Shown here piece after piece: positions 1 to 64,000 of a stretch of 64,000 nt of DNA; positions within the stretch are counted from its first letter, which is position 1, and each line of letters opens with the position of its first letter. The stretch is from Microthyrium microscopicum (lineage: Eukaryota). The stretch lies in NCBI GenBank assembly GCA_010405405.1, contig MU004231.1, positions 608,153-672,152 of the forward strand, in the 5' to 3' direction. The translations under genes were made by a program, and so were the position numbers. The notes under the pieces are model-generated. The model saw nothing but the letters and a program-made list of their open reading frames with translations. It ran no database searches and was not told the origin of the DNA.

Positions 1-1709
1 ACTATATGTACAAAAGTTCTGAAATTTCAGCTTAACTTTGCGGCCCATGCAACAAGAATTTCTTCGGATTTTCAAACGCGACCTAACCCTTCTTGATGTC
101 TCTGATTCGGCGAACCCCCACGGCGATCAGGAAGGACGTAAGAACTACCTATCTAAGAAGACTGCGGTCTGGCTGGGATGGCTGTTGCTTCATCTGACTG
201 TTTTCTAGCAGTTGGCCGTTGCTAAAGCCTAGAGTTGCATGGGGAGGGCGCTCCGCAGGGTCAAATTTTGGAACCAGCAGTGACTAGCATAGCTTTCACA
301 GCAAAAACACTTTACACTTTTTTTTTGCTAGCTATTGGTTCAATCCTGGATGGCGACAGAAGTTTGCGGCCCCTTTTTTTGCGTAAAGGAGAGGGAGATG
401 CTCTTTTGCTACGATGGAAGAGGAGGTGTCTATATCATACATTCTCTTGGTGGAGGAGTTGTGTATTGATGGCGCTGACAAATGACTGAGTGGAGCGTAT
501 AGTTCCCCATCAATTGGAAGGTCAACAGATCGATTCCTAGCAAGGGCTGAAAGTCAAGAAATTCCTTTTTTTACGCTGAAAAGGGTATCAGGATGCTCTC
601 TGGCCAAAAACGACGACGATGGATTTTTTGAAGACGATATCTTGGTGAAAGAGTTGTTTTCAGAGGATAGGGTCGGCGGTGATGCTTCATTGAGGCAGTT
701 TGGTGGAGTTCGCTGTGCCCCTGAGCTTCCGGCGGTTTCATTGAGAGCAACGGAGCAGAAAGAATTGTTCGGATTTTGCATTTCCAGAGCAGGGAGATAT
801 AGGCTGGAGAAGATCTAAGTCCAGGGACTTTTCGCAACTCTATTCTACGAGGAGCACTGGTATGGATGTACGATAAGGCTGACCGAGTTCTGCTCCGTGG
901 TATCATGAAACTATACCAGCAGCAGTCACGAATGGTATAGTATCAAGGCTTGGATCTTTGGCAGAAGCTTCAAAACCACTGGAACACTGTATCCATAAGC
1001 AATTGGGCATCTTGGAATTTGGTTTATCTGACATATGTCGGAATTGAACATACCATCATACAATCGGTAAACCACTACACGATCAACGCGATTCTAGAGG
1101 CACATTCGGTAAGAGGCAAAAACATACTGAAAGGTTTCTTTTGTTGACTTCTACAGTACTGAGGCATTTATGTTTCATGTCCAGAAGCATTTGGTGTGGC
1201 ATTCAATTGGATTTTATACGGAGAACTTGCCTTGTTCTCTCGAGCGGAAGAGTCTCCAAAAGCCGCAGAGCTCATGGTGTTTTGGCCGACACACCCCCCG
1301 AAAACACGCTCCACCACCATTAAATAAATATTCGAAACGATGAGGCCCCTATAATGCCTCTTGTGAGTCTCCGAAAAATACTTTTAGAAAGTGCAGCATC
1401 TTGTGTGGGTGCTGGTGGCTCAAAAGCAGACGGTGATGCCCATTTTCGAGCACTTTTGCGCTATCACCAAAAGCTTTACGGCACCACTCCCAGCACTTAT
1501 GCCTCACAACACAACTGTTTCCTGCTGAAATACTGTAGATACTACGGCAGTCAGTTGTCTAATAGCCGCTACAAAATTTTCATTACATACATTGCCAACA
1601 TACATCCAGGAAACACACGCAGCCCAACAGCAATTCCACGAACACCAAACAAGGACTCTGGAATTGCACTATATGATTCAAAGTTTGGAATTTCTCTTCA
1701 AAATGTTCA

Positions 1710-1895
1710 GGCGGGTTAGCTCAGTTGGTAGAGCATGGCACCATTAGCGCGTTTGTTGGGTGGGTATATATCCCGGTAATATGTTTTAGCAGTATTGTCA
1801 TACAGTATTGTTATACATGTTACCCGTCGAATAATACATGTTGGATAATCGCGATGGGACTGCTAGGGTCAGGAGTTCAAACCTCTTACCCGCCA
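1710..1895 (+). tRNA. Intron-containing tRNA-like gene, atypical anticodon loop (CC-ATT-AC), 113-nt intron 1747-1859
   Basis: Acceptor stem GGCGGGT/ACCCGCC; D-arm GCTC-AGTTGGTA-GAGC; anticodon stem TGGCA/TGCTA; T-arm AGGAG-TTCAAAC-CTCTT; discriminator A; oligo-T Pol III terminator at about 1901-1907. Isotype is uncertain. Confidence 0.85.
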
Positions 1896-2309
1896 AATTC
1901 TTTTTTTGCTGGTGGTTGGTGTGGTATCGTGCCTTTTTTGGGCTCGTTGGATAGCTGTGGCCTCGAATTGGTACAGCATGATTTTTTGGAGACGATCGAG
2001 GCGCTGATGGAGGCGGTAGAAGGGGTTGAAGATCTGGTTGTTGGTCTTGATGGAGTGGTAAGGGGCATCATCATCGTCGCCTGCTATTTACCTCCGCTCT
2101 CCATTTCCTCTACAACGAACGGCACATCAGCACCGCACCACACGATCACTCGAAATCACACACAATGGACAAAAACCAGAAATCCCAAGCTACTACATCA
2201 TCCTCCAGTAAGAAAAGCGACCCTTTCGCAGCAACAATGGCAGCATCTCGTCAGCTCCACCAAGTCATGGGTGTTGTCACTCCTGTTGACAGAGACAAAT
2301 CTGGTAAGA

Positions 2310-2712
2310 ATTCCTCTATCAAACCACATTTCTGGAGGACGCCGAAAAGATTGAATCTCCCATCGCAGTCAATGGCTACCACAGTGTGCTTTGGTTCCCA
2401 TGGATTGCGATGGGTATTTGGTGGTTTACCTGTCGAAACACTATTTTCCTCTACCAGACCATATTTCTAAACAACACCAAAAGATCGAACCCCCCATCGC
2501 ATTCGATGGCTACCATAGAGTGTTATGGATCCCATTGAATGCGATGGAGATTTGACGGCTTACCCATCGAAACACGATTTTCCTCTGTCAGACCACATTT
2601 CTAAACAACACCAAAAACGTCGAAACCCGCATCGCATTCGATGGCTGGCATAGAAAGTGTCTCTATTCAATTGCTATGGCTCCCATCGAGTGCGATGGGT
2701 ATTTGATGGTTT
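2310..2712. repeat. Degenerate tandem repeat, about 3 units of 134-135 bp, each containing an inverted repeat
   Basis: CATCGCA.TC.ATGGCT recurs at about 2361, 2495 and 2630, each followed by a complementary arm CCAT.GA.TGCGATG. The spacer TTCCTCT..CA.ACCA.ATTTCT is also repeated. Confidence 0.8.
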
Positions 2713-3071
2713 CACACAAGAGAGCAAATGGTCCATTTTTGACGTGTTGGCTCTGATTGTAGTCTTGTTTATACTGACAAATTCCAGCTGCGTCTCAATC
2801 TGCTACGACTACGAAGGGTTCAGGAGAAGGAAACAAACGAAAATTTTGAAATGATGGACAAATAGGAGAGGAATGAGAGAAATTGTCTCATTGAACTCGG
2901 CGTTTTCGTGTACAAATCTGCATTTTGACTCGGAAAAGTTGCAATTTATGCCCTCCAACGACTACGTGAAGTTCATGGCACGCTCTCATCGAGTGCGATG
3001 TCTACCATCGCAGCTTATGAAGAGCATGCTTTCTGATTCCCGTAATCACCTCTTATACCGCGAGCATCGAC

Positions 3072-3563
3072 TCACGCCAATCTGGGTCGCTCGTAAACAT
3101 GGCCAGCAGAACCAGTTTCAGCGTCAACAAAAAACACGTTGCCGTCAGTTGTCAACTCTTCATAATCGACTTCACTGCCTTTTTGAATCTTCCCTGTTTT
3201 GATCTTTTCGTCATAGGCCGCCTTCTTGAGAGGGTCCATGTATGATGTAGCTTTGGCATGATGGTCTACATAATATTTCCGCCCTTTGGGGTCGGCTCGG
3301 ATTTCCCAGAATCTGTAAGGATCCGAAGCTGTCTTTCCAGTACGCTGATCCATGAAGGTCGTTTGCCTGTCACTTCCTTCACTGTTGGGACGATAGCTAA
3401 TGAAGGCTGGGAGGGCGAGTTCGGGGTTGGCAAAGTGGAAGTTGGAGTTATCGTGCCAGACTGCTTCGTTGGTTGGACCAGCAACTACATTACAATGTTA
3501 CTCAGGATATTCTTTTAATTCAATGTCATGTGAATTACCTTTACTTGCGGCGTCGCTTGCCAT
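3072..3563 (-). CDS. Small WW-domain-like protein (2 exons; intron 3485-3538)
   Basis: Spliced MASDAASK|VAGPTNEAVWH... reads in frame into WEIRADPKGRKYYVDHHAKATSYMDP, a WW pattern with Y in place of the second W. Confidence 0.65.
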
Positions 3564-4472
3564 GATGAACTTGGCTATCAGAATCTGCTGATGAGGGAAT
3601 GAGGAATGTTGATTGATGGTTGACGAGGCAAGAATGACCTAGCCGCCTGCGGGGCCGCACAATATAAAAGTAACGTAAAAGAGGCTGTGGAAGGATTCTG
3701 CGAAGTAACCTTGAACCCTACAAAGGTGGCTGTACCTGACTACATAAGTTATTAGATAAATTAGGCGATGGTAGTACAACAGCAAATGACTCTAATGAAT
3801 TGGTTCAGTCTGCCTGCTTTGAACAGGTCGCGCGATCCAGATCTAGCCGGTTTTAATAGAAAAATATGGCATGACTGGTGGAACATATTTTGTACAAAGC
3901 ATCTACAATTCCAAAGGATTCATATACCATGAATTCATTTAAAAAGAAGGACGAAGGAGTCTAGAGACAAAAGACTCATTAAGATTTAATCAGCATTCAC
4001 GCAAGCAGGTAGAGTACTAAATCTAGCGAGGAGACCGAACCGATAGCTAAAACTTCCATAGCCTACATACCTTACATGCATGCTTACCAAGTATGAATGT
4101 GTGACAAGTATGATACATGCTGTTCTACGGTGAAGACCTTTTCCTACGGAGCAGCAGATAAGCCCAGAAACCAGTACCCGTGGATCATCTTTCCCAGCAG
4201 AGGAGCTGGCTACTTACCTTTGTACTACTTCATAATTTATCAAATGAGGTTGAAGGATTTTGCAATTTGCCCTTTTGGCTTTCTGGGATTCCTCCAAGAG
4301 ACCTTTCTAGAGGCCCACACGGCCCACCGGATTGCTTATATTCCAGAACAGAAGAATATAAGACGAGGGCCTTTCGCAGTACAAAAAGCTCCAGAACAGT
4401 CAATACAGATTTTATCAATACGCGCTCGTTACTCTTTCTTGGTTCTATTTCATCCTCAAACTCTTATTTGAA

Positions 4473-5099
4473 ATGCGTGCTCTTTCGATCCTCGCAGTTG
4501 CCTTAGCAGCTGTCACAGTTCAGTGCGGCTACAGACTCCAATGCACGTCGGATACATTGACGAACACATGTCAAAGAGAAGGAGCTATATGCAGTAGTGC
4601 TGGAAAGTTCGACTTGAACACGGCCCGTGATGGCTGCGACTATCCAGCCTGCAAGTGTCGCGGTATGTGCACAATCGCTCCACCCTAGCAGTAGAATTGT
4701 AAGCCCGAGCAGATATTGTGCGTTGGAAGATATCGATCGAGTAGAGCCTTGTAAAAGAGCTCCGCATGATTCTTCAACTAGCAAAGATTCTGCTACTGCA
4801 ATCCTACACTGTAATGGAGCCATGGACAAATACTTCTTCGTGGTTGACAGCGTCAAGACCAGTTTGCTAACTAAAGTTTAGAAGTTACTCCTCCGCCAGC
4901 TTATGGGGCTCACGATAAGGATAAGCTTATTAAAGCGACTCAATCATCGAACATCGGCGCAAAGCCCAGCTCTGCTCAAAAGCCCACTTCTGCTCCAAAG
5001 TCAAGCGCTTCTTCGAAGCCAAGCCCTGCTCCAAAATCAAAACCGAGTCCCAGCCCGAAGAGCAACAGCAAGGGTGGAAGAAACATGGTTAAGGTCTGA
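4473..5099 (+). CDS. Small secreted Cys-rich protein with Lys/Pro/Ser-rich tail (exons 4473-4662, 4882-5099; about 135 aa)
   Basis: Signal peptide MRALSILAVALAAVTVQC followed by 6 Cys. The GTATGT...GCTAAC...TAG intron joins in phase to EVTPPPAYGAHD...KPSPAPKSKPSPSPKSNSKGGRNMVKV*. Confidence 0.65.
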
Positions 5100-6055
5100 A
5101 GAATCGGTGTCTGTACCAACATAGGGGTATCGAGCTTTTGTCTCTAAGAGTATTGGATGCTCAGAGCCATCAAATACTGCATGGTCGGGGCACGCGCGTG
5201 ACTGACCCTTACATAAGGCCTCTCCATTACTTTGGCATTCTCTTCTTTCCTCTATTTTACGATGTTCAAAATTCCTACCGCCTTCTCCACAATAAATGGC
5301 GATTGAAGCTATCTATGATAGGGAATAGCCGATAGATAGATGGGAGCCAATAAAGCGAATTGGGAATTTTATCCAAATTATCTATCGTCACATGTTGATC
5401 CCGTTATTCTACGTATCTGTATGGCAAATAACAAGACTTGGGGCTAATAGTAAGGACGAGTAGTGCAATTGAGAAGAGCGAATAGAAGGAGGGAGATGGA
5501 GAAGGAAAAGCAGAAAGGGGTGCATGAATGTATGTCTTATCAGATAGATCTAGCTGGAGGTTAGACAGTTCCAGCTCATTCTTGTTGACAAAGTACGACC
5601 AACAACGCAGTCTGGATGCAGATGAACAGCGTATGGCTAATGAAGCAAGCAAGCCGCCACAACCTAGAGTTTCTCATTCAGTAAAAAAAAGGCGCGACAA
5701 CATACTAAGTCCTCTAGAACCGCTTGATTGCCTGAAATTAAAGTCACTTATCAGACCTCATTTCGGTAGCGCAAAGCCTCCGAAGGTCACGCGAATGTGA
5801 CCAGCTGAGGATTGCCCATTATTCACTTCATATGGTGAACGATAACCCATTCTGTAACCATATAATCTTTTCCTACAATCCTTAGTCCTCTTGACACAAC
5901 AACAACATCAACATCATCACCGCAATCCCACAAATCAAACAACCAGAAAGCCTCGAAAGCATATCATCTCCAAAACAAAATCCTCCAAAACCAAAACCAA
6001 TCAGTTACTTCTCCAATTCTCTAGTCGAGTGACGACATTGACAATCTTAGCCACT

Positions 6056-6280
6056 ATGAAGTGTCACCTCGCCTTCACCATCGTTCTTCTGAGCGCGTTG
6101 CAATACGTTGCGACTGTCCGAGCCGATTGCCAAGGTGGCGCGAAGAGTGGCACTCAGTGGTGTCGCAGCGACCCATGGGGAATTGCCATCTGTGATGGAG
6201 ACACTTGGGAGACACTTGCGATCTGTGGACAGGGATGTGACTGCGGCTACAAGGGCATTACGCCGTATTGTTCTTGTTAA
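6056..6280 (+). CDS. Small secreted 8-Cys protein (74 aa), weak resemblance to CBM19-type modules
   Basis: Signal peptide MKCHLAFTIVLLSALQYVATVRA; mature DCQGGAKSGTQWCRSDPWGIAICDGDTWETLAICGQGCDCGYKGITPYCSC. Confidence 0.7.
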   Translation: MKCHLAFTIVLLSALQYVATVRADCQGGAKSGTQWCRSDPWGIAICDGDTWETLAICGQGCDCGYKGITPYCSC

Positions 6281-6565
6281 ACGATGATGGCAGAATGGTT
6301 CGACTCATGGCGTGGGGGAATAACTTCAATCGAGGCGGTTGCTCATTGAGACGGCCTGGACATGGACGAGGATCCAGAAAAAAGATTCAATACATGACGT
6401 TGTGAACATTGACCTTGATGCCCAAACTGCCTTTTGTGACTCCGTAACATGCCAAGTACCCTATAACGCTTAAGCAGTTCAGCAAAATCATCAAGAAGCT
6501 ATCGATATATAGTCTCCATTGCATACTCAGACACGCACCTTACGCAAGAGTTAACCAGAACAAAA

Positions 6566-7194
6566 TTATTCCCGCTGTAAAACGACCATCAGTCCCATCA
6601 GCCCCAACATCACCGTTTTCATCCAAGGATGCTCGCTCAGCATGATCGTCACGTATCCAACGCCCGGCACATAACCAATCACATTGCCAATAACATCCGT
6701 CGTTCGGTCCAGGTAGCTCTGTCCTGGCGCATAAAGCTCCGTATCGTCCGCCGCATTATTGTCGCCTTTCGTCAGCAGTCGCAATGGTTTCACCCTATTA
6801 CCACCGCATTATTAGCCTCTCTCCCGTCCGAAACAAAAACCACGACTCTGGGGAAACTCACCCTCCATCAAAAGTCCGTATCACGCGATGCACAATCGGA
6901 ATCTCCTTGCCCTTGACCTTGTATACCACCACATCGCCTACCGCCGTTGGATAGCCGCGGTTCCAGAGAAATAGTAGATCGCCCCGTTGGAAGGCGGGCT
7001 CCATGGAGCCGGAGAGGACGACGACGATGGGACTGGGTGAGTCGGCGATGATGCTGAGTCCTTTCCACATCATGAATGCAGTGGACATGATGAAGGCGAA
7101 GTTACTGCTATAGTTAGCTGATGTATCTGGTAGCTATGAGAGCTAGTTACAGTATTTGAACCGCATAAGAGCGTGGGGACATGCCGCCGAGCAT
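6566..7194 (-). CDS. SEC11: Signal peptidase complex catalytic subunit (introns 7105-7150, 6795-6861)
   Basis: [30 protein letters not shown] and LLTKGDNN motifs. Confidence 0.95.
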
Positions 7195-8088
7195 GATTGC
7201 GGTTGTGGGTGAGCTGGAAGTCGAGGTGAGGGTTTGCGGGCGAACTGCGGCAGATTTGGGCGAATTAGGGTAGCAGACCAGTTGGCAAGTCTGTACAAGC
7301 TGAAATTGGAGCTTAATGAGCGGAATTGTTGATTCTGAAGGAAGAGCGTATTGTTGAATTTGCTGGAGCTTGAAGTTGGGATGCGTTGCGGTTGCGACGT
7401 GGTCTCAAAAAGAGCGGCACCCCTGTCCACGCTAGCTTAAGGAACTGTGGTTTAAGAAATCCTAGGGTTTTGATTGGTTGTTTATTTGGCCCAAATAAGG
7501 CTGAGCTCAGTGACAATTCCAACACTAATGCGACTTTGGTTCCCCAGATATCAAAAGTACCATTCAATATCGCGCTTTCGACATTCAAACCAGACTTTGT
7601 CTATATTCTTTGTAGCAAAAACGCCACACATCCTTTACGAACAAATCTGCCTGTATTCCCCCATAAACTCTTGCGCTTGCAATACCAATCGCCAGTGTTG
7701 CAGTCCACGGCACCTCTTCACGTCTGAACTGGGGGATCAACTCAACCTCTAGAAAGGCTCGGCCTTCTCCCACATTCTCTAAAAATGAATGAGCGTGCAG
7801 GAGATGAGATAATTCCTGCGCATATTGTAAAGATTGTACCAATAACTCAGAACCGTCCGAAAAGTCTGGATCAGTTCAACCAAAAAACTCAACCTTCTCC
7901 CAGGTAAATTTCCAGGCCTTAAAAGCCCACTTCCAATTTGCAAACTGCTCTTTCCATTCTTTCCACCTTCCACTTCTCTTGCTCGTTTTGGAACAACAAT
8001 CCTCGCCTGCGCATTTGCTAAATCTGACCATCCCTTTCCCAGCCTCAAAGACCTACCACAAAAGCCTATTCCCAACACCTCAACAAAC

Positions 8089-9087
8089 ATGATCAATCTA
8101 CCCAAATTGGCAGCAATCGCAGGATTAACACCAGTTATCAGTGATCCAGCATTAATATGGCCGTTCCGCGCAAGAGAAACAAAACCCCAGGACGATGCAG
8201 CAAGCGCTCCTCCCAACACCACCGATAACCACAAGATCACGGTTGGATACTCCTGGAAACAAGGTCCCCTACCTGCCCCTCCCATCTCCGGTATCGACCC
8301 AAGTCCCCTAACTCACAACCCTCCCAAATCCATGAGCCCGAAAGCTATCGAATCGGCCACGCAAAACTACCCCTTTCAGCAAGCCCTGCCCGATGACCTC
8401 CACAGAGCCAAGCGCAAGAACGAGGAGGACCATGTCTCGGGCGATACGGTGAACGAGCCTGCTCCTTTAAACCGCCAGTTTGAACTTTCTCGGCAGCAGC
8501 GTCTTCACCACGAACAACGGGCAAGTCAATATGCCGACGCTACCAGCAAGGAAGTTAGTGGTCCGCGCCTGCCTGGCCAGCGTGTCTTTCATCCGCTGCT
8601 GCGGCCAGGGATGAAAATAGAAGTTGAGACCACCTTTACGGCTCCTGGTGGGAAGGCGCCAGTGACTATGCGTAGTATGATTGACGCTTCGGCACCGCCG
8701 CCGAAGAAGAGGAGGAAGAAGGGGTCTGGATTGCCCGAGTGGGAGAAGGGTCTTGATAAGCCGCTGAAGGCTCTTGAGCCAGAACTGGAGGATATGTATG
8801 ACGACTTCTTTGATGCGGAAGGTGCTCAAGAAGAAGAAGATGAAGAAGAAGACGAGGAAAAAGAGGAAGCAGAGGAAGAAGAGGAAGAGGATGAACATGC
8901 CATTTTTCAAAGATATGAACTCGGGGTATTTCCTTCCAAAAAGTCCGGCCAACCGTCCAATCCTAGTGCTGTTAACGGAAAGGAGGATCAGAACGGCCAC
9001 ACTGCTCCTGAAATGGCCCGAATTGACACGCATCAGAAATGCTCAAAAGATGATGACGACCACGATCAAATGGGGAAAGAACTGTAA
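8089..9087 (+). CDS. Hypothetical protein with NLS-like PPKKRRKK and acidic tract
   Basis: 332-aa ORF with coherent composition; no family recognised; start uncertain. Confidence 0.55.
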   Translation: MINLPKLAAIAGLTPVISDPALIWPFRARETKPQDDAASAPPNTTDNHKITVGYSWKQGPLPAPPISGIDPSPLTHNPPKSMSPKAIESATQNYPFQQALPDDLHRAKRKNEEDHVSGDTVNEPAPLNRQFELSRQQRLHHEQRASQYADATSKEVSGPRLPGQRVFHPLLRPGMKIEVETTFTAPGGKAPVTMRSMIDASAPPPKKRRKKGSGLPEWEKGLDKPLKALEPELEDMYDDFFDAEGAQEEEDEEEDEEKEEAEEEEEEDEHAIFQRYELGVFPSKKSGQPSNPSAVNGKEDQNGHTAPEMARIDTHQKCSKDDDDHDQMGKEL

Positions 9088-9197
9088 CTGCAAATAAGTT
9101 GCACATGTATAATTGCAGATACCGAACGTACAAATGATAACCCTTTCCAATCCTGATTACACAACGCCTGTACTATGCTGTTCCAATAAGGTGCTAA

Positions 9198-10514
9198 TTA
9201 CGATGCGCCAACTGCCTTGTCTTCCACTGCCGTTCCGCTAGTGGATGTATCAGTCTTGATGTTCTCTGACGAGTTCTTGGCGGCCAACTGCCACGCTGGA
9301 ATAGCGGCCTTGCCTGTGCCGAAGCGTGGAAAGGAACTTGATGCTGCGGCTGGCGAGGCTGGCTTTTCTGGTTGCTTGGCCGAATCAGCGCCAGTCGCGG
9401 CGTCTACTGTGGTGGGTTGAGCGACACTTGGTGTTTCGGTGGTTGGTGAAGATACGCCGTTGGTGGAGGAAGCTGTGCCATTGGTCGGTGTGGATTGGGT
9501 AGCTGAGTTTCCTTGTGATGGTGTTGGGCGGTGATATGAGTTTGCGCTGGTGGTTGGGCCCATTCGATTACCCATGAGCGTCTTCAAGCTCTTCAACTCG
9601 TTGGTCAACTCGCGAAGGCGCGTTTCTGTAGCGCTCTTCTCGGATTCAAGGGCTTTCGGTATCAAGTCGCGCAGCATGCGGATCTCGTCAGTGTTCCGTC
9701 TTGCGTCATCTTCGCGTTTACGATCTGAGTCTTTGAGCGATGCGATAACGGCTTCTAATTCCGATAGGGCGCCATCGAGTCTGGATGTACGAGCCTCTTC
9801 AGCCTCTTTCAACGCTTTGGTATCTGTTTCTAATGAATCAAGTAATCCGAAAGCTTTTGTGAACGACTCGTCTATCGACTCCTTATCTTGCGTAAGTTGT
9901 GGTGGTGTTGGTGGTTTTATCATCGGGAGGATATATCGCTACAACCATTAACCAAGTCCAGCAATTCCATCGAATACCACATACCTTTGCGGTCACATAA
10001 AGACCAAATCCTACACCACCCATGACAGTCGCCATTATGAACCAATCCCTCCAGTCTCGTCTTGGAATCCTTGAGAATATTAGTGTTCCTATCGCATCAC
10101 AATATAGCCATGTACGCACTCTGGTGGCGGTTGTTGCCAGTATCCCGGATATGGCCCATAACCCGGCGGCGGCGCCTGTTGTTGCCCGGTATACGCATAA
10201 TTCTGCTGCTGTACAGGCGCATTGCTCGGGGGAGCATTTGGTCCACCGGCTCGAGCTAGCGCGACATTGACCTCATCCTTGGTCAGGTTCTTAGACTCCA
10301 AGAATGCGATGCGCTTGTCGAGCGGCGCGCTGGCAACGCTAGGATCTTGGAGAACTACATCGCGAAAGGCTATCAGTATGCGAGGCCGGACTCGTGTGAA
10401 GGGAACTATGCTAACATGAGACCTACGCAGGCAAAAAAATTAGCATTTGCAAGGCGAACCTTTGGGGGAGGAGGGTGGACTTGCAGCTGAGTTTACCAGA
10501 TCTTCGCGCACCAT
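9198..10514 (-). CDS. PEX14: Peroxisomal membrane docking protein Pex14 (multi-exon)
   Basis: Spliced N-terminus MVREDLVNSA|VS|FLQDPSVASAPLDKRIAFLESKNLT; RRDWRDWFIMATVMGGVGFGLY; coiled coil; AAIPAWQLAA. Confidence 0.93.
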
Positions 10515-10945
10515 GGTCGTGATCAGTGAGCCTCCAGCGAGGCCACGATGTATTGGAGATGTCCTAGGTGATAAAAGCGAGATCAAAAGCTTGTGGGATG
10601 TACTTTAGAGGGCAGAATTGGAGATGGGGTTGGAAGTTCAGAAGCAAAGGTGGTTGGCCTCGGCAAGTGCCCGGGATCCTTGTAAATTGAGGCGGCTATC
10701 AAATTCCAGCCTACCATTATTAAAACAGCTTGGCACTGACTTTACACCAATTATGTACAGGATTCCGCATCCATCTAGCCATAAGTAACATGCTGAGCTA
10801 ATCATACTACTTTTCCACTCCTTTCGGACGTGTTATCATTTTATCAACTCCAACTTCATCTTCATCACCGGTCAATGCTTCAAGGTTCTCATGCACGTCG
10901 CTGGTTTTTTGAAAGACATTGTACAACAATCAGCCGTAGAGGCGC

Positions 10946-11464
10946 TCAATCATCTTCTCGGCTTTCTATATACATGTACTGGTCCTCGTCATCGTCGCCT
11001 TCGTCATCATGAGAACACTCATGAAATGAAGTCTCAAGATAACCCTCATTATTCTCTGCATCTGTTCCCACATACCCTGTGTCATAGCTTGATTCACTGT
11101 CCACCTCCCAGCTCTCACACTCTACCACTTCGAGGCACTCCTCACAGAGTTCAAAGCCATCCACCCTGTCCTTATCGTAGCATCTTCTGCATGGATTGTT
11201 TAGGTGCAAGTCGCATCGCGCCTCTCTTGAGATGTGATAGCGATGGTCGATCTTTTTTGAACCACATTGCTCACCAGCGTTTGGTGACACAGCGTGTTCC
11301 GGGTACAGAAATTCACACCTATGGAAACAGCAGTATTCAGTGCGACCATCTTCCTGGAATCCAGCGCAATGGCTTCGAGCAGTTGATCGACAGTAGTGGT
11401 CCTCACAACAGAGTTCGCCTTCCTCTGTGCTCTTTCGACAACCTTCGGTTTGACACCTAGCCAT
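10946..11464 (-). CDS. Hypothetical Cys/His-rich, putative zinc-binding protein with acidic tail
   Basis: Repeated C-x4-C...C-x2-H-x-C-like spacing (RCQTEGC...CCEDHYC, YCCFHRC, RCDLH, CRRC...LCEEC). Confidence 0.55.
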   Translation of the reverse strand: MARCQTEGCRKSTEEGELCCEDHYCRSTARSHCAGFQEDGRTEYCCFHRCEFLYPEHAVSPNAGEQCGSKKIDHRYHISREARCDLHLNNPCRRCYDKDRVDGFELCEECLEVVECESWEVDSESSYDTGYVGTDAENNEGYLETSFHECSHDDEGDDDEDQYMYIESREDD

Positions 11465-13559
11465 GGGTCTTGGCAATACTAAGCGTTCAAGGCAATCTAT
11501 GTTTGATGCAATTGTATTGTATAAGTTAGCAAGTTGTTGTCAAGCTTGATGCTCAACTATAAAAACGGAGAGTAATTAATGATGTTCGTAGTATGAAGAG
11601 GTAGTGAGACACGGAAATATCTGCCTGCTTGTTATATATACTAGTGCTAACACTTAGAGAATGAGCAGTATCGGGCAGCAAACGATTCAACTGAGGGGTT
11701 CCAAGCAGTTCAAGATGATGACAATAGTAATGTAGCAATGGCGCACCTACTCATGCCTTCAGCCTGATGCAACTTGGTCTGTGGAGCCGTTGGTAGACCA
11801 GCAAAGGCGCGCATCCCATCTTTTGAACAGCAGAGCAGTGACAACCTTAGACTCATGTTTTACAAAAGAAGTCTTTCATGCCCAGGGTCCGACGAGAATT
11901 GGAGCAGCGCATCCCTAGATGCAGGTTATGTGTACCAAACTCAGGGTTATGGGAGTGATTGCGATAAAGTATCCATCTCTGCAAAAAAGGTCATTGTGCG
12001 AATCAGTCACAATGCCCATCAAGATGACTTCAAGTTGTTTCATGAGAGCACCCTTGGGCGGTCTAGAGTGGTTAGATACCCTCGTACTACTTGCGGACGC
12101 TTAGCCTCTTCTCTGTTATGTTCTGGAGCCACATATTCATTGTTATGCGACAAAGACTAAAGAAGATGAACATCTCGACCTGAGCGGAACGTACACTAGT
12201 TTACTTAAGATTGAACATACACATCGTCTCAAACAAGATCGATACATATGTTCGCATTGATTATCCCTTTCGAACGTCCATGGCTCTTCCAAAAGTCCTC
12301 GATCCCTGACAAATTTGTTTGCTACAACTCTTTTGACAAGATGTATCTTCATGTAACTTTCATCAATATTTCCCTCAGTTATGATTTGGTGACTCTTCCT
12401 ACGCTAGTCATTCGCAAAGATGGCAAAGCCGTCCTTCCCCTCGAAAAAGATATCGATTTGTCAGAACCAAGCGACACTTGCAAACATAAGAAGTTGTGTT
12501 TCACTCGTTCCGACCGTCCTGAAGGCTGCCCATGTGGACGGTTACTCTGGTTTCCTGTGACGACTTATCATTGAAGATTTGCTGCAAATTTAGCCTGAGG
12601 TAAACAAGTAGAATGGTTTTCTTTCCTGAACCTCATAATATGCGTCTACGCGCAATCACTGATTCCCATACCCACCGGTTTCGCAAAATCAAAATCTTTC
12701 CTTACATATCTACCAGAGCCTTCCATTCCAGAACCTCATGCTGATCTCGCCAAAGGGTTGCCAGAAACTTTTTTTGTGTCGAAACATGTCACCTCAGCCT
12801 GCCATGCTCACTGTCTCCAGTACCATAAGATAGTTGACCTAGAGGTGACCTAGAGATACCTGATTTGTAGGTTTCTACCAATATCAAGAAACTACCGGGC
12901 CTGCGAAGGTAGATTTGAGGATCGTTGAGGTAAGTACCTAGACAGTTTGTCAGTCGCTATCATGCTTAGGTTCACTGCTGCAACCTCGACCTCGAATTTG
13001 GATATTCAGTGCTGTCCATCTCTTAGAATCTCCAGTCTCCTTACCCACCACAGTTGGCCTTGGCTCCTGTCTGCCAACAACTTCAATGTTGTCAGTGGAC
13101 CTTTACGGGAACCTTTTTTATCGTGACAGCCACCTCAAAGCAACGCCTAGCTGAATTTCTCGAACCTCATTACAGGCTGCAGTTCTCGCCTCGCTCGGAT
13201 TGCTTAAGTGACTTTCCGCAATTCGAGACTACCTCAACATGGTAGGTGTTTACCTGAAGTGACAAGCGCAGACCGGTGGACAAGTTACTTGCTGTCTCCA
13301 ACCTCCAGCCTTTCCTTATCCAACTACTACTTAATCTCCTCACCTTTTGCCCCGTGCTCCACACTCCTCCAACACCCTTGAGCTGCCCGACTTGACAATC
13401 CGAATAATCTTTGGTTGTGTTGCGCAGTCCCCCTTCATATTTTTGTATTCTGCTACCCGAATACTTCTCACGCTCCTACTCTGTATTGACCCCAAACCTG
13501 GCCTTATTCACGTCCGTCCTACTTGCTTAAAGGGTGGAATTTCTTGAACCTGCAAAATT

Positions 13560-15020
13560 ATGGCTAGAAAGGTACCTATTATTCTATGGGCCCGGCTTCA
13601 ATCACTAACATTGACACAGCGGGCTTCCAGCAACTGTTCGAGCGACGAAGACTTCCAGCCGGATTCGAAGCGGCAGAAAGCTTCCAAAGCAAAAGCTGTC
13701 AAAGCCAAATCCTCCAAGCGCAATGATTCAGGAACGTCGGCTACCAAAGAAGGTGCCGTAGCAGCATCAGCGACACCTAGTCCACCACCAAAATCTTCCC
13801 ACTTCAACTTCGCGGCCCTTCCCAACGAGATCAAAGATCTGGTCTTAGATCAGTGCGATGGGAAAATGATTCGCGATCTTCGAAACACGAGCAAGACAGT
13901 CCGCAATTATGTTGACGACTATTGCATTGAACAACGAGTCTATTACCTGGACTTTGATTGGTGGCATCCAAAATTGCAGTATATTGTTCGCCGGGACACG
14001 AATGACATTGTGCTAAAGTATACGGCCAAAGGCGTAAGAAAAGCGACTGGTCGGATTATACGAGCACTTGAAGAAAACACACGTCCAAAGGGCCCATCTG
14101 ACCTAAAGTACTTGTCCACAGTTAAAGTGGTCTCTATACAGTATCTCAAGCGTCACATTACAATAGAGTTGGACAATTGGACCGGCCATATTTGCCAATT
14201 GCCCAAAGGTCATTCTTGCTTGACGATTACGAGCTTCCCTTGTTTGCTGAAACGTTGGTGTCCAAACTTGGAAGGCATCTGGAATCGGGATAAATACTAC
14301 AAAGTTGACTTCAATGCTTCGGGCGACGCAAAATGTTTCGTTCTGGTTCCAGATCCGCCAAACAAGATCACGCAGATGATTCTCAAGCCTATGGTGATGT
14401 TGCCAGAACTATCTGGTCCTTTGGCAATCATGCGGCATTGGCACACACGTCATCATCTGGCCAAGGCTGCTCGCCAGGATTACGATGAAAAGGATGACTA
14501 TGTCACCAACTCAGGTCTCCAACCGCGCGCATTGAAAAAGCACGTTGGGGAGCTTGAAGAGATCCGAGTTCGAAGAAACAAGGTTGTGAAATGGGAAGAC
14601 GACTTGAAGCAAGAACTGCATCGAACTATGGGCCTAGAGTATTCCGAGAAGTTCGTGCGTTTCGCTTTAAGGCTTGAGAGACAATTGGAAGACGCAATTA
14701 TCATCCCGTTGTCCAGGGACGAAATTCGCCGTTTTGAATATTCCGCCGCCAAGGAATTTCTATGTCAGCATAATATTGCATGGGGAGACTGTCCTTGGCC
14801 TGATGGAAAATACTTTTTGCGGGGCGATTATCGCACAGGCCGAAATCTCCCTACTGCTCGCGCATTGTTGGATATGGTGCGTGAGAGCAGCGATTATGCC
14901 GCGATCGTCACCAAGGAGTTCGCCTATTATTTCGATAAGTCGCTGGGACGATGGAAGACGAAAGACAAATACTCTGTGAGTCCATGGGCAAAGCAGCTTG
15001 GGATTGTACTGGAGGACTAA
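13560..15020 (+). CDS. F-box-like protein, paralog A (intron 13572-13619)
   Basis: FNFAALPNEIKDLVLDQCD...LRNTSKTVR is an F-box-like motif; collinear similarity over most of its length to the gene at 24052-25562. Confidence 0.75.
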   Translation: MARKVPIILWARLQSLTLTQRASSNCSSDEDFQPDSKRQKASKAKAVKAKSSKRNDSGTSATKEGAVAASATPSPPPKSSHFNFAALPNEIKDLVLDQCDGKMIRDLRNTSKTVRNYVDDYCIEQRVYYLDFDWWHPKLQYIVRRDTNDIVLKYTAKGVRKATGRIIRALEENTRPKGPSDLKYLSTVKVVSIQYLKRHITIELDNWTGHICQLPKGHSCLTITSFPCLLKRWCPNLEGIWNRDKYYKVDFNASGDAKCFVLVPDPPNKITQMILKPMVMLPELSGPLAIMRHWHTRHHLAKAARQDYDEKDDYVTNSGLQPRALKKHVGELEEIRVRRNKVVKWEDDLKQELHRTMGLEYSEKFVRFALRLERQLEDAIIIPLSRDEIRRFEYSAAKEFLCQHNIAWGDCPWPDGKYFLRGDYRTGRNLPTARALLDMVRESSDYAAIVTKEFAYYFDKSLGRWKTKDKYSVSPWAKQLGIVLED

Positions 15021-15183
15021 GTCGAGGCCGAAATTTGCTCTCATCAAGACCGAGTAGAGGCATGGAAAGGTTAATCGCTACGGTACATGAGCAGGTGTAT
15101 ATAGCATAGGACGCTCAAGAATTCCAGCGGTAGATTTCTATTGCCTTTCACTGGTAGAATTCTCAGTGACTTCATTGTTCTGA

Positions 15184-15627
15184 TCATTTAGCTCCAATAT
15201 AATTTGCCGCAAACTGCATGGACACCGTATACCCAAATGTCCCTAACCCGGCAACAACACCGACAGCAATATCGCTCAAATAGCTGTGATGCCTGAAAGG
15301 CTCCCGCTTATGTACATTTGAAATGTGGATTTCAACAAATGGGATCTCCACGCCACTGAGTGCGTCGCGAATCGCTACACTGGTATGTGTATAAGCTCCC
15401 GCGTTGATAATGATGAAATCAACCTTTTTTCTAGCCTCGTGTATACGGTCAACGATTGCACCCTCATGATTTGATTGAAAGGTAGATAATGTAAGAGACA
15501 GCTGGTCTGCTTGTTTGTGTGCCTCTGACTCTATATCAGCTAGAGTGGTTGTCCCATAGATTTCGGGCTGTCGAGTGCCGAGTAGGTTGAGATTAGGGCC
15601 ATTGATGAGAAGTATTGAGGGAGGCAT
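15184..15627 (-). CDS. qutE: Catabolic (type II) 3-dehydroquinate dehydratase
   Basis: [66 protein letters not shown]. Confidence 0.96.
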
Positions 15628-16123
15628 TTTTCAAATTTTGTGTGGTCCTCCAAAGGGGTGAAATTAGACTTGAAGATAATGTCAGTTGTCAAAATCTTTC
15701 CTTATGACTAGAGAAGTAGAAACGGAGGACAGCATAAAATCGTAGCCTCTTGTCGACTTTGATCCTAACGCATCCCATCTGCACCAAGCCCTGCGGACAA
15801 GGTCCAGCTCCGTTGCATATGCAAGTCAAGAAACTGTGGATCCCTTGAATAAGTTGGCCGTGGATAGCCGCCTAGATGATCTTCGACTATCACGACGTCA
15901 GGATTGAGTAGGAGGCAACAATCTCAAGCGGCCTAAATGAGAGCGACGTTCCGCTATCGGAAGACACATTTGAAAAGACAAGTTAGAGAATTTGGCTGGC
16001 GTTAACGAAGTAGTTCTCGCGGAATTTTCGAACACCAAATCCTTGCAGTAAACATCATAACCTTGCTATATGCATCACTGCCATACTGTATAAGATTCTC
16101 AAGAATAGAAGTCCCCAGCAGAA

Positions 16124-17300
16124 ATGAGCCTTGAAGAAGGAGAGTCCCTAGACAGAATATATGAGTTTGCGGTTCAACTGGGCAAAGATGCTGGCGCACG
16201 TCTCCTCACAGCTGCTACCAGAATGGCAAGCGGTATGGAGCGTTCCGCGGCCAAGCACAAAGCGAATGCTGTAGATCTTGTCACGGAGACTGATAAAGTT
16301 ATGTCCTCAAACCCATATTCCTGAGGTTTTGACTAACAACCTGATAGATATCGAGTCATTCATCAAAGAAAAGATCGCAAAAACGTTCCCCACCCACAAA
16401 TTCATTGGAGAGGAAAGCTATTCCGAAGGATCCTCGAGAGAATACCAGATTGGCGACGAGCCAACTTGGTGCATTGATCCTCTTGACGGAACGGTGAATT
16501 TCTGTCATCTGTTTCCGATGTTCTGTGTCTCCATTGGCTTCATACTGCGAGGGAAACCGACAATAGGGGTAATATATGCGCCGATGATAAATCAATTATT
16601 CTCTGCATGTGTCGGAAAGGGGGCCTGGCTGAACGAATCTCAACGCCTTCCGCTTATGAGAGAGCCTATACCAGAACTGCCGAAGAACGCTCCCGGTGGC
16701 TGTATATTTTCCTGTGAGTTTGGAAAACAGCGCAAGGATGGTCCAAATTCCAATTTTAGGAAGAAGATTGAGAGCTTTGTGAGCATAGCTTCGGACAAAA
16801 GGGAAACAGAGAAAGAAGGCGGTATGGCTCACGGAGTAAGATGTCTTGGAAGGTTGTATATTTCCTTTGTATATGTGACACTCGCTAATCAAGTCAATAG
16901 TGCCGCCATGGATCTTGCATATACTGCACTTGGCGCATTCGACATATGGTGGGAAGGTGGATGTTGGGAATGGTAAGCTTTCACCCAGAAGTGTCTAGAC
17001 CACGATTGACTGTTGTTTAGGGATGTGGCTGCAGGTATCTGCATACTTCAAGAGGCTGGTGGTCTAGTAACCACAGGCACTCCCCCAGGGAATGATCTCA
17101 ATATTGAAATAAGTGAGGTTGGTCTAGGCAGTAGGATGTACTTGGCGATTCGGTAAGTTTGTGGATTTCAGTCGTGAGCTAGGCTAATCAAATCTAGTCC
17201 AGCTGGCCCTTCAGAAGAGGAGACCGGATCGGAAGGTCAAGAGCGAGTTGTGAAAGCAATTTGGAAGCTAGTAAACACGCTGGATTATCCTCGACAATGA
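16124..17300 (+). CDS. qutG: Inositol-monophosphatase-family quinate cluster protein (QutG/QA-X), multi-exon
   Basis: DLVTETD, GEES, WCIDPLDGTVNF, WWEGGCWEW|DVAAG; divergent from qutE. Confidence 0.9.
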
Positions 17301-17436
17301 AATAGCTGAGCCAGAAATATATAAAGCTGCAACTAATGACACGGCATCAAAAACGAAGCTTATAATAGAATATCAATGGGTTGTATATATGCTCTCCCGC
17401 TCATCGGTCATACTAATCTTGTGCTATCAAAAAACC

Positions 17437-18457
17437 TCAGTGTCGCGATTGTTTGAGCTGCTCATGAATCACTGCCTTCACCTTTTCTACTGGCAATTCA
17501 GCCAGCGATTTCCCTGTCCATAGCTTTTGCTAAACTTTACTGTCAGTAATCGTTTTGGTGAAGCTCTAATTTTACGTCTACTGACCTGTTCAATGCCTTG
17601 ATATATCATAGCTTCCGTACCAAGGATCACTTGCCATCCACTCTTTTCTGCAATAGCTCCTAGCTCTGTCCATGGGCTTGGATGGTAGCACATCTCTAAA
17701 ATGGCGCCTTTTTGTTCTTTATTGAGCATAGCTTCAATCACACTCCGAGCCCGGATTTCTTCGGGTGTTGTGGGTGGAAAATCTGGAATGCAGCTGACGA
17801 TAGCACCTGGTGCTGCTAGTTCTTGCGCTTGCTCCACAGTCTCGACATGTATCAGATTCTGGCCAAACCCGATGGATTGACATTCTTGTATCACTTGGTC
17901 GACCTCGTCTTTAAATCTGTTGACGATATAGACCGGTTTGCAGTTCATCATGCGTCGTAGGGCATAGACTGCAGACCTAGCCGCGCCTCCGCTGCCAATC
18001 ACTAAACCTGGTTTACCATCTAGAAGCGATCGATCACTAACATTTTGATAGAATGACTCTCGAATACCAAAGACATCAGTGTTAGTGCCGATATATTTTC
18101 TTCTTCCCTGCTCTTCCCGAATGATGATGGTGTTCACCGCTCCCACCTCTCGACCTTCATCTGTGAGGCCATCAAGATGATCCATAATGGCAACTTTGTG
18201 AGGCATAGTCACCGCAGATCCTACTGTCGAGGTTAAAAGCATGATCCAGCCGTAAAAATATATATACACTTACCATAGCATTTCGGATTGCGAATGAATT
18301 CCAAAAACTCATGAATGCTCTTGCTTTCCAGGAAAGTGAACTTCCAAGGAATACCAAGGTCATCATAAGATGTTTGGTGAAATAGTGGTGACAATGAATG
18401 CGCTATAGGAAAGCCGAATAAGCATCCAACTCCTTCGGCTTCAACAGAGTGCGGCAT
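17437..18457 (-). CDS. qutB: Quinate/shikimate dehydrogenase (2 introns)
   Basis: [39 protein letters not shown]. Confidence 0.92.
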
Positions 18458-19673
18458 TTTGTTTTCTTTGAAGTGATGTGTATGACAAGAGTTGTGATGC
18501 TTGAAGAATAATGTGATTCGGCCAAGAAACAGACTAAACGAGACTACTAGAATGATGAGAGATAAGTTGAATTCAAACTCTTTGATCAACTTCGATGTTC
18601 TTTCCGGAGCTAGGCGAGAGTGACGAGCCCTGGAAATGCCCCCCGGAAAGAGCAATAGAGCTTCCTTTTGCTCTGCTCTCTGATTGATCAAGGAGCCCAG
18701 GCACAGATCCGAAATCGCAGCGGAATGTTCCGCACTCGTGGCGCTCTTTGACGTGCACACGATGGCGACTGGGGTCATTATCCGATCATCGATCCAAAGC
18801 GGAGGTGAAGGCGAAGAACATGGATTTGGGAAGATGAGGAAGATCGCGACTTCGTTTCCTTCGCTCTGATTCGCCATGAATTACTTCTATAAGCGATCAG
18901 GCGAGCTGCACGCTTTGAGCGATCACCAATTTTCTTGGATCCGAAATATGTACCTGTACATGTGCTTTATATATTTATCCGGTCCAAAGAAAGTCTAATT
19001 GTTACTTGCCTAGGGAGGCTTTTCGCGAATTCAGTTCAGTCAGTGCAAATGTTTTGTCTTGTACCTCAGCTATATACGATCACAATCAGATAGATAGTAA
19101 ACTTATGGATACTGTCGATAAACAAAGCCGATTTCAAAAACCATTCGAGCTCTGTAATTACAGTCACAAGTGTTGATGCCATTGCAAAGATACTGTACTT
19201 ATAAGTGTGGCTCAAAGCATCCATAATATGTCTTTAGGATGCAAAGATAGTGTTGGTATAGTACATGTAGAAATGCCGACTAGTTTCCCCGCAGAGCATC
19301 CAGACATCTGCTGTTTTTGCTTTCGTCATGCTGCTCCGCATACAAACTGGGGATTGAGTCAGTAGTGCGGAGGGAGCACCCGCTCTAGCCCTGTCTTCCT
19401 TGTTTCCGACAAACCCTTCGTTGGTTTAAAACGATTCTGATTGGAAGTTACGTGGCGGCTCCACGTGTGGATCTAGACTTTGCTTCAAAGCTACTGAGCT
19501 CTGCAGACAAACTTCCCCATGGGGATGACATGAAGAGAGACAATGGAGTGCATTAAGGTGGTTGATCGACCAAGGAATACTACACCAAGTATTAATATCC
19601 CCAGTCGCACCCTCGTTCGTGCTCCTTTCGATCACCAAATCATTTTCAATTTCTTTCCATACACAACATCAAC

Positions 19674-21444
19674 ATGGGTCTCATGACTTTGGTTGAAGAC
19701 AGGCCTACGCCTAAGGCTGTCTACAACTGGAGAGTGTATGCTTGTGCTGCTGTAGCATCTTTTGCATCTTGCCTTATTGGCTATGACTCGGCCTTCATTG
19801 GCACGACTCTGGCCCTACCATCCTTCACCAAAGAATTCAAGTTTGCGGAATTGAGCAAAGACCAACTAGCGTTGGTCAAATCCAATATCGTATCGGTTTA
19901 CCAAGCTGGTGCCTTCTGGGGTGCATTGTTTGCCTACGTCGTCAACTACTTCTGGGGAAGAAAATGGAGTTTGGTACTCTGGGCACTGATTGTTGTAGTT
20001 GGTGCTGGCATGAATCTTGGAGCAACCGGTGAGCGCGGCTTAGGACTGATTATTGGTGGCCGCGTTCTTGCTGGCATTGGCATTGGAGGAGCTTCGATGG
20101 TCGTGCCCATCTACATCTCAGAACTGGCACCTCCCGCGATTCGTGGTCGACTTGTTGGTATTTACGAGCTTGGTTGGCAGATGGGAGGCCTTGTTGGATT
20201 CTGGTATGTCTTATATGATTCGTTTGCTACAGCGATACTAACATTGATAGGATCAATTATGGACTCACAAAAACTATGGCTCCAAGTCATCGCCAATGGA
20301 TCATTCCCTTCGCCGTTCAACTCATTCCCGCTGGATTGCTATTCATCGGCGCCTTTTGGCTGAAAGAATCACCTCGATTTCTGCTAGCAAAAGGTAGAAG
20401 ACAACAAGCGCTTGATAATCTTTGTTGGATTCGAAATCTACCTGCTGATGACTTGTATATTGTCGAGGAGGTGGCTTTCATAGAAGCAGCACTTGATGAA
20501 CAACGCCGCGTCATTGGAGCTGGATTCTGGAAGCCTTTCCAAGCAGTCGCCAGAGACCGCATGACACAATGGCGATTTTTCTTAGGGGGAATGCTTTTTC
20601 TTTGGCAGAACGGTTCGGGTATCAACGCCATCAACGTAAGTGAACTAATTCTTTACTCTTTTTGTTGGGAATACAACTGACAGTCTATAGTACTACTCTC
20701 CAACCGTATTTGCCTCTATTGGTATTACCGGAACGAGCACTAGCTTCTTGACCACAGGCATTTTTGGTGTAGTCAAAACCACTCTGACTTTCGTCTGGTT
20801 GTTGTTCCTCATCGATAAACTTGGTCGCCGCAAGCTCTTAATGGGTGGCGCATTGGGTGGCAGTCTTTGCATGTGGTGGATCGGTAAGATCTCTCAAAGA
20901 ACTGATCTGAGTGCTTTAGCTAACGATTTCCCTAGGAGCATACATTAAGATTGCTGGAACCAAGCCATCTAGTTCTGGTCATCTGAGCTCCGGTGGCACT
21001 GCTACAGTATTCTTTTTCTACCTCTGGACTGCATTTTATACTCCAACCTGGAATGGCACTCCCTGGGTTCTTAATTCGGAGATGTATGATCAAAGTATCA
21101 GACCTCTCGGACAAGCCTGGGCATCTGCGAACAACTGGTTCTGGAACTTCATCATCTCGAGATTCACGCCACAAATGTTCAACTCCATGGGCTATGGCGT
21201 TTACTTCTTATTCTCTAGTTTGATGATTCTTTCCATCCCCTTTGTCTACTTCCTCATTCCAGAGACTAAGTCGATACCACTTGAGGCTATGGACAGACTC
21301 TTCGCTGTGAAACCAGCTAGCAAGGCTAACAAGGTTGTTCTGGATGAATTGAGGGATCAAGAAGCTGAATTTAGAGCTGATGCAAAAGATGCCGATTTGA
21401 GGGTTAAGAGCAACATGAAGGCTGAGTACAGAGAATCTGTATAG
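19674..21444 (+). CDS. qutD: Quinate permease (MFS sugar-porter family), multi-exon
   Basis: N-terminus MGLMTLVEDRPTPKAVYNWRVY typical of QutD/QA-Y; ISELAPPAIRGRL; WQNGSGINAIN; PETK. Confidence 0.93.
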
Positions 21445-22631
21445 ACCCAAAGATGGAAGAGGGAACTCTTGACTGGGTGATTGACACGATTAACGGACAC
21501 ATGTACTAGAACTTGTTATGGATTAGCGATTGTTCCTTTCCTTCTGTTTATCGATTTCGACAAGAGAAATATAGCTCTATGAAAGCACTACTACAAGTAC
21601 AAATAACAATAATTAACCACCATCATGCTTTTGTTTCTTGTTTTTGCTTTGAGCAGCAAGGTATCAATCTCAAGACACTTCCTCCTCCCCAGCAGTGCCT
21701 CTCAAATATTGCTTTTTGGAGAAATACTTCAGCAAAATACTCCTTAGTGATATGAAGCCAGTGCACGAGCATGGATGTGGTACAGTCCCACTGTCCCATA
21801 CACGTCATTGCTATGCTACCATTTTTCTGGGGAAAAGATGCTAATGTTGCCGGGACACGATATGATGTCTACGAATCTGAAAGTATCCTAGATGAGGGTC
21901 ATCGCAGCCCTCAACAAGGATGGACAGCAAAGATCGGATTCAGTAGGAGGACGCCGGTTAAGTTCTTATCCGGCCTTGAGCCTGGGCTTCTGTTTCCCCA
22001 AAGTAGGTGCTCAGCCGCCTCGTAGTTTACGCAAAGCTACGGCACCTTCCCGCGATGATGCATCTTTAGGTCCATAAAGCGTGAAATATAGAGCATATCG
22101 TGCATATCATTTAAAGTTACGTGCATTAGACCGCATCCAATTCGGTGGTAGAGCCCAGGACAGCGGCTAATACCGGATTTATTTACAATCTTTATCCTGA
22201 CGTCTTGAAGTCCATGTTTATCTAAACTAATTTACTACTTTTTCTCCCCTCAAAGTGGCATAAAAATCGGTAGTTGATGCTGTTGCTGTTGCCGTTGCCG
22301 ATAACTCTCATGTCTTCGCGGAACGCGTTCCGTGCCCTGTATCCGATGTGACGTCTCAGCCTTGCCATATGATCTCCCAAGCAAACTCGCCCGAAACCCC
22401 GTTACACAGTACGAGGCTCTATTATTCACCTGCAATGCTTGGAGAGCAATAACCCGGGCATAGTCGTGGAGAACCGAAGACAGCCTTATCTACGGTAAAC
22501 AAGTCGGCATTTTCAACGCTTCATCAGAGTGCACCAGATCTCCCCAAATCCATTTACATCTTTCCGAATCGTACTTCGAAACTCATTTCATCTTGCCACT
22601 AGATCCTAACACTCTGTCATCGGCTATCAAA

Positions 22632-23666
22632 ATGCGTCACACTGCTGCCATCTCCTCAATGTCGCTTGGGAGAGCCTGGCTTCATGATCTCCCTCACAAG
22701 CTAGACCAAGCCAAGAGATACGGCCTCAAAGGCATCGAACTATTCTACGAAGACCTCGAGTATGTGGCCAAAGATTTCCCAGGCGAAACAAAAGATTCCA
22801 GCCTCATAGCTGCTTCCAGACATGTTCGGACTCTCTGCGATCAACGAGGCCTGGAGATCATATGTCTTCAACCATTCATGCACTACGAAGGATTGCGCGA
22901 CAGAGCCCACCATCAGCAAAGAGTAGCGGAGATGAAGCTCTGGCTCAAACTGGCCAATATCCTCGGAACTCAACTCATTCTCATACCCTCATCATTCCTG
23001 CCGGAGGATGAGATTACTGATGATTTGGATGTCATTGTTGCTGACCTGCGAGAAGTTGCTGAGCTAGGACTTGCAGAGTCACCGCCTATTCGGTTTGCAT
23101 ACGAAGCTCTATGCTGGGGAACATATATCAACACCTGGGAACAATCGTGGGATATCGTCACAAAGGTTGAAATGCCCAACTTTGGCATTTGCATCGACAC
23201 GTTTAATATTGCTGGACGGGTGTACGCAGATCCAGCATCCACATCTGGGACAACGCAAAACGCCGACGTCGATTCAATGATGTCTACACAAAGACTAAGA
23301 AACACATTAGACGTACGAAAAGTATTTCTGGTACAACTCGTCGACGCGGCGAGACTGAAGACACCCATGGGTCCGGGGCATGAGGAATACAACCCATCGC
23401 AAAAAGCGCGGATGAGTTGGTCCAGAGGCCACAGATTATTCTACGGGGAACAGCAGCTTGGTGGTTATCTACCGGTTCTTGATATACTTAAGGCTGTGTT
23501 AGATCTGGGATATGAGGGGTGGATCAGCGCTGAACTGTTCAATAATCTCATGTCCAATCCCGCGCCAGAAGTGCCGCAGACTTTGGCAAAACGAGCAGCT
23601 ATATCGTGGCAAAAGCTACTCAAAGATCTTGGCGCGAGAAGTCCACAAGCCGAGACAAGGCTATAG
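22632..23666 (+). CDS. qutC: 3-dehydroshikimate dehydratase (TIM-barrel, QutC/QA-4)
   Basis: AISSMSLGRAWLH, GIELFYEDL, LQPFMHYEG, FAYEALCWGT, CIDTFNIAGRVYADP, RMSWSR; cluster context. Confidence 0.9.
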   Translation: MRHTAAISSMSLGRAWLHDLPHKLDQAKRYGLKGIELFYEDLEYVAKDFPGETKDSSLIAASRHVRTLCDQRGLEIICLQPFMHYEGLRDRAHHQQRVAEMKLWLKLANILGTQLILIPSSFLPEDEITDDLDVIVADLREVAELGLAESPPIRFAYEALCWGTYINTWEQSWDIVTKVEMPNFGICIDTFNIAGRVYADPASTSGTTQNADVDSMMSTQRLRNTLDVRKVFLVQLVDAARLKTPMGPGHEEYNPSQKARMSWSRGHRLFYGEQQLGGYLPVLDILKAVLDLGYEGWISAELFNNLMSNPAPEVPQTLAKRAAISWQKLLKDLGARSPQAETRL

Positions 23667-24051
23667 CTTTGCCAGGCAATAGACCTTTCATTTGTACATT
23701 ATAAAGATTTGTGAGAATGAACTATATAAGAAATCCACCTCACTGAGCAAATCCCAAGCGCTTGAGTAGAGTCAAGTTGCATTTTGTCCGAAATGACTAT
23801 CTCATCTCGATGCTGATTTGCTAAAACTAGATGATAGCCGTGGTGAGTCTTGTCTCTCCCTTGATTGTGACTTGAAACCCCTGGTTCAACATTCCTAGAA
23901 CTGAGCATATCAACAGCATATTGAGCGGGTGTGACAGAGGTGAAAACCATGCCGCAAAGACCACACAACACTCCTTCATCAAAATGTTTGCATCCTGCGG
24001 TCAATAAATCGATACACTCTCCTCACGCCTTCACTCTATTCCTTAACAAAC

Positions 24052-25562
24052 TCATTTCACGACTCGTCGTGTTTTCTTCGTAGTTGGTGCCATGACTGAA
24101 CCCGAAGCATCCACTTGGAGGCCGTGGAGCTTAGCCCATGGAACCACAGAGTGCTTTTCTCGAGTTTTCCAGCAATAGTTCTCTTGATCAAAGCGATAGG
24201 ATGATTCCTCGTACATCTTGAAAGCTTTGTGGCCTCCCTCACGAACCATGTTCAGCAACGCACGAGCTGTGGGATGGAGAAAAACCGTTATTCCTCCCTC
24301 TCGAGATAGACGAACAGACTGAGCATACTCCCAAGTATCCTGATGACAAGTAAAAACCAAGATATCAAGATCCCTCAGGATATTGACATCCTTGGGGTAG
24401 TAAGAAAGTATCATCAAATCTTCTAGCTGCTTCTGAAGCTTGAGAGCAAATCGAACATATTGTTCAGAGTTTTCCAGACCCATAGCCCGCCGAAGATCTT
24501 CTTCGACATTGGATACCGACTTTTGTCGGCGGTCTTGTGCGACTTTCAGCCGATCCAATTTTTCCCTATGTCGTCGTAAAGTACGAATTTTGAAGTTCTG
24601 CGAGGAGAGCCAGGTACTTTTCTTCTCGTGTTGTAGGTTAGCCACCCGACTCAATTGATGGCAAGAGTGCCAATGCCGAATCATTGACAGAGGACCAGAC
24701 ACTGTCGGCAATAGCAATCGTTCTTTGCTTTTCATCTGTGCAATCTTCTCTGGTAATGACGCTCCCACCCACTTGAAAACCTTCTCCTCGCCCGAAGCGT
24801 TCAGGTTGACGATGTAGTAGCGGTCACCGTTCCAGACACCTTCTAAATTTGGAAATAAGCGTTTCAGCATGCAAGGCAAATTTGAGGTTTTCAGACAAGA
24901 GTGACCATACATATTCTGGCAAGCATGAGTTGGACATAACGACAGATCCAGATGGAGGACGACCGGTATGGATATGAACCGTACTCCAGGAAGAAAAGAA
25001 GGATCCACTGGGTCTGGTAGCTTTGCGTCCCGAACGATCTCGTTCAGACGATATTCAGAATTAGCCAAGAGATTACCTTGGGAACTGAACTTTAGCCCCA
25101 AGTCATCATGACAGTCTTCTGTCATACTGCGACGTTGCCAATCGAGATAGCAAGAATGGATCTCGAAGACCCGTTGCTCTAAGGCATAGGCATCAACGTA
25201 CTGTCGTAGTTCTTTGTTTAAATCTCTCAGCTTTCGAATCATCGAGCGATCGCAGTAATCTAGGATGTGGTCTTTCAGCTCGTTTGGGAGGGCAGTGAAG
25301 GGAAAGTAGGGTTTTTGTGGCGGCGATTTGGTTGATGCCAAATCCGAATGAGTCGATGAACCAGGATCCGCTTCAAGCAGTCTAGAGGTCCCAGAAGTGG
25401 CAGCTCTAGATGATTTGCGTATTGACTTTGCACTGAGTAATTTTTGTCGTTTCCCGGAGAGCACAAAGTCCTTGTCACTCGAGTCGTTGCTGGAGCTACG
25501 CTGTTATAATGTTAGTAGAGCGTCAGGAATTTGAATGGACCAAAGCTTACTTTGCGTGCCAT
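24052..25562 (-). CDS. F-box-like protein, paralog B (intron 25501-25550)
   Basis: MARK|RSSSNDSSDKDF start; FPFTALPNELKDHILDYCD; shares many blocks with 13560-15020. Confidence 0.75.
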
Positions 25563-27110
25563 GATCTTGTAATTGACGAAATTCAGGCGTGGAGGAAGAA
25601 GTGGTGTGAAAGTTCGCGAGTTGGCAATTGTTAGAGAATGTCTAGTGAGCCGTCTCAGTGCCGAGTAGGTAGGCCCAAGCGAGGCCAATTGAGGGAATCG
25701 GGGCGTCGGAAAAGCTCGATAGCAAGTAGACTTGTTGACAACGGCGCCTCCCAGCAGATTTTAGAGGTGTTCAAGGTATTTTGATTATCGATGAGCGAAG
25801 TTCTGGTGATGACTGCTCGCAAAGCACAAATGAGAGGAGTCCAAGCCAAAACTGACGCGATGAAGGAAGGGTGGTAGCTGAGGATTTGGAAGACTAAGGG
25901 AGACAGAGTTTCAGAGTTTATAAAGAATGAAGTATCGAAAGCTTCTAGTGGAGGCCTAGCAGTGAAGTTAAACGTTAGTAGAATTGAAGTTGAAGTTGAA
26001 GTTGAAGTGACTACTCGTACTATGTCTTTTGTTTAGGAAAGAACCTCCCAATAGATTCTCAACTAGGCACCTACACAGGCAGTCACTATCAACCCAGTCG
26101 TGGCTTGAAGTGACGTTTCCTTAACCTCAACTTTCACTAGAGCTTGTACCTCGCCAAACATTGCGGATCGAGATCGCCTACTAGACGAAAGACCTAGTGT
26201 TCCGCCTAAAGACAAGTGACAGCATCCTGATTGAGCTTAATACACGAAAGCTCTCAAAAGTTTATCAACTCATGATGGGGTGCATTTTAATATCTGTTGA
26301 TGAGTCACGTCATCAATGATATGTTAAAAAGTTGGGTTTTGATGAGTTAACAGATCCTCAAAAACTTATCGCTAGCATATGTATATAAAAAGTAGACTCT
26401 ATCGTCGTCAAAGTTATCCTTCTATCTTGTCCACCTAGGTGAACTTGGTATTTCGTTGCTTCTTATGTCAAATCTCTTTCCTCTCTTCTTTGTCTACCTT
26501 CTTTTGTCTAGTTTGTACTTATATTTAAGATAACTTCTCAAATTGCTATGGATTATTTGTTGATGCGGGTTACCTCTTGTCAACAATTCAAATATGCAAT
26601 ACAGAAATGGAAGATAGAGTAATATTAGAGTTCGATGACCTCTATTTCACCTCGTTTGTTTGCTCTGATTCAAAATAACAGCATGAAAACGCCTTGCTAC
26701 GCCGCGTTACAAAAGCCAAAGTTTCGTTTCATTTGGATCATTCGGCAGAGCTGAACGTAAAACTTTCCCATTTTGAAAGCTAGTAGTCTAAGCAAAATGC
26801 GCCGTACATTAAATTTGCTGACCCTATTTGAACCACCATGTAGCACAGATCCCTAGCCAAAGTCATGTGTGTATCGTATAGTCATCACTAAAAGATATTC
26901 AGCAATTGCTATCAAGTTTTCATTGAATCAATGACTTCATCAGCAAACCGTCCCAATCTTCATTTCCAGCAGCAATCGTGGGGGATCAAAATATTCAGCC
27001 TTATACTACCTAACCATATATTCTGATCTCCGTATTACTATTACATTACCAATAACTCTTCACCGATTTTGTTGAAATAATAATACACATATCCCTTCAT
27101 CCACACCACC

Positions 27111-27998
27111 TCAGTAAATAATAATAACCTCGCTCTCATGGCTGCCAAGACTCAATGCGCTTTCCTCCTCCGACACAACACTTCCCGGTGTATTGTTGAT
27201 CTGCATCAAAGTTACCCTCAATCTCCACCTCCCCTGTCTCGTAATCCGCGGACTCTGGAAAGATAACATGCCAACAACATAAGGCGGTGGCGGAGAGTCA
27301 TTTCCAAAACCACTGTCAAGTGCTGGAATCGGTATGACTGCGGTGACGACTTGCTCTTCTTGTGATATCGATACAGTATTGGTATATGATGGTCGACGAA
27401 CATGGGTCCGTGGATTAGAGTGTTCTCGCACGATGGTCAGGACACCGAAGAGTCGTCCGTGGGCGAGATGCTCGCGTATTCGGGCAGTGACGCCGCCGTT
27501 GGCTCGGACTTGTACTTCGTAGGGTTGGTCTAGGAGGTATTCTCCCAGTCGCTGCTGGGCGGGCACATCTGTTGTTGTCTCTAGAATGTAATCCATCTGT
27601 GGGGTAGTTGAGTTGGAAGCTTGTGGTTGGTTCTGGTTGTTGGTAGAGGAGCCTTCCCCGTTACCCATGGCCTCGTCACTGCGGTTTTGCTGCTGATCCT
27701 GAGAGGAATGACTGTTCATTCCTCGTGAAATAGGTAGCGAAGACCCAGCAGGAAGTAATAGAATATGTCCAGGCCCAGGATCAGGTGGTGGTGGAGGTAT
27801 TGGAGGTGGGGGGCCTGAGTGTGGTGGCGCCTGGATGGCTGCGATTCTTGCCGACCTTCGTTGTCGTGAAGATTGTACTCTTCCTCGTGTGTTATATGAT
27901 AGTGAAGATGCTCTGGTGGGGCCTCCAGCTCTAGAAGAGCTTGTGCCTTGCGAAGATGAACGATTTCCAGGGACCCTTCCACTTCGTCTCCTCGGCAT
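27111..27998 (-). CDS. Divergent velvet-domain-like protein with disordered Arg/Ser/Pro-rich N-terminus
   Basis: C-terminal half YILETTTDVP...QPYEVQVR...LSFQSPRITRQGRWRLRVTLMQI...ESEVIII resembles the velvet-domain pattern; match judged by eye only. Confidence 0.5.
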   Translation of the reverse strand: MPRRRSGRVPGNRSSSQGTSSSRAGGPTRASSLSYNTRGRVQSSRQRRSARIAAIQAPPHSGPPPPIPPPPPDPGPGHILLLPAGSSLPISRGMNSHSSQDQQQNRSDEAMGNGEGSSTNNQNQPQASNSTTPQMDYILETTTDVPAQQRLGEYLLDQPYEVQVRANGGVTARIREHLAHGRLFGVLTIVREHSNPRTHVRRPSYTNTVSISQEEQVVTAVIPIPALDSGFGNDSPPPPYVVGMLSFQSPRITRQGRWRLRVTLMQINNTPGSVVSEEESALSLGSHESEVIIIY

Positions 27999-30900
27999 GG
28001 ATTACACGGAATCGAAGGTCTAGAACCACACAGTCAGCACACCCCGCCAAAAAAAAAGAAACAAGATAAGAAGACAAGAGAAGAATATAAGTTTGAAAGT
28101 GTCAAAGAGTGACTGACAACAAAAAAATCAAAGCCAAGTGTGAGCAAGCATCGTCAGCAACAAAAGCTATACCACCCGCTTCATAGCGGATAACTAAAGT
28201 CGTGCGTATCAGGTGAACCAGGACGAAAAACATGGGTTCTGTATCATCCTTCAAGTACGACTTCCGACACACACACCATCAACGGTCCGTGAGCTTCCCG
28301 TCCCCAGGCTTAGTCTTTGTGGAGGAGCTTGGAGCTTGGGTCTCGCCAAAGAGCGAATACGGCTGTCCGTTGAAGCAGCATTGAGATGCCATGAAAAATT
28401 CGCACCAGTCAGCCTCGGCGATCATTGCAAAGAAACCCAAGCAGCTTGTCTCGGCAAACCCGCCAAAACCAGGTTGTGGCAAAAGCGACGATACCAGAAA
28501 AGCTCCGATATATCCAAAATAGCTCGTGAAGCTTGTTGGAAGATGCCGCGTTAAGAAGGTATCCTAGGGTTGAATCCCGACCGCCTGGCACTTAGCTGTG
28601 CAGCTTATAGCGAAAACCCACCCCGTCGACACGCGCCATTGGGGCATATTTCCCCCAGAATATTCATGGGTTGAAGACTGGTCGAGGCTTTGGAGTTGGA
28701 GTGGATGGAGGCGGGGGTACCTGCGTTGGAATCGCGTGCGTGGTCGCATGGTTGACATGTTCAGGGGGATGGTTGAGAAGCCAAAATTGGGGACCTTTTG
28801 ATTGATTTGTTGTTTGACTGGGTGGGCCCTTAATCTCCCATTGATTCTGGCTCGTGGAAATACTTCCAGTCTAGGCAATATACCTCCGCAAACTGAGCAC
28901 GGCGGGAAGACCGGGACATTGTGTTTGCTCGCGGTGTCGCTTGGCTGGTAGATGGTGGGGGCTCTCGGAACATATGATGATCTGAAAGTATGCTAATAAG
29001 CCAGCTCCTGGATGAATCGTGCTAGGATGAGTGAAGTTTATCTGATTTGTGTTGACCATTATCCGGAAGGAGAGACCAGAAGGGGAGGTAAAGTCAATCA
29101 GATACCCGAGATTCTGACCAGATCCACACTGCATTATGAAGTCTGGGGTAGTTGCGATTGGTGGCTTGAATATTTCCACTTCATATTTACGAGTAGATTG
29201 TCACCAGGTTTTAAGCACAGATATGCGGTTCACATTTTTGCTGACAGGGTTGAAAAGCAAAGACAAGGGGTTGTGCCAGATGAAGACTTTGAAGGAAAAT
29301 CTGCAGACTTACGAATTTAGACAATCTGTATGCACTAATTAGAAAGAGAGCTGTAAGAAAACCTATAAATCTCAAACCTGAAGTAGCTGTGATAACCACG
29401 TCTGAATTGAAGAGTTCGTAGATCTGTAGAGTTGACCAAAAATAAATCACTGCATTGGAAGTTAGAAGAGAAGTTGCGTTTTCATTCAGCGCTGAGGCAT
29501 ATTGAATCTATTATGAAGAGCCCGAGCTCCAATAGGACGTTGTTGATGTGAGACACTCGAATAGAGTTATCGAAAATGTTGCGATCGGCTAATCTACTGA
29601 TATCTCCTTTGTCTCTCCCGCTCATTTTCGTTGGAGATCGTCCAAACTTGGAATGGAATACGCCAAAATCTGCAAGAGATGAAGAAGGGAAGTTTATCGA
29701 TCCTGTACTACCAGTCCAGTCGGAAAATAGAGTTCGTAAATCGGCGTAAAGACTTGAACTGCCCTTGCTGTAGCTTGGCAGTTTTCGGTTTACTCGGCAG
29801 ATCGATCCAATAGGGCCATGCTAAAGGACGCTTTTGTTAATTGAAGCGGGTGCCTACAGTCTCGTCTGGTGATTGGTAATGGAGGATAATTCTCCAAAGA
29901 GCAGACATGCCGTGACCATGGCTCCGATCATAATGCAAGTCACAACATAATTGCCCATGCTCGTACCTACATGTAAGGTTCCTGGTGCTTGGGAGGTGTA
30001 CATGCAGCTTGTGCCTTTCAGTTTTATCACTAACTTTGGCTGTCACGAAGCTCTGTGGTGAGGTTCATGATATGACCACAGAGCATAAGGGGTCCGCATA
30101 GAAGTATACGGAGTGATCCTCTCTAACCATTGGTGGATTGATCTGTTGTGTCATTTCCGGGAATCATCAGCGTACGTCTCAAAGATACAGATAGAGCAGA
30201 GAACGAAGCTGGAGGAAAATTGAGTACGCATATTTCATGATGGGGGCTAGAAAACTTACGAATAGTGTCTCGCCAAAATATCGCTAAATAAAGCGCTTGT
30301 ATCATTGGGCCTTGTGATCGCTTACCTCTCTAGACTATGAAAACTGAAGTTTTTGATAGTAGGGGTGCGAATATGTCATGCTGGTCTGCAAGGATCGATT
30401 TTGTTGGTGATATGCTTGTTTCGGATGCTCCCGAACGTAAACAAACAGGCCCTGCGAGTTTGACCCTAAGCTCGTGGTACCTGTCATCCTCTACTTGGTA
30501 GTAGGCCCGCCCACTGGCAGCAAAGTGTACTGTACTGGTAGTTCGTGTAGTAGTAAAGAGGGCAACATTACCCGGGATCAATGCTGCGGATCACAGGTGT
30601 AGACCTAGCTATTCTTCATCAATAGACACGTCGTCTCTCGACAAGCTGTAATACGCTATCAAGGTCATTTGGATATGTGTTTACTTACATCTTTTTTTAG
30701 CATACACTGCGTGGTACTCGTTGTGATGTTGCAAATCATGCAATTCTACAAGGTTCTCCAAAGCGACCTGTGTTAATCAGCCATAATTTTTGAGGGTATA
30801 TCCCAAACGGAATATATAATTCCAAAATTGAACGTTGTGATCAACCTTTTTGTTGGGATATGCCTCGGCGGACAACACATATTGGGACTAATGCTTTCCG

Positions 30901-32628
30901 GCATTTATTGACCCAAGGAGTTGAACGTGCCCAAAAGCTCCTGCAATCGATCTTGCTGATCTTTGCGTGGCTGCTTTGATACCATATCTTTTTTCTCCGC
31001 AAAAACACGCTTTTTGAACGTGCTGGGGAATCTAAGATTAGCAACATCTGTCCAACTGATCAGCAACCTGTGGATGCAAATAGCCCAATTGGTAGGAAAG
31101 AGAAAAATCGATGTGGTTAAGAGCACTAGAAAGGTCATTCCTAGCTTCAGTAGAGCGCAAATAGATAGACATGAGCATGCAAAAGAGATTGAACCTTGCC
31201 TAGCAACCTAAGCAATTGGAACGGTTTGCATGTGATATGGCAGAGGCCCAAACCCCGTTGCCAGAGAATGCTGCTGCTCACGATCTTGAGCTTGTCCCCA
31301 GTAGGGCTGAAATATCTCCTACAACACATGAGAAGATGATACAAAGGCTCAGAGTCAACGGCGCGGACCAATTTTCAGGCCCTAAATGTTCTCATCTGCC
31401 AAATCGAGCATGTTGGATTTGGTAGCCAGGGGTAAAACGGAGAAATTACCACGTAATCTTGCTCCATTCATCAACTTGGTTGATGGCTTAAGTAGGCTTT
31501 ATAAAGAGACATTCCCAGGTTGTGGAGAACTGGCTTGTTGACCATCTCGAGAGATACCTATATTTGCTGCCCGCTGCTCCTCGAGGCACTCGACAGAATT
31601 ACTGCTTCTTCGCACTGCTGACGTTGCATTGTGCCTTTTTTCCACATGTAAAGGTCAAGATAGCCTGGATGCTGCCGATTCACTCTGGTCACTAAATCTG
31701 CTTCATCTCGGTGTTTATCTCAACTTTCAACTTTTGAGCTTCCGTTCTGTGCTGCGTGTTGACGGGTAGTAAGAGGCCACAGGATGGCGCGCGTGTACAC
31801 CTCGAGTACTTGGGGTATGAATGCTTGAGGACCAGAAGCTTTTCCAAGCTTTGATTGTGGCCGTGGAGTAATAGCTGGTGGCTTGCTGAATGGTGACGTC
31901 TGTTTGCAGTCGGGTACAGCGGGAGGAAATTCCGTGGCTGGTCTGTTGTTGTTGTATTCAAAGTTCATTTAGGTTATCGGCGTCAACAGCGTCAAACTAC
32001 TGTCGCTATTGCATGTGAGGAAGGTTATCTGGCTGACTAACAGTATTTCCGGTCCCGATTTGGACTCGATCTCAGAGCGTGCTTGACTGGCATGAAATGA
32101 GTGGCTGTAGACGGTATTGATTGCTGAATCAGCAACGCTAAGTGAACGATAGGCTTGGCACCTCCCTCATTTCGCTTCGTGCCGGCCAGGAACATTTCGG
32201 GAACGTATCGTTTCTCCGTAATCTATCTTCTCTCCCAAAGTCAGAGTTGCAACCTCCTCAAGGCCAACCAAAAACCGTATCACCATCATCGCCTTTCTGA
32301 TTGTCCGACCTCACCTTAGCGGCTGCTCTTATGCACCTCCTCTATCCAACCATCCAATCACTACTCCCTTTCAGTCTCTAGTTGCCTCGTAGCTACTTCC
32401 AGCTCCACTCGGCACATACAGCGCTTCACCTCCACTGCCGGCATTCTTGGCCCCTACGTGCGCCTTTACATCGATATCTAAACCTTTCTTGTCGATACTT
32501 CCATTGTTCTTCTTCCACATATGGATATGGTACTCATCCAGGTTCAATGAGTACCGTTCGACCACCGACACTCGCTTCAGCCCCTTGTTAAATCCTACGC
32601 CCGAGCATCGCAGCTCTAGATTGCCATC

Positions 32629-34524
32629 ATGATTATAACGCGCAAACTCATCTCTCCGTCGAGAGGAGGATGGTTTCAAACACTGCGCTACCTTGTAGTC
32701 GCCTCCTTCGTTACACTCACCATCACATATCTTCTCAGGTCTCGACAAAGACCTATTCGCAGGCCCCCTCCCGCTAAACCTCCTGAGCAACCTAGCGCCA
32801 GTCTCCCTCCTTTCGAGTCCGAACCAAATCTCGAACTCCACGCTATAGATCATCTAATAAAAGAGGCACAAAAATCACAAGCTGATCTGATGAGCAGACA
32901 GAGTCACACTCTCGAGGATGCAGCACATCGATATAGAGAACGAAGAGGAAGACATCCTCCACCAGGATTTGATAAATGGTTCGAGGGTGCAAAGAATCGG
33001 GATGCTATTGTTGTCGAAGAATTCTTCGATCGCGTCTATCACGATCTGAAACCTTTCTGGGCAAAGCCAGCAGCTGAGATTCGAATCAATGCAAATACCT
33101 ATGTCCACGTAGTTCGCGTCCGAGACGGTGGCGCTGTCTATGTAACGGACAATCCGGATCGAGTACCCTGGATACAACTGTGGCATTCAATAGTCGCTGA
33201 GGCCGCCCCATTTCTTCCCGATGTTGATATGCCGGTCAACTATATGGATGAAACTCGTGTTCTTGTACCATGGGATCACATCAATGAATATATCAAGATC
33301 GAACAGGCTAGACGGAAGATGCCTCCCCCAGAAGAGGTTTCATCCTCTTATCCCGGTCTACGAGAGCTAGACAGAATATCTGGCCCTTCCTTGGATCCAA
33401 ATTGGGTTACCGATGAATCCACAAAGTATTGGGATCATGCACGCCAAAGTTGCGCTCCCCATACCCCAGCAAGAAATGTTTCCGCGATCGAAGACTTTTC
33501 AGAGCCAATAACCCACCCTTATGGTTGGCCTTCCTATTCTTATCATGGCTTCGTTCAAAATTGGACAGAAGCTCAAGATCCATGTTTGCAACCCCATCTC
33601 CGAGCAATGCATGGAACCTTTATCGAATCAGTTTCGATGTCCACGACACACGAACTAATACCCTTGTTTGGAGGCTCAAAATTACCCATGAACAACGATA
33701 TCCTCCTGCCGCCTGCCATGTATCTCTCTGAAGAAGAAAGATATGCGGGTGCCGACCTAAATAAATTCGATTGGAAACACAAGAAAGACAAGCTCATATG
33801 GCGTGGCGTCGCATCAGGTGGCCGCAACAGAAACGATAATTGGCATCACTTCCATCGACATCGCTTCGTTCAGACGTTGAATGGGTCGACTATCAGCAGA
33901 ATGGAAGAATCCAGAAAACCTGCTGAAACTTTTGATCTGCCATTCCCAGGAACCTATGACCTTCAGCCACAACGAGATGGTACTTTGGGCAAATGGGTGT
34001 CATCATTCGCTGACGCTGCATTTATTCATCTCGAATGTTTCCCAGCGGAATATGATCCAGACCAAAAGAGATCTTCGTTCTGTTCTTACACCAGTCCCAA
34101 ATTTCACGTCGAGCTCGCGATGCCAATGAAAGAGCAGTTCACCCACAAATACCTCCCCGACGTGGACGGCAACTCCTTCAGTGGCAGGTGGCGTAGTTTC
34201 CTGATGTCAACATCCATGCCAATGAAAGCCACCATATACAAAGAGTGGCATGATGATCGATTGATGCCATGGGTGCACTTTGTGCCAATGGACAATTCAT
34301 ATCAAGATGTTTATGGCATCATGGATTATTTCCTTCGTGGACACGACTTGGCCGCGCGACGCATTGCGCAAGAAGGGAAGATATGGGCAGAGAAAGTTCT
34401 CAGACGCGATGATATGATGCTCTATGTCTGGCGCTTACTTTTAGAATTCGCTCGCATATGTGACGACAATCGCGACAATCTGGGATTTGTCGATGACCTC
34501 AAGAATTCGAGGGAGCTAGTATGA
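32629..34524 (+). CDS. Glycosyltransferase family 90 (CAP10/Cxt1-like beta-1,2-xylosyltransferase)
   Basis: N-terminal TM; YRERRGRHPPPGFDKWF, LPDVDMPVNYMDE, WRGVASGG, KYLPDVDGNSFSGRW, WHDDRLMPWVHFVP, YVWRLLLEFAR. Confidence 0.92.
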   Translation: MIITRKLISPSRGGWFQTLRYLVVASFVTLTITYLLRSRQRPIRRPPPAKPPEQPSASLPPFESEPNLELHAIDHLIKEAQKSQADLMSRQSHTLEDAAHRYRERRGRHPPPGFDKWFEGAKNRDAIVVEEFFDRVYHDLKPFWAKPAAEIRINANTYVHVVRVRDGGAVYVTDNPDRVPWIQLWHSIVAEAAPFLPDVDMPVNYMDETRVLVPWDHINEYIKIEQARRKMPPPEEVSSSYPGLRELDRISGPSLDPNWVTDESTKYWDHARQSCAPHTPARNVSAIEDFSEPITHPYGWPSYSYHGFVQNWTEAQDPCLQPHLRAMHGTFIESVSMSTTHELIPLFGGSKLPMNNDILLPPAMYLSEEERYAGADLNKFDWKHKKDKLIWRGVASGGRNRNDNWHHFHRHRFVQTLNGSTISRMEESRKPAETFDLPFPGTYDLQPQRDGTLGKWVSSFADAAFIHLECFPAEYDPDQKRSSFCSYTSPKFHVELAMPMKEQFTHKYLPDVDGNSFSGRWRSFLMSTSMPMKATIYKEWHDDRLMPWVHFVPMDNSYQDVYGIMDYFLRGHDLAARRIAQEGKIWAEKVLRRDDMMLYVWRLLLEFARICDDNRDNLGFVDDLKNSRELV

Positions 34525-35084
34525 AAGCAGCCTGCTCAATCTCCACTAAAAACACAATCCAGAGACCACCCAATCTCTATCCAAAAGAATACACATGTAC
34601 ATGAAGACAGCCAATACAAGGCTTCGATACGACCGATATTCACCATTTCACCACACGACCCTCCTTTAACTGTTACACCATGTGGTTGCATTAAACAACT
34701 CTGGTGTCAGTGCCGCATATTTTCACCTGGAAGTAATGGAATCAAGCATTCGCAAGGCGTTTTTTGGTAGCATATGAGTGCTGCATTCGACGTCATGAAG
34801 TACGTTGAACTTCTCCGCAATACGACAGAACTGCCACCGAGAGTGGATTAATGGTCGCGGGGAGAGTGTCTCGCATTGTATAGCTACGGAAAATGTTGGT
34901 TATATAGCAACTCAACAAGTAATTGCAAGCAGCTCTCGCTCATTCGAGTACCTGGGTTATGTGAGATCGATATATACTTTTCGCTTTCGGCTTACTTCAG
35001 CTGCTACATGCTGCCTACTCTAGATACATCAACCCAGGATACCTTGAGGCCAAGATCACCAGGGTCCCTAGAACCCCAGCCCAG

Positions 35085-36423
35085 TTATCCCGCAAACTCG
35101 GCTTCGATGATGGCAAATCCTACACCTGGCGGTTGATGAACACCCTTGAACACCAACCGCTCATCCGCCAACTTGAGCAACGCCTGCCAATCCTCCACCG
35201 TACGTTCCTTTGCATTCAACGCCACCAGCATCTGCATATCCAACGCACTCAGCAGCCTCACAATCGGTGCCGGCGCCTTATCCGCAGGTGGCAACACCCC
35301 CTCGCACAATATCAACTTTGACCCTGGCTTCATCGCCGCTGTCAACTGCTGGATGATCTTGGCAGCCCATGGATCGCTCCAATCATGTAAAATGTGCTTC
35401 ATGAAATAAACTTCCGCCCCCTTGACTGGCTGCTCCTTGAAGAAGTTGTGTGCTGTAAACGACACTCGGGAATCCAGCTCTGACGGACGCGCTTTGTCGA
35501 ATGAAGCTTGCACTTCAGGGAGATCTTGCACAATGAATTTCATATCTGGATATGCGCGCGCCAGCTCATAGCTGATGTGGCCTTCGCTGCCGCCTACATC
35601 GACTAGTGTTGCGGCTCCGAGTGCGCGCCAGTCGTACATGTTGTGTAAATTCGTGAAGGACATGGCCGGTGACTGCATCATATAATTCATAGCGCCAGCA
35701 AAGCGCTCCACGCGGTACGCATTCTCAGGCTTGCCGAACCATTCAAACGTGCCAGCCTCATAAAGCGTGTCCTTGAAGAAGGTATATGCGCAGCCAGATT
35801 TCGACGGATGTTCAGCGTCGTTGTTCCAGTGGCGGAGAGCTTGAGGCACATTGATGCAGGCGGGCGCGATTTCCTCGAGCTGATGGCCGATTATGCAACG
35901 GATCTGCGGCTGCAGGACGAATATGGCGGAGACGGAAGTGTGTTTGACAGAGTCGCTGCCGGAGCTGGTGGAAGCGAACATGTGTCGGGTCATGGAGAAG
36001 CGGAGGAGGCGGCGGACGAGAGCTTCTGGGAGCTTGACTTTTGAGGCGAGGTCGGCGTAGGTGATGCTGCCTTTGAGTGGGACGGCATCCCAGAAGTTGA
36101 ATTGGTTTAGGACGTTGATGACCGTCACGTCGTGTACGTTCTATGACTGATGTTAGAGATTTGATGTGTTTAGGATATGATCTTGTAGGACTTACGCCTA
36201 TCATGCCGGCTGTAAGGAATTCACGAGGACCAAGGGCAAGCATGTCCAGATCCTGAAGATCGGTTTGCAGCTGTAGTTTTGCGCCTATGATCTCCATGTC
36301 ATCGGGCATGATGTTGGAATCTGCTTCAAACGAAGGTATGGGTGTGTTAGTCTTCTCCAGATGAGCTTCAATGGCCTCCGCAGAGGCCAGAATGGATTTG
36401 GCCAAGTCAGTGAGATGACCCAT
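35085..36423 (-). CDS. SAM-dependent O-methyltransferase (fungal secondary-metabolism type), 1 intron
   Basis: LVDVGGSEGH, VQDLP, AHNFFKEQP, YFMKHILHDWSD, KERT. Confidence 0.92.
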
Positions 36424-37350
36424 AATGTCCTGTTTCGAATATTGAGTCTTGAGTGTATGTCTTTAGTCCTCCGATTACTAGAGTTGAGGACTTAGAGTTG
36501 TTCTGAGAGGAATCTGGGCATTTTATAGTCCAAGTTGGGCTACGGCTGCTGACAATAATGGAACGGGCTGTTCAACCTATCCGAACCCTTGGATATACTC
36601 TGAATGGAGCCGTCTGGAGAGCTACTAACTTCGGTACCATGCAATTGGCGCCTCGTAGGGAACGTTGCTCAGCTAGCGTATATTGATCTCCAGTCAGCAA
36701 CGTCAGCAATCCTGCAGCTTGTACATTCGCTTGGATATGTACTTTGAATCACAAGGGCGAATGAAGATTTTGGAGTTCTTTGATGTCAAAGAAGAAGTAA
36801 AGTTGTATTTCACTCCATGGTAAGATTGAGTGCCAGTCTATTTAGGTAAGTATTTTTGTATGATGATTCATTTAGCTTTCTGCCATACACACTGGGACAT
36901 AGAGTACTTGCTTGTGCTTCTTTGACATCATTTGGTTGCACCCCGCCTCGTAAGACATAAACGGTGCCTTGCGGTCAGAACTTGGCGACATGGGTGAGAT
37001 TTCTAGGCGGGATATAAGGTAAATAATTATGAGAAGTTAAGGAGTTTACAGCGTATTCGGTGTCAGCTTTGTACGCTACGGCGCCGAAAATCCATCCCCC
37101 AGTGACTTATGGAGGCCTTGAACTAGCGTCGAGATACATTCCTTTCTCGTTCCTGCCTGCATTAAACGTCAGGTCAAAGTCATGATCTTCTGAGCCCCAG
37201 AGTCTCCGAGCGCAATAAACGACCAGCGCTGTGCAGCATGAACCGCACTCGGTGCTTAGGAATCCGCCACTCACTGCTTAGGAATCCATTATTGAAGTCA
37301 ATTCCACCAAATTTACGAACCAATTCACAGTTCACCGCTTCTTGACCTTA

Positions 37351-37589
37351 CCGTCATGTTCGAGCCTCACGGGTTCTAGCTATTTGGCGTTTTTTGTGGC
37401 TTCACAATTCACAATTTCTATACCACATTTTGAAAACGAGGCGTTGAAGTGCTTGCTTTGACTGTTACTTAGCTATAATAAGTTTAGTTTTTACACATTT
37501 TAGACGCCTCTTGGACGCCCCACAAGCCATCTGGCAAAACCCAGCACGCTCACTGGGGACCTAGAACCCGTGAGGCTCGAACATGACGG
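37351..37589. mobile_element. MITE (Tc1/mariner-type), 239 bp, 29-bp perfect TIRs, TA target-site duplication
   Basis: TA|CCGTCATGTTCGAGCCTCACGGGTTCTAG (37351-37379) ... CTAGAACCCGTGAGGCTCGAACATGACGG|TA (37561-37589); non-coding interior. Confidence 0.88.
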
Positions 37590-39076
37590 TAGCGCCACCG
37601 AGGTGGTTATTAGTGGTTATCACCTGTGTTCCGACTCCCCGTTTTCCATATTGTCAGCCCTTGATATTATCATGCATAATCAGTCCAACACCAGGCCCTG
37701 CCCGTGAAAACAAGTTATAGATGAGTTGGTCAAGATCTTTCGCCAAGGATGACAAGAGATTGCCATCAACGGTGGGCAATATGGGTGGCGTGCTGTCGGT
37801 GAATACAACTTTTACCATTAACATCGCTGCATCTTGGAAATTGCTGGATGCAATAGCAGCTGTTTACCATTGATGTAACTGTAGCCGATGTACGGTTTGC
37901 TAAGGTATTTACGTGCTATACAAAACTGGCACTCTCAACCGGAAGGCAAGTATGCTCGGTTGAATGTGCCTTCCAGTTGATACTTTGTCTTCTCGTCTGA
38001 AAACCTCAAGGTCAACATCATTTTTAATATTTACAATTTACGTATCGCTTAACATGACTTTTTCAAAGTATAGCCTGAAAACATACTTTTCTGTCCGTAA
38101 ATCTGTGGTTGTTGACTTCAGACATTATGATGAACCTAAGATGGACCATGAATTTCCAAGGTAATTGTGCGCTGGTAGCGAGTCTATATTGCAGTTCTCA
38201 GCTGATACAAACAGTCAAGAGATTTTAAAGCAATATATCACCTATGGGAGCTGAAAGCGCGAACGAACTATCTAAATAGCCTAAGGAGTTTGTGCTCTAT
38301 AAGATAGATGGCCCGGAGGACGATGAGGTGAAGTTACAATAACATTATTCTCCCCTGTTTCAATAAGTACTTCCAGCAAACTTTAAAAGCTGTATAAACA
38401 CTTAGTAAACACCGCCGCTGCGAACAGTCAGAGAAACAGTGTTGTTTCAAGCAAGCGACCCGGGTCGGTGGATGCCGATCGCCCATGTTAATGTTCAGTA
38501 ATCGCTGGCCTTTCTTAAATACCTTTGTGACCTTTTTCTTTACAATATTGTGTTATAAGATGCTCCATCTATTGAGACTTGCTGCTATGTCGTGTAGTAC
38601 TCATTGAGTGAAACTTTTGCCTATGTCTTTCTTTTTTGCTTCCTGCAATATGTTTCATCCCAAGTTAGGATTGCCGAGTTTCAAGACAAGTCAGTCATTT
38701 AACATTCGCGGAAGTGGCCCCATTTTGCTGTTATAAGATATCTGAAAGAAGTAATCTCAAATGGTCATAGTCCTGACAATAACACTAAGGACCACACGAG
38801 ATCTTCCAAAGAAGGTCTTGTCGTATGACGGACTAAGCCGCACCTGTACCTGAGGGCTTTCGGACGTGTTCACGGATATCGTCCAGTTTACTTACTATAG
38901 ATAGCCCATCTGCCGGGGAAAAAAGGTAGATCTAGGGCATGTTCTTCGCACAAAAGAGCCTCGTAATGAATTCTACTCTTGGAGCCTCAAGGTATCTTAT
39001 AGAAATAGAAAGTGATCCAACTCTTTGACAGATTCCGTCGTGTGAACCTGTGATTCTTCCCATCCTCATCGGCAAA

Positions 39077-39985
39077 ATGACTTCTAGATTGCATTTGTTA
39101 GTTCTTCTACACTCTCAAATCACAATATCTCTGGCAGCATGTCAACGTTCAACGCTTCAGCAGGCCTACGATAGCCTTTTCCAGGAGGATAAGCCATCAA
39201 TTTCATCTCTCAAGCTTGCATCAAATGTCAAAATCTCAAGCAACAACGTCGCCATCACTTCTCTTCAACAATCTCCATTCGTGAACTACACAGGATATGC
39301 GAAGCCCATTCGCATCACTGTTTTGGACGAGGAAAAGTGTACAGTGGCTGTCTTCAGCGCACCCAAGAACGTGGATGGCACCACAAATATCCTTAGTACA
39401 AGAATGACACTCAATCCAACTGGTGAAATCGCTGAGCTCGAGACGTTACAGCCAACCAGCCTATTCACGTTACCAAGCTTTCTACCTGATCAAGTCAATA
39501 CAACATGGACAGCCTCCAGCACTGCCTCGCGCGCTGATATTCAGAAAGTGATCACATCCTACCCTGATGGCATTGCACTGGGTGATGGAAAAGATGTCCC
39601 CGTCGCTAGTACATGCACTCGATATGAGAACGGATTCGCAATGCCACTAGCTTGCAATGGCGTCTTCTGGTTGTTCCAAACCAACATCAGTCAAAGAAGA
39701 TGGTACATCGACACGAAGACTGGAACCGCGCTTGGAAACTTTGTGTTTGATCAATCCAAGTATCCAGCAGGCTTGCTCCCTCAGTTGTGGCTACACGAAT
39801 ACTTCAAGGTCGACCAAGGCAAGATCTTTGAGATCTTTGCCGCTATGGAATCGCAGTATCCTGATCCTATTTATAAGGACATATGGGGTCCCAAGGTAAG
39901 ATTTTCTCGTGGGGCTACTTCTAAGAACACTGCTCTTTCGTGACTTACGCTGATCATTGCCAAGGGAAAATTTGGATCGAACTAA
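39077..39985 (+). CDS. Secreted protein of unknown function, possibly NTF2/SnoaL-like folds (intron 39896-39964)
   Basis: Signal peptide-like N-terminus ending ISLAAC; CTRYENG...C, RRWYID, HEYFKVDQGKIFEIFA. Confidence 0.7.
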
Positions 39986-40369
39986 TCTCCTCTTAATGGA
40001 CGTAATCTAGATATCTAGAGAGTCATTGTCAGCTAGAGTTAGACAGAAATGAACCTAGGGGGCGATCAGAAGAAAGGCAGCAGCTAGACGTAATGCGCAT
40101 CAGTCAGAATGACAAACCTACACAAGCTGCAACTTCCCTGCGAATGCATACAGTACCAGCTGCTGAGGATTTAATATCCATTCTGTAGGATTACTGAGAT
40201 ACAGTATATATGTCCAGTTTGACGGCGATTCGAAGTGTAACTGTAGAGTGTGTATAGTCTCATGAAAGACACAAAATCACTTCTTCTCGGACAAGCTTCG
40301 TAGATAATTCAAGAATTTGTTGCTGGCTTTGCATGCGTTCGAGAACAATCCTAATCTGTGTTTCAAGTC

Positions 40370-41164
40370 TCATCCTCCGGCTTTTGTGTAAGCTTCGCCG
40401 TACGCCTCATACCACTTCCCAACCATTTCTTTGCCCATGCCAGCTGGACAAGTATCCTTGTCAGCCTTCCACCCATCCACAATCTGCTCCATGAATTCGG
40501 AAATGCTCAGCGCAGCATCATTACCATGTTCCTTTTTGTTATCATCCGGATCCTTCCTCTCCCGGTGAAGAGCTGTCTCAACTGTTGGAGGGACAATTTC
40601 CACAACTTTGATTTTGCTATCAGCTTGATGAAGTTGAGATCGGAAATTCGCAGTAAAGGAATGCAGCCACGCTTTTGTGCCGTTGTATACCGGATTAACC
40701 AGACTGAAGGGTATGAACCCGAGGACAGAAGATACATTCATGATAACGGCGCCGTTTGAGAGGCTGTTGAAGTGAGGAACCAGGCTAACGCAAAGGTGAA
40801 GCGGACCACGGATATTTATGTCAATTTCTTGATCTGCCTTGCTCAAGTCGAAATCGTAATCAGGCCCTAGTATTTGGAATGGTCGCTGGACTCCAGCATT
40901 GTTGATCAGGCAGTCGAGTTCTGGATGTTTAGAGACAATATCTTTCACGAACCCGGGAATAGATGTAACGTCTCCAACGTCAAGCACATAGTAGGCTTTG
41001 GCTCCAATTTCGGAAGCTGTTTGTTTTAGGCTAGATTCGGTTCGTCCTGCGATGATGACTGATTTGCCCATTTTGATGAGTTCTTCAGCCATTGCTCTTC
41101 CTATGCCGCCCGCGCCGCCAGTGATTAGAGCACATTTGAAAGAAAGAGTTGAAACAGGTGCCAT
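40370..41164 (-). CDS. Short-chain dehydrogenase/reductase (DltE-like)
   Basis: TGGAGGIG, INNAGVQ, NVSS, YNGTK, VVEIVPPTV. Confidence 0.92.
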   Translation of the reverse strand: MAPVSTLSFKCALITGGAGGIGRAMAEELIKMGKSVIIAGRTESSLKQTASEIGAKAYYVLDVGDVTSIPGFVKDIVSKHPELDCLINNAGVQRPFQILGPDYDFDLSKADQEIDINIRGPLHLCVSLVPHFNSLSNGAVIMNVSSVLGFIPFSLVNPVYNGTKAWLHSFTANFRSQLHQADSKIKVVEIVPPTVETALHRERKDPDDNKKEHGNDAALSISEFMEQIVDGWKADKDTCPAGMGKEMVGKWYEAYGEAYTKAGG

Positions 41165-41878
41165 ATTGGATGAAGCCTTGAAATTGGGTTTGAACGTCAA
41201 GTTGAGTCCTAGAATTGCTCTTTGAAGTTACAATTTTGAAAACACTCAGAAGTTCCATGGTTGTCATCCAGTGAGGGATTTCTGCTACTACGTCAGAATG
41301 CGTCAATGAGAAGTCCCTCTTGTCCCTCTATGATTCATAAGTGGGGACACGAGGCTGATACCGACTTTCGTACCTGAGTACTTACTTACTCAGCAGCTAC
41401 AAAGTTCATAGTAACATGAAGATTTGATTCTCTGAAGCCTGAGAAGGCAAAAGCTATCTCTTCGCAGCGTTCTTAATCCGGAAACTACACAGTCCTAGTT
41501 CATAATTGCTTGCATGTGACAATGCTCACTTGGTTCAGAAGAACTTGGCGACTTTGCAAGGTGTTTCCTGGCAAGGGCAGTATAAGGCTGACCAGGGAGA
41601 TAATTTGCCTCTAAAATTCCCGATATGCCATGCACACGCACCGCTGGGCAAAATCTCATGCACCCCTGCAACTTCCCAAATGGGGATGCTTCGGCTGGGG
41701 CTACCCTACTGCAGGTGAGAATATCGTTTTTAGCTAGGGGTAGCTATGTTGCTAGTATCATACAGTCGCCTTCTTGATAAGCGGGTGGGGTTTATTTGTG
41801 AGAGTTGACTTCCTTAATAACCAGCAACCTGCTTACATATTTCCAAGCAATGTGGGAATTTGAGGTTCGAAATTCACT

Positions 41879-43544
41879 ATGCCTTCTCGTAAGAAGAAAA
41901 TAAAGCCCCCGCCAAACTTCTCGTTTGTTACCATTGAATACAAACAAAATCAAACCAGTTGGCGCCAAGTATATTCAGGAGCCGCCAGAAGTCAAGCTGC
42001 ATATTGGGGAGGAACCGGTAAACACGAGGAACGAACAAAGCGAGATGATGGTGTACAGCAGGGTGCTGTTAAGCCTAAGCCATCCAATGAACACGAATCG
42101 TGCTTTCCAGATATTGGGGAGCAGCATATACGAAGGAAGAACACCAGGAGTATAATCGTGCGCCACAATGCAGGAGCTCAGATTCCACGCCATATGGAGC
42201 CAGACAATCTACAGTATCTTCCATCAATTACAACCAGGGCGAGATCACCGGGCTCGACTTTTGCAACTGACCTGACCACATTCGAGTTTTGTGGGGAAGG
42301 CTTCATGAAACGATTCGTATTGCTTGATCATCCAGACTCTCCTATAATGTTTGACGCATGTGTGCTGCTTAGCTACGCTCATGCTATGGCTTTAACGGGG
42401 CACGGGTCGAAGAAGATCTTGTTTGAATTGAAAGGCCAGGTGATGCAACGCCTGACTGCAAGTATGAACTCTTCGGGCGGATTCCTAAACCCACGGGCTT
42501 TGATTGCTGTACTGGCGTTGGGATCACCAGTTGTCTCCTTGACCTCGCAAGATGTACCATATGGTCTTCCAATGTGGGAGTTTATACATACAACAGCAAA
42601 TCCCTCGAGCTTTTGCTGCCGTCCAGATTCAGCCGACAATGCAAAGAAAGGACATGGCGAGCAGTTGGTTCATCGTCAGGCCATGTACAAGTTCTTGCTC
42701 AGTGCCAAACAAGAGAGCGAGGACGTGGAGGGCCTGGAACTGATAAAATACGTATCGAATTGCGCCAATATGTATGTCGATTCCTATTCGTGGTGTAACG
42801 CCATGTCCTAACATGAAGAACAGATCCATGGCACTGGACGCCTCTAATTACGACAGCTCGTCTAATGGCATTGGCCGGTTGATGCAAGCAGCAGCTCCAT
42901 CTGGCAGTTGCTCTATCCCTGCCGAGTGGACTTCCCCTTTGACCTGTGATTGGGTGGACAGACACGCTGGAAGTAACACGGAAACTTATTTCGAGTCGCA
43001 GATGTTGCTCCTTGCAAGCTTAACCCACAAATGGTTCCGAACCTTTGTGGACGAAGATAGCAGAGAGCCCTCGCCAACGCCAGAACTCCTCCAGGAACGG
43101 GCGAGTCTCCGCCAGCAGATTGAGTTGTTTCCACCAGCAGCCAAGGACTCGCATTATGAACCGGAGGCGATGTACGAGTGCTGCAGGTGGGCCAGCGGGT
43201 TGCTTTTGGCAGTGCAAAGGCTGGGCCTTCCCATTAAGATTGCAAAAGACCATAGCTGGATTCAACCAAGACTCAGCAAACGTCTCCGAATGACCGACTT
43301 ACCGAGTCTCTGGGGAAGACATAGAGGACTTCTATTTTGGATCATTTCCAGCTGTCATTTCGTGACTTGGGGAACCTGCTTTCCTCTCTTGATGACGACA
43401 ATGCTGGCGAAGTTCACGCAGCAAATTGCAATGACCGATGATTGGCATGATATAGCTGTTGTCCCATTGAGAAGATTGAAGCTGTTTGAGAGTATTTGCT
43501 GTCGAGATGGTGAAAGTGGTGGAGGTGAAGTTGAGAAAGTGTAA
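41879..43544 (+). CDS. Fungal transcription-factor-like protein lacking a Zn2Cys6 cluster (1 intron, about 42771-42823)
   Basis: FSFVT...ARSQAAY N-terminal motif; helical region ending YECCRWA...LWGRHRGLLFWI, typical of fungal-specific TF-associated domains; divergent from the SDR. Confidence 0.6.
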
Positions 43545-43801
43545 AATGTTCTGAGGACAGGGGTTGGAGGAGGCTGGAAAGTGTATAAGCAGGGGTACAG
43601 AATAGCCTCATCGTGAAACCACTATCACCATCTTCTGCCACTCTTTGACCTCTACATACACTACATTGTCTGACTATCACTGTTCGAAGCTCGGAACAAG
43701 TCACATAGACATATTTCCAACTCAAGGTTGTCCCGGAATACCGCGATTAGCACTGCGTTAGCTCTCCTAGAGCTATCTACCTCTTCTATCGTTCCGAAAC
43801 C

Positions 43802-45442
43802 ATGACACGAAGCCGGAACCAGATGCCTCCCCCCAATCCAGCTCCCACAAGCTCGCAGCCCATACCTTTCCTCCCGAACCAATCTGGGCCCACTCTATTC
43901 CATCAGTACTCACAAGCCGGCCCCGAACCGTCGATTGAGAAGAAGTTTGCGAAGTTTGACCCGTCCAGGTACACCAAACCATTTCTCAATTTCCTCCAAG
44001 AGAATCCTACGGTCTTCCATGCCGTGAGGGGAATTGGAAAAGAGCTTGATGATAATGGATTTAAACGGCTCTCGGAGCAGGACCCCTGGGAACTAGAGAG
44101 TGGCGGCAAATACTACCTTGAGCGCAATGGAAGCAGTCTGATCTCATTTGTGGTGGGCAAGGACTATGTTCCAGGTGGTGGAGCGGCTATCATCGCCGGG
44201 CACATTGATGCGGTTACTGTCCGAGGTACTTTACTTTTCTCCTCATGTTTGACCTCACACTAAATGCGTACAGTAAAACCTATACCTAAACTTCGAACGA
44301 AAGCCGGATATGAACAATTAGGCGTTGCCCCATACGCTGGCGGCCTCAGTAGCACATGGTGGGATAGAGATTTGTCTATCGGAGGGCGTGTAATCGTTAA
44401 AGAAAACGGCAAGATCACATCCAAGCTGGTGAAGCTTCCCTGGCCAATTGCCAAAGTTCCAACCTTGGCCGTTCATTTTGGCGCGCCATCGCAGGGTCCA
44501 TTCAATCCGGAAACTCAAATGGTTCCCATCATTGGATTGGATCAGAAATCAACCTCAGAGAAAGAGGGCGAGTTTCAAGGAGCAAAGTTAGGTGGAGCTG
44601 GATCTTTTGCGGCTACGCAGCCACCCCGTCTCGTTAAGGCTATTGCTGGTGAACTCAATATTTCCGACTACAAGTCCATCGTCAACTGGGAACTCGAGCT
44701 GTTTGACTGTCAACCAGCTCAAACTGGAGGATTAGATCACGAGTTTATCTTCGGGGGCCGACTAGATGATAAGCTTTGTAGCTGGGCTGCCATACAAGCA
44801 CTCATCAACTCCACCAAGTCATCATCTGTTGTGGCAAACTCAACAACAACTGCTGCAGACAAGTCCATAAAGATCGCCGCACTATTCGATGATGAAGAGA
44901 TCGGTTCTTTGCTGCGCCAAGGAGCTCGAGGCAACTTCCTGCCAGGCACCATTACCCGTATCAACGTCTCTCTCAAGTCTACCAGCTCCGCAAACACAAA
45001 TCTCGAGGCAGCCAATGCCTTGACGTTTGCCAACAGCTTCCTGGTATCAGCCGACGTCACTCATGCTGTCAATCCAAACTTTCTCGACCAATATCTCGAA
45101 AATCACGCACCAGAGCTCAATGTCGGCATTACTGTGGAAGCAGATCCCAATGGCCATACCACCAGCGATGCCATTTCAACTGCCTATCTCCAAAGTGTCG
45201 CAGAGAAGTGTGGAGCGACATTACAGGTCTTCCAGATCCGTAATGATTCACGCAGTGGCGGAACCGTTGGTCCAATGCTTAGTGCTGCACTGGGTTGCAG
45301 AGCCGTTGACGCAGGAATTCCACAACTAAGCATGCATTCGATTCGCGCAACTACAGGCTCCCTAGATCCAGGTCTGGGAGTTCAGCTATTTCAGGGCTTT
45401 TATGAGTCATTTGAAGATGTCAACGCTGAATTCAAGGAATAA
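43802..45442 (+). CDS. M18 aminopeptidase (vacuolar/aspartyl aminopeptidase-like), 1 intron
   Basis: NPTVFHAV, AGHID, WWDRDLSIGGRV, RLDDKLCS, FDDEEIGS, SADVTHA, QLSMHSIR. Confidence 0.93.
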
Positions 45443-45543
45443 GTATTATATCCGAAAGTTACTTCAGTATTAACTTCAGCATGTACAATACGAGACCTAT
45501 CAAGAGGACTTTGCCGCTATAAAATGACATGACTCCAACAACC

Positions 45544-48000
45544 TCACCTAAAGTAACTCATTCTTTGCCCCATGGAATTCCAATTCGTACTGTTATTACG
45601 AGCATGGCCATTGGTGTTTCCAACAGCCGTAACGTCAGAACGCAGGGTCATATTCGACATCATCGCACCCGCTGATAGGTTTCCCATTGCCCGTGTACCT
45701 CCACCAAAGTTCCTAGACTTACTCATCGCCGGTACATTGAGTGCGCCATCAGTGTTATTCGAGTAATCAGGTGCAGGCGCAGTTGCAGCTTGCCATTCCA
45801 CCTGAATCGGGTTATCTTTGGATATCTTCTGCCCATCAAACCAGAGCTCGAAAGTTAGGTCAGCTGCACCAACAACGACATTGATATCATAGTTGACACG
45901 ACGATATTTCTTGCCTCTGTTCCACCAGTGCCTGTTTTTCTGATGGAGTGTGAGTACAAGCTTGTGAGAATGGTGAGTTTTATGCTTACTAGTTTGAATT
46001 TGTCCTCTGGAACTTTTGTCAGGTCGCTTATTACATCACACATAGTCTCGACATCTTAAAGCTTCAAGTCAGTATCTCTCTAGCATAAACGCAACGGCCT
46101 GGCTTACTTTGAGAGTGTATGTTATAGGGGAGCTGCCATGCCTCCGCGTGGGAAACTAGTACACTGGTCGGGAAAGATCGTCTCGTAATATCTTGCTATA
46201 TCGAATTAGTCCACAGCTCTCGACCCAATTCGCGGTATATCATGAAAGTAGGAACCTACCGGCTTCAGTTTTCTTTTGAACGGTCTGACTTCGGTATTAG
46301 TATAATATTGACTTGGTTGGATATTTTCTCACCTTGTCACAGGCGTGTCCGAATTCACCGGCTCTCCTTTCCGAATGAACCATTCAATCGCTTGAGTGAC
46401 ATACATCTTCCCATCCAGAGGGTCTAGTGTTGGTGTCACAGCACCTCGATGGTTCGGGTTGGACTGATCATACTCGATCTTGCAAAGCGTGCCATAACTG
46501 GCTCTCGCACAGCGCCAGTTGAGCACTCCTTGCCCACTACTGACTTTGCGTACTCGATCGTGAACAACGCCTTTTGCCACGGCCAGCTGTGGTTCTGGAG
46601 CAACGTGTAATTGTATACCACGTGCGGCTGCAAAATTCGTCATGCCGTATGCGTAGCGAGCCCTGAGTTTCTCTTGTACATATGCAGAGTTCCCTAGTCC
46701 TCCGGACAGGATTAGGTGAGTTATCAATTGACCCGGAGAATTTTGTTCGAAGCGTATCAGTTGGCGGTCGATGAGTTCAAACAGTCGCTGGATCTGTACG
46801 TCGAAAAGACCTCGCATGTCCGCTTGGGAGAGCTGCATAGCGGCCGCAGAGATGCCGTAAGGATCGTTCGCATAATTTGGTGAAATATCTGGCACCGGCA
46901 CCAGAAAGAATGGTACATCGTCGCGAGAGCCATGGTCACACTTGTTGTTGAGGTACTCGCGAGACTTCATCATTAGCCATGCTGCGTCCTCGAGATCGAT
47001 GCCCATTGGAATGCTCTGGTTAGCTGCGCGTAAGCGATCTAGCACAAGGGCTTCGAAAGCTTCGTCAATCTTGACAGAGCCAATGTTTCGCCCTTCGACG
47101 ACGTCCAGTTGTCGTAAGGATGGCGGACCATAAGAAATGCTCTCCACTTTCAGGACGGACAGATCTGTAGTGCCACCGCCCACATCACAGACGAGGAGGT
47201 TCTCTCCCTCTCTAAAGATTCCTGGTGCCTCAACAGATGTCGCAACAGCCGATGCCTCAGCTTCAGTCAAGCCAACCTGGATAGAATGTGTAGGATGATT
47301 GCTAAACCCAGCGTTCACTAGAATCGATCGGAACCTCTCAACTGTGTTGTGCTGCCATGTCGTGGGAACACTAAAGATGAACTCGATCAGCGCGGTCGAC
47401 CATACTTTTGGCGCCGGTATCTCTTGGCTGAGCTTGAATTCGATATGCTTGTATAGCTCTGACAGATAGTCTCTAAACCATCTTTCCACTTCGTCTATCG
47501 ATGCGGGCGCAATTTGGGGATCGCGTGCCTGGAGACTATGGAGCAAGCCTTCATCCAGGTACACTTTGAACCAGTCGACGTACATGCGGTCGGCATTGTT
47601 CTGTTCGAGCCTACTCTCCGAATTGAAGCCCCAACTGGTGACTTGGCCGTCTTGACGAGAGTAGACTATGATCGTAGGGACTTTGTTTTCGTTCGCCTGT
47701 CCTCTGCCTAATTTGAAACATTAGAGCCTGGCCCAAGAACGCGTGCTAACATGATCGGCGCATAAGATCTCCTATCTTCAAACGCCTCAAGAATGCGCTG
47801 TCTGCTTAACCTGCACCAACGTTATGGAAACTCACCAGGCCATTTCTGAACAGTCCGTACAATATCTCCTCGAGCAAGGTTAGCGTACGCGACTCCCGTA
47901 CATGTCACTGTTGACTGTTAGCATCTCGTCAGGCTGAGGCTGAATATCACTGACTTCCAAAATCAATCCCCACTACCAAATCTGCTTTCATTCCACTCAT
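45544..48000 (-). CDS. Atypical Hsp70-family (HSPA12-like) actin-fold ATPase, multi-exon
   Basis: Spliced VGIDFG|MTCTGVAY, KWPG, ENKVPT, FSVPTTW, LTEAEASA, CDVGGGTTDLS, LSGGLGNSAY, SYG. Confidence 0.85.
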
Positions 48001-48850
48001 GATTACTGACTGTCTCTAGAGCTCTATAAGCTCTCAATATTAGAAATATCAGAAAAGCGTCGATATCTTCCACAGTGTCTCCGAGGGCGAGTAGCCCAAG
48101 AAAAATATTTTATGAAAAGGTTGGTTCTAGCGTGTTTCTCAGCCTGACGAAGAATCACAGTCGGATTGATCTTTCAGCCGGCGATGTGGAAAGATCAGCG
48201 TAATCACAAAAAACACCGTTAAATGAGGGACTGGGCTTGTCTGGAAGAGGCTCGACCCACGGCACGATAAACGCTCAGGAAAAGCGAAAACAGAGTTCAT
48301 GCATCATAATTCAAGCTCCCGCGAATGGACATTGGAGAAGTCACACAGCCTGACGGACTATTTATCTTCTTCGACTTGTAAAGAAACGACAGATGGCTTA
48401 ATATAGATTATTGGCTCAGGTGACATTACTCTTAGTTCCCCTCTCGGTTATTGGCTTTCTGTATGCACATAGCTGCATGTTCTGGGCTTGGGATGCATGG
48501 CAGTATGTTCACGGTTGCATGCATGGCTTCGATTTCAAAAGAGGTGAGGATATAATGATTCGACTGGGCGCAGCACTCATCATTTTATTGGGCCTCTGCA
48601 ATCAGCCTATGCATGAGGGCTTTGTAAACTGCACAGGCGTACGGGAAGAAAATGTCAGAAACAAATTTAAAGGATAGGTAAGAGAGGAAAGGTACAACAC
48701 TTCAGCCACACAAATAGGCTTGCAACTCTCCTCACTGTTCTCCTATTCACTTTCGACTTCATCCAAAATCTGTTTTACTGCTAACAACACTCTACTTCAA
48801 CCAGCGTGTGACTGGTAATTGTCTCTCATACAACTGTTCCCTTCATAGTG

Positions 48851-50301
48851 ATGGCTCTAATAGTAGCATTGCCTATGGGCGCGTGCGGCGACAACCAACC
48901 ACCAATTGCTTTAGAACTTCCAGTATTCCTGGAGACGTATGTCAGTCCATCTGCGTATGGAACACAAATACCTCACGGTACAAACAATGTAACAATCCCT
49001 TTAACAAATGATGGGGTAAAATTTCTCGAAAACCAGCAAGCCACCCCTAGGCTCAACTGCAATTCGGCACTGAACGGCATCCTCTTGACATTCACCAATG
49101 ATGGAGCACCTGCACCTTTCTCGAGCCTTGCTGTAGTACCTTCGAGCTCAACTACAAGCAGTGCGGCATCGTCAAGTTTTACCACCACAGCAATAGGTAC
49201 CTCCACCTCAACAAGTGTTTCCAGCATCACATCCGGAACTTCCAGTACCGCATCAACCCTTTTTCCCGCGGCATCCGGCGTGAACGCAACCATAAGCGGA
49301 TCAGCGCCTAAACAGAACAAAAATCTCTCTTCAGGAGCTGCAGCAGGCATTGGCATTGCATGTTTGGTTGCTGGCCTCGCAATTGGGGCACTCGCAATAT
49401 TTCTACTTTGCGGTCGCCGTAAGTCCAAAACACGACCTGGATACGCTGAAAGCAACTACCCGTCCACCGAGAAGGGAGCTGTAGCTAATGCACGCGAACT
49501 TGGCCCCGTTGGTGGTGTTGGCATCGTGGAGCGAAATCTACCCGATCCTATTGCCGACTCCGACATTTCTGCCCAATTCTCGAGACTCGAGGGCAGAATC
49601 GACGGCCATGTTGCCAGCTACTACGCGCAGAGCAATCCCATAGACCACGAAGCGACAGCACAGAGCATCTATTCATTGATCAGTGCCACGAGCCCATTGT
49701 CCGCAGCTCAAATAGCTTCATCATTGGAAAAGCCTCAGGGCCGGTTGGCTTTTCTCCGAGCTGCCATTGCACATATCTTGATCTCTCGCATGGACTTAGA
49801 GTCGGACCATAAGTCTTCTCTTTTGCCTGCCGGCGCTGCCGCCAGTCTTCAAGGAATGCCCAAGAGACAACAGAATGATCCAGGTTAGTCTTCACTATCC
49901 ATTAAAGGGTACACTCTGCTAACAAAGTGATAGTTCACAATTCAATCCTCCTCAAATGGCGCGCCATGACTTCGCACCTCATGGGCCTTCCTCATAATGA
50001 AGCAGTTGCATCCGAAGAGGCTATCAATGGAGCGGTCATGGATTGTGATAGAGTTATCGGCCAGTATGCTTCTCCTGCAAGCGACCAGCAAGCACGACTC
50101 CACAATCTAGAGGAAATTACGCGTCGTGCAAGTCGTGTTGCTGGTATGCTTTTCTCACAGCCGGCCATCTGGAGATTCGATTGGCAGAACGCTGGTCCAG
50201 GTCTGGTTGTATTCCCTGCTTTGGTCAAGGTTTCCGATGAACACGGAAACGGGCTGCAACAACCACACGTGTTTGAGCCTAAGAAGGTAGTCCAGATATA
50301 A
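48851..50301 (+). CDS. Single-pass membrane protein: Ser/Thr-rich ectodomain, TM helix, cytosolic helical domain (intron 49884-49933; 5' end uncertain)
   Basis: S/T tract; TM AAAGIGIACLVAGLAIGALAIFLLC followed by RRK; C-terminal LFSQPAIWRFDW...LVVFPALVKVSDEHG. Confidence 0.75.
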
Positions 50302-51441
50302 TTTGTCGATATCGTGCTTAAGGAGCATTTACAAGGAGTTGCACGTAGACACGCACTTCTTTTGGTATTGTAATAATGCAGTTCATGTTTCTCTCAAGTC
50401 TTGAGCCCAATATAATCATCACAGCCCAGTAGGCTGAGAATGAAAGAGGAGAGAACGTACGCAAAGATGGCATGAAGTTGGACGTCCGGCTAAAGTGAAG
50501 TGAGGCTGTATAACACGCTAGCGTTCTGCGGCAAGCAGAACTCGCTTAGCGTGGCGTATAATTGGTTCCCCACACTCACGAGGCTGAGCTAGCTGGTGCT
50601 CTAGCGCAGATCGTGGCATGAGCCCTGAGATGCAAAAGGACGGTTTCATCGCGCTTTCCCTCCTTCATTCTTTCTCCCAAGTTCTGGCCAAACTCCATCG
50701 CGGCAGCAACTACACTTCGCGGCACATCATCTATCATTATCTCTATGCAGCAATGCCGCATCGAATGGGAATTGTCAACCCTAGCACAGACCTGCGAATT
50801 TTGGATAGAAGCGACTAGCCAACTTGCCACGAATCCACACGATTGGACTCCTCTGCTTCCGAACAAAGCGATCGAGTCTATTCGAGGAAGTAAGTCTTTA
50901 CTGGTAACTGGATGCAGCACTGAGACTGTACGCCGCTTTTGCCAAGGTGTGTTTTATGCAATATGCACAGATACGCAGCACGCCTCTCAATACTTGAAGC
51001 CCAGCAGCCATGTACCAGCCTCAGCCTGACCAGGTCCTAGTAAGTGTAGAAACCTGTCAGAGATCCATCAAAGGCGGTCAGGTTGATGAGACAATGTCCT
51101 AATGGAAGCGTCCTCAACAAACAGAAAACTTCAGACACGTTGTTCTACGGAACTTTGAGTATGTAACATCACGGTCGTCAGGCTGGCTAGATGGACAACA
51201 TTCAAGCTTCGAACCAACCTGAAACGCATATCATTGGCAAAGCCTCATCAAATAATGGTCAATCTCAAGTAAAGTTTGGCTTCGTATTAAATAGCTAAGC
51301 CTTTCGCAGTTCTAAGGGTCAGTGAACCAGCAAGGAACAGCGAATAACAAGCAGAGTGTCGATCAATATCTCGTTAAAGGCCATTCTTAGAGACCCAGCT
51401 ACTGTCTTTCCTTATACCTTCGTTCGACATGCCAACACAGC

Positions 51442-51972
51442 TCAGTTCTTGACGAAGTCCGCAAAATGTGGACGGAGATAGTCTCTCTTTGCAACCTCCA
51501 CTCCCTTCGCTCTCAAGATATCGTAAGCAGTCACCAGATGGAAGTAGAAATTGGGTAGACTGGATCCGAATAAGTTTTCGAATCCCGTGAACTGCCCCCA
51601 TTTGTTGAATGTCTCTGGCTGGCTGGCAATCTTTTCCTCCTGTCCCTCAATACTTGCGCGGTCGATTCCATCGAGAAGCTCGCTGGTCGATACAACAAGT
51701 GCTTCCAATTCAGCAAATGTCTTTTCGTTGCCCTCTCTTTCGGGTACCTCGAGGTGTGCGACATTCTTCAAGAAGGTCTCCGCTACGACGCAGACGTATT
51801 GTACTTGGAACGAGAATGGGTTCATATCGTCAATGAGGCGCCATTCGACAAGGTCATCGAGTGGAATGTTTTTGGCAGCAGCGTGGGCTTTGGCTACCTC
51901 GAGAAGATGGGAAACCACCTTGAGGCCGCGGAGATATTGACCGACGGAGATATCGTAAAAGCTGATGGGCAT
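51442..51972 (-). CDS. DUF1993 family protein (DinB-like fold)
   Basis: RLIDDMNPFSFQV, SLPNFYFHLVTAYDILRAKGVEVAKRDYL. Confidence 0.88.
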   Translation of the reverse strand: MPISFYDISVGQYLRGLKVVSHLLEVAKAHAAAKNIPLDDLVEWRLIDDMNPFSFQVQYVCVVAETFLKNVAHLEVPEREGNEKTFAELEALVVSTSELLDGIDRASIEGQEEKIASQPETFNKWGQFTGFENLFGSSLPNFYFHLVTAYDILRAKGVEVAKRDYLRPHFADFVKN

Positions 51973-52254
51973 CTTGTGTGTATTCTGAGAATTATTGAAT
52001 TGAGGTTTGATTTTGGTTTATGCTCAGAGACGGATGAGGTCCCCAAGTTTATATACAAATGCCCTATTCCGGCTCCGGCGAACTTCAGAGCGGCTTCGGT
52101 CAAACAGGAGGTAAGTAGCACTGCTTGAGAAAGAAATTTACAGCTGTAAATATTATTGACAGACAAAACACAGGATGTTTCTTCCGCAGATTGATGTCTG
52201 AACATTAATTTAAGATGTCGGGACTTTGGTCATTTTTACTGTAAGCGGCTACAT

Positions 52255-54403
52255 CTAAGCCCATTCAAAGTGCTCTGAATGCAGATATACGCTTCCAGAC
52301 CTCGAGCCTTTGAGAATATTCAAATTTGCAGATGCAACTGCGTTCCGAACATCATTCAGCATCGTCGTTGGACCACAAACGTATACGCCAAGCGATTCGC
52401 CGGCTTCTGCTACTTTTGCTGCTTCGTCTTGAATGATCAGTGGCAGTTTCGGTCGGCCTTCGAACTCCTTGCCAGGCACAGCAGTCTCTACTCCTTTCTC
52501 GGGATCAACAATTCTCTCGTCGTTTGATGAAGTGGCTCCCTGTGAGCTTGTTCGATCCAAACTCTTGTGTGGCAGATCAGCCTTCTCTGCTGCCTCTCCA
52601 GTCAAGTACACCTGTACTCGAATTGAGGACGAAACGCTGGATGCTGGATATCTTGCCAGCAACTCACTTACAGTACGCTCAAACCATATTCTGCTGCTAG
52701 TGTCCCGAGTCGCAAGAATCACACGTAGAGATGTGGGGTTGTGGTGTCGACCGCGTACAGCCGTCTTCTCAGCAGACACTCTCCTTTCACCAGCAGACAC
52801 GGTCTTTTCATCGGTAGGAGCATTGTAACCTTGTTCTTCGTCGCCTGATGTTGCAGCTGATCGGACAAAACGCTCGACAAATGGCAAACACCAGCCAGCA
52901 CCGGCGCCACCAGCAATAACGACGAGATGATCTGCGTCATGAAGCCTTGAGGAGTTGACACCACCATATGGTCCATCGATTTGGACTCGTACCGGCTTGT
53001 CAGCATGGTCAAGCGCATGTTGATACAGCTTCGCAGTAAAACCACCTTGATGCCGAAGATAGAACACCAACTCGTTTTGTTCATTCGTGCTGTTTGCGGG
53101 TGAAGAGCAAATGGTGAATGGATGAGTTGAAATAGATTGCAGAAACCCAAAGCTTGTGAAACGCAAGAAACAGTGCTGGCCTGGGGTCCAATGGAACTTA
53201 ACTGGAACAGTGATGCGGGTGAACCCATTGTCCTCGACAACAATATGCGCTTGCTGAGTCCACCTATACTCAAAGATGGCACGGAGCCACGGATAGACGA
53301 AACAAGGAACATAAACAGCGGCTGTGGCAATGAAATAATGCCAACTGGTTAAAGTATAGTCGCAATGCCAGAAGAAAGTGAGCATGAAAATGGCGACGCT
53401 GACGAAATGGGTTATCTTGAAGAACTCATAACCAAGACTCCTGATAAATTGATTAGTTTCACAATCATTCCTAGGATATCACAAAGATTACTCACCGGAT
53501 TGTGCTGTGGGACATAAAAGTTAACCATGCTTGGAAGACAAGCGCAACTATTCCAGTCCAGTAAAAAAGCAAGTTCGAGGCAAAATGCGCCTCCATATCA
53601 TGCCAACGAATATGGTATACGATGAACGGAAAGGTATGTAATAGCGCAAGGATGAAGAAGGCATATGCAATCCAACGATGGAACACTTGAAGCCTCTCAT
53701 GCGATACACCAGTAAGTAGAGTTATCCAGTTCGTCTTGCTTGCGGTAGCACTGAACATTGTTAGATCATGAAAAGCATCATTGTAGTGTCGAACTTACAA
53801 AACAAATGGCATGCAAGCTGTAGCTAACCATCCAGACCTTGTTGCCAGTGCTGGAGAGTTTCCATATATCTCGGAGGGCCAGTAATAAGGCTTGGGAACC
53901 AAGTCCATACCTAACTCTCATGTTAGCCTCACATTACGAATATGCGACTTTCGTAGGGCATTGCTGAATCAAACTCACAAAAGAAGAAGATTGTGCCAAC
54001 AGCTCCAAGCAAAAGAACCCCTACAGGTGCCGAATTCCATCGCAGTTGTTTTACGTGGAAGCCGCGATACGACAGCCATCTGATACCCGCTATGGACTTC
54101 TGCCATATCGACACTCTTTGAAGTTTACGATGCCTGAAAAGAAGCGACGAGGCAAAGTGGCCAATGATGAAGACACCGATAACACTCATGAAGAACGCCA
54201 CGGTTGGCAATGCGAAGACATAATCAGCAATATACCTGTTGACCGTTAATATGCTGGTCGACACCAAAAACAAGACAGATTTTCACCTACCAATAATGCC
54301 AACGCTGCATGTACCAAGCACATTGTTCTGGAGTAAGCGGGTCACACACGAACATGCGACCGCCCGTGAGCGTTACTGGCGGAGTGAGCCATGCTAAACT
54401 CAT
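52255..54403 (-). CDS. Ferric/cupric reductase (FRE family), multi-exon
   Basis: KTNWITLLTGVSHERLQVFHRW, HPFTICS, DGPYGG, AGGAG, VCGP, HSEHFEW. Confidence 0.92.
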
Positions 54404-54660
54404 GTTGTCGTCTTCAAGCTACTTCCGTCGGCTTTGTCGCAGGTGAAGTTTGAGAGGAAATGCCAAAAGAACAGACTGTGAGTCGCGAGAGGAGAGAAGA
54501 CAGACGGTCCAAATGTTTTCAGTGTTCACCCACTAAATTATTTCCCAAACGTAAGAGATGAATGAGGACCTCGTTGACATGGGCATAGAAGCGTCTTATG
54601 CCCAGGCCCAATGCAAGCTTGTCATGCTGTTTGAAAAGCTTGAAAGCACTTGACCAGCCT

Positions 54661-54763
54661 TTTGCTCGGCAAGTCATTCTAGACTTTCCATTCGTGGTGT
54701 GGTAAGTCGTAAGGCCTGTTCGCTACTGGTGCTTGGTGGTAGTTCTGCGAATATTTGAGCAAG
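54661..54763. promoter_or_regulatory. Putative Mac1-type copper-response elements in the FRE/CTR bidirectional promoter
   Basis: TTTGCTCG at 54661-54668 matches TTTGC(T/G)C(A/G); a near match TGAGCAAG lies on the opposite strand at 54756-54763. Short motifs, supported mainly by context. Confidence 0.45.
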
Positions 54764-55054
54764 TTCCTGCAGCCAGGGACAAGGCCATGCGACTAGCGCA
54801 AATGGAGGATCTGCAAGACGACGATCGTTCACGACACTGCAAATACTCATGATCCCTCGAAAGGAGGGTGGGAATATTTGCTGTGAAATTTATTTTGATT
54901 TAGTTTCATCGACTTTACAGCTCTTCTCATTTCACGGCCGACATCGCATGCTCTAGAAAGATATAACGGCGGAGTGATCATATCGCACATCAGGTCGCAG
55001 CCCAACTTCCATTCAACGACTCGAAATATCAACGACTTCAAGAAAACCGAGATC

Positions 55055-55643
55055 ATGTCTATGGCCGGCATGAGTATGACGACTTCGATGTCTATGCCGT
55101 CGAGTGCAATGGGTGGAATGTCTATGCCGAGCGCAACAAGTTCCATGGCTATGCCAACTTCCATGATGAGCATGGATTCAATGGCCATGACATTCATCTC
55201 GTCTACTATGACTCCGTTGTTCTCCATGGCTTGGACTCCGGATTCCGCAGGAAAATATGCCGGAACATGCATATTTCTGATCGCACTTGCTACAGTCTTT
55301 CGCTTGTTACTCGCGATTCGACTGAACCTTTTTGAATTTCTCGGGGCTGTCAAACATCAACACAAGGAAGATGCGATATATGGTTATGGCAATAATACCG
55401 CAGCAAAGGTTCGACCGTGGAGAGCAAACGAGGCGGTCTGGATAGCATCAATGGACGTGCTTATCAGTGGTGTAGCATATTTGCTGTAAGTGCCATACAT
55501 CATGGTTCAGGATAACCGCTAATCTTTTCAGCATGATTGCAGTCATGACAATGAACGTTGGATACTTTCTATCTGTTCTCGGAGGCATATTTCTTGGAAG
55601 CTTGATATTCGGCCGATTCCTAGCTCAGTCCGCAGCTCATTGA
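55055..55643 (+). CDS. Ctr-family high-affinity copper transporter (intron 55486-55532)
   Basis: Met-rich N-terminus, TPLFSMAWTP...YAGTCIFLI, YLL|MIAVMTMNVGYF (MxxxM), GxxxG. Confidence 0.92.
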
Positions 55644-56190
55644 TATCTCTGCGATCTTTACGGCAGAGGACGAAGAGCGGCAAGCTCTCACTACTCCTCA
55701 TCCTACATGGACGTTGCAGAGAGCTCAATAAAGCATCAACAAATGGAATAATATAGTGCACAAGCGTACCATGAGAGGATGTAATGATGGATGGTGCATT
55801 CATGCTCAGTCTTCCCAGAAGCTCATTAGTCATTCTTGTCGAAAATTTCAAAGCAGCAATTCAGCGACCGTTCAATTGGTGCTTTGGCACGAGGAGAAAT
55901 ATCTCATTATATGGTTCCTTCCCTGATAACTGAACTGCCTATATCGTAGAAGGCTTCCTGGAGACTTCAAAGCTTTTGTGATTTCAATCCCAGCAGCCAA
56001 TCATGCTAAAAATATACCGCAATATACGTGATGTACTTTTGTCCATTTCCGTCGCCAAACGCCATTCAACCATCCCTACGTACTCGCGGCAATCCGGCTA
56101 CTCATCACTGTACATAAACCTTCTCCACCAACTCTTTCAAAAAGCCCATTTGCTTCCTTCAAGCGAATGCATGACCACACAACTCCTCTC

Positions 56191-56586
56191 TCAAGCGATC
56201 ATAACTGCCTCAACAGCTACGTATGCAAAGAGAAATGCAAGGATCATCCACCCTAGTTCTAGCTTCCCTGGCCCCGATCCAACTGAATGGCTCGTGGTTT
56301 TGTTTAGGGCCGGCCCGCATATAATCTCACCACTTCCACCCATTAGTGGAATCTCTTCTTGAATGCATTGGTAGGCACTGTTCCAATCAAGGGCAGGGTC
56401 GGTAATTTTGCAGTATTGAAAACAGTAGTCTGGTAAGCCTCCAGCAGTGTAGTTTTCGATGGGGCCATGATTACAGCATTTATGTAGAATTGCCGTATTA
56501 TTTGGTAAACCGAAGAGAGCGCAGGTCGCGCTCGTGGTAGGTGGATTGGGAAGCGAAGTCCATTGTAGGCAAGGGGTGAAGTTCAT
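56191..56586 (-). CDS. Small Cys-rich protein with C-terminal hydrophobic tail
   Basis: 131 aa, 8 Cys (C...C...CC...CFQYC...C...C), C-terminal WMILAFLFAYVAVEAVMIA. Confidence 0.6.
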   Translation of the reverse strand: MNFTPCLQWTSLPNPPTTSATCALFGLPNNTAILHKCCNHGPIENYTAGGLPDYCFQYCKITDPALDWNSAYQCIQEEIPLMGGSGEIICGPALNKTTSHSVGSGPGKLELGWMILAFLFAYVAVEAVMIA

Positions 56587-57480
56587 TTTGATAAGGTGCC
56601 AATTGTATTTGCTTTTAAGATGGACGGCTGAAAAGGTATAGATGTGAGCAAATTGTTCATAATAGATTCCAAACAGTCTCTTTTGGATCATTTGATGTGG
56701 CCACTGCGAAATCCTCGCCGCTTGGAGGCGTGTCCTCAAACCTACATCGCCGCATTGCTTCGCGGACAGGTGTAGAATCAATGGACCAACAAGGACTATG
56801 TATTTGCCCATCCTTTATACACGTGGTTTCTAATCATTGACTTGTCGTGTATAAACGTGCTTGCCTCATTATCTTAAAAGTATACACAACAACTTTGATT
56901 TGAGGCCTTCACGCCTCTTATTCATTCTAGATTTGGCTGATCAACACTCACGCCCTTCGGTGACAATTCAAGCCAGGACAGGCACCCAAGCGGGCTTTCC
57001 GTCAGATAGATCTCGTATACAAGGGAACTACCTAGGTATCAAAAACACACTTGCTGAAATGTGGCTGTGCAATCCAAACAATGGGTGAGTGGAACAGGAC
57101 GCCAAAGGAGATCATTATCCAATCGCTAATTTACACGTTTTGATTTGACCAATGACTGTTTCAGGAGCACTTTTAACATGATCTCAAATTTTGGTTTTCA
57201 CGATGTGGAACGGTAAGCCACAATGCGCTTCCGTATAGGGCTGGATTCCGAGGAATCCGGTGTAGCTTTGCTTTATAATTGACAGGGTTAGACTCCGAGG
57301 AATCCGTTGTAACTTGGCTTTTACAGCACTTACCTAAATCTAATTTCGGTACCATTCATTGGGGCCTGAACAATTCCTCAGGAACAACTACTTCACTACC
57401 ACTCTCCTATCTATATAACTCTGTCGTTTTTGACATGCATTTCCAAGGACGCACAATACAGCTACTAAATTCGCTTCCCA

Positions 57481-59358
57481 ATGGGACAACTTTCATACGC
57501 CGTTGCGATTCTCGTGGCATTGGCAAACGCCGCAGCCAGCATAGAAGGACCGATCGCAACCACAGCACAAGGAAAAGTAATTGGAGCAGTGCTAAACTCA
57601 AAAGTGAACGTTTGGAAGGGCATTCCATTCGCACAGAGTCCTCCAGAGCGATTTGCACCTCCGCAAGATCCGAAAAGCTATTCAACTCGCCAGGCGACTA
57701 GCAATTCCCCTGGTTGTATAGACCAATTCAACTGTACGTACCTCGAGTCACTGCAGCTTGACTGTAGGTTTGGAGCTTACTTAATTTTGTAATAGATCCA
57801 GAACCAGCGCGAAGTAACACAATTGACTGGTTCTTTTCCCCTTTGCCGGTGGAAAGCGAAGATTGCTTGTATTTAAACATATACGCTCCTAGAGGGAATT
57901 CGGTATGATTCCTAACTTGTTTTTCTGGGGGGGGTAACTTACCAATCGGCTTCAGTCCATTACCAAAACTAATGACAAGCACACGTTGAAGCCTGTGTTG
58001 TTCTGGATTCATGGAGGTGGCTTTTCTGCAGGATATGCTGGTGGTCCTCAATACAACGGGGAGAGTTTGGCAGAGAATCACGATGTTGTCGTTGTTGCGG
58101 CCAACTACCGAACCAATGGTCAGATTCTCTCTATAATAGTCGGACCTATCCTATCAGATGGTGACTAACATATTGATACTCAGTCTTTGGTTTCCCTGCT
58201 TCTTCTGAGCTAAAGCTGAACGAAACAAACCTCGGATTTCTAGACCAGCGTAAGGCACTAGACTGGACATTCGAAAACATCGCAGGTTTCGGCGGTGATC
58301 GAAAAAAAATTACTTTATTCGGACAATCAGCAGGCGCCATATCCGTACGTTGTTCACCATCAACATCACATAGCATTATGTCCAAACCACAAACCACTAA
58401 CATAAAACCCCCAAGATAAAATCCCTAATATCGAACCCACCCACTCCCCTCCCCTTCCGCGCCGCCATCCTCCAATCTCAGACCATAGGAACAAACGGCA
58501 ATACTGCTTCTTTCACAAAACTCGCCTCCCTCCTCAACTGCACCACCGCATCCGCACTCGCCTGCGTGAAAGCCGCGCCAGCGTTCCAAATCAAGTCCAT
58601 CATTGAGCACAACGCGATCCCATTCGGCCCACTTGTCGACAACAGCACCTTCTCCTTTGACTCACGCGTCCCAATAACCAGCGGAACAGCGGCAAGAATT
58701 CCTATGATTATCGGGACAAACTTGGACGAAGGGTCGAGCCAAGCGGCCACTGCGCTGAGCGCACCCAATGCTAGTCTAGCTGATGCATTTGGAGCTATTC
58801 TTCCTGGTGGCCCAGCGGCGGCACAAATGCTTATTGATAGTTTGAAACCGTTGTATAATTTGACGGTGTATAATACTGATCAGAAACTTGGGTATGGTTT
58901 TTTCCAAGCCTTTCAATACTTCCACACCATCGAGAGGCATTCGCTGATATATGACTAGTTCCGCAATACTCACAGACGCAGCATTCACCTGCCCAGCCTC
59001 CCTTCTGACTCAAGCAATCCAAAGCGCGAATTACACAGCGTACCGTTATTTCTACACCGCCAGCTTTCCAGCCCAATTTCCGTTCCCTGATGCGGGTGCG
59101 TATCATGGGGCGGAGATTGAGACGATTTTTGGAACGTATAATCACAGTATCACCGCGATGAAACCGCTGAGTAGGACATTGCAGAGTATCTGGGCAGGCT
59201 TTGCGAAGGATCCGATGAAGGAGATTCCTGGATGGGTGAAGCTGGGCGATCAGATCAATGAGATACCGAGTTCGGGAGTTGTTGGAAAGGTAGAGGCGAA
59301 TGTGGTGGATAGTAGATGTCAGTATATTAACCCGATTATTGTTGGGATGGGGATTTGA
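57481..59358 (+). CDS. Secreted type-B carboxylesterase/lipase, multi-exon
   Basis: Signal peptide, [35 protein letters not shown] nucleophile, GAYHGAEI. Confidence 0.92.
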
Positions 59359-60331
59359 GGTTTGACCTGAGGTGGTGATTGGATGCAGGATGTGATTGTC
59401 TGATCAGGGGATCTACTAGTATTTGGTAATGTAAAGTCGATATATAGACGGTGTATAATAATGTGCTCTGATATCTTGAACTTTTGCAGAGCGTTAAGCC
59501 GTTAACACAGTATTGGTCTTGTTCGCCCTGCAAGTATGGCGGCAGTCCGCTTCAGTATGCGATATGGGACCTCAGACTTCTTATCCTCGCTGGTGGAGAT
59601 CTTGCCAGGAGGAAACTTGGATGATACTGCCCTTCCTGCCTCGAGAGCTCGCGATATTCCGCCTTCGTACACATCTCTACCTAAGACACGACCTGTTAAG
59701 CTTGCGACCTTTTAAGGCTATATATAGATGTGACTTGTAGTCATTCATGTACGATAGGAGCTTAAAGTATTCCTCTACACTGGAATATGCAGTAAGGCTT
59801 GCTAACGCAAACAGTGTTTGACAGATAGAATATTCAAGCCAACTCTCATTCGAAACGATCACCTTAGCACGGATAGATATCGATAACCAGGTTCTGACGT
59901 CTTCGTACCTTCAAGTCCGACCAAGTATGACTGTGGTGATTGGAGAAGCCATGGCGACTGGAAAGCGCAGATAGATTCTTGACGTACACATCTCTCACGC
60001 AGTTTGTCTTTTGTTAGGAAAAGGCTCAGGCAAGTATTTATATCAGATTGGTTGGCACAAGATCACATCCGTTTTGTCTCAAATCAGGACCATAGATTCC
60101 TTTATTTTCTACGAATCTCGACTTCTGCATAAAAAGGCAACCCAACGCCACCATTGTTGGTGCAACGGAACTCATACTAGTGACGCCTTACCTCTACATC
60201 AACCGCCTCATACACTGGCTCGGATAGAGCGCTGGCAGCACCATCATTCTCATCAGAGGACTATCCGAGTGCTCAACACTTCCAGAACTTGTATTCTGGG
60301 CCACACATGTAAACATTGCTACTAACAATCC

Positions 60332-61760
60332 TCAATTGGGTGTCGAACGACACCCGCGGTCCTTCGGGTGACACTTGTGTGGCGGAGGTGGTGGCCCTCT
60401 TAGGGTAGTGTACTCTATTGTTCCAGGCAGAGCGCTCACAGTGTCGGCCACCGAACGACGATCGAGAGCCCAACCGCGCCCAGTATGCAAAATGTCAACT
60501 GTAGACTTCGAACGACGATGGAGAGCCCAACCGCGCCCAGTATGCAAAATGTCAACTGTAGACTTCGAGAGAGCGGGGACGTTCTTGTCGCTCTCAGTAG
60601 CGTCTTGTGATCCACGTGTCACTTGGTGAGTGCTATCCTGGTGGATCCGATCGGATTTCTCAGCTTTATCAGAACTGTCACGCTTCTAGAAAGATTAGTA
60701 TGCATTGATCAATACGACATTGTGACTACAACATACTATCGGTAGTGCCCAAAAGTCCATAAGGAATTCTCGTTCAACGCCTTCGGAACGCTTCAGCGAA
60801 TTCCGTCCCCAAGGCATCCCGAATGAAACATCGGTAGTACGGCGTGCGATTTTTGCAGCGTCTCTTGAACGACGCGTGAGCTGGTTAGTGTTGCGTTGGT
60901 CCGTCCGACCGGATTTCTCAAGTTCGTCGGAGCCGTCGCTTTTCTAGAAGGATTAGTTCCCGTTGATTAGAATGAAATTGTCATCAACATACTACCCCCC
61001 AGCGTTCCGGTGCAAAACTTTGGTCAACGCCCTCAGAGCGCTTGAGCGGGTGAGTGTTGCCTTGGTCTTTTTGATCGGATTTCTCAATTTTGTTGGGGCT
61101 GTCGCTTTTCTAGAAGGATTAGTTTCCGTTAATCAGGATAACATTGTCATCAACATACTACCCCCCAACGTTCCGGTGCGAAACTTTGGTCAACGCCGTC
61201 AGAGCGCTTGAGCGGGTGAGTGTTGCCTTGGTCTTTTTGATCGGATTTCTCAAATCTGTTGGGGCTGTCGCTTTTCTAGATGGATTAGTTTCCGTTGATC
61301 AAGATAATATTGTCATCAACATACTACCCCCCAACGTTCCGGTGCGAAACTTTGGTCAACGCCCTCGGAGCGCTTGAGCGAAGGCCATCTCCAAGGCGAC
61401 CCAAATGAGACGTCGACAGATCGGCGTTCGACCTTATTAAGCCTCGTTTTGGCATTTTTGAACCATATCCAAGGCTCCCCTAATGAGGCATCGGTAGTGG
61501 GAGGTTTAGTTTCTCCGGCACTCGATTTGGTTCTTTCGGCAATCCTTGGCCAAGCACAAGCGTGATAACGATCTTAAGATTTATCCGGTTAGTTGATCTG
61601 ATGACTGATGTATGCTTGGACTGTTGGACCTACCACCGGCTTTGGGCAGACCAAAAGCTGTAGTGTCCTTCTCAGTGAGTCCAGTCTTAGCCCTACAATC
61701 TATAGTAGGGAGAGCAACGGCAACAGACGTCCAGACAGATAGGAGAAATTGGGTCCTCAT
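60332..61760 (-). CDS. Secreted Kex2-processed repeat protein, candidate RiPP precursor (about 389 aa; exons 61760-61634, 61572-61325, 61275-61159, 61109-60993, 60943-60737, 60685-60332)
   Basis: Signal peptide MRTQFLLSVWTSVAVA-LP. Five GT-AG introns with CTAAC/CTAAT branch sites splice into one stop-free 1170-nt frame with 10 KR/RR sites and repeated Trp-containing segments. Confidence 0.85.
60452..60568. repeat. 57-bp tandem duplication within the last precursor exon
   Basis: Two near-identical copies encoding SKSTVDILHTGRGWAL[H/D]RR on the minus strand. Confidence 0.9.
60885..61380. repeat. 166-bp tandem repeat (117-nt exon + 49-nt intron unit), about 3 copies
   Basis: GGGTGAGTGTTGCC recurs at a 166-bp period; each unit contains a minus-strand GTATGT...CTAAT...CTAG intron. 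Confidence 0.9.
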
Positions 61761-62433
61761 TTTGAGTAGATTGGAATTTCTCTTGCAGGTTTAGGAATAT
61801 GGCTCTGGGACGAATTGTTCAACTGAATGGTCTTAGGAATACGATGTTTTATAGTACTTTCCACCCGTCCAGTCATGAGAATGTCTCTTAAGTTTGCTTT
61901 AACACTATCGTACAAGACTTTCGTCTCTAACGTGAAGCCATTCGCCGTTACAACTTCTGTAACATCCAAGTTAGTGCTACACTCATGGATAGTTACGATG
62001 ACATGTTACTCTAGTGTTTTGTTTGTATTACCATGACCAGTTTGTAAACTTTTCACTAAAATCGTCAAATGTGCTTAGCATTTGACATTTCGTTGGTGAC
62101 CCAGCCAAGACATGTTATGGTGTGACAGTCCAGAATCACCTTGTTGGATGTGAACTCCAAATCGAAACATGACTTCTATTTGGTCGAATTAAGTGAAGTG
62201 GGTCTCAATGGTGGTCGGCTAGTTAGCATGGAACCAGTCCTTTTGATGAAGTGAAGGTGGGTTACATAGCACCGTAATACCTAGATGGCCCCCAAAGTAA
62301 AAGAAAAAAGTATAAAAGTGAATTGTACCAACGATGATATTTGTGCAAGGGGGAGCATCACTTGCTGAGGAGTCTCATGACAACTTGTTAATGGAAGCAA
62401 ACCGAGCAAAGGATTTGGTAGTACTATCACGCA

Positions 62434-62501
62434 TAAACTTTACTTATTCTATTAGAGAACTCTCTACGCTAAACTTTACTTGTTCTATCAGAGAACTCTC
62501 T
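62434..62501. repeat. 36-bp-period tandem duplication just upstream of the DUF3328 gene
   Basis: TAAACTTTACTT[A/G]TTCTAT[T/C]AGAGAACTCTCT at 62434 and 62470. Confidence 0.75.
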
Positions 62502-62542
62502 GTGTTCTCCAGCTTCCACTTGGCTTTCCATCGTTTCCAAAC

Positions 62543-64000: not shown

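Follow-up and report, generated by a model that had tools for sequence, protein, structure and literature searches.

Nine Tyr-free, Trp-bearing units in the precursor of a two-gene dikaritin-like system from Microthyrium microscopicum

The window that we analyzed, a 64,000-nucleotide stretch of contig MU004231.1 of Microthyrium microscopicum, carries what is, judged from its genes, a real and intact dikaritin-like pair: a two-gene system in which a KEP-type precursor and a single, intact DUF3328/UstYa oxidase are encoded head-to-head. The precursor holds nine units of six types, each with Trp and none with Tyr. Among the precursors that we read beside related oxidases, Trp near the unit end is enriched against the published baseline, is not invariant and alternates with Tyr at one position. 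As a proposal, the idea that Trp may take the place of Tyr thus gains real comparative support. The two genes and their parts are as follows.

60332..61760, minus strand: KEP-type precursor gene, 389 aa, six exons (splice model; identical to database protein P0001)
61760-61634, 61572-61325, 61275-61159, 61109-60993, 60943-60737, 60685-60332, minus strand: precursor exons
61633-61573, 61324-61276, 61158-61110, 60992-60944, 60736-60686, minus strand: the five precursor introns removed in the splice model
61713..61760, minus strand: probable signal peptide, about residues 1-16 of the precursor (hydropathy only)
61761..62542, no strand: divergent intergenic region between both start codons, 782 bp
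62543..63535, plus strand: DUF3328/UstYa oxidase gene, 275 aa, four exons (62543-62801, 62862-62984, 63038-63253, 63306-63535)

All five precursor introns have GT..AG borders and CTAAY branch sites in the splice model, and the frame is open across the six exons. The spliced 389-aa product matches P0001 (hypothetical protein, Microthyrium microscopicum) letter for letter, that record being a gene prediction too. Once the introns are removed, the nine Trp-bearing, Tyr-free units of six types that a preliminary description had read from this DNA are all present; the span that it gave, 60452..61500, does hold the units, but the gene extends further, over 60332-61760. Hydropathy marks residues 5 to 22, approximately, as a hydrophobic stretch. 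Ten KR/RR sites occur in the precursor and separate the repeated units, as in a KEP, and with the adjacent DUF3328 gene the locus has the gene content of a dikaritin pathway. Eleven of the 13 Trp residues lie inside the nine units, and the only two Tyr residues (45 and 364) lie outside them. A tenth unit around Trp50 was considered and left out of the count: that stretch contains Tyr, has no anchor and scores −15 on the profile described below. Beyond the last RR, the C terminus of the precursor is a Pro-rich stretch of 40 residues that contains two Cys and is unlike the units (60332-60450, minus strand).

The database fragment of the oxidase, P0002, matches PF11807 with an E value of 7.6e-53 and 180 bits (cut-off 25). 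Two HxxHC motifs and one hydrophobic helix near residues 48-68 are present in the spliced model, the His and Cys residues vary little or not at all across 36 relatives, and the matches in the ESM Atlas are all UstYa. A search of the PDB with the oxidase profile gave 0 matches. Complex prediction for an oxidase dimer with precursor residues 111-147, using zinc as a stand-in, gave no answer in either direction (score 0.00). Just upstream of the oxidase start lies a 36-bp tandem duplication (62429-62501).

The neighbor segments that we scanned encode a carboxylesterase, Ctr, a ferric reductase, DUF1993, Usp, a heme-thiolate peroxidase and a helicase. Among 13 such segments, which cover part of the open reading frames, there was no clustered reductase or transporter of the asperipin type. 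None of the 16 tyrosinase matches in the genome falls on this contig, and there is no S8 protease near the locus, the sole S8 match on the contig lying about 0.86 Mb away. We considered Ctr, the ferric reductase, the carboxylesterase, Usp and the heme-thiolate peroxidase as cluster members and rejected them, since 0 of 10 neighbor segments recur in 91 related loci (80 metagenomic and 11 paralogous, many of them short). The ferric/cupric reductase and Met-rich Ctr copper transporter genes (52255-55489) are themselves arranged head-to-head and lie about 5 kb away from the precursor. As a pair they would supply copper next to the locus of a copper enzyme, an arrangement not seen in related loci. 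The heme-thiolate peroxidase gene (PF01328; L023:5808-6605), likewise not shared with related loci, lies downstream of the oxidase, about 4.6 kb beyond the window end. Farther off are a 134-bp tandem repeat in 2.6 copies with 81% matches and no long open reading frame across it (2311-2654), and a set of open reading frames flanked by two apparently paralogous ones of about 490 aa each (13548-25503). Judged by its translations, this set resembles a quinate-utilization cluster with a dehydroquinase, a shikimate/quinate dehydrogenase and a transporter.

The units, given from the acidic anchor to the first Trp, and the repeated module that carries three of them are listed here.

61469..61495, minus strand: unit 1, TDASLGEPW, without an upstream dibasic site
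61391..61417, minus strand: unit 2, VDVSFGSPW, with RR on one side and KR on the other
61331..61360, minus strand: unit 3, VDQSFAPERW, followed by an intron, after which the follower starts with KS
61165..61194, minus strand: unit 4, core the same as that of unit 3
60999..61028, minus strand: unit 5, core the same as that of unit 3 with 2 silent changes
60809..60835, minus strand: unit 6, TDVSFGMPW, homologous to unit 2
60749..60778, minus strand: unit 7, VEREFLMDFW, homologous to units 3-5
60527..60556, minus strand: unit 8, VDILHTGRGW, closest upstream dibasic site about 40 residues off
60470..60499, minus strand: unit 9, a 57-bp tandem copy of unit 8
60873..61380, minus strand: 166-bp exon-plus-intron module in 3.1 tandem copies (units 3-5)

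All nine follow one grammar: acid, two residues, F/L/H, three or four residues, W. The acid of [VT][DE] stands 7 or 8 residues ahead of Trp in 6 of 6 types, which bears out the pattern of [VT][DE] with a downstream Trp that had been noticed earlier. An aromatic occupies the third position after the anchor (anchor+3) in five of the six types; unit 1 has Leu there. The [VT][DE] pair probably belongs to a recognition or leader element rather than to the start of the core. Units 1 and 2 contain W-x-W. Dibasic sites lie close on both sides of only four units of the nine (2, 6, 7 and 9), units 1 and 8 having no upstream site and units 3-5 no downstream one.

The KS found after the three ERWGV units, in place of the KR after the FWALPI unit, had been pointed out before and is real, as the first codons after the homologous introns read AAA AGC in the one case and AAG CGT in the other. 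An alternative splice that would give KR after the ERWGV units was rejected on inspection: the junction codons spell KS in 3 of 3 cases, and the next AG sites shift the frame.

By its repeats, the gene grew via duplication of exon-intron modules, with the block of units 2 and 3 homologous to that of units 6 and 7, intron included. Among the three ERWGV copies, the encoded amino acid differs at none of the 12 core codons, which show 2 silent changes, and at 11 of the 21 codons in the follower (P = 0.002 by Fisher test), so by codon comparison the cores of units 3-5 are under purifying selection relative to their followers. Between units 3 and 7, 7 of 10 codons have changed in amino acid, and V, the acid, F and W are kept; a comparison of units 2 and 6 shows 3 silent changes, with F, G, P and W retained in both.

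The precursor found only itself in a set of 5.8 billion proteins (queried with exon 2 and with longer proteins, 12 candidates) and among 1.84 billion representatives. It has no paralogue in its own genome and no Pfam match, its ESM Atlas matches are all below 0.9 with a low-confidence model, and tblastn against the related enzyme loci gave nothing significant (best E value, 0.3). Because the precursor has no database homologue, we tested the Trp idea through relatives of the oxidase. There were 236 oxidase homologues at an E value of ≤1e-20, in ascomycetes and basidiomycetes, with identities of at most 54% among the 120 listed, and from a metagenome scan we used the best 80 of 510 matching stretches. 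Precursors were sought beside these enzymes by repeat scans, signal-peptide scans and reading; one repeat scan was blind to Trp, and the output of another was limited to segments containing W, Y or F. We merged nearly identical loci, and many loci were not long enough to be read.

In a quick tree, the query fell in a group of 66 rows with weak support (SH-aLRT 84), within which 17 lineages have a readable precursor. Trp lies near the unit end in 14 of these 17, without Tyr in nine (L045, L049, L055, L058, L064, L067, L075, L078 and L079) and together with Tyr in five (L043, L056, L057, L062 and L086); the other three (L065, L070 and L118) have Tyr in its place. Thus, Trp is not invariant, as far as precursors linked through their enzymes can tell. 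The count excludes L071, L081, L089 and L095, where no precursor was found, and L061, where a secreted-protein gene head-to-head with the enzyme (3100-3455, minus strand) has an in-frame stop inside a unit-like stretch and is possibly a pseudogene. L092, L094 and L104, whose precursors are unclear, lie outside the 66-row group. The head-to-head arrangement of precursor and oxidase recurs in 13 of the 17 lineages.

Resemblance goes beyond the terminal aromatic. An acid stands at −9 to −7 from it in 11 of the 14 repeat precursors of relatives. L118 keeps the VDQSF motif, with Tyr where the query has Trp, and L062 and L078 have DIL..GW units like units 8 and 9. Six of the 14 relatives have an aromatic three residues after the acid, where the null gives 1.5 on average (5 of 5,000 shuffles), for a pattern chosen post hoc; the other 8 lack it. 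On a gapless profile built from the 14 relatives with the query excluded (two training windows include intron letters), the six query types score −4.95 versus −12.2 in Trp-fixed shuffles, the query score being reached in 11 of 5,000; with local shuffles, the figure is 5 of 5,000. Taken singly, units 2 and 7 score at shuffle level. Single-unit precursor candidates lie next to related enzymes in L058, L070 and L074/L075, a form that would escape repeat-based KEP surveys. At the metagenomic locus L078 (100-9000), three related DUF3328 genes occur together with three precursor genes of the Trp type, with each unit on its own exon.

How strong the Trp signal appears depends on the comparison. Set against the published 20.5% of DUF3328-linked KEPs, a baseline counted differently, 14 of 17 related lineages gives P = 8e-8, and 12 of 14 after merging of sister lineages gives P = 3e-7. 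The lineages counted are not independent of one another. In our own control, lineages outside the group, Trp occurs in 5 of 10, and the enrichment is not significant (P = 0.09 to 0.10). Regrouping after a second tree gave 17 of 20 versus 2 of 7 (P = 0.011), a post hoc grouping from a tree of 40 rows with a weak backbone in which no starred group includes the query. Every one of the 20 lineages near the query whose precursor could be read carries Trp or Tyr in its unit (approximately P = 0.05, which is weak). Among the enzymes nearest in the tree, three of five readable precursors are Tyr-only.

On at least two occasions, Trp and Tyr have exchanged inside groups with good support (98/98 and 99/91). 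Tyr-only precursors sit at two well-supported spots in the tree, one of them sister to Trp types (99/91). Such exchange at one position is the behavior expected of a cross-linking aromatic and so counts in favor of the Trp cross-link. The earlier suggestion that one oxidase may act through Trp-based cross-linking is thus partly supported, by the single intact DUF3328 pairing, by Trp in 14 of 17 lineages and by the W/Y exchange; Trp is not invariant, as 3 of 17 lineages have Tyr alone.

The same genome has repeat precursors at 7 of 11 other DUF3328 stretches, 3 of these with Trp. One (L033:6667-7566; G000:C12) is a second mixed precursor head-to-head with a DUF3328 gene and carries some eight types of unit, Trp being present in most, as well as a six-residue repeat of low complexity. 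The locus studied here is therefore not alone in having Trp or mixed cores. In another (L027:2368-2643; G000:C15), DUF3328 genes from a distant group flank five nearly identical units that contain Trp and no Tyr, so Trp cores also exist outside the group that we studied. Further repeat precursors adjoin DUF3328 genes in L025, L026, L029, L034 and L035, that of L034 being of a His-His type.

These comparisons point, tentatively, to a dikaritin-type pair in which the oxidase would close a ring of 5 to 8 residues on the Trp indole, most likely to the β-carbon of the F/L/H at anchor+3; we hold this as our preferred reading, with slightly more doubt than belief. The precursor would be secreted and cut by Kex2. 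The DUF3328 protein, with the motifs seen here and the activity of CctR and AprY as a guide, would be a membrane-anchored, O2-dependent dicopper oxidase that binds the acidic anchor and couples a residue upstream of Trp to the indole, at N1 or at a carbon of the ring. A bond from the indole to the β-carbon at anchor+3 would give a ring of 5 or 6 residues with the first-to-last spacing of the asperipin-2a core; this spacing, F to Y, and the aromatic three residues after the acid are why we favor it. Alternatively, a ring of 7 or 8 residues may form to the trimmed N-terminal amine, as proposed for the epichloecyclins, a possibility raised by the match of units 2 and 6 to their x-x-F-x-x-P-aromatic ring. 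Unlinked peptidases might then trim leader and follower up to the ring, in which case release could proceed even where KS stands instead of KR. The output could be up to six different cyclic peptides.

With W and Y swapped at the same position in related fungi, such enzymes may also close rings via Trp. We consider it conceivable, though with somewhat greater reserve, that single DUF3328 enzymes that macrocyclize Tyr-free peptides via the Trp indole (C-N or C-C to an sp3 carbon), with an anchor 7 to 9 residues upstream and a terminal Trp or Tyr accepted, form a widespread and unrecognized group. Such a group would be a fungal counterpart of the plant Trp-linked burpitides, and the precursor described here would be a natural six-substrate test of enzyme tolerance. 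Should a stand-alone DUF3328 enzyme be able to cross-link through Trp instead of Tyr, many orphan clusters would open to interpretation, and biocatalysis would gain a useful tool, a promiscuous copper cyclase encoded with its substrate by two genes and suited to Trp-bridged peptides. Naturally occurring W/Y pairs (this precursor with L118, sharing VDQSF, and L070 with L057/L067) allow direct swap experiments.

A first alternative, which we find unlikely, is that the oxidase modifies the peptides elsewhere than at Trp, by hydroxylation, desaturation or halogenation of a side chain or by a link between two other residues, and that Trp is kept for receptor or target binding. DUF3328 enzymes are described as hydroxylating, halogenating, isomerizing and desaturating (PMC12435403, PMC10512285), anchor+3 varies from F/L/H in the query to D/N/A in relatives, and W/Y exchange would fit a binding role too. 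Yet the single oxidases of the asperipin-2a and epichloecyclin systems, as published, cross-link at a conserved terminal aromatic, and the occurrence of Trp or Tyr in all 20 near lineages leans the same way, weakly when taken alone.

Slightly less likely is release of the units as linear pheromone- or hormone-like peptides ending near Trp, with the oxidase acting elsewhere or on none of them. KEP peptides with a C-terminal Trp have been detected experimentally in mushrooms (PMC9769878), the W-x-W of units 1 and 2 is typical of pheromone-type repeats (PMC7329392), an ESM Atlas feature search returned, as a lead only, clusters named pheromone or MF-alpha at 0.79 to 0.83, and four related enzyme lineages with long flanks (L071, L081, L089 and L095) showed no precursor. 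However, pheromone KEPs almost never adjoin DUF3328 genes, with 3 exceptions in the survey text (PMC7329392); the units have no Cys and no XA/XP run; the enzyme gene is intact; and the pairing is head-to-head in 13 of 17 lineages, while 0 of 10 other neighbor segments recur in the 91 loci. An ascomycete alpha-pheromone precursor in particular was rejected, with STE13 XA/XP runs absent, DUF3328 adjacent and no Pfam match for the precursor. That only some units function, the rest being drifting copies in a diversifying or decaying precursor with a library smaller than six, or that the locus is silent, is very unlikely: only units 2, 6, 7 and 9 are closely bracketed, units 2 and 7 match the relatives' profile poorly, the precursor has no homologue and the related locus L061 has its in-frame stop, but the open frame and canonical introns, the purifying selection on cores 3-5 despite their missing downstream KR, the residues retained between units 2 and 6, and the GigA cores that likewise have no downstream KR (PMC10540207) all speak for function.

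Our preferred reading, ring closure on Trp, can be set beside known systems as the available text of the sources describes them, with the likeness to asperipin-2a and the epichloecyclins judged by precursor and gene content and not by enzyme clade. Asperipin-2a (AprA/AprY, Aspergillus flavus) is likewise made from a multi-type KEP precursor with a single DUF3328 protein and no tyrosinase (PMC6514808, PMC7329392). That one enzyme forms links from Tyr-O to β-carbon in a hexapeptide core running from F to Y (PMC6514808), and the spacing from Phe to terminal aromatic is that of units 3-5 and 7. Unlike the query, whose cores are Tyr-free and whose scanned neighbors include neither gene, asperipin-2a has Tyr ethers and a clustered reductase and transporter.

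The epichloecyclins of Epichloe are the closest precedent for variety, one oxidase (GigB) and the imperfect repeats of GigA giving five products (Zhang 2023, PMC10540207). LXKR precedes the unit there too, and their seven-residue ring, x-x-F-x-x-P-aromatic, recalls units 2 and 6. GigA cores are succeeded by a follower without KR, which an unknown protease removes with ragged ends, and from preliminary NMR data, the N-terminal residue seems to aminate the aromatic ring (PMC10540207). These precedents, imperfect repeats with one oxidase and a follower without KR, largely explain the mixed cores and the KS. The preliminary description had held that the KS units would need another protease or give longer products; the KS itself is there, but its consequence is not surprising given the GigA cores. 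In contrast to the query, the epichloecyclin core starts immediately behind KR and has an almost invariant Tyr and a methylated Lys, and its cluster includes a kexin and a SET methyltransferase. The query has an acidic stretch after KR, Trp in place of Tyr, cores without Lys and no nearby S8 protease.

Ustiloxins and phomopsins share the logic of a KEP with DUF3328, but their formation depends on a Tyr at the N terminus, on a tyrosinase and on two to five DUF3328 proteins (PMC7329392). Victorin is a Tyr-free dikaritin cyclized through Phe (Ford 2022, PMC9233826). Against the ustiloxin and phomopsin type, the query stands apart in its Tyr-free units, the lack of a tyrosinase on the contig and its one oxidase.

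Asperigimycins, which Nie et al. reportedly described in 2025, are said to be fungal RiPPs with an indole-derived benzofuranoindoline core made from Trp/Tyr cores, and reportedly need Tyr and several DUF3328 oxidases. They probably already show DUF3328 chemistry on Trp; the query differs in its Tyr-free units and single oxidase.

The survey of KEPs gives a broader frame. Tyr occurs in 65.6% of DUF3328-linked KEPs, about a third being Tyr-free (PMC7329392), and Trp occurs in 20.5% of them versus 24.5% of those without DUF3328, with no enrichment (Umemura 2020, PMC7329392). Mixed repeats are frequent in KEPs (Umemura 2020, PMC7329392). KEP type P-3, the W-type, has 4 of 7 members adjoining DUF3328 genes (PMC7329392) and resembles the query in its W-containing repeats, a likeness by description, as its sequence is given in a figure only. 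The genus of the query gave 0 hits in the available supplements of that survey (PMC7329392). Our literature search, which left most subscription papers and figure-only sequences outside its scope, found no characterized Tyr-free, Trp-bridged product of a single DUF3328 enzyme.

The chemistry itself has a parallel in plants. CctR, ApnU and AprY have copper- and O2-dependent DUF3328 activity as dimers, and the copper site of DUF3328 proteins is similar to the one in BURP cyclases from plants (PMC12435403). Lyciumin-type BURP cyclases make links from the Trp indole N to carbon and use repeats of recognition sequence plus core (PMC12186524), so with a similar four-His dicopper site, indole chemistry is plausible here. 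The plant enzymes are dicopper four-His cyclases acting on repeated recognition-plus-core units, as is proposed here, although the plant family is unrelated and belongs to another kingdom, an analogy of chemistry and not of membership. Several elements are already in print, namely one oxidase serving mixed cores, dikaritins that lack Tyr, cores without KR at their end, and DUF3328-linked repeats that contain Trp; to these, the present analysis adds the naming of a testable Trp-type enzyme group.
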